Origin: Heptranchias perlo
Lineage: Eukaryota
Assembly: GCF_035084215.1 (NCBI RefSeq)
Contig: NC_090360.1
Coordinates: forward strand, 16,492,001-16,556,000
Direction: 5' to 3'
Length of the DNA stretch: 64,000 bases
Part shown: positions 1 to 64,000 of the stretch, piece after piece
How the letters are laid out: each line of letters opens with the position of its first letter
How positions within the stretch are numbered: position 1 is the stretch's first letter
Translations under genes and position numbers: made by a program
The notes under the pieces: generated by a model
What the model saw: the letters and a program-made list of their open reading frames with translations, nothing else
Databases searched by the model: none
Told to the model about the DNA's origin: nothing

Positions 1-170
1 TGAAGTTACAGCTGCAAATTGAGGGGGGGCGGGGGTGGTGGGCAAGGAAATCAGGAATGCACAAGAGGCCAGAACTGAAGGAACACAGAGTTCTCGGAGG
101 GTTGTAGGGCTGGAAGAGGTCACAGAGATAGGGAGGGGCGAGGCCTGTGGACAGATTTGAACACAAGAAC
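1..170 (-). mobile_element. L2-type LINE 3' fragment
   Basis: Its reverse complement aligns to the L2 segment at 9996-10140. Confidence 0.75.
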
Positions 171-199
171 ACATAAGAATACATGAGTGAAAAAAGTAG

Positions 200-640
200 C
201 AATTCCAGACTTTTGATAAACTCCTACAACACTTCCTCTAGCAACATAAATCAACAAAAGCACTTTACACAATATCGAATAGCAGACAAAATATTCACTT
301 TTTGTTTTATTTCCTTTTGAGACAGCTTCTAGCTTGGAAAACCAACCTACTATATCTTAATTCCAAGCTTAGACCAAGAATAGCCTTTGTTACACCTGAC
401 CGACACTGAATATGAGTTTTCCTCTCTTTTGATAACTCCACCTCCAGGAAGCAAAATCTTACCAGACCACCAAGGCAACTACCCCTGATTAGCTCAAATG
501 AATCACATCATATCAACCATATTAGTTGTGAAGAATCACCGAAACATCCAAACTGATTTTCATTGTCTGAAGCAGGCTGCTCCATACACCCCTTCTGAAT
601 TTTAATGCACACCTCCCAGCCCTGTTATCCTGGAAATTTA
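200..640 (-). mobile_element. Highly degraded Penelope-like RT fragment
   Basis: Broken minus-strand frames FLEV..VIKRE.NSYSVSV...KQKVNILSAIRYCVKCFC..LLEEVL.EFIK resemble the PLE RT thumb region. Confidence 0.45.
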
Positions 641-734
641 ACCCCTGAGAGCAGTTTATCTAAATAGTAGCATTTTTAGCATTCCTGTCATGGAGACACA
701 ACCAGAAATCCAAATATATGACAGGCTATATTGT

Positions 735-935
735 CCTTCTTGAATATGGGAACTACATTTGCACATTTCCAGTAGCCAGAATCTTTCAGTGTTTTGACTC
801 CCTCAAAACTACCAATCTTTCACAAATTTCCTCCTTCCTCCCTCTAAGTAATCTGTGGTGCAGTTCACCTATCCGGGAAGACTTGGTTTCCAACCCCTTA
901 AGCCTTTCTAGAACCATTGGTTCACTAACATCATT
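735..935 (-). mobile_element. Old CR1 LINE RT fragment
   Basis: VSEPMVLERLKGL..ELHHRLL..EEICERL followed by WKCANVVPIFKK, matching the CR1 ORF2 motif. Confidence 0.7.
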
Positions 936-2047
936 TAAGATTTAATAGCCACATTAGCAATTAATTAATTAATACAGTATTTCCCAATCCATGAAATTAA
1001 TAAGAATTATTTTCAAATCTGCTGAAATCTTACATGTGCACACTCTATTACAGCGTGGTGAGAAGTCATATAAAATGTATATCACAATAGTATACTCGCA
1101 GGGGATAGAGGTAATAAAATGCTTTCGTAACCAATGACCTTCAATCATACAACACATTAACAATGGAACTGTCGATCTGTTATGTTAGACGGACCAGGGA
1201 TAGTCAAAACACCACACTCACTGTGCAGTCCAGTGGACTATTTGTAGCGTGAAAGTGCTGGGAAATATAACACTTTCCACATTCCAGATTTGCCTTTTCC
1301 CTATTCCTCTGCGGTGCCTCTAGCAACACAAAGAAAAGTTTTAGCCAATGGTTTGTGAGGAGAGACTAATTTGGAAAATTTAGCCAAATCTCAGATTACA
1401 AAATAAACTCGGCATATCTCAAAAGGCTTGCCTATCTCCCTTAACTGCCTCCTGGGGACATATTACTTACTGACTAATCGCTTCCTAAAAGAGTGGCCTG
1501 AAATATTTGAGAACTGGACCTGGCTGACTCAACTGCATTCTGCTAATTGAGAAAGACAAAATTGATTTTCAGAGGCCATGGAAACTGGTTCGCTCTTTAA
1601 GCGGCACTGTGAATACGTAAAGGCGCCTCGTCTAAACTATTCACTTCTCATGTGCCCCTCGGGCTAATCATTCCTACTCCCAATCAACGGGCTCTTCAGA
1701 AGTTTCCTGTGGTGTAATGGATACCAGTGGAGACAATTTAATTTCCTTCAGGATTCCGTTTAAATTCAGTTCAGGAATCCAACGTTCAGGTACTCACTCA
1801 CTGAAGTTGGAGACATCCCATTCCCAATCGGTCGGCCATGAGTTCCCCAACTTGGCAAAACTATCGGCGATTGGATGTAAGTCCCACACTCCTACCAGGT
1901 GGATCAGTCCCCCAGCACTGGTAGGGGAAACTGTTCCTTATTTCCAGCCCAAAACCGTCAGGGATCAGATGCATCCTATTAATGAAACCAAAACCAAGAC
2001 CAATCCATAATCTCCCCCTCCCCCCTCCAACTATAATACCAGTTAAT

Positions 2048-2738
2048 GGGCCAGAATTTGCTGTAGCAGGGCATCTAACGACATCTGCTGTTATTTAGAC
2101 TTGCCCCTGCACCCTTAAGCTCAAAACATTTTTGCCCACAAATTTGCTGAAAGTGCGACTTCATAATGTTGCAGCGAGGGAAACGGGGCATCTGGGGCCT
2201 GAGTGAACAGGGCAAGCAACTGTGTATCTCCTAAACCAAGCAGATTGAAGGATTGGGAATCAAACGTAGGAAGGACTGAGAAGTAAGGTAAATTAAAGGG
2301 GATGAATTCAATGTCAAATCAGGTACAGAAAGAGAAAAGGAGAGAAAGAAAGATTGGATTAAGAGAGAGAGAAAAGAGAGGCCGAAAGGAAAGTAAGAAA
2401 AAAATTGTAAAATTTATAATTTGACATTTTCGGTGCCAGGGAGGTTGATTGGCAATCATTAACAGCTATCGCCTCATGAAAAGGGTACTTACGGTTCTAA
2501 TGACAAGACTTAACTTTCTGTGGCGAGTTTAATGAACAGTTAATGGGCAAATACAGCAAGTTCCTAAAAAAAACAGGGAGGCTAAGGGCATGATGGTATT
2601 TTCGCCAAGCTAACGGGGCAACTCAGACAGTACCTTTTGGATATTCACATTTAACCTCGCATCTGCTCCTCGCCTGAAGTTTCTTTGCTATTTGCGCATA
2701 AATAGCCTTGCTGATATTTTGACAGCAACATCTGTCCC
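2048..2738. mobile_element. Non-autonomous DNA transposon (Harbinger-type MITE)
   Basis: Imperfect TIR GGGCCAGAATTTGCTGT / ACAGCAACATCTGTCCC; AAT on both flanks (possible 3-bp TSD); shares internal sequence with 22919-23633. Confidence 0.65.
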
Positions 2739-5124
2739 AATATCAAAATATGTTTTATCTTAAAAATAACTAAAAACACGGTACAACGCAAAGGCACAGC
2801 TAACACACACCACTGTAATGCACCATGGAGTGGCACAAGTCCGACATAATAATTTCCCACAGGACATCCTCCTTATGCCTTGTTCACCTTCTCATCTGTG
2901 TGTCGGTGGGGAGGTGCCAAGCGTAGATCAGGATGGAGATTTCAGACAGTGGGAAGTCATTCCAGGTCATTTCAATACAACTCTTTGCAGCTGTTGCCAT
3001 GACAGCTGGGAATAGGTTGTCCATTGCTCCTTTTCAGATTGCACCTTTTATTATAATCCCCACAATTCCTATTCAAGGATCGATTACTTTGTTACTCATG
3101 AGCTACAGAAGGCAGAGATTAAAGTTTGTAAAATTGGCTTGAGTTTCACTCTTGGATCATGCTCCAGTGATTCTAACCCCAACAGTGTCAAGGCTCCCGA
3201 GGAGGTTGAACAGATGACAACTCAGTATCTTACTTCCCGGTGAATCTTTAATTTGGACAGTTTTTTTCAGAACACAACAATATCCCTGGGACATTGTGCT
3301 CTGGGAGCCAACTAAGGCAGTACTTTGTGGTTTTATTATTGATACATCTCCATTAAAAAAAATGAAGCACAGACGTCCTAGCTTTAACTGGAAGAGAATA
3401 AGATTGCTGGAATCCACCCGCAAGGAAAACTGAACACCTGAGATAACTCTTGATCTTCAGGAGCCCAAAAGGGAATTGAATATTCTCCTAACCTCTAATT
3501 TTGCAATACTAATAAAACTTACCAATGTGCATTTCCATGAGCACATGAATAAATTGGACAACTTAGTGGCATACGTTCTGTGGAAGCAGTTGGGTAGGTA
3601 AGTCATCCCATCACTGCACTCTAGCATTGACCAGGGTATCTATAGTCCTGAGGATATTAAGATGAAAAGGGATGAAATGGGGACCCCCAAATTGATTCCC
3701 ATCTCCTGTTTCATGAAATTACCAATACTGGTTTCACCCCTCCACTTTGGAGCGATACTTTGATCACACATACCAAAAAAGGGGAAAGGCCTCCTGTAAG
3801 GGTGCATCTTACAAGCTGATTTCTCTTCTGAACTGAGGCTCCAAAATCTTTACCACAATTTTCACAACTCATCTGGACAATTTGGTTTCCAATCAGACTC
3901 TGATCAGACAGGTTTAATCTGTGAGATGATAATCACCAGCAGCTTCTCATTATCCAGGGCAATTTTCCTCACCCACTTCCCCCTACCCCTCTTGCCTTGG
4001 TGCTGGACAGGAGTAGTGCCCCAAAGTGGAGTGGAAGACAAGCAGTAAGCCAGAGTCAGAGGAGTGGAGGGACAGAGACACACAGTTGGAGGAGTCACTC
4101 AGGTAGGGAAGAAATAGCACACTGACCATTCTTGATAGCGGAAGAGAACTGTCCGAGGAGATGAAGCAGCTAAATTGGATGTGATGGAAATGGACTGAGG
4201 ACAGATTGGTGCCATAGAATGAGAAGTATTTCATTACCGGTACTGACCTTTTCCATTATCTCCAAATTTGCCATTTCCTTTCCACACCAGAATTACAAGG
4301 CTAGCATTCTTTGGTTCTATTTGGCAAAGGAGCTACTCTCACAACTCCATTCTGTGTTGATTTCTGTGGGCACAGTGGCCTTCTCTCACTTATAAGAGTC
4401 ATGGACAGCAAATTTTAAATGCACAATTTTGAATAGTAACTAAGTGGCTATTTGGTTTGCAGTTCTTAGGCTGTCAGTAGCCAATGTTAGAGGAGTGAGT
4501 GAGATCCCTCAGGTATGGAGGGGAGAGTACATGGATGGGTTTGATATAAGTGATACCTGCAGGAGGAATGATTGGATATCCTCCATTGATTCTATCACAC
4601 ATCAGGCTAGGTACATTGTTGGCAGCCTGAGATTACAGATCAGGGTTGGAGTGGGCACAGAGGAGTCTCTTCCACTCACGTATTTCTTAAGCTTGTCCAT
4701 CAGTCCAATCTCATTAAGTTGGTACTCCGTGAGGTGAAATTCATCACATTCCTATATTGCACCCAATCCACAACATTGTATCTTGGATCTTCCTGCAGAA
4801 GTCCCATTGGACTTTCGAATGGGATATTTAATCAATCTCCTGGTGCTCACAGAATTCTATTGTCTCCCCAGCTCTCTAGTATTTATGGAACGTGGCTCAT
4901 TTGAAAAAGAATTGTGTATTCTATTTATGCATCTTAAGTAAATTTATTTGTCTGGGATTTACTGATTTATTATGAACCAGAAGAAAGCAGTTTATTCTAA
5001 TCCCCTTGTTGTCAGCTGACCTGGGCTGGTCTTGGCCATGCTGGGGTTCTTGAGGGCTCTGTATTCCTCTCTCATTACACTGTATGCACCCAGCATATCC
5101 CCCAACTGCACCTGCTCCTTTCAT

Positions 5125-5295
5125 TTATATTCATTCTCGGAATGAAGTCGCTGGCGAGGCCAGCATTTATTGCCCATCCCTAGTTGCCCTTGAGAAGGTG
5201 GTGGTGGGCCTTCTTCTTAACCACTGCAGTCCGTGTGGTGAAGGTGCTCCCACAATGCTGTTAGGTAGGGAGTCCCAGGACATTGATCCAGCGAC
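5125..5295 (-). mobile_element. LINE (CR1/L2 group) 3' end fragment
   Basis: Same family as the + strand copies at 13520-13875 and 34735-35225 (GGGATGGGCAATAAATG tail region). Confidence 0.65.
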
Positions 5296-5519
5296 AATAA
5301 ATGCTGGGGAGGAGATTTGGGAGGTACTGACAACAATTATAAGGGTGTTACTGGACACTGATGAGATACCAGTAGATTGGAAAACGGGGATAAAGCAGGC
5401 ACGGGCAACTGCAGACCCATCAGGTGTCACCCCAATTCCAAGTGGAATGCAGTTGATCAACAGGAATAAACAGGAATAAACTTGGAGTATCTGTACAATA
5501 ATAATCTAGTAAATAGATT

Positions 5520-6410
5520 CAGAATCATAGAAATCATAGAATAATACAGCACAGAAGGAAGCCATTTGGCCCATCGTGCCTGTGCCGGCTCTTTGGAAGA
5601 ACTATCCAATTAGTCCCACTCCCCTGCCCTTTCCCCATAGCCCTGCAAATTTTTCCCCTTCAAGTATTCTTTTGAAAGTGCGATTGAATCTGCTTCCACC
5701 ACCCTTTCAAGCAGTGCCTTCCAGATCATAACAACTCGCTGCGTAAAAAAATTCTTCTCATCTCGCCTCTGGCTCTTTTGCCAATTACCTTAAATCTGTG
5801 TCCTCTAGTTACTGACCTTTCTGCCACTGGAAACAATTTCTCCTTGTTCGCTCTATCAAAATCCTTAATGATTTTGAACACCTCTATTAAATCTCCCATT
5901 AACCTTCTCTGTTCTAAGGAGAACAAACCCAGCTTCTCTAGTTCTGCATGGAACTGAAGTCTCGCATCCCTGGTACCATTCTAGTAAATCTCCTCTGCAC
6001 CTCCTCTATGGCCTTGACATCCTTCCTAAAGTGTTGTGCCCAGAATTGGACACAATACTCCAGCTGGGGCCCTAACCAGTATTTTATAAAGGTTTCGCAT
6101 AACTTCCTTGCTTTTGTACTCTATGCCTCTATTAATAAAGCCCAGGATCCCATATGCTTTTTTAACAGCCTTCTCAACTTGTCTTGCCACCTTACAAAGA
6201 TTTGTGTACGTACACCCCCAGGTTTCTCTGTTCCTGCATCCCATTTAAAATTGTACCATTTAGTTTATATTGTCTCTCCTCATTCTTCCTGCCAAAATGC
6301 ATCACTTCACACTTCTCTGCTTTAAATTTCATCTGCCACGTGTCTGCCCGTTTCACCAGTCTGCCTTTGTCCTCCTGAAGTCTGTCACTATCCTCCTCAT
6401 TGTTTACTAC
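5520..6410 (-). mobile_element. CR1 LINE 3' fragment
   Basis: Frames [47 protein letters not shown]; ATAGAATC-type terminal microsatellite at ~5515-5542. Confidence 0.9.
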
Positions 6411-6727
6411 TGAAGTGGAGGATCCTGCTGGACCAGCCTCCTTGATTTCTTTGAGGAGGTAACATCCCAAGTTGACTGTGGAAGCCTCCATGGCATAGTG
6501 TATGTGAATTTCCGAAAGTCCCTTTTGAAAGGCTGTTATTAGTCAAACTCAAAGCTGTGGGATTCACGGTAAACCCTGGATATAGATAATAAACTGGTTG
6601 AAGGATAAAAAGCAATGAGTGTTCATTACAGGAATTACGTCGTGGGGTGGGGGTGGGGGGGGGGCGGGGGTATTGCAGTGCATAATGGACAGTAGTGATG
6701 TTTAAATGCATCTTATATCATATATAA

Positions 6728-7870
6728 GAGACTGTTAGCTAAGATAGAAGCCCATGGAATCGAGGGAAAAGTACAGACTTGGTTAGGAAGTTGGCTGAGC
6801 GAAAGGCGACAGAGAGTAGGGATAATGGGTAGGTACTCACATTGGCAGGATGTGACTAGTGGAGTCCCGTAGGGATCTGTCTTGGGGCCTCAATTATTTA
6901 CAATATTTATTAACGACTTAGATGGAGGCATAGAAAGTCTCATATCCAAGTTTGCCGATGACACAAAGATTGGTGGCATTGTAAGCAGTGTAGATGATAA
7001 CATAAAATTACAAAGTGATATTGATAGATTAGGTGAATGGGCAAAACTGTGGCAAATGGAATTCAATGTAGACAAATGTGAGGTCATCCACTTTGGATCA
7101 AAAGGATAGAACAGGGTACTTTCTAAATGGTAAAAAGTTAAAAACAGTGGATGTCCAAAGGGACTTAGGGGTTCAGGTACATAGATCATTGAAGTGTCAT
7201 GAACAGGTGCAGAAAATAATCAGGAAGGCTAATGGAATGTTGGCCTTTATATCTAGAGGACTGGAGTACAAGGGGGCAGAAGTTATGCTGCAGCTATACA
7301 AAACCCTGGTTAGACCGCACCTGGAGTACTGTGAGCAGTTCTGGGCACCGCACCTTCGGAAGGACATATTGGCCTTGGAGGGAGTGCAGCGTAGGTTTAC
7401 TGGAATGATACCCGGACTTCAAAGGTTAAGTTACGAGGAGAGATTACACAAATTGGGGTTGTATTCTCTAGAGTTTCGAAGGTTAAGGGGTAATCTGATC
7501 GAAGTTTATAAGATATTAAGGGGAACAGATAGGGTGGATAGAGAGAAACTATTTCCGCTGGTTGGGGATTTTAGGAGTAGGGGGCACAGTCTAAAAATTA
7601 GAGCCAGACCTTTCAGGAGCGAGAATAGAAAACATTTCTACACACAAAGGGTGGTAGAAGTTTGGAACTCTCTTCCGCAAACGGCAATTGATACTAGCTC
7701 AATTGCTAAATTTAAATCTGAGATAGATAGCTTTTTGGCAACCAAAGGTATTAAGGGATATGGGCCAAAGGCAGATATATGGAGTTAGATCACAGATCAG
7801 CCATGATCTTATCAAATGGCGGAGCAGGCATGAGGGGCTGAATGGCCTACTCCTGTTCCTATGTTCCTAT
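6728..7870 (+). mobile_element. CR1 LINE 3' fragment, relatively young
   Basis: GPQLFTIFINDLD..KFADDTK RT motif; one stop (~6870) and one frameshift (~7105); intact C-terminus and TGTTCCTA tail. Confidence 0.93.
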
Positions 7871-8254
7871 ATTATATTTTATATAATCGAAAGTACATGC
7901 TTTTGATATTTGCTTAATCGTATTATTTAAAGTTAGTTGCAAACTGCAAGAATAAATGCAAATGTGAGAACAAAAAACTGTGAGAACAAATGCTTGTGCT
8001 CTATGCTTCTTGTTTATAAACAGGATGACTTAAAGCCATATGAATAATACCTTTTGAACAAATAGACAAGGAACACTGATACACATAACTAAAAAGTCTA
8101 TCTCACAAACAACCTTGGAAGAAAATAACCAATTAACACTGAAACACTGCACATTTAATTAAAAAAACCTGGAGTGGGATTTGAACCCATAACCTTGAGG
8201 TGAGAGTGCTACCACTGAACCAAAGCTGACACTGCTAATTTGTGGGGGTAGGAC

Positions 8255-8460
8255 AAGGGGGGCATAGATTCAAACTATTAAAAGTTAATTTTAGGACTGA
8301 TATCAGGAGGTTCTTCTTCGTGCAAAGAGTGATCAATACTTGGAATGGAACTCCCAGTAGAGTAGTGGAGGTGAAAGCCCTGAATACATTTAAGAAACAA
8401 TCAGATACCACAATGCGGAAATTCCAGGATGAACTAATATGGGTTTTATGGCCTTCCGCA
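8255..8460 (+). mobile_element. Old CR1 3' fragment
   Basis: GHRFKL..RRFFFVQRVINTWN..VVE motif. Confidence 0.7.
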
Positions 8461-9394
8461 TCTGTCATTATCTTGTGATTTTGTGACCACCATTGAATCA
8501 TGCAGTTTCCCATAAGCTCTCACAATGCCTTCACTTTAAGGCTATTGTCTGTGATTATTTGAATAGAATTAAGTTGTGGAAAATGGCTCCTGGTGTATGA
8601 CACCCATGCCCCATAGAGGCAGATTGCAGGTACAACAAAGCTCATGCTGCAATCAGAATTATCAGGATTTATCTTTACTACCTGGAACAGTGTTTCACAT
8701 GTCTGGACAAATGAGCAGTATCATTACAGTACACCCCCACCCGCAGGGATTCCTGAATAATTGTTGTCTGCTGCATGCTGTATAATCTTGCTGTTAAATG
8801 CGGGCTCCGCATGCATCTCAAAGACCAGATTACAAAAAACTATGGCAGAGTGAGAAGGTGAAAATTCCAGTGAGGAATTAACAGTGGTTCCAGCATTGCA
8901 ACAAGAAAGATTGTTGCACCAAGCACTAATTCCTGACACTAAAGAGTGTCACAAATGCACAATTTCCTATCTGCCAAGAAACCAAACCTAAGTCACCTTG
9001 TCCTACACTCATATTCAGTTCTTCAAATATCACCCATTGCCATATTATGCTAAGCTGCTATTTTATTATCACTAATGACAAATAAATGTTCAGCACAATG
9101 TTCAAGTCAGGATACTTATTTCCTCTACTGTGTAGTGTGAGAATGTTAGCAGCTTTGATACTGCTCCTTGGTGCTTGTACTTCAGATGTGTGAACTTACC
9201 GCTCCTAAGTGATTCCCTAGCTGAAGGAGTGAATGTAGTGGGTGGCTGCAGGGTTTCATGGACAGTCTGCTGATATTCTGGTGGCCCGAAATCTCCCTTG
9301 ACTGTGCATTAGGAGGGTGGTGCAGGTGAATGACCCATAGCCGAGGCTGTGGTGGCTCCGTGCTTTAAGCTACTGGCTCCCATGCCTGTGCACC

Positions 9395-10382
9395 GTTTGC
9401 AACCTTGGCATCCTATTTGACCCTGAGATGAGCTTCCGACCCCATATCCGCTCCATCACCAAGACCACCTACTTCCGCCTCCGTAACATCGCCCGTCTCC
9501 GCCCCTGCCTTAGCTTATCTGCTACGGAAACCCTCATCCATGCCTTTGTTAATTCTAGACTTGACTATTCCAATGCTCTCCTGGCTGGCCTCCCATCTTC
9601 CACCCTCCATAAACTTGAGCTCATCCAAAACTCTGCTGCCCATATCCTAACTCGCACCAAGTCCTGTTCACCCATCACCCCTGTGCTCGCCCACCTACGG
9701 TGGCTCCCGGTCCAGGAACGCCTCGATTTTAAAATTCTCATCCAGCTGCCTAGGCCCCAAACTCAGCTGCCTAAGCCCTAAGCTCTGGAATTCCCTCCCC
9801 AAACCTCTCCGCCTCTCTACCTCTCTCTCCTCCTTTAAGACATTCCTTAAAACCTACCTCTTTGACCAAGCTTATGGTCATCTGTCCTAATATCGCTTAA
9901 TGTGGCTCGATGTGAAATTTTGATTGATAATGCTCCTTTGAAGTGCCTTGGGACGTTTTACTACGTCAAAGGTGCTATATAAATGTAAGTTGTTGTTGTT
10001 TTCAAATCCCTTCATGGCCTTGGCCCTCCCTAAATCTGTAACTTCCTCCAGCCCTATAACTCTCCAAGATCTCTGCACTCCTCCAATTCTTGCCTCTTGC
10101 GCATCCCCGATTTTAATCGCTCCACCATTGGCGACTGTGCCTTCATCTACCTAGGCCCTAAGTTTTGGCATTCCCTCCCTAAACCTCTCCGCCTCTCTAC
10201 CTCTCTCTCCTCCTTTAAGACGCTCATTAAAACCTACCTCTTTGACCAAGCTTTTGGTCACCTGTCCTAATGTCTCCTTATGTGGTTCGCTGACAAATTT
10301 TGTTTGATAATCGCTCCTGTGAAGCGCCTTGGGACATTTTACTACATTAAAGACGCTATATAAATGCAAGTTGTTGTTGTTG
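9395..10382 (+). mobile_element. L2 LINE 3' end with a second L2 3' end nested inside
   Basis: LIHAFVNSRLDYSNALLAGLP..IQNSAA..ITPVLAHLRWLPV motif; two AAATG(C/T)AAGTTGTTGTT tails at ~9995 and ~10380. Confidence 0.88.
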
Positions 10383-12539
10383 CACCAGGCACTTGTGGGA
10401 GTAGAGTGGAGAGGAGTGTGGCCATTAAATCCATTTCAGTGTGTGCCTTCTCTCTCTTAGTCCTTACAGAAGAGTTGACAGCTCTTGGCCAAAGTGGGTT
10501 TTTTTCTAGTCAATAATTTCCAAATCTGTGGTGTGAGCAATCATCCAGCTTTGCCTTCTCACTGATATTTCAAGTGCTTACCTGACTCCTAATTACAGGT
10601 TACAGCTGATTCAGCAGACTTGGTGCCATTCCTTTCTCATTGCCTGTCCACCATATGGGAGAGAAGCTCCGCAGTTTTGCTTACGCACTGAGAACAGGAA
10701 TATCGTGGGTAAACCAGAGGTAGTAATTTCTCCCAGGAACTATTATGAGTGGCCCACAGTAAGCTTATGATTAACCCATATGTTCCTGGTTCATGTGCAA
10801 AACAAAAATGGACAGCAATTTTCTTCATTTAAAACTGGAAGGTCATTGTCCCACCTGTGGAACTCAAAAGGTCAGACTGCAGCTGTTGACAGAAATCATA
10901 TATTCATTATTCATTTGGGCAATATTGCCAATATTTAGGAAAGTTTGAGAAGCTCTATGTATTCTATCTTGGTCTGTCTTCTCCCCCTCTCTCTAGTCTC
11001 TGTATCTTGCTACATTTTCCTTCTACCACAGTCATGTAATATCGCCATCAGATGAGCATCAAAATTCTACCAACTGAATGATTCAGGATAACATTAGCAA
11101 ATGCGTCAAAGGTTGAAGAATTTCACTGTCGAAGCTGCAAGAGAATAAACCAGGAAGGGTGTATTCTGGTGTGGTGGCAGTGGGGGCCGGGGTGGTGTAT
11201 GGTGATGTGGTGGGGGCTGGGGTGGGGGGGTACAATGAGCCAGATGTGATGTTATACAGCCTCCTGACATTCGCTCCAACATGAATCTCTCATTTTTGAT
11301 TCCTTTTATATCTTCCTAAATGTCAGCATATCGATTGATGTGTGTGCACTGGATCCTAGCGAGATTGTACCATTAATTCCTCACACTGTGAAAGGAGACC
11401 AATCATTTCCAATCTACAAAGACATTTCCGCTGCAGCAGAAAATACCTCTGGACTCAAAATGTCCCTAAGCCTCTAATTGGCCTCAGGATGTTATAGCAA
11501 TTGTTGTCTTTTTCTAGAGACCAAGGTATAGGTCAAGTAATCCTGATCACACAATAGAAACACCATGTCTGGTCCATCAGCAAACCATATAAATATGCTG
11601 AATAAGACTAGTTAGTCGGCATGTTGGGATTATAATGATCAAACCAATAGCAGCTTTATCTTTTATTACAAGTTTCAACCATGCCATTTATTTGTCACTA
11701 CTCGATATCACATCAGCAGAAATCCTATTGACTCTTCTCTTAAAACAAAAGAACATCTTAAATACAAAGATTTGACAAAGTTTGTGGCTTATTTTTGAAC
11801 ACACCTCAATGAACCTGCATACCATGGGTAACCTACAGAGTGAGTTCCCTCTCTCTTATACGGGCATGGGGGAAACTCCCCTGCTGCGAGAGGGGGCACA
11901 GATGGCCACCACTGACCCGGCTGAGGTGTCCTGGGTTGTGAGTATACGATACTTGGAACTTGTAATGGATTAGGTTTTACAGCATTACGATCAATCTATA
12001 ACTGTAACACTGCTAAACTTTAGTGGACTTTGGACTAATACAGTTATATCTTAAGCTGTCTGTGAGATCCCTGCCTAAACCAGAGTAGAGTTATCCTGGT
12101 CAACAAGGTGCATTGAAGCTTACAACTGAGGAGAAACAATGACAGCTTCACCCATTGGTAGGAGTAATGGGTTTACAACCAGAGGAACCAGCAGACAAGT
12201 CAGGATAAAAGTTCTTACTGGCAAAATCCTGGAAAACAGTGAGTTTATGAACCTACCAGCTCCCTGATCACTTCACACTGTGCTAATGTGTTCAGACCTG
12301 GTCGTCTGCTGGTGGACAGAGTGTGGAAGAGCTTCATTATGGAACCAAATTTTAAGGATATAATGAATTTCTCCTCTTCGCTCCCAGTTCCCACCCAACA
12401 CAAAATTTGACATTTCAAATGGGTTTTAAAGTTCAAAGTTATTGGCTGAGGGGAAGGGATCCATTAAGAGGTAGGTGTTTTTTTTCCTAACATTCCAAGG
12501 TTTAGGAATTGCTTTCAATGCTCTCTTATCACAGGATTT

Positions 12540-13500
12540 CATGCAAGAGGATGAAGAACATCTTTTTGGGAAGGGAATCATGTTTGATAAGTCTATTGGA
12601 GTTATTTTGAAGAGATAGGAAACTTTGTGGACAGGGAAACTGAGTATATGTGGTTTATTTAGATTTCAGCAAAACTTTTTATATAGAGCCACTTAGGCGA
12701 TTGGTCCACAAGGTTGAAAGGCACAGCATAGGTGAAATGTTACTGAAGTGGACTGAAAAGTGGCTGAAGCAGAGGAAGCAAAAGGTGGTTGTACATGGAG
12801 CTGGAAGGAGATAACTGTGGGGTGCCTCAAGAATCAGTGTTGAGGCCTTTGCTGTTCGCAATGTTGTAAAGTGACTTGGAAGTAAGGAAACAAAACTCTT
12901 CTAGTTTCCAGATGACACCACTCTGGGAAGGAGGGTACTGCAAACAACTGGGAACAGGCTGATCAGATACAGAAGGACATGGATAGCTTGTGGAGTGTCA
13001 GGTGCCATTCAATGTGGACAAATGCAAAGTCATAAGTTTGGGAAGACATAACAAACAGTGGCAATGTAAGCAAAATGGCTTTATTCTACACAATACAACA
13101 CAGGAGAAAGATTTGGGTATTGGTAAATAGATTGCTGAAGCCAACAGCACAATGTGAAAGTAACAAGAGAAAATAGGATCTTGGGCTGTATATCCAGAGG
13201 AATATAGTACAAATCTGAGGATGTGATTCTGAGTTTGTACAGAGAGTTAGTCTGGCCACATGGTGTACACAACTGGTCATCATATTATGAGAAAGATATC
13301 CAGGCATTGGACGGGGTGCAATAAAGGGCAACTAAATGGACAGCTGGCATTATACACCTGAGTAATGAAAAGAGGCCACAGAACTTGGGAATGTTAGCAG
13401 TGAAGAAGAGGTGGTTCAGGAGCAAGCTTATAGAAATATTTAAGATCCTAAAGGAAAGAGGCAAGATAAACATCAACATGTTTAACATAGTCAGCGATTC
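12540..13500 (+). mobile_element. Highly decayed CR1 LINE RT region
   Basis: Remnants of YLDF.K.F, FPDDT, FNVDKCKV, ILGCISRGI and LIEIFKILK. Confidence 0.75.
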
Positions 13501-13519
13501 TACCACAAGAATTCCTCCA

Positions 13520-13875
13520 CTATCAGCGTACTGTGGCTGCATGGTGTACCATCTGCAGGAAGCACTGCAACAATTTGCCAAGACTACTTCAGCAACAGCC
13601 CCCAAACCCATGACCTCCACCATCTCGAAGGACACGGGCTGCAGGTGCATGGGAACACCACCTCCGCCAAGTCACATATTATCCCAACTTGAACATACAT
13701 CGCTGTTCCTTCATTGTCGCTGGGTCAACATCCTGGAACTTCCTACCTAACAGCACTGTGGGAGTCCCTTCACCACATGGACTGCAGCGGTGCAAGAAAA
13801 AGGTCCACCAGTACTTTCTCAAGGGCAATAAATAATGGCCTTGCCTGTGACACCCATATTCCGAGAATGAATTTT
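13520..13875 (+). mobile_element. LINE (CR1/L2 group) 3' end
   Basis: Homologous to 34735-35225 and to the reverse of 5125-5295. Confidence 0.7.
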
Positions 13876-14169
13876 TCAAAAGGGGACTCCCTCAATCTTC
13901 AGAAGGAGGGTGAAAAGAGTTTGATTTCACTACTTCATGAAGAGGATGGTGAATGTATAAACTGGATTGCCAAGGGAGTCAATGAGGGTAGAGAATTGGA
14001 TACGTAGTCAACGAAAAGTAGAATGGGATACGATATTTCTTAGATACTGGAATCAGCCAAATGAACCACAATGGTCTTTTCTGGTCTTCTACATTCCTAT
14101 TTTGCTGAAAGGACATATTTAGACTACAACTACTTGTTTCAAGTAGACTGCTTGCTACAGCTATTCAAA

Positions 14170-14580
14170 GCATAAAGAAGAGGACCACCAGGATGATTGT
14201 AGAGATGGAGGGATTGGATTATGAGGAGCGATTACGGAAATTGTGCATATTCTCACTGGAAAAGAGAAGGTTGAGAGGTGATATGATAGATGATTTTAGG
14301 ATTCTAAAGGGACTAGTTAATGTAGATCACGACAAACTGTTTCACATTGTCCAGAACAGTAGAACCAAGAGGATATGGCCTGCACTTAAAGGGACTAAAT
14401 TCAAAACTAAACTATAGAAACATTATTTCAGTGAGCAAGTGGTAAATCTATAGAACAGGCTCCCAAGGAAGACAGTGGAAGCAGATAATACTGATTCATT
14501 CAAATGCAAATTAGATAAATTTCTTTCAGGAAATAATATTTTGTAATACAGTATATGAACAATTTGAGACATAACATGTG
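14170..14580 (+). mobile_element. CR1 LINE 3' fragment
   Basis: GLDYEERLRKLCIFSLEKRRLRGDMI motif. Confidence 0.8.
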
Positions 14581-16889
14581 GTAACTGTAGCACGCTTGGG
14601 AGGAACAGGTGACTTTGACCTATGGTTCTCAAACCTCTCCACCACTGGGGGTTTTCCTCGCCTCATGTCTGAGTCTGTTGTAGACTAATTGATAGAGATT
14701 GATTGCTATGATCAGTCAACAACTCAATTATCATTGTATCAGGCGACTACCAAGATTGTAAAAGGAAAACTAGATGGACCTTGGTCTTTTTTCATCTCAT
14801 AATTCCTATGTTCTTATGTTCATGGCAGTTTGGATTTCAATCCTGTTCGCAGTGGCTGGCTGAAACTTAAATTCTGCTACCCAGAACATAACCGGCTCCC
14901 CTGACATTAAAGTTCTAATGTGAAAAAAAATTCTAATTCTTTTGGGGAATTTGCTTGTTAGCACTTTTGATTCTGGGTGGGTACTCCAGCTTTCATTCAT
15001 GAGATTGATCAATCATACTTTATAACACCCCGAGTGAAAGTGCTGCACGTAAAATCCCCAAATTGGATCACACAATTGTGAGATGTTTCAGGGAAATAGA
15101 TATCACTCCCATTGATATAAAAGTTGGTGGTGGCATTTAATATTTAGAAATGTAAAGTAATACAAGCATGTGCTAAATGAAACAAATATAATTGCACAAT
15201 GAAAGGTACATAACTTAGTACAGAATAGCAGGAAAAAAAATTGGATGCCATAACTGAACAAACACTAAAATGATCACTTTGAATGACAGCAATTTCAATG
15301 GCACATAAAATTTTGGGAGGAAAAAGGGGAGGGAGGAAGGAAAATAATAAAGGGGAGGGAAAAGGGACTTGTTTTTATATAGCAGGCCGCAGAACATCCC
15401 AAAGTGCTTCCCAATGAAGTACTTTGAAGTGTGGTCACTGTTGTAATACAAGGAAATCCATAAGGAGTAGGCCTAATACTACTATAAAAGTAATAGGTGA
15501 AACCATATTTGTCATATAATGTGCAACCTTGGTCAAACCTATGAATGGACAGGCAACTGAAAATCATTTGGTGGCAGGGAACCACAAAGATGTCAAATGA
15601 GACTAAGTGAGATTGAAAGTATTTTCATTGAAAAATGAAGACTGAAGGCCAGCTATACTAAACACTCAGCACTGGTGGGGAGAGAAGTCGCTCAAATCAA
15701 ATTTAGCCAAGCAAGGGGGGACCACCTTCACCTTGAAGAGCTCCAACTTCACACTGGATGCAGTAAAACTTATGATATGGAACAAACTTTCTAAACTTCA
15801 TTTATAATCTTAATCAGTATTGGGAAAGAACCCATAGTGATGCATTACTCAGCTCCATGTTGTTTTCAGCAGGTATTGGTCTCCATCCAGTCCTGTAATG
15901 TAACAATACCCTAAACAAGAGTAATGATGCATTATTTCAATTCATAAAAGGAATTAGTGAAGTTGTTATGGAAGAGAAGAAACCAAGGGGCAATTATAAG
16001 CCAAAGGGGGTGACTATTTTGCCTTAGAATGGCTAACTGATAGGATAGAATGTCACTAATGCACCAAATATGAACTTATTCGGTGCCTCAAAAATAGATT
16101 CTTGATTAGATAAAGAGGGAGACAGGATTAGCAATAAAGTAATAGAAACTGTCTGAGTAGCTCACAAAGACCTGCCCAAACAATAGATGAAATAAGTGTA
16201 CTACTAAATGACTATTTCTGATTACTCTCTATATATTATAGATTAATATAAGCAGCCATTCCAATTATCACATAGTGAAAGCATGCATTCCTTAAACAAA
16301 AAGTAATGCATCAATCATAGTCACATTCACAAGATGTTATGACAGCATGCTTGCGATATTCTAAGTACATATGGAAAATTGTCTTATCGACTTAAGGGTT
16401 GTAACAAATATTCCAGCCTGTTTTATGTTGGTAAAAGGGATTTTCAGATGATTAAAGCAAAAGGCATGTCTGTCCCCAGCTCCAGTATGAATCAGACCAG
16501 ACCATTCATTATAACCATATAAAGGCTTCAACTATGCAAGCCTTCAATTAAATCCTAATTACAACAACTTCCAAGATTTTTTTTAAATAACTGAAACTGT
16601 TTTGTTTCATTAGAAAATGTTTCAGTATGTGGAGAAGCACTGTACACACTTTGTATTATTATTGCTCAAAGTAATTGTTATCTGTAAAATACTTATCATA
16701 GTGTTGCGTGATACAGTTACATCAGTGCTTTAGAACTTTTCTGCATTCTTGGCACGTGGATTAGATCTTCACATACATCATTTATCTTCAGGAACACAAC
16801 AAGTGTAGCTCCTGATGAACTCACATCATCGCAATTGAAAATTATAAGATTGGAAAACTGCATAGCTCTATATCTAGATTTTTGGACTC

Positions 16890-17022
16890 TAAAAGAACCA
16901 AGGGATATGGGGAATGGGCGGGAAAGTGAAGTTGAGGTCGACGATCAGCCATGATCTTATTGAATGGTGGAGCAGGCTCGAGGGGCTGTTTAGCCTATTC
17001 ATGCTCCTATTTCTTATGTTCT
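16890..17022 (+). mobile_element. CR1 3' UTR fragment
   Basis: GATCAGCCATGATCTTATTGAATGG, as at 7795-7820. Confidence 0.7.
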
Positions 17023-17196
17023 TATATAAATATGCAAAAACTGCAAGTCCAGATAAGCTGCTTATAAACTTATGTTTTACTACAAGTGTTTGTGCAAAAG
17101 TATTTTATTGTATCAGCCTCTCACACAGTATGGAGGTTGATACCTATAGAATATATAATCTGAGCTGGAGGGATACGAAGGGACTAACACTTGTGG

Positions 17197-17891
17197 GGGT
17201 GAAGTTGGACTTGGACAGAGATGCACAACAGACAGAATCCCTTTTGCCGCCCGATATAGACCCCACCCAATATTCAGTAGCATTGAAGTCCATGGAACAG
17301 AATACCAGGTGTAGCATTTAACGGGCAGGGCGTATAAATATCTCACTTAGTCTCATTTGACATCTTTGTGGTTCCCTGCCACCAAATGATTTTGAGTTGC
17401 CTGTCCATTCGTAAGTTTGACCAAGGTTGCAAATTATATGGAGTGTATAACAGGCGGGGCGTATAACGGGCGAGCCATATAATAGGCGGAGTATATAACA
17501 GGCAGAGCGTATAATGGGCGAGGTGTATAATGGGCGGAGTGCAAAACGGGCGGGACGTATAAAGGGTGGGGTGTATAACAGGCGGGGCGTATAACAGGCA
17601 AGGTGTATAACGGGCAGGACGTATAGTGGACGGAACTTATACAGGGCGGTACGTATAATGGGCGAGGCATATAATGGGCGGGGTGTATAATAGGCGGGGC
17701 GTATAACGGGCGGTACGTATAATGGACGAGACGTATAACGGGTGGGGTGTATAACAGGTGGGCCATATAACAGGCGGGGCATATAACAGGTGGGCCATAT
17801 AACAGGTGGGGCATATAACAGGTGGGGTGTATAATGGACGACCAATGCAATTCCACCTGTTTTACGCCATTGCCCATGTCCACTTTCACTC
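17197..17891. mobile_element. MITE with ~65-bp imperfect TIRs containing a minisatellite
   Basis: Left end GGGTGAAGTTGGACTTGGACA; right end reverse complement GAGTGAAAGTGGACATGGGCA. Similarity continues inward to the TATA(G/C)ACCCC motif. Confidence 0.6.
17445..17840. repeat. 16-bp minisatellite, ~25 degenerate units (GTATAACAGGCGGGGC)
   Basis: Direct reading shows a 16-nt period: gtataacaggcggggc, gtataacgggcgagcc, atataataggcggagt and so on. Confidence 0.92.
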
Positions 17892-18689
17892 ATGAGTTGG
17901 TGTGACATTCCTTGGCTGCTATTTAATGGAGGCATGAAGATTAATACCTGCATTAAAATTAATGCACAGAGGAATATTTGACGAATATGCCGGCTGATTG
18001 CAGACATTGGAGTTTGGTCACTTTACAGCCATCTCTGTTAAATCTTAAAAATTCCAATTCAGATCGGTTAAATGTTAACTGTTTTGTAATTATTTAGATA
18101 CAAGCATATTAAAAATACGCTCATATCAATTCACCCATTAATTATTGTAATTCATTAGCAAGTCTGTAGAATATTCCTTGGTAACTGCCCCAAATTGTAA
18201 AGTTATCCATGGAACGCAGAACTACTTCCACTTTGCCTGCGTTTTTTAATAAATTCAATGATAAACTGTATGCAAGTTGTCACTCTACTTGAACCAATGG
18301 TGGGAAAACATTTTTGACACAAAGCAGACGGGATCTTGCGCAGGCCGTCAAAAATTGTATTGGTTAACTGATAATTTGAAAATAAGGTTAAGACTGTAAT
18401 TAAATCCTGCTTAACCGGGGGCCTCCTGTCCAGCCAAATGAAACAGCACTCGGGCCATTGAGAACTGGTTGGGTTGACACTTGCTTACTCAAGAACTGTT
18501 TTTAAAATACACTGCGAATCCAAAAGTAATTTGGGGTATAGAAGGCAGTGATCTGTTGAAAGAAAGTTCTTGTGATGTTTGCAGAGAATTGGCAGCAATT
18601 TGGTGGAAATAATTAGACACTGACCCCAGGGCGCAGAACATAACTGGCTGTGGTATACATTGTTCTTCCCATTAGTCCAATGTGTTCGT

Positions 18690-18775
18690 CAACTGTTTAC
18701 AGAATCTTCATTAACTAACAGGGTTGCAAGATAAGGGGAACTCAAGCAGGGCATCAATGGCCAAGATAAGACGGT
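18690..18775 (+). promoter_or_regulatory. Candidate GDF2 proximal promoter elements (FOX site and paired GATA sites)
   Basis: TGTTTAC at 18694-18700; AGATAAG at 18729-18735 and 18764-18770; about 200-270 nt upstream of the ATG. Confidence 0.4.
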
Positions 18776-18967
18776 GCATCTGTGCAATGATATTGGTAGA
18801 AGCAAGACTGCAGTAGGACAGAGCACAAGGCGCAAGCTAGGCAGAACCAATTTATTTCAGAAGTCGCATCTGTCTTCACTGTTTTTTTCGAGGTACACTG
18901 CGAGAATTCAACTAATATATTACAAGAGTCTGTTTCGAATCACAGGGCGCCCAAAAGACCAGAAGCA

Positions 18968-19310
18968 ATGACTTGTGCTACCTGGTTCGCAATAGTGTCT
19001 TCGCTAAGTTTCCTGTTACAGGTTGCGACGTGCAAACCGCTGAACGGTTGGGGACTGCCAACCGATGAAGAGGGAGTCGATAATTACGAAAATGAAGACG
19101 TTCCAGATGAAGACAGTGGGTTCGATTTCAACGCGTTTTTGGAAAGCATGAAGGACGAGTTCTTACGGAGTTTCAACTTGTCAGATATCCCTTTGCAAGA
19201 TCCAGCGCAAGTGGATCCTCCACAGTTCATGATAGATCTGTACAACAAGTTTGCTACTGATAGGTCATCCATGCCGTCTTCAAACATCGTAAGAAGCTTC
19301 AGAAACGAAG
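18968..19310 (+). CDS. GDF2: GDF2/BMP9 exon 1 (signal peptide and N-terminal prodomain)
   Basis: ATG at 18968 followed by a hydrophobic signal peptide. Contains BMP9/10 prodomain motifs (MKDEFLRSFNLS; PPQFMIDLYNKFATDRSSMPSSNIVRSF). Phase-1 donor GAAG|gtaaat at 19310/19311. GDF2 rather than BMP10 is assigned from its position next to RBP3 and ZNF488. Confidence 0.88.
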
Positions 19311-19841
19311 GTAAATTACATTTCACAGCCTACAGAAGCATCTGCGAATTTTCTACCGATAAAAAAAAGTGTAACAATTGCCCTGGCCTGTAATAATACG
19401 CTTAGTGGATACTATTTCTGAAATGTTCAGCCAACTGCTTCCCAATTATAACCGCAGCACAAACGAAATATTTGTTGGACTAAGCACTGACCTTGAGATA
19501 AGTCACCCAGTATGAAACTATGTGAAATAAACTAGAGGATGGAATTTTTTTTAAAAACGATGCAGTTGGCTTCGTCAAAGACGAATAGTCTTGCTTGTAT
19601 TTTTGACAGATTTTACACAAATTCGACCGAACAAATACAAGAGCATTCAACGTTGGCAAAGCCAATTGCATTATTTCTTGGAATATCGCAATCTACTAGT
19701 TTATATAGAAATATACACGATTGGATATATGACTTATATCATGCACTGTTAATTTTGAGAGTTTCAACGTAACTTTTAGATAGGGGGTGTAGTTCTAAGT
19801 CTTGGATACTCTGGTTTTTCAAATACTTGCTATTTTCCCAG

Positions 19842-20788
19842 ATAGTACATCCATTCTCCCATTGGGAGAAAACGAAGTGAGGAGGCACATGCTCATCTTT
19901 AACATATCCATCCCCCGTCATGAAGAGATCACCATGGCCGAATTGAGACTGTACACCGTCGTTGAGAGAGACAGGAGAATGTACGAAGGTGTGAACAGGA
20001 TAGTCACGGTTTATGACGCAGACGAGCCGGACGAGAGCTTGCAAGAGGTATCGATGCAACCCCAGCGGTCATTGCTGGTCTCCAAACAGATCGATGGCAA
20101 GAACAGCGGCTGGGAAGCCTTTGATGTGACCGATGCCATCAAACGTTGGGTCAGATCCGGCAAAACGACTCATAAGCTTGAAATTCACATCGAAAACGCC
20201 GAAGGTCCACAAGAGGTGGTGGACATGGAGATCGACCCGAGCTCTGAAAATAAAAACGTGCCGTTGCTGGTGGTGTTTTCCGATGATCGAAGTCATGGGA
20301 AGAGGGAATCCGGAGACGAAATGAAAGAGATGATCGTGCATGAGCAGGAGATCATGCTGGAGGAGCTGGCGGAAAGGTTCACTTCACATGGGCACGATGA
20401 AGGTCTGATCAAGGCACAGTCCATGCTCTCTTATGACTCCTCATCGAGAACCCGCAGAAACGCCAAAGGGAATTACTGCAAACGGTCTCCTCTCCACGTG
20501 GACTTCATGGAGATCGGTTGGAACTCCTGGATAATCGCCCCTAAGAGTTACGAGGCATACGAGTGCAGAGGGGTGTGCTATTTCCCTTTGACTGACCACG
20601 TCACCCCCACCAAACACGCTATCATCCAGACACTGGTGAACCGCTCGAATCCCAAGAAAGCGTCCAAGGCCTGTTGTGTGCCAACCAAGCTTAATCCCAT
20701 CTCGGTACTGTACAAGGACGATGCCGGAGTAATGACCTACATGTACAAATACGAGGGCATGGTAGTGGCGGAGTGTGGGTGTAGATAG
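19842..20788 (+). CDS. GDF2: GDF2/BMP9 exon 2 (prodomain, RTRR furin site, 7-Cys TGF-beta domain)
   Basis: Acceptor ttttcccag|AT restores the frame (G+AT = Asp). RTRR at 20447-20458, then mature domain NAKGNYC...VTPTKHAIIQTLV...KACCVPTKL...ECGCR*. Spliced CDS is 1290 nt (429 aa). Confidence 0.9.
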
Positions 20789-22334
20789 TGAGAAGGACAC
20801 ACGGTGAACTCTGGTCGATGCAAACCGTGCAATCGACTCCGTCCACAACACTTGTAAATCTGTACATTTGGGATGCAAAGTTTATATATTTGTTTATTTA
20901 ATGACAACATATGTACAGCTGACCAATATAAATCGTTAAACCTTACATTTTCTAACGGTAGAAGATCTCATGGACAAATATCACTGTAAATACATACAAG
21001 GTACAGTATTACGATGCAAGGTTAATCGTGCTATGCTCATCGCGTTTTCTCCTAAACTCACTCTGGTCTGTTTTGAATTCACAACCGAAAAATAAAATGT
21101 AGATACTGCAATTCGATTACCCTCATCTGTATGACAGTGCTGTCAAAACTAGTCTCAAAGTGGCGCAGCGAAAGGGATTGGTTTATTTATATTCATCTGT
21201 GAATTTCTGATGGTCCTGGGAACGTGTTGAGTGACGAGAGGTCGCAATCCCAAGCGCAAGTCTTATCCGACAGCATACCACTCACTTTTTTTTGTGCTCT
21301 TCTACATCGTATACTTAACAGATAAGAGCACATGCCTTCCACCAGCTAAACAGACCCGGGGCAGTCACTTCCTGCGAGCGAATAAATACTTTATCAAAAA
21401 CCAGATAGATAAACTGCCTTTTTCCAGTACATGCTCGCTATTAGCAAAAAGATGTCAAGAGGTCAGAATACAACAGGTCAACGAAATCTTGGCCAAGGGC
21501 GTCTTGTTATGTCGGATCTTTACCCCGCCTGGGTCTATTACCATCATACCATGCTGCGAATTTTACAAATGTATTAGAATTATGCAAAAAAAAAGGGGGT
21601 TTATAAACCTGCGTGCAAATAACATTTATAATTATCCTAACATGGCCTTGGTAGATTGTAAATGGGTAGAACCGATTGGCTATTGATTGGGGGTTGGCTG
21701 CATTAAGGCAAATATTAATTTAATATTATTGACAGGAATAACGAAAAGCATAGATAAATATCTCTAAATTAATAGGGACAGCCAACAGACCAACGACAGA
21801 CGAAAATATTACAATCAGATATCTATCTTTTTGGTACAAATAATCGGCCCGTCCAATAGTCTCTTCTATTACCTACCTGGTTTTAAACACATAGCAAATG
21901 TAGACACATCTACACAAATTACGGAATAAACGCATCGAAAACTTTAAACGGCATTTTGTTTCCAAGTATCTGGAGCTGTGTATCACACATCGATTTCAGC
22001 ATTAAACAAATAGTGTTTAAAATTGTAAATAAGTACCTGAAGGATCCAAGTGCACAGCTAAAATGTCAAACGAGTACGTGCTTGGCTGGACTTGAATTGG
22101 TTTAGCCTGACGTCCCGCGTATGGGCAGGGTGAAGAGGAAGGCACCTGCACGTCACCCAGAATAATCCTTCAAAACGCGACCTGTTCATTTATTGTTAAC
22201 AACAGGAACAAGTCATGTGGGAAGTGAGCCAGCGGGAGTTTATCCAGAATGTCACACGTGATCTTGCTGTTTCCTAGAATATATGAAGGATGAGGGGAAC
22301 GCAATGCCAGTGCAATTAAAAAAATAGTACTTCT

Positions 22335-22785
22335 AAGAAAGAAAGGAACAAACTTGCATTTTATAGCGCATGTCACGCCCTCAGGACTTCCCAAAGCGCT
22401 TTACAGCCAATGATGTACTTTTACAAGTGTAGTCACTGTTGTAATGTAGGAAAGTTGGCAGCCAATTTGGCACAGCAAGGTCTCACAAACAGCATTGAGA
22501 TAATGATCAGATAATCTGTTTAGGTTGAAGAATAAATATTGGCCAGTAGACTGGATAGAACTCCCCTTGCTCTTTGAAATAATGCCATGGGATATTTTGT
22601 GTCCACCTGAGGGGCTAGACAAGGCCTCCGTTTAACGTCTCGTCTGAAAGACAGAACCTCCGTCGGTGCAGCGCTCCCTCGGTACTGCACTGGAGTGTCA
22701 GCCTGGATTATGTGCTCAAGTCTCTGGAGTGGGACTTGAACCCACAGCCTTCAGATTCAAAGGGGACAGTGCTACCACTGAGCCT
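22335..22785 (-). mobile_element. tRNA-derived SINE with an L2-type tail
   Basis: Minus-strand head GGCTCAGTGGTAGCAC (A box) ... GGTTCAAGTCC (B box); tail AAATGCAAGT..TTTCTTTCTT. Confidence 0.85.
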
Positions 22786-22918
22786 CTCAATACTGACATA
22801 ATTTAGAGGTTTTTTTGTCAATTTCTAAGATTGATTCAGTGCTTTTCTTAGATCAAAGAAACAATTGTCTGTCTGGTTGGAGGGGTTTTGCATGTTTCAG
22901 TTCATACACACTAAAAAT

Positions 22919-23633
22919 GGCCCTGAATTTACTGAGTGCCATTCATTACACTTGCCCTTGCCCATATACTCTCCATGAACTTTTACGCTGGAAGTTACAT
23001 CTGGGACCTGTGTGAGCAAGAGAAGCAACTGTGTATCTCTTTAATCAATCAGACTGAAGAATCGTTAATGAGCAGTGCAGAATCTGAACCAGGAAGTGTC
23101 AGTTAGAATAGTGAATTCAATGTCAACTCTGGTACAGAAAGCAAAATAAAGAGAGGGAAAGAAAGATTGGATTAAGAGAGAAAGAAAAAAGACAGAAAGA
23201 CAAGGTTAAAAAAAATGTATTTACATTCTTTTTAAAATCTTCAACAACAATTAAAAGCTGAAGAAATAAGACTCCATGCTTGTAAAAGTTAATTTTCAGT
23301 GCCAGAGAAGTTGTTTGGCAATAATTAAGACTTACCTCATCGTTAAAAGGGTAATTAGGACGTAATGGACAAGCCCTAACTTTTTGTGATGAGTTTAGTC
23401 CGTATCTGTAAGTACAGGAACTTCACGCCATTCAATGTATTTGAATGGTGAGTCAGATAGCGAGATGCCGTTTTCACGAAGCTGATGGAGGGGCAGTGCA
23501 TCTCGAACAGCAACTTCTGGATTTTCATGTTTAACTGCGCATGTGCACTCGACGGAAGTTGGTGTCTGATTTGCAAATAAGTAACGGCGAGCGCTGTTAG
23601 CGTGACCATTATTTTCACAGTAAATTCTGGGCC
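22919..23633. mobile_element. Non-autonomous DNA transposon (Harbinger-type MITE)
   Basis: TIR GGCCCTGAATTTACTG / CAGTAAATTCTGGGCC (15/16 match); same family as 2048-2738. Confidence 0.75.
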
Positions 23634-24744
23634 ATTATAATCCTAAAGTAGTTTCAGTATTATAAAATAGAACACATCTCCCATAATATTGATCACAGTA
23701 AAATTAGAGTCTTGTTGCAAATGATGCTGGGGTGTAGAAGTGGGGGAGGGGTGCAGGTGCCCCTAATAGAACTGCAAACAAATCTCCCCAGAGACAGTAA
23801 AATATATTTTTTTGATTGGCGCCTGAAAAATAAATTAAAAATGCTTTCTTTAACCACCATAGGTAAGTAGGACAGGTACATGAATAAATCTTAATGTAAT
23901 AAGGGGGAGCAGGGTTTTTTTACCCTTACTGTACATCTCGATAGGATTGGAATTTGTGTAGTGAATTCCAACAAATATAATTCTTTTGCATCTCTCCTCC
24001 TTTACTGCAAAAAAATTTAGTGATACCAAAAGGTTTTACTTTAATATACATATTTAAATCAGGACTTTTATTCAGAATATCCTTCTAAACTTGAGTGATA
24101 GTGCAGTTCTTCCAGAATTTGCTACATATTTATATAGACAATGGTTGTTTTGAATTCTGAGTATAAACAAAATTAATACAGCTTAATAATATAATTTAGA
24201 ATATATTATGAAATATAAAGTCCCGCTCAGAATCATTCTGCCCCAGTCCTTTTCCACTCAATGGCTTTCTCGTCGATTGTATCCGTGTTTGGCTTACTTC
24301 CTCTGTTTGCCAACAATAGGCGTGCTAGGTTAGCTAATATACAGTCTACACCATTTTTGCTTTGGAAAATTATCTTAGAAAAAGTTGGAATTCATATTTT
24401 GTTTTGTTCTTGGTGTCTTTTTACAAATTCAAATGAACTTATGTGTTTTTGATTAAGGCTTCTCTGGGGGCTTATTTCTGCAGTCATTTTCAATCAACAC
24501 ATAAGTGCAGAAGGGATGAGGCTCACCAACAGCAAGTCCTGGCACACTCTATGAATGGACAACCTTCCTGTGTGATTCACTTTTTTTCCCAATTGCATGC
24601 CTTAGGCAATTTGGTGAGTCTCTTGAGCTAAGAGTAAAGGCTTTGGGAACTTTCATGATCCCCAGCCTAAGGTTTGTCACATAGGCACAAGCCTCTGACA
24701 GAAAAGGCTGTTACAGGCATGTCAAACACAGAAAATGCTGTTGT

Positions 24745-25382
24745 ATAGAATTATATAGAATTATATATAATGTACAGCACAGAAACAGGCCATACAGCCC
24801 AGCTGGTCTATGCCAGTGTTTATGCTACACAGAGGCCTCCTCCCACCCCTCTCCATCTAACCCTATCAACACAACATTCTATTCCTTTCTCCCTCATGTG
24901 TCTATCTAGCTTCCCCTTAAATGCATCTATGCTATTTGCCTCAGCTACTCTTTGTGGTGGCGAGTTCCATATTCTAACCATATTCTGGATAAAGAAATTT
25001 CTCCTGAATTCCCTATTAGATTTATTAGTGACTATCTTATATTTATGGCCCTTAGTTTTGGTCTCCCCTACAAGTGGAAACATCTTCTCTACATCTACCC
25101 TATCAAACCCTTTCATAATCTTAAAGGCCTCGATCAGGTCACCCCTCAGCCTTCTATTTTCTAGAAAAAAGAGCCCCTGCCTGTTCAATCTTTCCTAATA
25201 GGTGTAACTGCTTAGTTCTGGTACCATCCTTGTAAATCTTTTTTGCACTTTCTCCAGTGCCTCTATATTCTGTTTATAATATGGAGACCAGAACTGTACA
25301 CAGTACTCTGTGTGGTCTAATCAAGGTTCTATACAAGTTTAACATAACTTACCTGCTTTTCAATTATATCCCTCTAGAAATG
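24745..25382 (-). mobile_element. CR1 LINE 3' fragment
   Basis: LENRRLRGDLIEAFKIMKGFDRVD..GHKYKI..RRNFF motif. Confidence 0.9.
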
Positions 25383-25904
25383 GAAGGATAGGGGTAAGTT
25401 TGATCACTTTCATGCAATTTTTGTAACTCAAGTCATTGTTATTTATAGTATCATGTAGTCAGATTAGTGAAGAACCAAGATAGTGGCTAAAAGGATTTTC
25501 AAAATATATTGCAGCATTTCTATTGATTAGCCTTCTTTCTTTGATTGATAGATTTTGCTGATTGCTCGTGCTTGATTCAATTCCTTAATTAAACAAAGTT
25601 TAAACCTTTTACTTGTTTCCTATGCTTCTTCCCATCCATTCATTTGGGACAAGTTTTGAAAAGCTCAATTTTCATTAACTGAATATTAGTTCTAAAGGAT
25701 CATTTTCAGTCAATCGATAGGCCTAATATTGAAATTCGATGCAACTAGGTTAATATTTAATGCATTATAAAATGTGTGAATATGCAGAAGAGGCTGGACT
25801 AGATTTCCCAATCCATTGAGAATCCCGCCAGATTAGTCGGGGGGAGCAAGATTCACACCCGCCACACCCTGAGTGATGACCCCGATGGATCTTCTGGGTT
25901 CAGA

Positions 25905-26283
25905 CTCATAGGAACATAGCAACATAGGAACTGCAGTAGGCCATTCAGCCCCTCAAGCCTGCTCCACCATTCAATTAGATCATAGCTGATCTGTACCTTG
26001 ACTCCATTTACCCGCCTTGGTTCTGTACCCTTAATACCCTTGCCTAACAAAAATCTATCAATCTCAGTTTTGAAATTTTCAATTGACCCCTAGCCTCACC
26101 AGCATTTAGTTTCTCTTTATCAACCCTATCAAATCCTTTAGTCATCTTAAACACTTCAATTAGATCACCCCTTAATCTTCTATACTCAAGGGAATACAAG
26201 CCTAGTCTATGCAATCTGTCCTCATAAATTAACCCTTTTAGCTCCGGTATCACTCTGGTGAATCTGCGCTGCACCCCCTCCAA
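25905..26283 (-). mobile_element. CR1 LINE 3' fragment
   Basis: EGVQRRFTRVIPELKGL.YEDRL..LYSLEYRRLRGDLIEVFK; CATAGGAA-type tail. Confidence 0.88.
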
Positions 26284-27897
26284 CGTGGAGGTGAGGGAAA
26301 TTGTTGCATCACTTGTCTCATTGTAGCATGGCCGGCGGTCTCATGGGCTGCAGCAACCAAGTGATTTTTTTTTAAAGTGTGCATTGCCCTTTAATTTTTT
26401 TTTAAAAGGCCCCCCTCCACCATCTTATCAACATTGGGCACTAGGAAAACTATGGAGTTTCTGACACCCTAAGATGCTAATGATGGGAAATATATCAGAT
26501 GATAGACTAATGATGGGAATACGTCATTCAAGAATATCTGTCCGAATTCAGGCAAGCACATTCACCGTCCGTCGTCAGTTCAGATGGAAAATCCTGGAAG
26601 TGGTAGACAATGCGAGGAAACCCGCAGAATGGTTGCTGCTATATTTTCCATTCCTGGTCATGCCCAGTAACCACCCAAAAATTGTGCCTCTTATGTTCAC
26701 GCATATACTTGACAAAATAGTGATTATCCTCCTGGTTGGGCAGCAGGGAGAAAGTAGAACTGGTCTCTTTGGGGTTGAGTCGGTTACAAGATGACATCCC
26801 TGGTGATGGTAGATTTGAACCATGTAAATCCATTTTGGCAGAATTGGTGATCTGATACATGAGCTAGACAGGTACTCCAGGGGCTGTTGATGATTAATCA
26901 GCCATCCTGGCTCATTGATGGGAATGGAGGGTAGATTCATCCCACTCAACTCCAAACACTGCTGCACACCAATGGTGCAACTGGTACGGTGATTCTAGGT
27001 GGGCAAACAGTGGGAGACTTACCAGTACTTTGTGCTGATTAGCTGTGTGGCATTAGCTGGTTAAACTCCACCAGTACCCCTACACACACTTGGAGATCCC
27101 TAAGCTTTGGTTCTTGCTGACTTTTGCTTATGTTCTCATAGCTTAGGTAAGTGGATGTGCCCCCATAAGGTAGAGAGAGAGTGCACACTCGATCAGTGGC
27201 CCTTGGAGCCCAACAGCACATGAATAAGTAAACATCTTTTAAAGAATTCAATTCAGTTTATTTTTATTCTGTTTAATTTTGACTTTCTGGGTTCTTTCTC
27301 TAAACTTCCTTGAAAAATTTATGGAATGTGAGTGTAAAAGAGAGACAAGTGTTTTTGCATATTTCAAATCTTTAAATTTCACCTGAACCTACTTTGTTAC
27401 ATTTTTTAAAAACTGGGAAATTAAAAACAGCCAGTCCCAGAATTACAATGAAAAATATTCTAGAAATTCCAAAAATAAATCCTAGACAGTAAAAAAAGTA
27501 CAATAAAATTAAATGAAATTAAAAACATCTTCGTAAAACAATAACTCCATTCCTGCAATAGAATTAAAACTCCCTCTCCAATGACTCAGGTGGTAAGTGT
27601 CCAATGTACAACCTAGTCATACAAACTAGAAAGATCGTAGGTCTGCACTGAATGAGTTTATCTCAGGGCAGCAGTCGGGGTGCTACAATTATCCTTCACA
27701 CTCCTGTTGGGGAAAGGCTAGATAGGGTTCCTATTCATGATTTCCATCTAGCAACCATGCGGTAAAGTAGATTTGTGTGTGGACATTGGAGACAAGCAGG
27801 TTGTGATGCCCCATGTGGTCGAATAGCCTGTCGACACTCAATGCCTAGACTTGTGCATGAAGAATGGTCAGTTGATGAGGTATCAGAAGACACCTGA

Positions 27898-28126
27898 GGG
27901 GTGATGTTAAACCCTCAGAACGGGAGGGTTGGGGGTGGGTGGGAATTGAAAATAATTGTTTTTTTCGATCGCAACTGCAAAATTTTCGGACTTTGCATTT
28001 CTCAGTGGGAAGCCTGTACTTTTACGTGCCCAAGCTAAACCCGGAAATAAAGCCGGGTTGCGGTCGCGACCCAAAAAACAACTATTTTCAACTCCCACCC
28101 GTTCTTGGGGGTTAGAATCACCCCCC
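27898..28126. mobile_element. Short MITE
   Basis: TIR GGGGTGATGTTAAACCCTCAGAACGGGAGGGTTG versus right-end reverse complement GGGGTGATTCTAACCCCCAAGAACGGGTGGGAGTTG; internal AACCCGG/CCGGGTT. Confidence 0.7.
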
Positions 28127-29712
28127 TGGTGTCTGTGCAACTATACCCCAGCACATCAGTGCTTTTAGGGGAGAGGAAATGGGGGAAGGGAACAGGAGGC
28201 ATGGAAACAAAAAGTTAAAATTCCAAAAAAATCAACAAAAAAAATGCACAAAGATAAAGGCAGTTGCCAGTTTGACATACCCATTTGATCTGCACACCAT
28301 GGGAATGGAATTTTGATAAATATTCTCATCTTCCTGAAGTTGCATGCACTGTATGATGAATTCCCATTCCACTGATACTGGTCAGGAAACTTCTGGAGGT
28401 AGTGTTCATGAACGGTTTAAATGCAATGCTGGAGATACATTGAATAAAGTCATGATTAAGGTCCAGGAGCCACCATCTAGGCCTTTTCATTGACGTATGC
28501 CTTAATTAATTGCCAGATGAAAGAAGGCATATGATTGTGCACTATTGGAATGTAAAACAATGGAATGCCATTGAGATTGTCCATATTCCAGTATCTTGCT
28601 GGTCAAGCCTTCTTCACAAAGAAGAAAGACTTGCACTTATATAGTGCTTTTCACGAACATAAGAATAAGTGCAAAAGACAACATTCATTTCTGCAGCATT
28701 TCACTCACAGTGACATGATTTTTGGCTGCCTCTTTGCAGCTTTGCCCATCTAGGGTAGATTTTCTTCTGAATACTGCCTGATCTTTTTGCAGTATTCTGG
28801 CAGGCAGGGATGTCAAACGGATTGGGGACTTGTTATGCTTTATCCCTCCAAATTTCTATGTCTGTCCCATTTTCTAGCATCACTTCCACTGGACATTGAT
28901 AGCGCATGCCCAAATATGGGCAGGCGTATTTCAGTGAGGTGTTAATGACGCAGTGATGCCTTATGTCGAATTTATTTTCATTACCGTCTTATTTGAAGCA
29001 TATCTAGTGTTGCTAGGCACTACGTTAAAGGCAGAAGCAAATTTAATGCGTCACAGCAGGTACTATGAAGGTCTTGTAAAATCCTTACACCTGAACTGTT
29101 TTCCTTAATTTTTAAAATTTTTTTTCCCTCAGTGTTAACAACAATTTACCACCTGCTGTGGCAGTCCCATTTTCCCCCTCCCCCATTCCAAAGAGGCCAG
29201 AATGGGGTTTCCGTTGACAATACCCCTGCATCTGTGTTTACTGATGAAAGAGAAGGAGGAACAGGCTGGTTAGGCACCATGGCAGCCATATGGCTCCCAT
29301 CCACTGGAACCCCACTCCAAGTTGTTCCTACCTCTGACTGACGTAGGAACAGTGTTTGTGCAGGCTGTGCTTCATAAGGAAAGCCATCAATGGGTTATGC
29401 CACATGCTGCAACCTGACTTACAACCTGCTCCCATCATAGATTCTGTGCTGCCAGTGTCTGTGAAAGTCACCACCATCCCAAACAGGGTAATTCCATGAT
29501 GTCTCTGGGGGCGTCAATCAGCTGTACACAAATGTATCAAGCAAGTTACAGATGCATTGTTTGCTTGAGCAAGCCAGTTCATCACATTGCCCAGAGACTG
29601 ACCAATGCCAGCTTAACAGGGCACTGCAATTTTGCTGACTGGCAGGATTTCCCGAAGTACAATGAGTCATATAGTCACATGTGCTCCCTTCATCAATCCC
29701 ATCATGTACATC

Positions 29713-29889
29713 TGTAAGGAATCTTACCGCATATGCGGTAACCTTCATGGAATCCCACACTCACCTGACGAAGGAGAAAACCTCCGAAAGCTTGTGATTT
29801 TCAAATAAAACTGTTGGACTATAACCTGGTGTTGTAAGATTCCTTACATTTGTCCACCCCAGTCCATCACCGGCATCTCCACATCATGG
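29713..29889 (+). mobile_element. Penelope-like element terminal (pLTR) fragment with 14-bp TSD
   Basis: Flanked by CCATCATGTACATC at 29699-29712 and 29890-29903. 5' TGTAAGGAATCTTAC is the inverse of 29834-29848. Contains the hammerhead motif and AATAAA at 29804. Confidence 0.75.
29761..29797 (+). ncRNA. Minimal type I hammerhead ribozyme motif (Penelope-associated)
   Basis: Stem I TCAC(29761-64)/GTGA(29794-97); core CTGACGA(29765-71) plus an extra A; stem II GGAG/CTCC; GAAA(29786-89); palindromic AAGCTT in place of stem III; predicted UH cleavage after 29793. Confidence 0.75.
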
Positions 29890-30409
29890 CCATCATGTAC
29901 ATCAACAGGAAAGGATTCTACCCACTCAATGCCAAGGTGATTTGTGACCAGCAGCATAATGCAAGTAAATGCTTGCTTTCTCAGCAGCTGCCATGACGCC
30001 TTCATTTTAAGGCAGTCCGCTGTGCCAGAATTTTTTCAATTAGAAAGCCAAGTGTTTGGATGGATTCTGAGAGATCAAAGCCATTGCATGGTTACACCCA
30101 TGTGCTTTCAGAGGATACCAGCTGAGAACTGCTATAACAAGGTCCAATCCGCCACCAAAGTCATTCTAGAGCTCACTAATTGAATTTTGAAGGCACACTT
30201 CAGGGGCCTAGATTGGTGTAGGATGCTCTGCAGTATAATTCTGCTAGTCTCAAGGACAGTGGTGGTGTGTTGTATGTTGCACAACTTTGTCAAACAAAGA
30301 AGCCTCCTCACTGAGGCTCCAGAGGAGGAAGGATCCAAAGGTCATCAGGGGATGAGGCCGACAACAAGGAGCAGCATGGAGGGATGCAGAGCACAATTCA
30401 TTGTCAGCC

Positions 30410-30790
30410 AACGAAAGAAATAAAGAACAGACGTCCAAAAATGCTTTACAGCCAATGAAGCACTATTGAAGTGTAGCCACTGTGGTAAGGTAGGCAAATA
30501 TGACAGCCAATTTGTGTTTTTGGTGGTGTGGTTGAGGGATAAATGCTGCCCAGAATGCCAAGAGAACTCCCCTGCTCCTCTTCGTCTAGTCACGTGGGGT
30601 CTTTTACATCCACCTGAGCAGGCATACGGAGTCTTGGTTTAATATCTCATCTGAAGGATGGCACCTCTGACTGTACAGCACTTCTCAGTACTGCTCTGAA
30701 GTGCCAGCCTAAATTATATGTTCCAATCTCTGGACTGGAGCTTAAACCCACAACCTTTTAACTCAGAGATTAGAGCCATGGCTGACATTT
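30410..30790 (-). mobile_element. tRNA-derived SINE (family of 22335-22785)
   Basis: Colinear similarity to the 22.3-kb copy. Confidence 0.75.
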
Positions 30791-32739
30791 ATTACAATCT
30801 GATACAGGATTACTACACTACATGACCTATCCTGCCTACATGTTCCCACTTGCTAGCAGGAAAATATCATCAGCAGACACATCTCTGTGTGAATCAATGC
30901 CAATGGCTCCCAATCATGCCACCTCATCAAAGTAATTTCCAAACCTTACCCAAAACAAACAATGTCTGAATGCACAGCAACTTTAATGCAACCATATTTT
31001 TACTTTCAACCCATTCACTGTGTGGGCCTTTCCACCCATGCTATCTTTTAGTGCAAGTTCAGGATGTGCGACCTCTTCAAGTTAGTCTTATGCTTCATCT
31101 AGGTGCTTCCCGATGGGCAGGAGAGCGTGGGTAGCTGGCTGCTATGTTTCTTTAGGAGCATCCTGGGAGTCATGGCATTTAAGTCTGAGATGGACCTTCT
31201 GCAGGCTGCATCTCTTGCACTGCTGCAATGGTGCGAATGGGGGAACATGCTGTCATTCTAGTTGCTGTACCCAACCAAGGTGTCTTCAATCCCAAGTAAG
31301 CACTGCTTGGATCCCCATGAAAGCAGCTGCCGCACATCATGCTCCGGTCATACTTGGTCATTCAACCAATGAACACTTCCATTCAAAAAGCAAACCCCAC
31401 AGTGAAGAAACTCCTGGAGAAGAAAAACACTGTCTTATAGTTCACGCAACATCAGAAAAGTGTGGTGTTTTCTTTGCTTAATTATATTTTCTTTTATGTT
31501 TTATGATTAAAAGATCAGTCCCTTTCAATTGTGTGCTTTTTTATTCAGTTATTTCCTTTTATTAAAAGAAATACTTAATAATTTGTTTAGTCCAACTTAT
31601 ATTCAGATAAATTAGACACAAGGCAATTACAACCTCGTAACAGATTGCTACTTACAACTTATTCCATTTGTATATTAAAAATGTTGTGTATGCATTAACC
31701 TCCTGACCAACTTCCGTTTGTCACAATTTTTGGTCACCCTTTTATGTCAACATTTAACATTGAAACTGCTTATATAAACATCTAGAATGGAAATTTTATA
31801 TGTAAACAGTTGACAGTAATGATGTAGTTACAGATTTCAGTCACTAGGTGATGCTGTGGAATGAGTTTCCGATGTCTCCCAACTCCATCACCATCTTGTA
31901 TGTAAAAAAAACTTAATCAAAATGACCTTGGCAATGCCACAATTTACTGGTATATATACACCGCATGAGAATATAAGTAAGCATCATGGGGAGATATTTT
32001 GCATTGTTGTTTAACAGTAATTATAGAAGAGATTGGCATTAAACCAATGTTCTTCTTTTCTGTGCTAATCAATGAACAGGAGAGTGAAATTACTAAGAAG
32101 TATTTTATCGAAAAGTCTCTGATGTTGCTCATTTATGAGCATTCAGAAAAATATGCAGAAACTTCTTGCTGGGGAAATTTAAACAACCAGGTTGGAATTA
32201 ACTTATCAACTTGGCCGAGTTAATTTAACAATGAAGCAGCTAAACTATGTGATACAATATTAAAATGAGGGAGACACAGCCTCCCTCATTTCCTGCCGTT
32301 TGCTCTGATTGGACGGTAGAGCCACTAGTTAGACCCTGGTGTCCGATGTATCAAGGTCAGTGGAAGGATGATAAAGATGGTGCCAGCAGCAAGGCCCTGT
32401 GCTATGGCTGTCCAAGTATTGTCAGGCACAAGACCCAGAAGGCAAGATTTCTTTGTTACTTCTTACCAGCATCTCTGAGGCCGCCTGTACCCCCATGAGA
32501 TTTCATCCCAATTCTGAGAGGAGTCGCCGCAGATTAATGGATCTTTCACACTACAACTTTAGCGTTGGTGTGTAGTGGTTACAGTTTCACACTAATGCTA
32601 AAATTTGTGCAGTGACCCAAGCTGACTCTGAAGGGTTGAGACTAGCTTCTCCAAGGAGACTCACTCTAATTTGCTCTGGATTCTGGTACATTTACACTAT
32701 AACTGCAGCATCGGTGCAAAGCTGCAGTTACAGCATGAA

Positions 32740-32882
32740 GAACAACAATAACTTGCATTTATATAGCGCCTTTAACATAGTAAAATGTCCCAAGGCACTT
32801 TACAGGAGCGATTATCAAACAAAATTTGACACCGAGCCACATAAGGAGATATTTGGACAGGTTAGCATAAGCTTGGTCAAAC
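32740..32882 (-). mobile_element. L2 3' tail fragment
   Basis: AACAACAATAACTTGCATTTATATAGCGCC is the reverse of the 10250-10380 tail. Confidence 0.8.
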
Positions 32883-34734
32883 ACATCCTAATGCTGTGAT
32901 TTCTAAAAGCAGAAGAGATAATAATTACTATGTATCATATGTTTTGATCATTTCTAAATAAGAAAATATTACTACACAGGAATAGGGGGAGCCTTTATAA
33001 TTCTGATGAAACATTAAGTAGATTTCTCTTTCCAATGCTGAATGACTTGCTCTTTATTTCCAGAATGTTCTCTTTTTATTTCAGATCTACAGCATTCTCT
33101 TTGTTTTTAATTCTTCATAGTTTTGAAGCTATTTACAGTTTTTCATGTTTTTATTTGAGAAGCACTGTACCGTATTTATAATCTGCAATGTTCAGTCCAG
33201 GACCACTTTGAGCCTCACCTGCTCCTTTGTCTGTTGCTGTGTCATGTTACAGAGTATCTGCTTCAGGTGATGTCATTGCCTTTTCATTTCATTTACTCTG
33301 GTGTCTGTGTTTTAATTCCCCCTGGTATCAATCAACACCTGCATTGGGTATCGAATCTGTACCTGTATATTTAGCAGTTTCTTGAATGTGCCAGAGTCTT
33401 TTTCTGCTCAACTAGTGGACCCGAGAGTCAAACAGTTGTAAATTTCTTCAAGAAGGATGTAGATCACATCCTGTATTTAGTTTCTATCCTCACTCTTTGA
33501 TTGCAGCTTACCCAACCATGCAGCATCTCATGCTAATTTCTGCTGCATTAACTGCAGTAGGATCTATCAGCCCCTAACAGATAGGGTTTATTTCCTCTCA
33601 TTTAACACTTATGCCGTTTCTTAACCTTCACTACAGATATCCTAAAACTTTAAATTGTCCAGTATAAATATTGAACAGAACAAAAGTAAACCCAAAAAAA
33701 TTAAGAATTAAATCAAGTGTTGCTCATATCCAAACAGGAATTGCTATGGGATACACTTCGACTACGTCAAACTGAGAGTCAATAAATTGTTGCTAACCTG
33801 GATTCAAGAACTTTGCTTGTTTATAAACAACTTTTGTGTTATGGCCCTTAGACATTTCTATTTTGATAGTGCAAGCCGAATGATTACATTATTTTGTATC
33901 CATAAACATTTTGTATCATTTTCACAGTGTTGCTGTCTTGTACATTTTAAAGTGTGGTTACACTTATATTTACAGTACATTTCATTTAAAGTGTAAATGT
34001 AAGATTTCATTTTTAAAAGTGTGCTTCACTACAGAGTTAGACACGTCTTATATCTACAAAAATGTGTGGGTTTTGTGCATATTGCCTGATACCTGTTCAC
34101 ACTGATGAGATTCACATGGAGAGGCAGATGTGTTTGCTGCAGGGAAAAACAGTACTTATAAAAACAATTATAAGAACTGAATGAATACACTGACTTGCTT
34201 CTATCGGGTATGAACTTTACATGAGTACATTTGACTGTAAATGTGTGGAAATTTTTCACTAATCAATGTTCCTACAGAAATACTGGCTCAATTCCAATCT
34301 CAGCAAACTTTTACCAAACTTGGCTGACATTTTTTCCAAAGTTTTTTCTTCACTTTTTCCTACTCCTATTGTCAGTCAGTATTGGTGTGTCGTTCATCCC
34401 TCAAGCTGAATTCTGCCATTTTTATTTTATTCATCATTTCAAAATCTGCTAATCATTTTTTTTACTAGTTTGGTTTAGTTTATTGTTGCCTTTCAATAAG
34501 GCAAATCTTGCTTGGACAATGCAACAGACCGTTACCAAGTCAAAATTCCTGTTCTTGGCTCCTTCCCTAAGTGAAATTATAGAAAACATTCTGGTAACAA
34601 GATAAACCTCAATACACTACAACCTTCATTCGGCTTGCAAATGTACCAATATGGAGTGGTCTACTGCCTTTAAAAATCTGATATAGGTGGGTCCAGACAA
34701 AGTCCGATACTTTAAACGGACCTCTGTCAAATAT

Positions 34735-35225
34735 GCATTGTAACTACAAGGTACAAGTCAGGAGTGTCATGGAATGGTCTCCACTTGTCTGGATAGGTGC
34801 AGCTGCAACAACACCCAAGAGGCTTGACACCATCCAGGACAAATCAGTCTGCTTGATTGTCAGCCCATCAACCAGCTTAAATGTCCACTCCCTCCTCCAT
34901 CACTGCGGTTGCTAGCTACAGGATGCATTGCAGCAGCACCTCCAAAGCTCGTGTCCTCTATCACTTAGAAGGACAAGGGCAGCCGATGCATGGGAACACC
35001 ATCAAGTTCCCCTCCAAGTCACACATTATTCCACCTTGGACATATATCGCCGCTGCTTCATTGATGCTGGGTCAAAATCTGGGAACTTCCTACCCAACAG
35101 CGCAGTGGGAGCACCTTCACCACACAGACTGCAATGGTTCAAGAAGAAGGCCCACCACCAGCATCTCAAGGGCAACTGGGGATGGGCAATAAATGCCAGT
35201 GACGCCCATATCCCAGGAATGAATT
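34735..35225 (+). mobile_element. LINE (CR1/L2 group) 3' end
   Basis: YKVQVRSVMEWSPLVW..RLDTIQDK motif plus the shared 3' tail. Confidence 0.78.
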
Positions 35226-36164
35226 CTTAAAAACTGCAGCCAAACTGCATGAGTTAGGGTGTGAGACCACCTCCAACTGACATCACTTGGCTGCAATATA
35301 AACTTCAATCGGTGCAATACAAACCTTTCTTAAACTTTAAAATTGAAGTTTGGACTTCCCCGGATGGGCCACTCGACTGAAATCAGGGATTCACGGTGTG
35401 AGGAATTACAGACTCAGACCAATAACTATAACACCATGGTGTAGCATTGTAATAATGACGCTCGCTGCCAAAGGAATGTTAACCCGGACGTGTATATCAC
35501 GTTGAAATCAGGTCAAAATTGGCTTCAGCATGGGATGCAAGAGGCAAGGTGGGTAGCAGCCCAGGGATTGATTCAGCTCCTTATTTAGGACTCACAGATC
35601 GCTGGTTACAATGTGTTAAAAACATGAGCATTGCAATCGCTACGAGCATCTGCAAGGACTCCTAATGAGTGTATTTTGTTAGAAAATGAGTCAGTCTCCA
35701 CTTTGGCAAACGTCTTCCTTTATTTATTCAAAAAAAATATTTGAACTAATTTTGTTTGCTTGAAACGATACTGTATATTATGAGCGAGTATTACTGTTTT
35801 ACCTTTATAAATAAAGATAAAATGCAGAACACACGGAGGCCCAATGCTGCTGGATAATGCAATTACTTTAAGACTTCCGTTCCAAGTTCAATCATATGTG
35901 CAGAGATTTCGCGGAGGGCACTTGTTGCCCTTGGTGTGAGGCCTCCGAACACGGCAGGAGGGAGAGCCACTAACAATATTGGTGTCACGTACACTGTTCT
36001 CAGAGCACCCCCTAGAGGAAATTCCATCTGACAGAAGTGAGCAGTGTAAAACCCCCTGCAAGGCATGCTGTGCCCTTCCACACAGTTAGTTCAGGGACTG
36101 CGAGAAATCCTCATTTCTGTACCCCCGCTCCATTTCCTGAGAAGCTACAACTTTTACTTAGAGT

Positions 36165-36710
36165 AATTACAGTACAGAAACAGGCCATTCGGCCCAACTG
36201 GTCTATGCTGGTGTTTATGCTGCACACGAGCATTTAATCTCACCCTATCAACATATCCTTCTATTCCTTTCTCCCTCATGTACTTATCTAGCTTCCCCTT
36301 AAATGCATCTATGCCAGTCGCCTCAACTACTCCTTGTGGCAGCAAGTTCCACATTCTAACCACTCTCTGAGTAAAGAAGTTTCTCCTGAATTCCCTATTG
36401 GATTTATTGATGACTATCTTATATTTATGGCCCTTAGTTTTGGACTCCCCCACAAGTGGAAACCTCTTAGCTACATCTACCCTCTGGAAATCCCTTCATA
36501 ATCTTAAAGACCTCTATCAGGTCACCTCCCAGCCTCCTCAATTCTAGAGAAAAGACCCCCAGCCTGTTCAGTCTTTCCTCATAGCTATAACCTTTCAGTT
36601 CTGGTATCATCCTTGTAAATCTTTTTTGCACCTTCTCCAGTGCCTCTGTATCCTTTTTGTTATATGGAGACCAAAGCTGAGCACAATATTCTATGTGTGG
36701 TTTAACGTGT
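36165..36710 (-). mobile_element. CR1 LINE 3' fragment
   Basis: PHIEYCAQLWSPY..LEKVQKRFTRMIPEL..RRLGGDLIEVFK; GHKYKI..FFTQRVVRMWN. Confidence 0.9.
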
Positions 36711-36744
36711 CTTGCATATTGAGTGAATGTAAAGAAATACAATA

Positions 36745-36975
36745 AAATGAGGAAACATTTTTAAGCAGGGAGTTATTATGATCTGGAATGCACTGCCTGA
36801 AAGGGCGGTGGAAGCAGATTCAATAGTAAATTTCAAAAGGGAATTGGATAAATACTTGAAGGGAAAAAGTTTAAAGGGTTATGGGGAAAGAGCAGGTGAG
36901 TGGGACTAATTGGATTGCTCTTTCAAAGAGCCGGCACAGGCACGATGGGCCGAATGGCCTCCTTCTGTGCTGTAA
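36745..36975 (+). mobile_element. CR1 3' fragment
   Basis: Reverse complement of the 5540-5760 family tail. Confidence 0.8.
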
Positions 36976-39659
36976 CATGGGCGAGCTAAATTTGGAACTC
37001 GTGTAATTTGTTACGGAAACAAACTTTGACTAGTCACGACTGTTCACTTCGAACGTGTAAAGGACGCGTTACTATTTATTTACAAAACACTTAAGGATTT
37101 CCTCATTTTTACCAATTCCACTACCATGTAAAATCTATATGCTCATTAAAAATCGTTAACATAAATACGACTACAAGTATGGATCTAGCCTTAGACCAGT
37201 TTTGAAGACCAGTTAGGTGATTTTTTAAAAATTCCTTTCGTCCTGCAATTACTAATGCGAAAACTACCAACTGCTCTCATATAATCTAATCTCTCAGCCA
37301 GAAATGCGCAAGAGTAGTTTTGTTTTTCTTCACTTTTTGTCTGGATTAGAAAACGTCGAAGTGTTTTTTTTAATCAAAATTAGCGAGACGGAGTTGGGGG
37401 GGAACTGATAGGACTTTAATTACCGGCTAACTAAACAGAGTTTAAACAAGATAATCCCTGTTCCAGGTAATGAGTTAATTAAAGCAGCAGAGAAGGAAAA
37501 TATCAAGCTACGTTATTTGCTCAACATATGAAAATTATTAGAATTACATCTTTAAATATTTTTCAGTATCCAGTGTGCAAAAGTGATAGTTTTAATTATT
37601 TCATTTTGTAATTTGTGAATTTAATATAAAATGGCTACATTGGAAGTTTTATTTGTCACATTGCAGGCACGTGTATATATATCTCCGGCATTCAATCCTT
37701 GTAATATTTACATTTTTTAATAGTGATTACAATTTTAGGATTCTTAAACTTTCTACGGTATATTACACAATACAGCTAATGACGAAGATTTCCAAAGTAA
37801 ACTCTTATCCCTGCAGTTTTTTAAATGGAATAGAGAACTCGAGGACTGCAAAGACAGCGGCGACAGCGCCATCCTGTGGTGATCTGAGAGAGGTGGGAAC
37901 GAGACAGATGGAAATGTTGCTCACTGTGATTTTAGGTATAAATCATATTTCAAATAAAATATAATTATATACCAGCAATAGATTATTCTTGTGAACAAGG
38001 TTAAAACCAGGGGCGATGATAACCCAAAATACACATATAATTATATCGATTTCAGTATAATTAGAAGTCTGTGTTTAAGCAAATTGCATATTTTAAAATT
38101 TAGGAAAGCGATGAACTATGTTCGTGTAAGTTGCTTTGTCGCTGTTAAGAGACAATCAACGTTCCTTCAAAAGGGGAACCAAGGCGGGTAAGTGGAGATA
38201 AGATACAGATCGGCCGTGATCTAATTGAACGGTGGAACAGGCTCAAGGGGCTGAAGGGCCTTCTTATGATAAGGTAATAAATCAATTAAAAAACTTTAGT
38301 TATTAATTACAAATGATATGTTATTTTTCATTAGACAGTGAATGTTCACGATAAGCAGCATATACACTCGTTCTGATATTGGAAATGATGTTTCAATTAA
38401 AAAGCATGAAAACATGTAATGTTTTAAAAAGATCAACACTAGGTTGAAAGCTTCTCCAGTGTCATGTCACTGGCTGCTTTTTTTGTTGAAGTTGCCATAT
38501 TGCCTTACTGTAAAATTGAATATACAAAGTGTCAGAGAGCCAGAAACTTTAACGGAACCTTTTTAAATCAGGCATTTCATAAGTTGAAAAGTATATAGCC
38601 TGAAGTGAGATTTAATGCCACTGAAGGTAATGAATTGGCTTGAAGTTAATTGACTTTCAGTTATAACATCTACCAAACGTACCCTACAATTCACAGGATT
38701 AAAAAGGAGCCCGTGGTTTTCAAGCAATGGACGTCACCGACAAATTTCCGCCAACAGCGATTCATTAACGCCCTCTGTTTTTTTTAAAAGGAGAGATAGA
38801 AACAATTCTACATCGTGAAACCACATCAGACCGAAATCAGGGTTAAATAGTTAAATGTTGCTCTCGATTGAATTGGGATATTTTCCCCTTGCTCTGTGTT
38901 TAGTAATATTTTCGAAGATTTAATGAGACCCCAGAATGTAATGATGCGTGTTACTATTTTTTTAACAATTAAAATCCGATGTGACATCACATAGGCGAGA
39001 TTAAAACGTGTAACATTTTAAACGTATGGCCGGGTCTAATACTGCATAAACAGAAAGCGTGTTGTGATATATCAGCCCAATCTAGCCTCACCCATTTGGA
39101 ATTCGACTCGCTCATTTTGTTTTAAATATATCCGTCTGTCTCATCCTGGCAAATGAAAGGAACTGCATTCGTTTTGATTTGAATCTTACTCCAAATATTT
39201 CTTTCAGCTCAGCAGTGTGCGTTTGCAACTGATATATATATATATATATTTTAAATTGATTTTAAAAAATTAAGTGACGCAAACGTTTTTAAAATTTGAA
39301 ATAAATTTTCAGCAAAAGAGATGCATTTTCCTTACAGCCGGTCATGGTGTAACTCACGTAACTTTGGTCTGCCGCCCTCCAAGAAGTGGCTTTCATATTA
39401 AATAATTCGATAAAGCATTTAAATCTTTATTGCAATTAAAACTAATGTAGATCCATAATTGGCTGCTTAGGTACAACCGACATTAGGAATTGGTTGTTTG
39501 CTGCTATTCGCCCACTTCCACCCTTGATTACACTGACCCGAACTGGTGACTGCTAAAGCGATAAGCAGTCTCAGTACCAATGTCCCCACGCAACAAGCGC
39601 CTCCGATTGGCTGAGTCCAGTGGTAAGACACGGCCATATGTTGCTTGGCGGTGTTAAAA

Positions 39660-40260
39660 AGTTAATCACATATTGTGCGGGGATTAAAGTCACAACAGAT
39701 TTCAATTACTTTATGCGGTGGGCAAACTCGGGCTGCTTTTATTCTGTACTTGTGAAAAGCACAGCGGTTACTGCTTAGTGGGCTTCACGTTATACAATGC
39801 AATTTAGAGAGGCAAACGTAACCTCTTCAAAATAGGAATTAGAACGGAAACAGAATTAATATTAGAATATCAAGAGCCCTAATTTATTCTCTGAGTGTAC
39901 TGATTTTCTTATATTTTGAAGAATGTCTCGAATCAATAAACTTTAAATCAGAAATTCTTGAGTATACGTCAAATAAATTGACCAGAACACAAATCCGACA
40001 GGTTCTGACTGGACTCTTTCCTAATCCTGTATTGACTTGACATTTGTGGCGAGAATTCTACATTATCAAACGCTCAGGAAGCAGCTTGGTGTACGCACGT
40101 CACTGTTTGCGAAAGTTAATTTTTATATACCATTTTATTTATAGGCAGTGGTCCGTGCTGCTTTGCTGATGCACTCCAGTCTAATGAGATTAAACGTCCA
40201 ACGAAAATGAACGGTTGTAATCTGGTTCATCTGGTGTCTCAGGATTTAAGACTGGGTAAA
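39660..40260 (+). promoter_or_regulatory. RBP3 proximal promoter with CRX/OTX sites and an NRL/Maf-like site
   Basis: GGATTAAAG at ~39681, CTAATCC at 40021, TGCTGATGCA at 40164-73, CTAATGAGATTAA at 40181-93, TAATCT at 40218. Confidence 0.55.
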
Positions 40261-40343
40261 GTATTAAGACTTCCTTCGGGTCTCTATCGCTGATAGACTG
40301 GGGGTGGTTTTTTTTTGCTGGAAAACTACCTCGTTAAAGAAAC

Positions 40344-43343
40344 ATGGCCGGAAGCGCCTACTTTTGGCTGACAGTTTTATTGTTCAGCAATGTGCCCGGT
40401 GGTGAGATGTTCCAGTCGACGCTAATGTTGGACATGGCCAAAATCCTACTGGACATGTACTGCTTCCCAGAAAACTTGGTCGGGATGAAAGAAGCCATCG
40501 GACAAGCCAATCAGAGCGGAGAAATACTGCACGTGACCGACCCCCAAACTTTCGCCACTGTGTTGTCCGCGGGTGTCCAGGGGGCTTTGAACGACCCTCG
40601 CCTCTGGGTCTCATACGAACCTGGAGCATCGTTCTCTGAGCCGGTGGATCTCCCTACCCCGAGCCCCGAGATGATTGTAGCCCTGGTCCAGCACTCAATC
40701 CAATTCGAAATTTTAGAGAACAACGTGGGTTACTTAAGAATTGACCACGTTATTGAAGAGGACATCATCAAAATGGTTGGCCCGACTCTTGTAGACACAG
40801 TTTGGAAATACATCCTGAACACCGACGCTTTGGTTCTGGATCTCCGATACAGCGGTAGTGGGCAGGTCTCTGGAATTCCTTTCGTGATCTCTTACTTTTG
40901 CGACGCGGACCCTGAAATTCACATCGACTCTATTTATGACCGTCCGTCCAATTCCACCAAGGATATATGGACCCTGCCCAGTCTTTTGGGTGAAAGATAC
41001 AGCAGGGATAAAGATCTGTTGGTGCTGATCAGTAAGAACACCCAGGGAGTTGCTGAGGATGTGGCGTACATTCTCAAGCACTTAAACCGGGGCCTTTTGG
41101 TGGGCGAGCGGACAGCGGGTGGGTCACTCAATATCCAGAAGTTCCGCATTGGGTCATCCGACTTCTTCATCACGGTTCCCCTGTCAAGATCCATCAGCCC
41201 CATCACCGGGCAGAGTTGGGAAGTAAACGGCGTTTTCCCATGTGTTCTGGTGAATGCAGAAAATGCACTTGAGAAAGCAACGTCTATTCTAGCTGTTAGG
41301 AAGTCGATGCCCAATGTGATCCAGACAGTTATTGAGATGTTGGACAATTATTACTCCTTCGTGGATCGTGTACCCGCCCTGATCCGCCAGGTTTCTAAAG
41401 TTGCCTACTCGGCTGTGATTTCAGAGCAAGACCTGGCAGCAAAACTTAACTCTGAGCTCCAGGCCACCTGTGAAGATCCACGACTAATGATTAAAATAAG
41501 GTCAGAACCCCCAGTCACCATAAAGCATAACCCTACCGTGGACTTACCAGATAACGCTACTTTCCTCCAGCATCTGGTCGACAGCGTGTTTCAAGTGAAG
41601 ATCCTGCCAGGCAATATAGGATACCTCAGATTCGATGAGTTTCCGGATGATTCTGTGCTGGTAAAACTAACCCCGTACATACTTAAGGGAGTGTGGGAAC
41701 CGATCGAAGACACTGATCATTTAATAATAGATCTTAGGTATAACATAGGCGGCTCCTCTGCCGCCGTGCCTGTGTTGCTCTCCCACTTCCAAGACCAAAC
41801 GCCACCCGTTCGCTTTTTCACTGTATATAATAGGCTGACCAACGCCACGATAGAATTCTCCACACTTCCTAATTTGAAAGGAAACTCTTATGGGTCAAAG
41901 AAAGGCGTCTATGTGCTCACCAGTCATCACACTGCCACCTCAGCTGAAGAACTGGCCTACCTAATGCAGTCATTGAGCAGAGCCACGGTGATTGGGGAGA
42001 TCACATCTGGCAGCCTACTTCATTCCGGGTCATTTCAAATAGAAAATACCAATTTAGTTATTACAATCCCATTCATAAATTTCTTAGATAATAATGGAGA
42101 GTATTGGTTAGGCGGCGGTGTGGTACCTGATGCGATAGTATTGGCCGAAGAGGCGCTGGATAAGACGAAGGAAATTATAATGTTCCATGCTGAAGTGTTT
42201 GGGCTGGTGGAGGACACGGGGAAACTTCTAAACGTCCACTATGCCATCCCAGAGGTGGCTGCCAAGATCAGCTCGGTGCTCAATTCAAAGCGGTCGGAAG
42301 GTTTGTATCGTCCCGTTGTAGATTATGAGTCATTGGCTTCTCAGTTGACCTCAGACCTTAAGGAGACCTCTGGTGACCACCGGCTTCACGTTTTCTACAG
42401 CGACACCGAACCTAATGTCCCGGATGAGCACGCTGGCAAAATACCTTCGCCTGAAGAGCTCAGCTACATCATTAATGCCCTTTTCAAAATCGAAGTGCTA
42501 CCAAACAATATAGGGTACCTGCGATTTGATATGATGGCCAATGCAGAAATCATCAAGGTTATTGGCCCACAATTATTGGACCAAGTGTGGAACAAACTGG
42601 TCAATACAGACACTTTGATTATTGACATGAGATACAACACTGGTGGTTACTCAACTGCCGTTCCAATTTTATGCTCTTACTTCTTTGACCCGGAACCTGC
42701 CCGTCATCTTTACACAGTGTTTGACCGCTCTTCCTTGACTAGTTCAGAAATATGGACAATGCCTAAAGTACTGGGCCAAAGATACGCCTCTCATAAGGAT
42801 ATCTACATCTTAACCAGTCATATTACAGGTTCTGCTGCAGAGGCATTCACAAGAGCAATGAAAGACCTGAATAGGGCAACAGTCATAGGGGAACCAACTA
42901 TAGGAGGCGCCTTGTCTGTAGGCACATACAGGATAGAAAATAGCAATCTCTATGTATCTATTCCAAATCAAGTTGTCCTGAGCGCCGTCACGGGAAGAGT
43001 ATGGAGCCTCTCTGGAGCTGAACCGCACGTTACGGTCCAAGGTAACGAGGCCATGAACGTTGCACTTTGCATCATCGAGCTTCGCTCCAAAATACCATGG
43101 ATTGTCCGGACAGCCGGAAAACTGGTAGCTGATAACTATGCCTTTGCTGAAACCGGTGCGGGAGTGGCTGAGAAGATGGCTGAAATCGTCAGTAAGGGGA
43201 AGTACAGCATAATTAATTCTGAGGTTGAGCTGGCTCAGAAATTATCAGAGGACCTTCAGAAACTGTCCGGCGATAAACATCTCAAGGTAGCGCATATCCC
43301 TGAAAACTCAAAGGACCATATTCCCGGTGTAGTCCCGATGCCG
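40344..43343 (+). CDS. RBP3: RBP3/IRBP exon 1 (signal peptide, modules 1-3, start of module 4)
   Basis: N-terminal DMAKILLDMYCFPENL; three repeated GYLR(I/F)D...(L/I)D(L/M)RY modules; ends PGVVPMP|gtaggt (phase 0), matching the canonical IRBP exon 1 boundary. Confidence 0.97.
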
Positions 43344-43454
43344 GTAGGTTTCTTATCCGAAATAAAACATGGCTCAATTAAGAAAGTTGACCAAGCAATC
43401 TACTCAGTAACGGTGTATATTAATTTCAGTCTTATTTATATGTCCTTTTCCTAG

Positions 43455-43645
43455 ATTCCGCCCCCTGAGATGTTTGAGGACTTAATCGAATTCTCTTTCC
43501 AAACGAAGGTGTTTGAGAATACTGTCGGCTACCTCCGATTCGACATGTTCGGTGACATTGAACTGATCACCCAAGTATCAGATCTAATGGTGGAGCATGT
43601 ATGGAACAAAATTGCAAACACCACTGCCCTGATTGTGGATCTTAG
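43455..43645 (+). CDS. RBP3: RBP3 exon 2 (191 nt)
   Basis: Acceptor cttttcctag|ATT; encodes [15 protein letters not shown]...[11 protein letters not shown]...ALIVDLR; donor AG|gtaac. Confidence 0.95.
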
Positions 43646-44039
43646 GTAACATACGGTGTAACTTGGCCAGCCGGTAATGTGCAGTATTGCACTTATTCCG
43701 AATCCCCTAATTGCCTGAAAGATGTAAATATCGCGCAAAACTGCACCGTTCCTTCTGCTGCTTATTGTGCACTGCCAACATTTAATGACGATTGCATTAG
43801 AGTCATCTGGGCGCTCGAATAGTCTTCATGTGTTGGCTATGTCATGTAGCTAAGCTTGGCCTTTAGTAATGCGGTGTTTGAGTCTCCCCTGCAGCGCAAT
43901 AAACGGTTCACATACTGATCATATGGCAGGGATCATAGATACTCCAAACCAATCAAAAGCGTTGCTGCCAAATTATAGTCTCATGATGACATGTCATTAA
44001 TCTATCCTAGTTTATCCCAAGCAAACCAGGTCGGAATAC

Positions 44040-44135
44040 GAGTGGGACTAATTGGATAGCTCTTTCAAAGAGCCAGCACAGGCACGATGGGCGGAATGGC
44101 CTACTTCTGTCCTGTAAGATTCTGTGATTCTCTAT
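44040..44135 (+). mobile_element. CR1 3' tail in RBP3 intron 2
   Basis: GAGTGGGACTAATTGGATAGCTCTTTCAAAGAGCC..GATTCTGTGATTCT. Confidence 0.75.
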
Positions 44136-47100
44136 GACTGTTTCTCAGGTAAATATAGGATCTCCTCTTGTGGCATCGACTAAAGGTGCACGCACTACAG
44201 TCCTACAGAGCATGGCCATCTGGGTTAAATTCGAACATCTGCAATTTGCTTTCTCTCCAATAATCACAAATGCCAGAGTCACAGGTACGCAATCACCCTT
44301 GGAGGACACCAGTATATGAACTGTTAGTTGCTACAGTAACTGGAGACAGCATTTAAACTTTGCGATTTACAGTGCATTCACACTACAAGTTTAGGATCTA
44401 TGTGAAGCTGTTCATCCAGACTAAACTTGTAGCGTAAATCGGGCGTGATGGCCCAAAGTGACTCTGAAGTTAACCAAAGTGCGACCACCTCCCCAGGGAG
44501 TCTCTCTTAGCTTTTTTCAGTATCAGGATGGCATTCCAAATTCAGCCTTTATTTACACTACAACTACAACCTCCCTGCAAAGCAAATGTACTTGGGATTG
44601 AGCTTATAGTTATAATATGAAAGAACTCATAGAGGACAAATAATAATGAATACATTAAATAGTGTTGATTCAGTATTTACCCATCCCACTCATTCTTTTT
44701 CTCTGATCCCACTTCTCCAAATGCTGCTGCAACTCCAAATTTGCACTCTTCCCCCCTACATTTCTCTCCTATTCCCTCTATAACCTCTCCTTGCTTTTCA
44801 CCAATTCCTCTCCCCCCAAGACCACTAATTTAAACTTTTTTCTCCATCATGAGTGAAGTTGAGAAAGGCCCATCCGTCAATCGCGTTCCCTAATATTTGC
44901 ATCACTAGAAGAGTTAGAGCAAAAGAGACCAATGCTGTTTTTTTTGGGGGAGGGGGGGTGGGGGTGGGTGGATAGATTAAATGGGAAGCAGAACCATATT
45001 GGAAGAGCATTTAAAGCAGTGGAGTCAGTGCGAAGCAAGACCTAGAGGCGGCAAATGGAGACAAATGAGCAAGAAGAAAAAAGTTTGTCCCAATGGCTAA
45101 TTCTTCCAAACATCCCATTTGCAAATGGCATCTGCATTCTCAGCATGTTCAGTTGCCCACAAGTATCGAAGTTTGCAGTATAGCGAATTGGATTTGCTGA
45201 AAAGCAACATATCAACCAGACACGTTTCATTAATCTTTGCTAAAAGGGCTGTAGTTTTGAGCAACTGAAAGTATGGAATAGAAAAGGAAAGATTGTCTTG
45301 TCAATGCAAAAATAGCAGTACTCATCTGAGTGCAAGCCTTGTTCATGTCATGTGCAGTAACACAGAGATATAGCAAAATAAATAATGACTGTAATCCTCT
45401 AACAATATAGTACAGTACTTCCAAAATATTTGCCCACAAGTTCCACGGTGACCTCCAGTGCAGAAATGCACTCTAGGGAAGTAAATGGAGAGTACTTATA
45501 GATACATGTGCTGACTAGAGTTATTGTGGGTCTAGCTAATGCTTAAATAGTGTACAGATGTAAGCCACAAATATGTGGCTGATCTGTAATATACCTTGGC
45601 CATTCATTATAAGTTTTTTCCACTTATCTGCACTGCTGAGAAATTACGTATTTTAATGCTACAGTTGGTTGGGTATGCAGGCAAGTGCACCGTTGGTAAT
45701 GACAAATTTGGCTTCCCTGCATCAACAGGGAAACACTAACAATGGCTGCCCGATATCAGGGATAAAAAATTACAGGAAAGTTTTCAAGACGTTCTGACAT
45801 CCAGCTTCCAATAATTATTAGGAAATACGGGGTGATAAAAATATGACAATTGATACATTATAATGGCTGATCAAGGTGAATCAAAAAAAATTCAGGACTT
45901 TGGATGGGATAGTGAGTTAGACATTGGTCTTTCAGTTCTGGGGATCTTAGTTCAAATCCAGCCCAGATTGATTGGATGAAAGTCATCTTTTTCAGCTGGC
46001 TGTAATGGTCCAATACGAAATGCGTTTGGGAGGTCACCATTTACCTTCCAGGGAGTTTAGGCACAAAACATAAAAGTACCCACAGTTTGGCATTAACTTG
46101 GCACTCTTACCCAGAGACCCTAAATGATGACTGGTGTGGGAAGTGGGAAATGGCAACTGCCACACAAGTGCAATAGAGGGTCCTATTCTGAAGTTGGGAC
46201 AGCAGCAGATTGTTCGGGCAGAATAGAGGGGGCTGTACTCTGCATCCAACTGTGCTATACCCTTGTATAGATATACTGGAGCGCTTGATGCTGATACTGG
46301 ACACCCAAACTGGAAAGTGTTCCATTCCCCAACATTAGCATGCTTCACCTTGATGAAAACAGCTACCCTGGAACTAATGCAGGGTCACCCAACACATTGA
46401 GTGTTATGTAGTCTTTGAACTTTGACAATCATGTTCAGGGTGACTGATTACGTTGAATTCCATTTTATTATATAAGTTTCCAGGATTTGTAACCAGTAGT
46501 TTGGGGGTTGCGTTTGCAATTCTGACTGTTTCAGGTTATGTGACCAAAAGAGTCAGATTCAGTTTTTAATACATGGGAATCTGGGAGTTTTACTGATGTT
46601 TTGAGAATCATAAAACCATAAATCCAAAATCATGATGCGTTGTATAATATTATCAAATAAATTTTAGCAAATGCATTCGTCAGACAGTGTGGTGACAATT
46701 GTGGCTATATAAATAGTAATTGACTGTCACGTGGTTACAGGTCCTACTGTACTACAATGCTGGAGTGAGATCCAGTTATTTTATGGAACTATGGTGAATG
46801 TCATTTTGATTGTTACAAATGGTTACGGTGAAACTAGCTACCGTGTGATGGTTGTTGCAATCATGTGACAGGAAGAGCAGATGCATGTTTTGAAATGAAA
46901 GTTTTTCTATCGTGTCACTTGACCGGAAGGACAGTGCTACAGGTTTGTTTTTCTTACAGTTGTAATGGGAAATTACATCGCCATTATGGTGTAATATGAC
47001 AAAAGGCAAATCTATCATGTATAATCTGAGTTCATTTTACAAACTGGAAACATGCCAGTTGAGGTTTCTGCGTTTGTTATATTTAAATACAATCACAATT

Positions 47101-47766
47101 TTTTCTTTATATACAAATATTTTTGCATCAAAAATTTTAAAATATGTATTTTGAAGATGTTGTTTACAGATAAATCTATAATCAAATAATTGGAACATAC
47201 AGTACAAAAATGCTTAGGTTACATTTTCCTTCTTTAAAAGTCGCATTCGTGTTTTCTGATGGTAATCGATTGGAACAAGTATGCTAAATTCAACAATAGT
47301 TTTTGAATTTACATGAAAAAACAGAAATTTACTTGTAAAACTCCACGATTGCCATCTCTAGTCCATCAAAAAAAATTGAGGAGGAGCTACTGTAAGATGG
47401 TTGCGTTCTATTGCTGAAAGGCAAACTTAAATCTGTACATGGTTGAAGCAACGCATTGTCCGTCGAGATACATATGCTGTATAGTTTGGAGTCGACCATT
47501 TAATGCAGCGCGAAACACAAACCAAGTTAGGAAAGAGTCGTTCTGATGTTTCATTAGGTTATGGTGTAAAAGCAGACTTGACTTTTGAGTAAAGCGAGTG
47601 AAGACTCGAAGACCAACAGTGCATTAGTATTTATCAGTCAGCTGACCGCTCAAAGTTCTTCACTCCCCCATGTTTAAATTATTCTGATTGCCGTTTAACA
47701 TGCTTCGAAAACTCTAATACTTTTTTTTCAACTTTAACTAATTCGAACCCATCTTATGTGGCGTAG

Positions 47767-47909
47767 GTACAACATTGGAGGACCTACATCTTCTATCCCA
47801 GCCCTGTGTTCCTATTTCTTTGATGATGGGAATCCTGTGCTCCTAGACACCATTTACAGCAGACCTACTGATACAACCTCCGAATTATGGACCATCCCAC
47901 TGGTAGCAG
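47767..47909 (+). CDS. RBP3: RBP3 exon 3 (143 nt)
   Basis: Acceptor gcgtag|G; encodes [19 protein letters not shown]...ELWTIPLVA; donor G|gtaac; frame is consistent with exons 2 and 4. Confidence 0.95.
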
Positions 47910-48018
47910 GTAACAGATAAACGAGATATATCGTGGCATTTGTTTGTTCAAGCACAAAATGCGCGCCGTTACTAGCTTTTTGCCATAATCCCTTGCAATT
48001 GCTGCTCTGTGTTTTAAG

Positions 48019-48344
48019 GGGAGCGATATGGCTCTGAAAGGGAGTTAATTCTCCTCACAAGCAACGTCACTTCAGGGGCGGCGGAGGAGTTCGTCTTCGT
48101 AATGAAGAGATTGGGAAGGGCTCTCGTTGTTGGTGAGGTGACGAGCGGCGGATGCCACCCTCCACAAACCTATCATGTGGCCGACACCAACCTTTACCTG
48201 AACATCCCGACCGTCAGGTCTTCCAGCCTGGAAGGAGCCTCCTGGGAAGGGGCAGGTATCGCACCCAATGTCGAGGTATCTGCCGGAACCGCGCTGGAGA
48301 AAGCCAAGGAAATTATGAGAAGTCACTTGCATGGACTTTCTTAA
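48019..48344 (+). CDS. RBP3: RBP3 exon 4 coding part
   Basis: Acceptor gttttaag|GG; encodes [15 protein letters not shown]...AAEEF...[26 protein letters not shown]...; stop at 48342-48344. AATAAA at 48577-48582. Total CDS 3660 nt (1219 aa). Confidence 0.95.
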
Positions 48345-51300
48345 TTTACTCCCCCACAGCTTCAGCACATATAGTTAAGTATAAATAGCGTAGTATGTCA
48401 TTCAAATAGAATGCCATGTATTCTTACATAATATAATTAAATACCAAGGGTGAATTGTCACTTTATGGACACACACTGGATATAGTTCTAGTCTCAGTTC
48501 TCAGCTAATACCACCCACTGTGAAATAATACATCACTGTCCTTCCATATTTGTTCTCCAGAAGTTTAAATATTTATAATAAAATGTCTGCCTAATGTGTG
48601 TTATTAAGAAATGTGCTTCCCGGCTTCGAGTGTAGTTCCAGGACTTTATGGCACAGTTGGATCCCCTCATTTTGTCCGCCTTGTTTGTAACTGGCTGAGA
48701 ACATATATTTTGGTGTATAATGTGTTATAGGATTTTCTTTGGTGTAATTGTTACTAGTTTATCTATCATTTGCTTTCATATAGTTTGGATGATTTTTCCA
48801 TTATCTTCATTTTCTTGTCAAGGAGAATCGTGTAATGCTTCAGGGACAATGTCACTAATTTCGACCACACTGTGTGAATCGGCAACGATTAATACAATAA
48901 ACCGCTTAAAATTAAGAAAATGTGGAGAATGTTTGCCAAAAAGGGTTGATCCGCTTTAGTTTGTTAATCAATGTCCGGGTAAAAAATTTTTTTTATTATT
49001 CCTGTTAATACAAATTCAATGATCCTTAAAATTGGAACTATAGTTACATTTATTCTTTTAGTATCAATGTGAAACCCACTTATAGAATCTAAGTAACTAA
49101 CTGCTACCATTTGGCTCCGAAAAATACACGTTGGATCAAAATCTAGAGAAAACAACCGAAAATCATAGTAAATTAAAGATGACGACGGTCGCTTAACTCC
49201 TATGATTTCACTGGACACGGGTGCAACAAAATAATCGCTTTAATGCCCTGAAATTGAAAGTTTGAAAAACATTGGTATAATTGATCTTTTTGGTCGTATA
49301 TGCTTTCGTAAGCTGAGTAACTCCTCCAGGTTGGTAAAAGTAATACATCACTGAATCATCCAGGTCAGATGGTCATAAGTTGTTTCCAAAGTGATTTGTC
49401 CACTTTTAAAATGCGGCTTAGCACAGGCCTGGAATTATACTGCACCTGATACAAACTCACACTGGTCTGCGACAGCCTTCTGAGGGCGAGTCACACATCA
49501 TGACTTAACTGTGCCCGGGAGTCAAAGCAGGAAGTGACTCCTGACTTATACTGATACTTTCGTGTCAATGAGCATCACCGCGCCCTTCATTTCGATATCA
49601 GCGGCGTGTTTTACTATTATTCTTAGTAAACTGTACCAAATTAACACACCATCTTCCAGGGGCAAAACCAAAATAAAATCCACATTGTTCCATTGTTTTC
49701 GACGACGATCAGTAATAATTAGAAGTAAGGAGTAAAGCTGTGATTTTAATGTACCTAAATAATATTTTGTAGTTTGTAAGAGAAAAGATAGTGCTGGAAT
49801 CGATCATATAATTGACATTTATAGCTACATTTTTCAATGCATAGACATTTAAAATTCAGACACAAAGTAAATACCATTCTGAAGTATTAGTTGTTCTCTA
49901 ATTGTCTATATAGTTAATAAAATGTTACGTGCCTGTTGTGAACTTTGTGAATATAATGCCCACTGTAAACATGTCAGTCTTCTTATCTGGAGATGCAAAG
50001 CTCTTCTTTCTCGTTGGTTCAATGTCTTTTTCTCCTTTCGAATTGGTTATTTTCTGCTTTTGTTGTTCACTAATCATATTGTACAAAACCTTCTCCCCCC
50101 CCCCCTAACATTTTCTGCCCAATCATAATGCAGTAAATATTAGCCAATCAGGTTGCAATCTCCACGAAAGTCCCCACCCAAGATGAGAACCAGGAAGCTT
50201 TTAACAAGTGCTGTTTTAAACATTGTGGATTGTTTCGTGTTCCTAGGAATAAAATAGAGATTACCTGCAACTCCATTTACAGCAAGCCAATGGGGAGATG
50301 TCTGAACTTACATAGCCTGGTTTGAAGACGCCCGTCTCTGCGCTGAGTGTGTTCCAGCTCTGCTTCCCTTACTCGCAGTTACTCCCCAGTAATCCCTTTG
50401 GGTTTTGCTCCCTCCCCACTTCAGCCCCTTCCCGGCTTCAGCCCCTTAGGTCCCAGACAATCCAATCAGCTTTTTTTTAAAAAAAACAGCGGCCGGTGCC
50501 CTATCTCCTCCTTAGCTTGCCAGTAACACCACTGGAGCACCACTAGTTATTAGAATTACAGCTCAATTCACGAAAAATGTGGAGAGCAACCCGAAACACA
50601 CTATCACTGATAGTTGTTCCTATGCCTTTTATTATTGCACGTTGTATCAATGCAACTAATCTGTGATTCTAAATGTACTGCAGCCGGGTGTTTACGTTCC
50701 TCTCCCCTTTCTGTTGGTTAATAGTGATGGTCCTGTATCATTTCCCATTTTACTGGTCAAGAATATTGCGCCACATCAGCCTCGGGGTTAGCTCTTCTAG
50801 ATATGAATAAACAGTAACCACAATAAAGTGAATGACCTCCTTGAGTGATGGATGGATTCGGGAGACTTTCACCATCTCAGAGCGAACCCGAAGGATTTAC
50901 TGGGAACACTGATACGTTTCTGAAATGGTCAGTCGGAGCTGCCCAGATAATTCTGACTAATTAATGTTTCAATTCGCACCTGAATACAAATTGATACTGG
51001 TTTAGGAAGCCAGTGCATATAACGAGCTAGATTGAGCCCTCACATTTTTGAACTGCAATTCGCTAACTTTCCTACATTGCAACAGTAACTACACTTCGAA
51101 AAGTACTTCAATGGCTGTAAAACGCTTTGTGATGTGAAAGGCACTATCTAAATGCAAGTTATTTCTTTTAATGGCTTCAACCAGTACTATGGTTATCTAA
51201 TCGGAATATATTGTGCTTTGGTGGAACAATCAATATAATTTTCTCCAAACAGGATTGATTGGTCGATCTCGAAGCTAAAGTTGGCAATTCGTAGGCGCCA

Positions 51301-52928
51301 GTCACGATTACTGATCAGCGTGTGGTATCATTTGGGCCCTTCTGATACTATGAATATTTACACGGTATGCACATAAGCCATGCATTTCACTGTTGAACTG
51401 AAAGAAGCACCATGATTTCTATTCCGATGCATTTTGTCCAGCACGAATGCAAAAAGGATGACTTTGTATTTGGGAGTTGATAAATCGCTCAATAATCATC
51501 GCTTGGATTTCGATTCAAATTGCCACACAAAGTCCGGCACGGTCATAAGAGCTGTGACCAATTGAATGGCCGATCATAAGGGAACTCCTAAAACCGGGAA
51601 ATAATTTCAATATTCTAGGAAAATATATCCCTTTCAAATATTCGCTACAACACTAGTATTTAACTCATTCAAAACCGTTGACAAAAGTGTTAACATTCAC
51701 ACCGTACAAAGGCAAAAATATCAATTTAATAAAATGTATGGGTTTCCTTCTAACTGAAATCCATAAAATGTAAAGCAACCGCTAATTAAACAGAGCTCAT
51801 TAAATGCACTATTAGACTTTCATTTTTTATCTCAATATTTGAATTCGCCTGATATGCAAACATCTGTAACATTAAATCCGAATGACCATGAACTTAGTTG
51901 GTGAAACAAAGAGCCTCCAGATCAAGCGCCTCCTCGTCTACCAACTACCCAATAAATGGCCCTTGTGTGTCCTCTTCCCTTTGGTATGGTCTGGATGATT
52001 GACAGAAATAGTGTTGCCTTTAATGAATGTATGGATAGGTTTTTCTGGACTTGTCTATCATTCATTATCATTGTTTCTTTAGTCTCTATTCATAGTACCT
52101 CGATAGTACAATGGCTTATCCTTCGCTATGCATTAAACACTATTGGCCTAGCTGCCCAAGTCTTTTCACAAACCTTCCACAGTGGCGTAAAGTACTGCAT
52201 GAATTAGTCCAATTTTCAAGAGTAATCAGTCATGTGTTTATATGGCAATGCAAAAGCAATCATGAGTCTGTACGAACAGATGAGCAGCAACACACTCAAC
52301 AATTTAGAAAGCTGTTGTGGAAATTGACTTTTTGTATAGTCTCCATATTGACCTTGCATAATGTCAAATTGTGTAATTCATTAACGTAATTCGAATACCA
52401 GAATGAAGACACACATTGTAACAAGTAAATTGCAGATATGTACACTGTATTTTCAAAAGTAATTATCCAAAACGAAAATAAATTTAAATTGAAGATCGTT
52501 TTATCAGCTGAAGATTCTATGGTCGTTGCACCAAGTTAACAATGTTTCAAAAGCAGGAATTTATTACTGTACATGATTATGTTTAAGTGGTTGTTCCATG
52601 CGACGTTTGCACTTACATGTATTTAATTCATAGGCAAATCAAACTGATTGTTCTGAAATGCAACGTTGATTACATTGGCAACTCTTTGTAACCCCAATTT
52701 CTATTGCTTTTTCTGAATAAATCAGATGCTTGCAATATCATTTTTGATATTTAGGATGCTTAGGCAGCCATTGGCTCGCTCACCAGCTTAAAAACTGTTC
52801 TAGGCCAGTAAGACTAGTTCACTCTCATCTGAACAGACAACTGTTTCTTATGGAATGCCGTTCCAGTTTGTAATCAGACCGCTAGTAAACTACTTCAAAG
52901 TTCACTTCTTTCAATTTTAATCCAGATC

Positions 52929-54115
52929 TCAATTGTGAGATGTCATGTGTCGCGATAGATGGTGGCGCTCTCTAAAGAATTCATTACATATTGGACATGT
53001 CAATTTCTCCTCCCTTCGTCTCTTACTCAGGTAGTCAGTTGCATATTCTTTTTTGTGATGAGACCTCATGTGAAACACCAGGTCAGAAGTCATTCGAAAG
53101 GACGCGTTGCATTTGGCGCACCAGTTCTGAGCTGACACCCCAAAAGACGTATAGGACGGTGGGAGCAGAGTCAGTGAGGATGTGGATTGTAGCTGAACTC
53201 CAACCGGCTTTGGCCACATGTCGGTGCTATATAAAAATGGGCCGTTGGTTGTGACACTTGTGTGTAATATATGAGAATTGCCAAGATCAGTGCTGATGTA
53301 TTTGGACCCCAACAGATTAGTGTGACCCAGGAGATGACTTGAAGTGATAGAATCAGGTATATCCCTAGCGCATTCAGTAGAAGCATGGAGCGCATGGGCT
53401 AGACGCATGGAAGGCCCTTCTCCTGTTCGTCTGTTCGGTTGACAGAACGCACTTTTCTGTTCTTCTCTGGCACCGGACGGCATTACAGAAGAGAAGGCGC
53501 TGCCAGTAGAACTGAGAACCACGTCTGTTCTTAGTCCGACCTTCCGGGTAAAGTCAGGGGTACTTTCTTTGGCATTCCCCTCTGTTTTGTCAGCTTTGCC
53601 CTTTTCTCGCGCTCGTCGAACCTCAGTAAATGCACTTGTTTTATGCTGCGATGAATCTTTCTTCAATAAATACTTATCAGAATTAAGTTTCCAAACTGAA
53701 ACTGCAAGTGCCGGACAAAGACTTGGGTCTTCTTTAGAAATTCCGCCCTGGTCGCAGACTAAATGATTTGTTTTTTCTAATAAAACCGTTTTCCTGATTT
53801 TGTTTTCCTCTGGGCCTTCTTGTTTCCTCTTGTTGGCATTCTTTTCTGTCGAAGATCGCCCCTCGTCCTGCACGGCAGACTTTTTCTTGGAGTGCTCCAG
53901 ATCATGGGCTATCCTGTGAAAGTTGGTAACTCTGTCCTTATCTTTGACTTCTGTGCTCTTGTATGTGTCTTTAAACAGGCCGTTGTGACCAAAACCAAGA
54001 GCTTGAAAATCTCTCCATGCGAGATAGTCTTTCCTCTTGCCACACAAGAATCGAACGTGGGCCAAATATGGATTTTCATACTTCAATTCCTGATCACAGT
54101 CCACGCACCTAAAGG
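52929..54115 (-). CDS. ZNF488: ZNF488/PRDM8-like coding exon 3 (one C2HC finger and two C-terminal C2H2 fingers)
   Basis: Acceptor tttgtgttag|CC. Encodes CVDC..HVRFLC, then QNWCAKCNASFRMTSDLVFHMRSHH...CPICNEFFRERHHLSRHMTSHN*. Tail-to-tail with RBP3, as ZNF488 is in human. Spliced CDS is 1635 nt (544 aa). Confidence 0.88.
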
Positions 54116-54194
54116 CTAACACAAACAATAAAATGTCACCAACAACTTACTTCTAAATGCATTCCATTGTGTTCATATTTAATAAACAAAACAG

Positions 54195-54500
54195 AAAAGA
54201 AAAAGAAAGAAAGACTTGCATTTATATAGCGCCTTTCACGACCTCAAAGACACCGGGAGATCTCCCCTGTTCTTCTTCCAATAGTATCATAGGATCTTTT
54301 AGGTCCACCTGAGAGGCAAGACCGGCCTTTGGTTTAACGCCTCATCCAAAAGATGGCACCCCCGGCCGTGCAGCACTACCTCAGCACTGCACTGGAGTGT
54401 CATCCTAGATTATAAGGTCAAATCTCTGGAGAGGGGCTTAAACCCACGACCTTCTAACTCGGAGGTGAGAGTGCTACCCACTGACCCAAAGCTAACACCT
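54195..54500 (-). mobile_element. tRNA-derived SINE in a ZNF488 intron
   Basis: (GAAA)n-GACTTGCATTTATATAGC tail and GTGCTACCCACTGA head, as in the 22.3-kb copy. Confidence 0.8.
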
Positions 54501-56212
54501 TGATGAGATCAGCAAATCAGACGGCCCTGGTTATAAGCCCACCCACCATGATATAAATAACTAAGAACATCCTTTGCTCACAAAATCTTCTTGATGTATT
54601 AATACATTCAGTAACATTTTCAAGTAAAGGTAGTACTGTGCTCTCTAACCTTCCTAATCGTTTTTATCCATTGAGAACTATGCATTTGACGAACAGTATG
54701 ACGGCACAATAAAATGTTGTGTTCCTAATAACTATTAATTATTTAAAGTACAGCGGGCAGTATTATCAAAACCCGAGGTTCTCACAAAGTTTTGAATTTG
54801 AACGTAGCTGGTTCATTTAAGATAAACATATCTCCTTTAACGATACCAACACATGACTGTTTCCCCATTTACTGTTGACTTGTCCAATTCAAATGACAGG
54901 TAATAAAAACACCACTCGGCAGTTCTAATTAACAAATGTAAGCACTTTTTTACCCTAAGCTGAAAGGTCTGTGCAGTTCATGCTACCACTGGACATAGAC
55001 ATGCATTGACAGTAGTGTTACGGGCCCTTTCAAGTAGACCATGAATAATGGTGTCGCTTTGCATAGACGTGGAGCTACTCAGAAACGCCTCACCTCTACT
55101 ATTCGGAAGAAAATATATAGAACAATAAAAATTAACAGAATACAAAAAACAACGTGTTCTAGGATGGTCATATTTTCTGCAAAACATCTTACTGTACAAC
55201 AATGTTAACACTCCATCAATATTCTCTTACAAATGAAGAATATTGCTAATGCAATCACACTAAAGCTAAAAGGAAATGGATTTTATAACAACTTGAAATA
55301 GTAATTGTGCATATTTTATACATTTATTATTACATTTTTGGATCTTTCATTCACTTTGATATTTCGGCAAATATGTTTTAAAGAACGACTCGCAGCGATT
55401 GGATTTCTTGGGGGCTCGCCTACTAGGGTTGGTCAAACAAATCTGAAATGGACGAAAACATTTGTTTATAGTGCTGTTGAGGGTGGCAGTACTCGAGATT
55501 GCGATATATTGTACCTATTTAACTCAGTAACAATATTAAGGTAGGGTCTGATAGGGACTGGTTGCAGCGCAAAGCTTCCCTAAATTTCCTGACGATGCCC
55601 TTCAACCCCCAAATGTCAGAAGAGCATCTATTACTGTTAAGTGTGGCATATTCATGCCCCCGTGGGCTTTCGCTGCCCAATCAATGCCAATTAGTGCTAA
55701 ATTCGGCGATTTTTATTTTGCACCAAGGTCTCCTGTCCATTGAGATCTGATCTAAGACTGTCAGAATGCATTTTCTATGTTCCCCTTAGCAGCACTGTAT
55801 GCATATGAGTCTAGGAGTCTTATTCCCCTTTCTCTGTATGTTATTTTAAACACATTTGTCTCTATTAAGTTGACTCTTCCAAAAGCAACGCGTGTTACTA
55901 AGGTACATTGAGCAAATTTTGTTTGATTTTTTTTAAATGCCGCAATTCATCCCTTTTGTTAAGAAGATAGAATCCATTTATTGATCTATTATTGGACATC
56001 AACCGTAGAATATTGTACTTGCCTTGTTCATTTTGTAATGACATTTAATCTGACGCCGTGCCCAAAAGTAATACGCTTATCTAAGCGTCCGTCGGGATTA
56101 GCTTTTTGCAGAACTCAATTTAAAGATTTAAACTACAATTTAGTTGAGGGGTAAATTGTTTCAGTTTGACTCCTGCTGTGCTAAAAGTTTCGCTGGTGCC
56201 AAGGTTACTCAC

Positions 56213-56444
56213 TATTTGGGCCAGCTTGGGCTTTGATGTCAGTGAAACCGAGGAGTGTCGAGAGCTCCCTGTCGTACCACACGAACAGCTCCTCGTCTTT
56301 GCTGATCCTCCGCGTGGAGCGGTAGTACAGTTGCCCACTCTTCAGATAAGCCTCCAAATTCTGTTCCTTCGTGTTGTTCGCCGCTTGCACAAGTCTCAGC
56401 CAGGACACACCATCGGTAGAGCTGTTCATCGCTGTTGCATCCAC
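56213..56444 (-). CDS. ZNF488: ZNF488/PRDM8-like coding exon 2 (PR/SET domain, C-terminal half)
   Basis: Acceptor catttag|GTG; encodes WLRLVQAA..KEQNLEAYLKSGQLYYRSTRRISKDEELFVWY (PR signature); phase-1 donor A|gtgagt. Confidence 0.87.
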
Positions 56445-56833
56445 CTAAATGGAAGAAAACTTTCAATGAAGCCCCTAAATAATTTATTTGAATCCCATAA
56501 ATATTTTATGGAGATTTTTAAAAATGGGTTAGCCATTAACCAGGTTTGATAAAGTCGTGAGTTTAATGCAAAATATATTTCAATCACTTCTCGTGCACCA
56601 TTTCTGCGATGGAACCCTGCTATTTAATGGGAATTGCTCATCATGTTTATTGCAAAATTCGACATCACATTTCGTCCCTAAGAAGACAATTTTCCTCTTA
56701 AGCTTAACTTTAGAGAAACGGTGAATTCATCTAGTTAGGGTCTAGTTTGATGTTTCCTCAAGTGTCATTGACGATACAACTCCCAAAGTGAAACTCCTAA
56801 GCACAATGCAGTCTTGGGTATAAGATCTCTTAC

Positions 56834-57049
56834 CCTGAATACATAGGGGGCACTTCTCCTGTCTGAAGATTTCAAAGCAATAAAAGCTATTGTGTCATAG
56901 AAGTTGTTCTGGAGGATGCAAGGACCGAAGATCGCGTCCTCAGGGATCTCCCGGGTAATGTGCACACTGGTTAATATGTCAGTGAAGTGATGATGTAGAA
57001 ATTTGTTGTCACCTGCCCATAGTCCTTTAGAGAAAGGGGTAAGTTCCAT
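56834..57049 (-). CDS. ZNF488: ZNF488/PRDM8-like coding exon 1 (PR/SET domain, N-terminal half)
   Basis: MELTPFSKGLWAGD...IPEDAIFGPC...IAFIALKSSDRR..PYVFR matches the PRDM8 PR domain. Donor AGG|gtaaga. An acceptor (tgtcgcag|) 7 nt before the ATG implies an upstream non-coding exon. Confidence 0.85.
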
Positions 57050-60000
57050 AATTCACCTGCGACAGACAAGATGGAACAGTTTAATTACTCGGGTTTTATG
57101 GTGCGAATTATCACAGCAGTACATTGTATACAATCCAAAATTCTAGTAAGATGTTCTGTGTGAGTGGAAGGCAGGCAATATTCACGATGCACGAATAGAG
57201 ACAACTCCACCTTGTTCTATATTAAACAATTTAATCACAACGAACTTCTGATTGAAACATAGTATCTACAACTTTTTTATGCGACATAAATGTTTCTTTT
57301 GAAACAGATCAGTACCGACCCGCTAGCCATGCAAAAGTGCAGTATAGTATATATTTGCTTGGTGACCCGCATGCAAGTTTTCACGAGTACCCAAGCTGTG
57401 AAGGATGAAATTTGAGCTTTCCCAAAACTATTTAAAGGTGCATTTTGTATAAGTAACGTTGGTTGCTGCAGCATATTTTGCATCTCGTCCTGTCATCATT
57501 TCTTCTACTTCATAACCTCCAGTAACCATGACCTTAGAAAGCTATAAATGTGCACTGTTGGTGCCAAACAGTATTAGAAAATACAGTTACGTTCACGTTA
57601 GGGGAAGTACAGAAAAATAACCATAAAATATCATAAAATGGATTTCTCACGCAACTTCGTTTATGTATTTATGATGCAGGTGAAACATAAAATCAATATA
57701 TATGCATAGGTAACGGATATGAATCCATTGCAAATGATATGAATGTTTGATTCAACTCGTTAACTATAGCCTATTCGTCACATTGAATAAAGTTTTTTAA
57801 ACGATTTAATTTCGGGCATTAGAATGAATCATAAGACAGACTTATCAATGTGTGATATCATTGGTTATTTTAATAAAATACTTGGGTAGCATATATGAAT
57901 TTATCTAATCTTCCTTGAAATTGATGTTATTGTGCACATCAGGCGAAGCGATGTTGACAATTTGTGACAATTCTGACCGACCCCTGATTATCTGAGGCGC
58001 TTTCCAAATATTTTATCATGAGCATTGTGTAGAGCTGATACCTAAATTAATTGATGCGAAAACTAATGATCTGAGAGCTCATGTTGGATGAATATATCCA
58101 CGGCATTCAACGGTGACAAGGTTGGTGACATAGATTAGTTAGGATTTTTTTTAAACACAAAGACTGAGTAGGTATTTTAACCGTTGCCGATAATTCTGTT
58201 TATCAGGTTTAACATTTTATTCACGTTTTGATCTCTCGGTCTTCTGTTGGGTTAGAAGCTGACTGATAGAGGCATTAGCGTTTTTCTATTTCTGACTCCC
58301 AATAGCGCAAAGCAGGTCTTTTCAAATCGTTTCGCACCTCTGCTCTCTCGGCTCAATGTGAAATAACTTCTCGGGGTCTCACCCTGAGTCTAGTGACACT
58401 TGGAAGCATGGTACCGTATTTACTGTTCATTCATTCCACCCCTTTCCTTCCAGCTAATTCGAATCTGTCTTTTATTTCACAATACCAACTGACACGCGTG
58501 CAAAATCAATTTGACACGAAGACGCCAAGATCAACATAATTATCTTCAGTATGCCACAGAGAATGCTTCAGACTGTTGGAAGCAATATAAATATAAATAT
58601 TTCCCGCTGAATAGCCACTGTTTGAAAAGACAACTGTAGAAATGGAGAACTTACTGCTAAGTTGCAATGTTATTACATTGCTTTAAACGTTTAAACTATA
58701 TTGTGGACAACACTGTTAGGTGCCCATTCACAGTGATCTGATAGAAACTGGCACAAGCACTGGTCTAAACGCTCACAAAAGTATATGCGATGTGGGTGAA
58801 TGCGTCTCTCTCTCTCTCTCTTCTATTGTGTATGAGAGGAAAGTCAAGGGATTGTTCATTTGATGCATATCAGCTCACTGAGCCTGATCCCCCATTGTCT
58901 GTCCATCTGTCTGCCTGTTAGTTCCGGCCCTTTTTTTTTCAACCATCACTGTTAATATCATGTTAAAAGCACCATTTCTTTTTGCGTGTAATAAACGACC
59001 ACCATTAGTTACTGTTCAGATTGTTTTTAAGTCATCCAATTTTTAAAAAAATCCAGACGTAACAGTTGCTGTATTATGAAATTATATTCAGGCTTCATGC
59101 AGCACTTAACTGTGGCTGAATAATCGCGACCTAATTATACCGTACACAACTGCATTACACGGAAGAATTGTGTTTTATCATATCGGTAATTGATCTTTAA
59201 ATATATTTGACTTAAGAATCAAGTCCCCGTCTAAAGGGTTGCTGATAGTAGCATGTTGAGCTATTCTTTTTTTATATATATTTCTATTATCATTAAAACA
59301 ATTTGGGACGCTATCAGAATCTAGCCTATATATTTAAAACGTGACTGATGATCAGGACTGAAAGAAGGTTTATGACAAGAAATCTGTAACCCCCCTCATA
59401 TAAAATATCCATACACAATACACATCTACACACATACAAATCCAGCTTTCATTTACCAATGTCAGCCGATGGCTTCTTGGAATCGATTTCTTCAATTTCC
59501 CCTTCAGGTATAAGCTTCTTTTGGGCACAGCGATTTCTATTGATCCTGAAAGTGAGAGTGACGCTGGCGAGCGCTGGTTGGAAATGGCAGTTTGTCCCGC
59601 TGTAAAAGACACTTTCCTTTGGAAGATCATTTGCTCAGTGAAGCGTGACAAGCAATCCCAGGGCTCTTCCGCTTGCATGCACCCTCAATTGGCACTTTCA
59701 TTGGTGGTTTATATGGAGCAACCCTAATAATGAACGCATGGAAACGAAGAATTGCATTGCATTTAAAGCAACATTTAATAGCTTTATACACAATATTATA
59801 TATATATATATACAGTTTAAATGTCTTAAACAAGACAAGTACCTGTTATGATATTAAATGCCTAGATGTGGCAATGTCTATTTATGTCGCTTAATGCACC
59901 TGATCTAAAATCAGAAGTAAAATATTATGCATTTATGACAAATCCGTACCTTAGGCTGAATGCAGTGAATTGTATAAAGCCCCTATATGGTGGTAGCGTT

Positions 60001-63000
60001 TACCTGGCAGGGGTAACGATTTAATAATATTTGTGACACATTTGCAGGGAGTAAGTAAGACAAATAAATATAGAACGCGGCACCTGAAGCCTTTTAGTTA
60101 TGTTTTGTTGTACAAAGAGTATAAAAATGTAAAATTTGAAATCGATTTTAAATATACGTGTTCGTGTCTATATACAGTCCACATCTTGCAGACTTCTTCA
60201 CTCACAGAATAAACGTTTTCTGAACGTAGAAATTCTGTCTAAAGCTTTCTGGCCAGACAGATTTCTTAATTTTGAATCTATCAATCATTTAAGAATCGGC
60301 GCCACTGATCTTTAAAAACTTTAATCAATATATTAAAAACGGAAGTTAGCAAGATAAACATACGCAGCATGGCATCGAAACAATGCCAGTTTAAATCATT
60401 CGAATTCACGGTCTTTGGTGTAGTTATGTATTTATATTGGGCAAACTTGAACCTAATTCTGTACTGTACATTATAAAGAAATGAGCAGTTTTGGAGTCTG
60501 CTGTGCAGATTAAACAAGGCAGTGACAAATGATGATGATAGGTTGATTCCTAAACATCAACCTCATTTGTTACCGTCTTGTTTATTAATACGTACAGAAC
60601 AGCGTGGATGCTGCATTATTTATAAAGCATATTACCAGGTAGAAAACCCTCGTCTACTTCACTTAATGCAGAATCAATGCTTATCGCACAACAATGGTGG
60701 GAATAAGTATCACAAAAATATCTTTTCAATTCAGGAGATTAAAAAAAACCTTTGTCAAGCAAGATACCGCACTATCCAGCAAGTCAATTACATTCGAAAA
60801 GTGCCACTTGTTTGGGAAAAAAAGCTGCCTGATCTATATATGTTATTTTACAAACACATAGCAATGTTTTCATTAAGTAAATTCAATATAATTGCCGTGG
60901 TTCTCATACAACAGGCCTAACTCGAGTGAAATTTGCTGTTTTTTGAATTTACAAATGGGGTTATATCTGCAACTATTTTTATGATTATTAATTCGTATTG
61001 GACCATGAAAATATTAGCGAGCAAGAAATATTTTCATATAATCCTTGCCCGAAAATGTACCGAGCTCCGAGAAGCTGCCAAATACCTGTCAAATTAATTA
61101 AAGGAACCACATTTTCTGCCAAATACAAAACATACTATTACACACCGCGAATTGTCATCTCAACCCTTTCAAAACGATTTACAAAATCTTATAAAATATT
61201 TTCCAACTCACCTGAAAACAAAACGTGACTACGCTATTTATCAAAGGATAAACGAATCTCTGTGGGTAACTTCTACTATTCGTTGAAATTTTAAATGCAT
61301 AATATACATATAATCAGATGATTTTAATGCAATTGATAATTAAGAAAAAAAATGTATTCCAAGTTATTTTTTTCCGAGAAATTGTTGTGCATTATTGCAA
61401 GCGAAACTAAATCTACTCAATTTAGTTGCTAACTATTCGAAATAACTATCCCACTACAGCTCTTGGTCGATTGTCCAACTTGTTTCATACAAAAGTCACC
61501 GATGATACGCTTATGTAAAAAGCTTGTATAATGATCAAATGTCTTGTCACAATCAAATAATGCTTAAAATTCAAATAGCAACATCATTTTTGAAAGATGT
61601 CGTTCCAAATAAAGGCGTGTCAACGCCTGACAGAAAATTCCTATGAACATCTTGACATCCGAAATAGCCAACCCTTTTGATTAATGTCTACGCAGTTTTA
61701 ATGGCTTGCTCCGCAATATATGAAGAATTATTTAATCGGTGCGAGAACTCCTGCTAATTTTACCAAAATCTAATGTTTAGGAATTGTTTTTGCAATTTAA
61801 TAGAATAGCCATAATGCGGAGATTTAGTCAATGCATCAATTTAGCTGAAATTTAACACTATGTGGCAACACCAAAGTAAATCAAATCCCCTGTAGAAACC
61901 AAATTTCAATGCACTGATTATATGATTAGGATCTTGAATATCATTAGAAAATAATAGGTTTGCTTACAAAATGCATCAATTTTAAGTTCTGTCTTTAAAT
62001 TCACGATGCAATTTTCAATGACATGTTTGGCAGTGTAACTTTATATATGAATTTTATATTTGCCTTGCTCTTCGACAAAAGGTCACTACTGTGAATTTAT
62101 TTTTCTTTGAGCTTGTTACCGACTATCACGGATACGTCATAACATGATAGTTGCAGTTTATTTTTACATTTTAATATCTAACAACAGAATGTATTTGAAG
62201 CCTTTTAAACTAACACTATAGTCAGTATTGAGAAAGTGATAATAAATTTAGTTCTATGAGACACTAGTTCATCAATTAACCAAAATAAATTCTGATCGAA
62301 GCATTCTAAATTAAAATGAAGACAAAAAGGTAAGTACATATTTAAAAAATAATCCTCAATCTTTTGATGTACCTGTTATGCACAATAATTTTCACATTTA
62401 GTTACTTTTTAAAATGCTAACATTTGATTCAAGTTACCATGCTTTTGTAAGATAACATTTGAAAAAGTATGTTTGCCTCAAGTCGTGGCAACAGATTAAA
62501 TGCATAATATAAACTGCCGAGTTAATTTGTGTTGAAATAAAGATATTTTTTAAAGTTGCATGTGCTCTTTGATGCAACCTAATGCAAAGCTGCTGTTATT
62601 TTTCAAAGTTGGTGTCACCAATGGCAAATGGTTCAAACGTGTCACTTTATTTCTAAGCTTCTGTAGCTATAAAGCATTGATAGAAGTTGATATAATTCCG
62701 TTTAAAAGAGGTATGTTAAGATGCCCTGGGATCTGACGTTAACATTCTGAAAGTCAAATCTGCTCAGCACTTTAGGTCAAATGTAAATAGTGATTGAACA
62801 TTTGGATTTGCAGCCAGCGGAAAGTATTTTTTTACATCTGAATGCGGATATACCATGTCTATATTACCCGGATCGATGCAAGATAACTGTCTTTATTGGG
62901 ATTAAATGAGTAGAATAATGTTGCTTCATGGTAACATTCTATAGCGTTAACATTTTATCTCTCAAGCGCCCTCTTACTAGCGAACGCGTACTGCATGATA

Positions 63001-63419
63001 TTTTTGGAAGTCCCTCGAGTCCTCAAATCAACCAAACTGTCTCATCATTAACTCTCCAACCTTAAGCGTTATAGATTTATGAAACGGCCTCTGCATGCCA
63101 CTCGTTTAATCGAAACTGCAGATTAAGTATTTATCATTATTTTGTGGAATTAAGAAGAAAAGTTTTTGAGCAGTTTATCTATTAACACCACTGCGCGTTT
63201 TCATGTAATAATTATAATCGTGTCATTGAAATAAAATAGTGTTGCATGACAGTTCTGGATGATCATTAATTTAAGATTAAGAGGGGAAAAAAGAGCAGAC
63301 AGGACTAAAATTGGCCAGAAGGGTTGCAAGTCTTACTGTGACAGGAGACTAAAAGAATCAAGTCAGTGTGAGGTATGCTGAAGTATAGCAACTAATGACA
63401 TTTTATAGGTTGAGTGTAC

Positions 63420-63630
63420 AGTATCATGATACAGCACAGAAGGAGGCGATTCGGCCCATCGTGCCTGTGCCAGCTCTTTGAAAGAGCTATCCAATTAATC
63501 CCATTCCCCTGCACTTTTCCCATAGCCCCGCAAAATTTTCCCCTTCAAGTATTTATCCAATTCCCTTCTGAAAGTTATTATTGAATCCGCTTCCACCGCC
63601 CTTTCAGGCAGTGCATTCCAGTTCATAACG
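63420..63630 (-). mobile_element. CR1 3' fragment
   Basis: Near-identical to 5543-5732. Confidence 0.85.
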
Positions 63631-64000
63631 ATATATAAAAGTTAATTTATATAAAAACATGTTATATGTTGCAGCAGCTTCTGGAGGAGCATTGCACTGA
63701 ATACTACTTTGTCAACCTTTTTTTTTCTGTTGCAATTTGCTTACTTGTGTAGAAATTGGATGCGAGGAAATTACAAGGCTGGTTAAGTTACCAGTCCCAG
63801 CCTCCGCACTGACTGTGTGGCAGGGGTCAGGAAACGTCAGAGTCTACAGTGGAAAGGACATGCTGACGTGCTGCTCAGCAACGCCAATTTGAGGGAAATA
63901 ATTTGCCGGATTTTGCGGGAAGCAATAGTAAAGTTATCACCTATTTGATCTCCCTTGTCTCCAGTGGCGGTGATTGCAGAAGATCGAATGACTTTTTTTT

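Follow-up and report, generated by a model that had tools for sequence, protein, structure and literature searches.

The window, i.e. the whole 64-kb stretch of DNA analysed here, contains a TGF-beta-family gene, the first exon of an IRBP gene and, on the opposite strand, a C2H2 zinc-finger ORF. By human gene order, we take the TGF-beta-family gene to be GDF2 and the zinc-finger ORF to be ZNF488. Between the TGF-beta-family gene and the IRBP gene lies a Harbinger transposase fossil that is interrupted by an intergenic insert of 177 bp with a hammerhead motif (Table 1). Other repeats in the window were a further remnant of a Harbinger transposase (40% identical to a PF13359 protein, E 4e-9), a pair of 28-nt inverted repeats (93% complementary, 108 nt apart) that is possibly a small MITE, and three open stretches that are presumably LINE ORF2 C-terminal remnants, judging by their appearance.

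Table 1. Features of the insert, its host transposon and the surrounding window (positions in the 64-kb window).
Feature	Position	Strand	Basis or remark
Open stretch, presumed LINE ORF2 C-terminal remnant	7072-7788	+	
Second Harbinger transposase remnant	8544-8795	+	
Open stretch, presumed LINE ORF2 C-terminal remnant	9341-9781	+	
TGF-beta-family gene	18800-20788	+	
Open stretch, presumed LINE ORF2 C-terminal remnant	24820-25194	-	
Inverted repeats, possibly a small MITE	27937-28100		
Harbinger transposase fossil, 5' part, stops and frameshifts	29257-29712	+	tblastn, paralogues
Left target-site duplication, 14 bp, CCATCATGTACATC	29699-29712	+	found singly in host paralogues
Insert, 177 bp	29713-29889		sequence inspection
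Inverted tail-less arm, 15 nt	29713-29727	-	exact reverse complement of 29834-29848
Perfect palindrome at arm junction, 18 bp	29724-29741	.	sequence comparison with pLTR
TTAC microhomology, 4 nt	29724-29727		
Self-complementary ATAT	29731-29734		palindrome centre
Direct 5'-truncated pLTR arm of Penelope-like element	29731-29889	+	near-identity to full-length copy L031
Minimal type I hammerhead motif	29761-29797	+	pattern match and folding
Stem I	29761-29764/29794-29797		
Core CTGACGA	29765-29771		
Extra A	29772		
Stem II	29773-29776/29782-29785		G 29773 pairs with C 29785 (G10.1-C11.1)
Loop II	29777-29781		
GAAA	29786-29789		
Palindromic AAGCTT replacing stem III	29788-29793		predicted cut after 29793
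AATAAA, possible polyadenylation signal of pLTR	29804-29809	+	sequence inspection
PLE tail, 41 nt	29849-29889	+	reaches ORF start codon, ATG 29886-29888
Right target-site duplication, 14 bp, same letters	29890-29903	+	sequence inspection
Harbinger transposase fossil, 3' part	29890-30390	+	tblastn, paralogues; insert splits DDE-domain motif region
IRBP/RBP3 first exon	40338-43454	+	gene from 40338 onward
C2H2 zinc-finger ORF	52929-54146	-	

PIF/Harbinger transposons have terminal inverted repeats, a 3-bp target-site duplication (TSD) and a second ORF of Myb/SANT type. A preliminary description, made from the sequence of the window alone, had placed the insert in a decayed Harbinger element, and the tblastn search agreed with it on both flanks, across stops and frameshifts. 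In particular, a PF13359 (DDE_Tnp_4) protein of the same genome matched 29326-29754 with 30% identity (E 4e-14) and 29947-30390 with 37% identity (E 1.7e-24). A direct Pfam scan of the two short stop-free host pieces gave no transposase match. Eight out of 11 paralogous host loci, with approximately 60-71% DNA identity to the window, continue across the site with no insert and a single copy of the repeat motif; the repeat is therefore a true TSD in an old Harbinger fossil. A same-sample contig from the sequencing runs covered 29866-30400 without differences and probably comes from the assembly's own sample; with 24 bases on the insert side it falls short of formally bridging the junction. The joints listed for the contigs of eight sequencing runs included no empty-site joint.

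The insert is flanked by two identical 14-bp direct repeats, as first described; a 14-mer repeat of this kind would arise by chance within 300 bp with a probability of about 1e-6. Because the right TSD begins with a C that also matches the element, the insert end is ambiguous by 1 nt. The coordinates of the earlier layout held, but its account had overlooked that the first 18-29 bases form an inverted arm, which is reduced to 15+7 nt. This arm starts at the equivalent of position 3461 of L031, a full-length copy of the parent Penelope-like element (PLE), and the tail-less ends of the family fall at L031 positions 3456-3470. At the TTAC microhomology the inverted arm skips about 92 nt of pLTR, its own hammerhead included. 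The ATAT at the palindrome centre is also the remnant of a TATA-like box (TATATAT), which in this copy is broken by the arm junction. At the other end, the ATG reached by the tail corresponds to the one at position 3499 with which the L031 ORF starts. The letters CATCATG are common to the TSD and the tail end; by inspection, most sampled TSDs were unlike the tail, and the likeness looks incidental.

We then compared the direct arm with the genome. Positions 29731-29890 were identical to the 5' pLTR of L031 (3344-3503) at 159 out of 160 positions, and the single change falls in loop II. This identity and the identical TSDs, set against the 60-71% of the host to its paralogues, are in line with the recent insertion that had been proposed. 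L031 consists of a pLTR, a 905-codon frame and another pLTR, with hammerheads at 3378 and 6427. Its frame matched RVT_1 (E 5.9e-8) and GIY-YIG, the latter at E 1.8e-4 and 22.2 bits, i.e. 0.4 bit below the cut-off of 22.6; among the Atlas neighbours, GIY-YIG was found in 31% of members, and a PDB search with the ORF returned 0 matches. The Penelope-type origin given in the preliminary description was thus supported, with near-identical pLTRs around an RT and GIY-YIG frame. L031 was the sole full-length copy seen of the window's subfamily, and it has YIDN instead of YIDD.

Linkage of genomic copies to such an ORF was also found in loci of a sister subfamily. Among 12 further loci, taken out of 150 scored matches mostly for their long frames, nine had a frame of more than 500 codons, all with YIDD, and eight had an open 907-codon frame with YIDD and YIGET, flanked by two hammerheads about 3.04 kb apart. 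All nine long YIDD frames belonged to the sister subfamily (arm identity of 123-124/130 in the eight full-length copies and 86/92 in the ninth), and no open-frame copy of the window's exact subfamily was seen among L031 and these 12 loci. The linker CHGNLCKTC (CX4CxxC) was present in L031 and in all long frames. A CX2-5CxxC linker ahead of the GIY-YIG domain marks the Neptune and Nematis clades in the account of PMC8557442, and by its translated frame the parent element has a linker of this type. The Penelope/Poseidon clade, which is without the linker, was ruled out for the same reason. Features of EN+ PLEs were found throughout: an ORF with RT and GIY-YIG in the parent, pLTRs around the ORF, tandem arrangement, an inverted 5' pLTR, a one-sided tail and a TSD. 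One array (L250/L251, G000:C6:66254500-66268500) comprised one inverted full-length unit and tandem 3,036-bp units with open 907-codon frames; one of its ends had the tail, the other lacked it, and its apparent TSD has 13 bp. Another copy of the host Harbinger family (L038, 874-1162) has the pLTR of this PLE at another position, as an inverted pair, so Penelope-in-Harbinger nesting is not unique. Special targeting of Harbinger was considered and set aside, L038 being just one more nested case noted.

The hammerhead motif occurred once in the 64-kb window and in none of 100 shuffles. It comprises core positions C3-A9, G12-A15.1, U16.1 and H17, helices I and II, a palindromic 15.2-16.2, an extra base between 9 and 10.1 and the pair G10.1-C11.1. 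Its description as an intact minimal hammerhead stood for all core bases, stems I and II, the palindromic AAGCTT and the AATAAA, with "intact" applying to the sequence only. In the folded insert, stems I and II had predicted pair probabilities of 0.75-0.94, and the insert as a whole was not predicted to be unusually stable (z -1.5). Stem III is unable to close in the monomer because G29790 and C29791 are adjacent. The covariance-model scan suggested in the preliminary description gave a negative outcome, with no hammerhead match to the Rfam models at E<=5 in 28700-30900. We also examined 109 arms chosen independently of the motif, keeping those with no more than 4 mismatches outside loop II, a filter that biases towards conservation. 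Four out of five loop II positions differed by subfamily, the core was nearly invariant, and the recurrent stem changes were G-U-compatible (A-U to G-U in 13 arms and C-G to U-G in 11), though they represent few inherited events. No two-sided stem covariation was seen in the 109 arms, and a relaxed pattern demanding another second pair in stem II had 6 genome matches vs 2 for the control, with no family among them; the pairing is thus backed by one-sided G-U-compatible changes in a few subfamilies. The variable loop II, the near-fixed core and the G-U-compatible stem changes together make selection on the motif in the source elements likely.

To describe the insertion layout of the family, loci L111-L239 were chosen by downstream pLTR patterns alone from approximately the first 27 Mb of contig 1, and they gave 51 outward-facing paired-end rows, two of them from one locus. 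One tailed and one tail-less end were combined in 49 of the 51 rows, the other two having a short tail and no tail, respectively. A shared repeat of 8-15 bp (mode 12) was present at the junctions of 45 rows, compared with 13 out of 500 mismatched controls, and 38 rows spanned 119-249 bp. The same layout was found in a second set, biased towards tailed ends, and likewise in a full-length inverted-plus-tandem array. The layout of the window insert, with an inverted tail-less arm, a tailed arm and a TSD, is the norm of this family. In contigs of two sequencing runs, other copies showed a tandem duplication of a 35-37 nt segment (matching window 29814-29850) adjoining the tail-less start site.

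We next located the 5' ends of 100 distinct arms that had an anchor 30-54 nt downstream of the predicted cut, from approximately the first 14 Mb of contig 1. Seven ended 25-6 nt downstream of the cut and three within -5 to +4, while upstream of it 7 ended at 5-19 nt, 39 at 20-49 nt, 5 at 50-99 nt and 39 at 100 nt or more; because ends were assigned from similarity to seven reference copies, a few arms that are rearranged or of a foreign subfamily count as short. In an overlapping set of 82 arms, 2 ended at 0-5 nt and 35 at 20-40 nt. The hammerhead cut as the 5' terminus of templates was rejected, with ends there in 3/100 and 2/82 arms. The pile-up of arm ends lies instead at the 5' edge of the hammerhead, where a TCACTC motif follows the TATA-like box at a distance of about 30 nt. 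The distribution agrees with copying of uncut RNA off both target strands. We infer that templates were mostly uncut and that the cDNA would run off at a transcription start at TCACTC, with RT stalling and palindrome collapse as alternative explanations of the pile-up. Penelope of D. virilis is described with a TATA-less internal promoter (PMC2377424), so this promoter reading is not general. The window's own direct arm extends to 63 nt upstream of the cut and is not part of the pile-up. Six other copies (L007, L013, L022, L023, L030 and L094) end like it at the TATATAT box (L031 3341-3344), a possible second hot spot of ends, in a sample (L002-L030) that is biased towards the box.

We interpret the insert as a single, recent, heavily 5'-truncated pLTR end of a protein-coding PLE in a dead Harbinger transposase, with the hammerhead as a standard passenger that is likely inactive; we give this reading a probability of about 0.9. 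The GIY-YIG nuclease of the element would have made a staggered cut, with nicks about 14 nt apart, and from each free 3' end reverse transcription would have begun on element RNA, at the tail-less start site for one and, about 41 nt farther in the 3' direction, at the tailed site for the other. The resulting short cDNAs would then have been joined where the TATA-like box has its self-complementary ATAT. The left arm may have lost its 92 nt or so across the TTAC microhomology, either by a template jump or by later collapse of the perfect palindrome, and gap filling would have produced the TSD. Since the direct arm continues past the predicted cut site, the hammerhead in the template RNA had likely not been cut. 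For another PLE, in vitro work is reported in which both strands are cut and extended and the tail lies between two RT start sites (PMC11167929); by analogy, the two together may have given the product found in the window.

A different origin had been raised for the insert in the preliminary description, namely that the 177-bp unit represents a non-autonomous, ribozyme-bearing (retrozyme-like) family. Such a family would be copied as a unit, possibly via circular RNA. The proposed copy-number count returned tens of thousands of related ends, with 71,477 exact matches of the hammerhead pattern genome-wide (0 for the reversed control) and 917, 9,823 and 22,158 of three pLTR stretches. In favour of a separate family, short hammerhead-bearing insertions are the commonest form in the family, with the 38 out of 51 rows given above, and non-LTR retrozymes are reported from PLE pLTRs, with a chondrichthyan among the carriers (bioRxiv 10.64898/2026.07.22.740005). 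Against this, the 27-base junction of the inverted and direct arms had one match in 3.25 Gb, and since the 5' junction is unique, the 177-bp unit was not amplified. The best 39 non-self matches of 2,498 candidates (40 scored) begin at query base 24-35, not 15, and palindrome centres vary between copies. The 64-kb window contained no tandem unit and no other piece of the same element, and the arm is pLTR sequence of ORF-bearing elements that runs on into the ORF start. This origin is already largely refuted, and we consider it extremely improbable. The lone hammerhead could also be imagined as active, forming trans-dimers with family RNA, cutting a host transcript and having a local regulatory role. 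Its core bases are all intact, stems I and II are predicted to fold in context, and tens of thousands of partner motifs exist in the genome. Nonetheless, it lies in a transposon fossil between two genes with its TATA-like box broken, and a dimer would have 4 intermolecular pairs only. In addition, the double-hammerhead dimer was modelled at -16.3 kcal/mol, less favourable than two monomers (-18.8) or the best co-fold (-20.6), so the energy model does not favour it, and published minimal hammerheads are described as inactive as monomers and weak as dimers (PMC4209133). We regard such activity as very improbable. The window holds no second hammerhead as a dimer partner, and together with the broken box this makes the lone copy likely inert, as far as its sequence tells. 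In full-length and tandem elements, by analogy, two hammerheads would pair via AAGCUU and cut as a dimer, probably weakly or with the help of the element's protein. The hammerhead of an Anolis PLE is reported to cut only with the protein of the element and to be dispensable for insertion (PMC11167929).

The mirror arm raises a separate question within the same origin. In place of priming by both strands, the arm might have arisen when a single cDNA folded back or primed itself, from an antisense template, or when a longer palindrome collapsed after insertion. Collapse of a palindrome would leave a microhomology deletion in one arm, as seen here. The perfect 18-bp palindrome at the junction is in keeping with such routes, and self-priming on an antisense template, not two-strand priming, was argued for junction palindromes in PMC3846280. 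A simple fold-back, however, does not account for an inverted arm that starts, in 49/51 rows, at a second, fixed point about 40 nt inward of the tailed end, and in the insertions L130 and L198 the two arms differ in subfamily-type loop II, which suggests two RNA templates or recombination. We therefore hold these routes to be less likely than priming by both strands. As for the family, the dominant insertion may be strong-stop-like, in that cDNAs primed by both target strands on uncut RNA would be joined at its 5' end; we put this forward tentatively, at somewhat less than even odds. There would be two fixed priming sites about 40 nt apart, and the cDNAs would end at an initiator that immediately precedes the hammerhead and follows the TATA-like box by about 30 nt, joining there as a short palindrome. 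In the window copy, as a variant of this, synthesis would have continued as far as the TATA box, and most of one arm would have been lost.

If the strong-stop-like reading is true, the hammerhead cut would have no role in setting where templates end, and the hammerheads present by the tens of thousands in the genome would be by-products of the motif's place right behind the transcription start. The locus itself matters little, since a 64-kb window is expected to hold about 1.4 motifs of this kind. How PLEs integrate and what their hammerheads do are treated as open questions in PMC8557442 and PMC11167929, and this young, very abundant family offers a countable record in the asymmetry of one tail and no tail, the TSD mode of 12 bp and the arm ends that shun the predicted cut. 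An in vitro test is feasible, given the open RT frames in copies of the sister subfamily.

This type of ribozyme and this layout of insertion have both been described before, and the locus is an ordinary further copy. Among the papers retrieved, titles and the opening parts of abstracts gave no report on hammerhead-bearing Penelope elements in sharks, nor did titles point to one on twin priming in the mechanism of PLEs, and the supplements of the retrozyme preprint may list chondrichthyan families. The motif resembles the minimal PLE hammerheads of metazoans described in PMC4209133, which are of type I with a 4-bp helix I, an unpaired base between 9 and 10.1, G10.1-C11.1 and a palindromic 15.2-16.2 without loop 3, and which are placed in pLTRs, mostly as dispersed single motifs from truncated PLEs. 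It differs from that description in a helix II of only 4 bp and in the cleavage triplet C-U-U, and its 71,477 exact matches compare with 4,000-9,000 for coelacanth and Xenopus, though the counting methods differ.

The insertion layout, which PMC8557442 calls typical of PLEs, is closest to that of EN+ elements such as Pen2a_Av (PMC3846280; scheme in the Figure 2 legend of PMC8557442). These combine an inverted tail-less 5' pLTR, a direct pLTR with a 30-40 bp tail into the ORF, a short TSD, a palindrome at the inverted junction, and TATA-like and TCACT Inr-like motifs in the pLTR. The window insert is a miniature of this arrangement, with the ORF gone, 15+7 nt of inverted arm and a 41-nt tail, and its TSD has 14 bp (family mode 12) vs 8-10 bp in the rotifer examples of PMC3846280.

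PAc, the Poseidon element of Anolis (PMC11167929), shares an ORF with RT and GIY-YIG, a tail between two RT start sites, a hammerhead near the ORF start and an inserted template that is uncut RNA. In our family the hammerhead and the two end sites are upstream of or at the ATG, whereas in PAc they are reported 26 and 111-118 nt inside the ORF, and the parent ORF here has the CX4CxxC linker that Penelope/Poseidon elements are described as lacking. Finally, non-LTR retrozymes (bioRxiv 10.64898/2026.07.22.740005; PMC7229834) are likewise short, non-coding and pLTR-related with a type I hammerhead, but they are described in the preprint as tandem units with a hammerhead in each, whereas the window insert consists of one unit and has an inverted arm and a junction found once in the genome.
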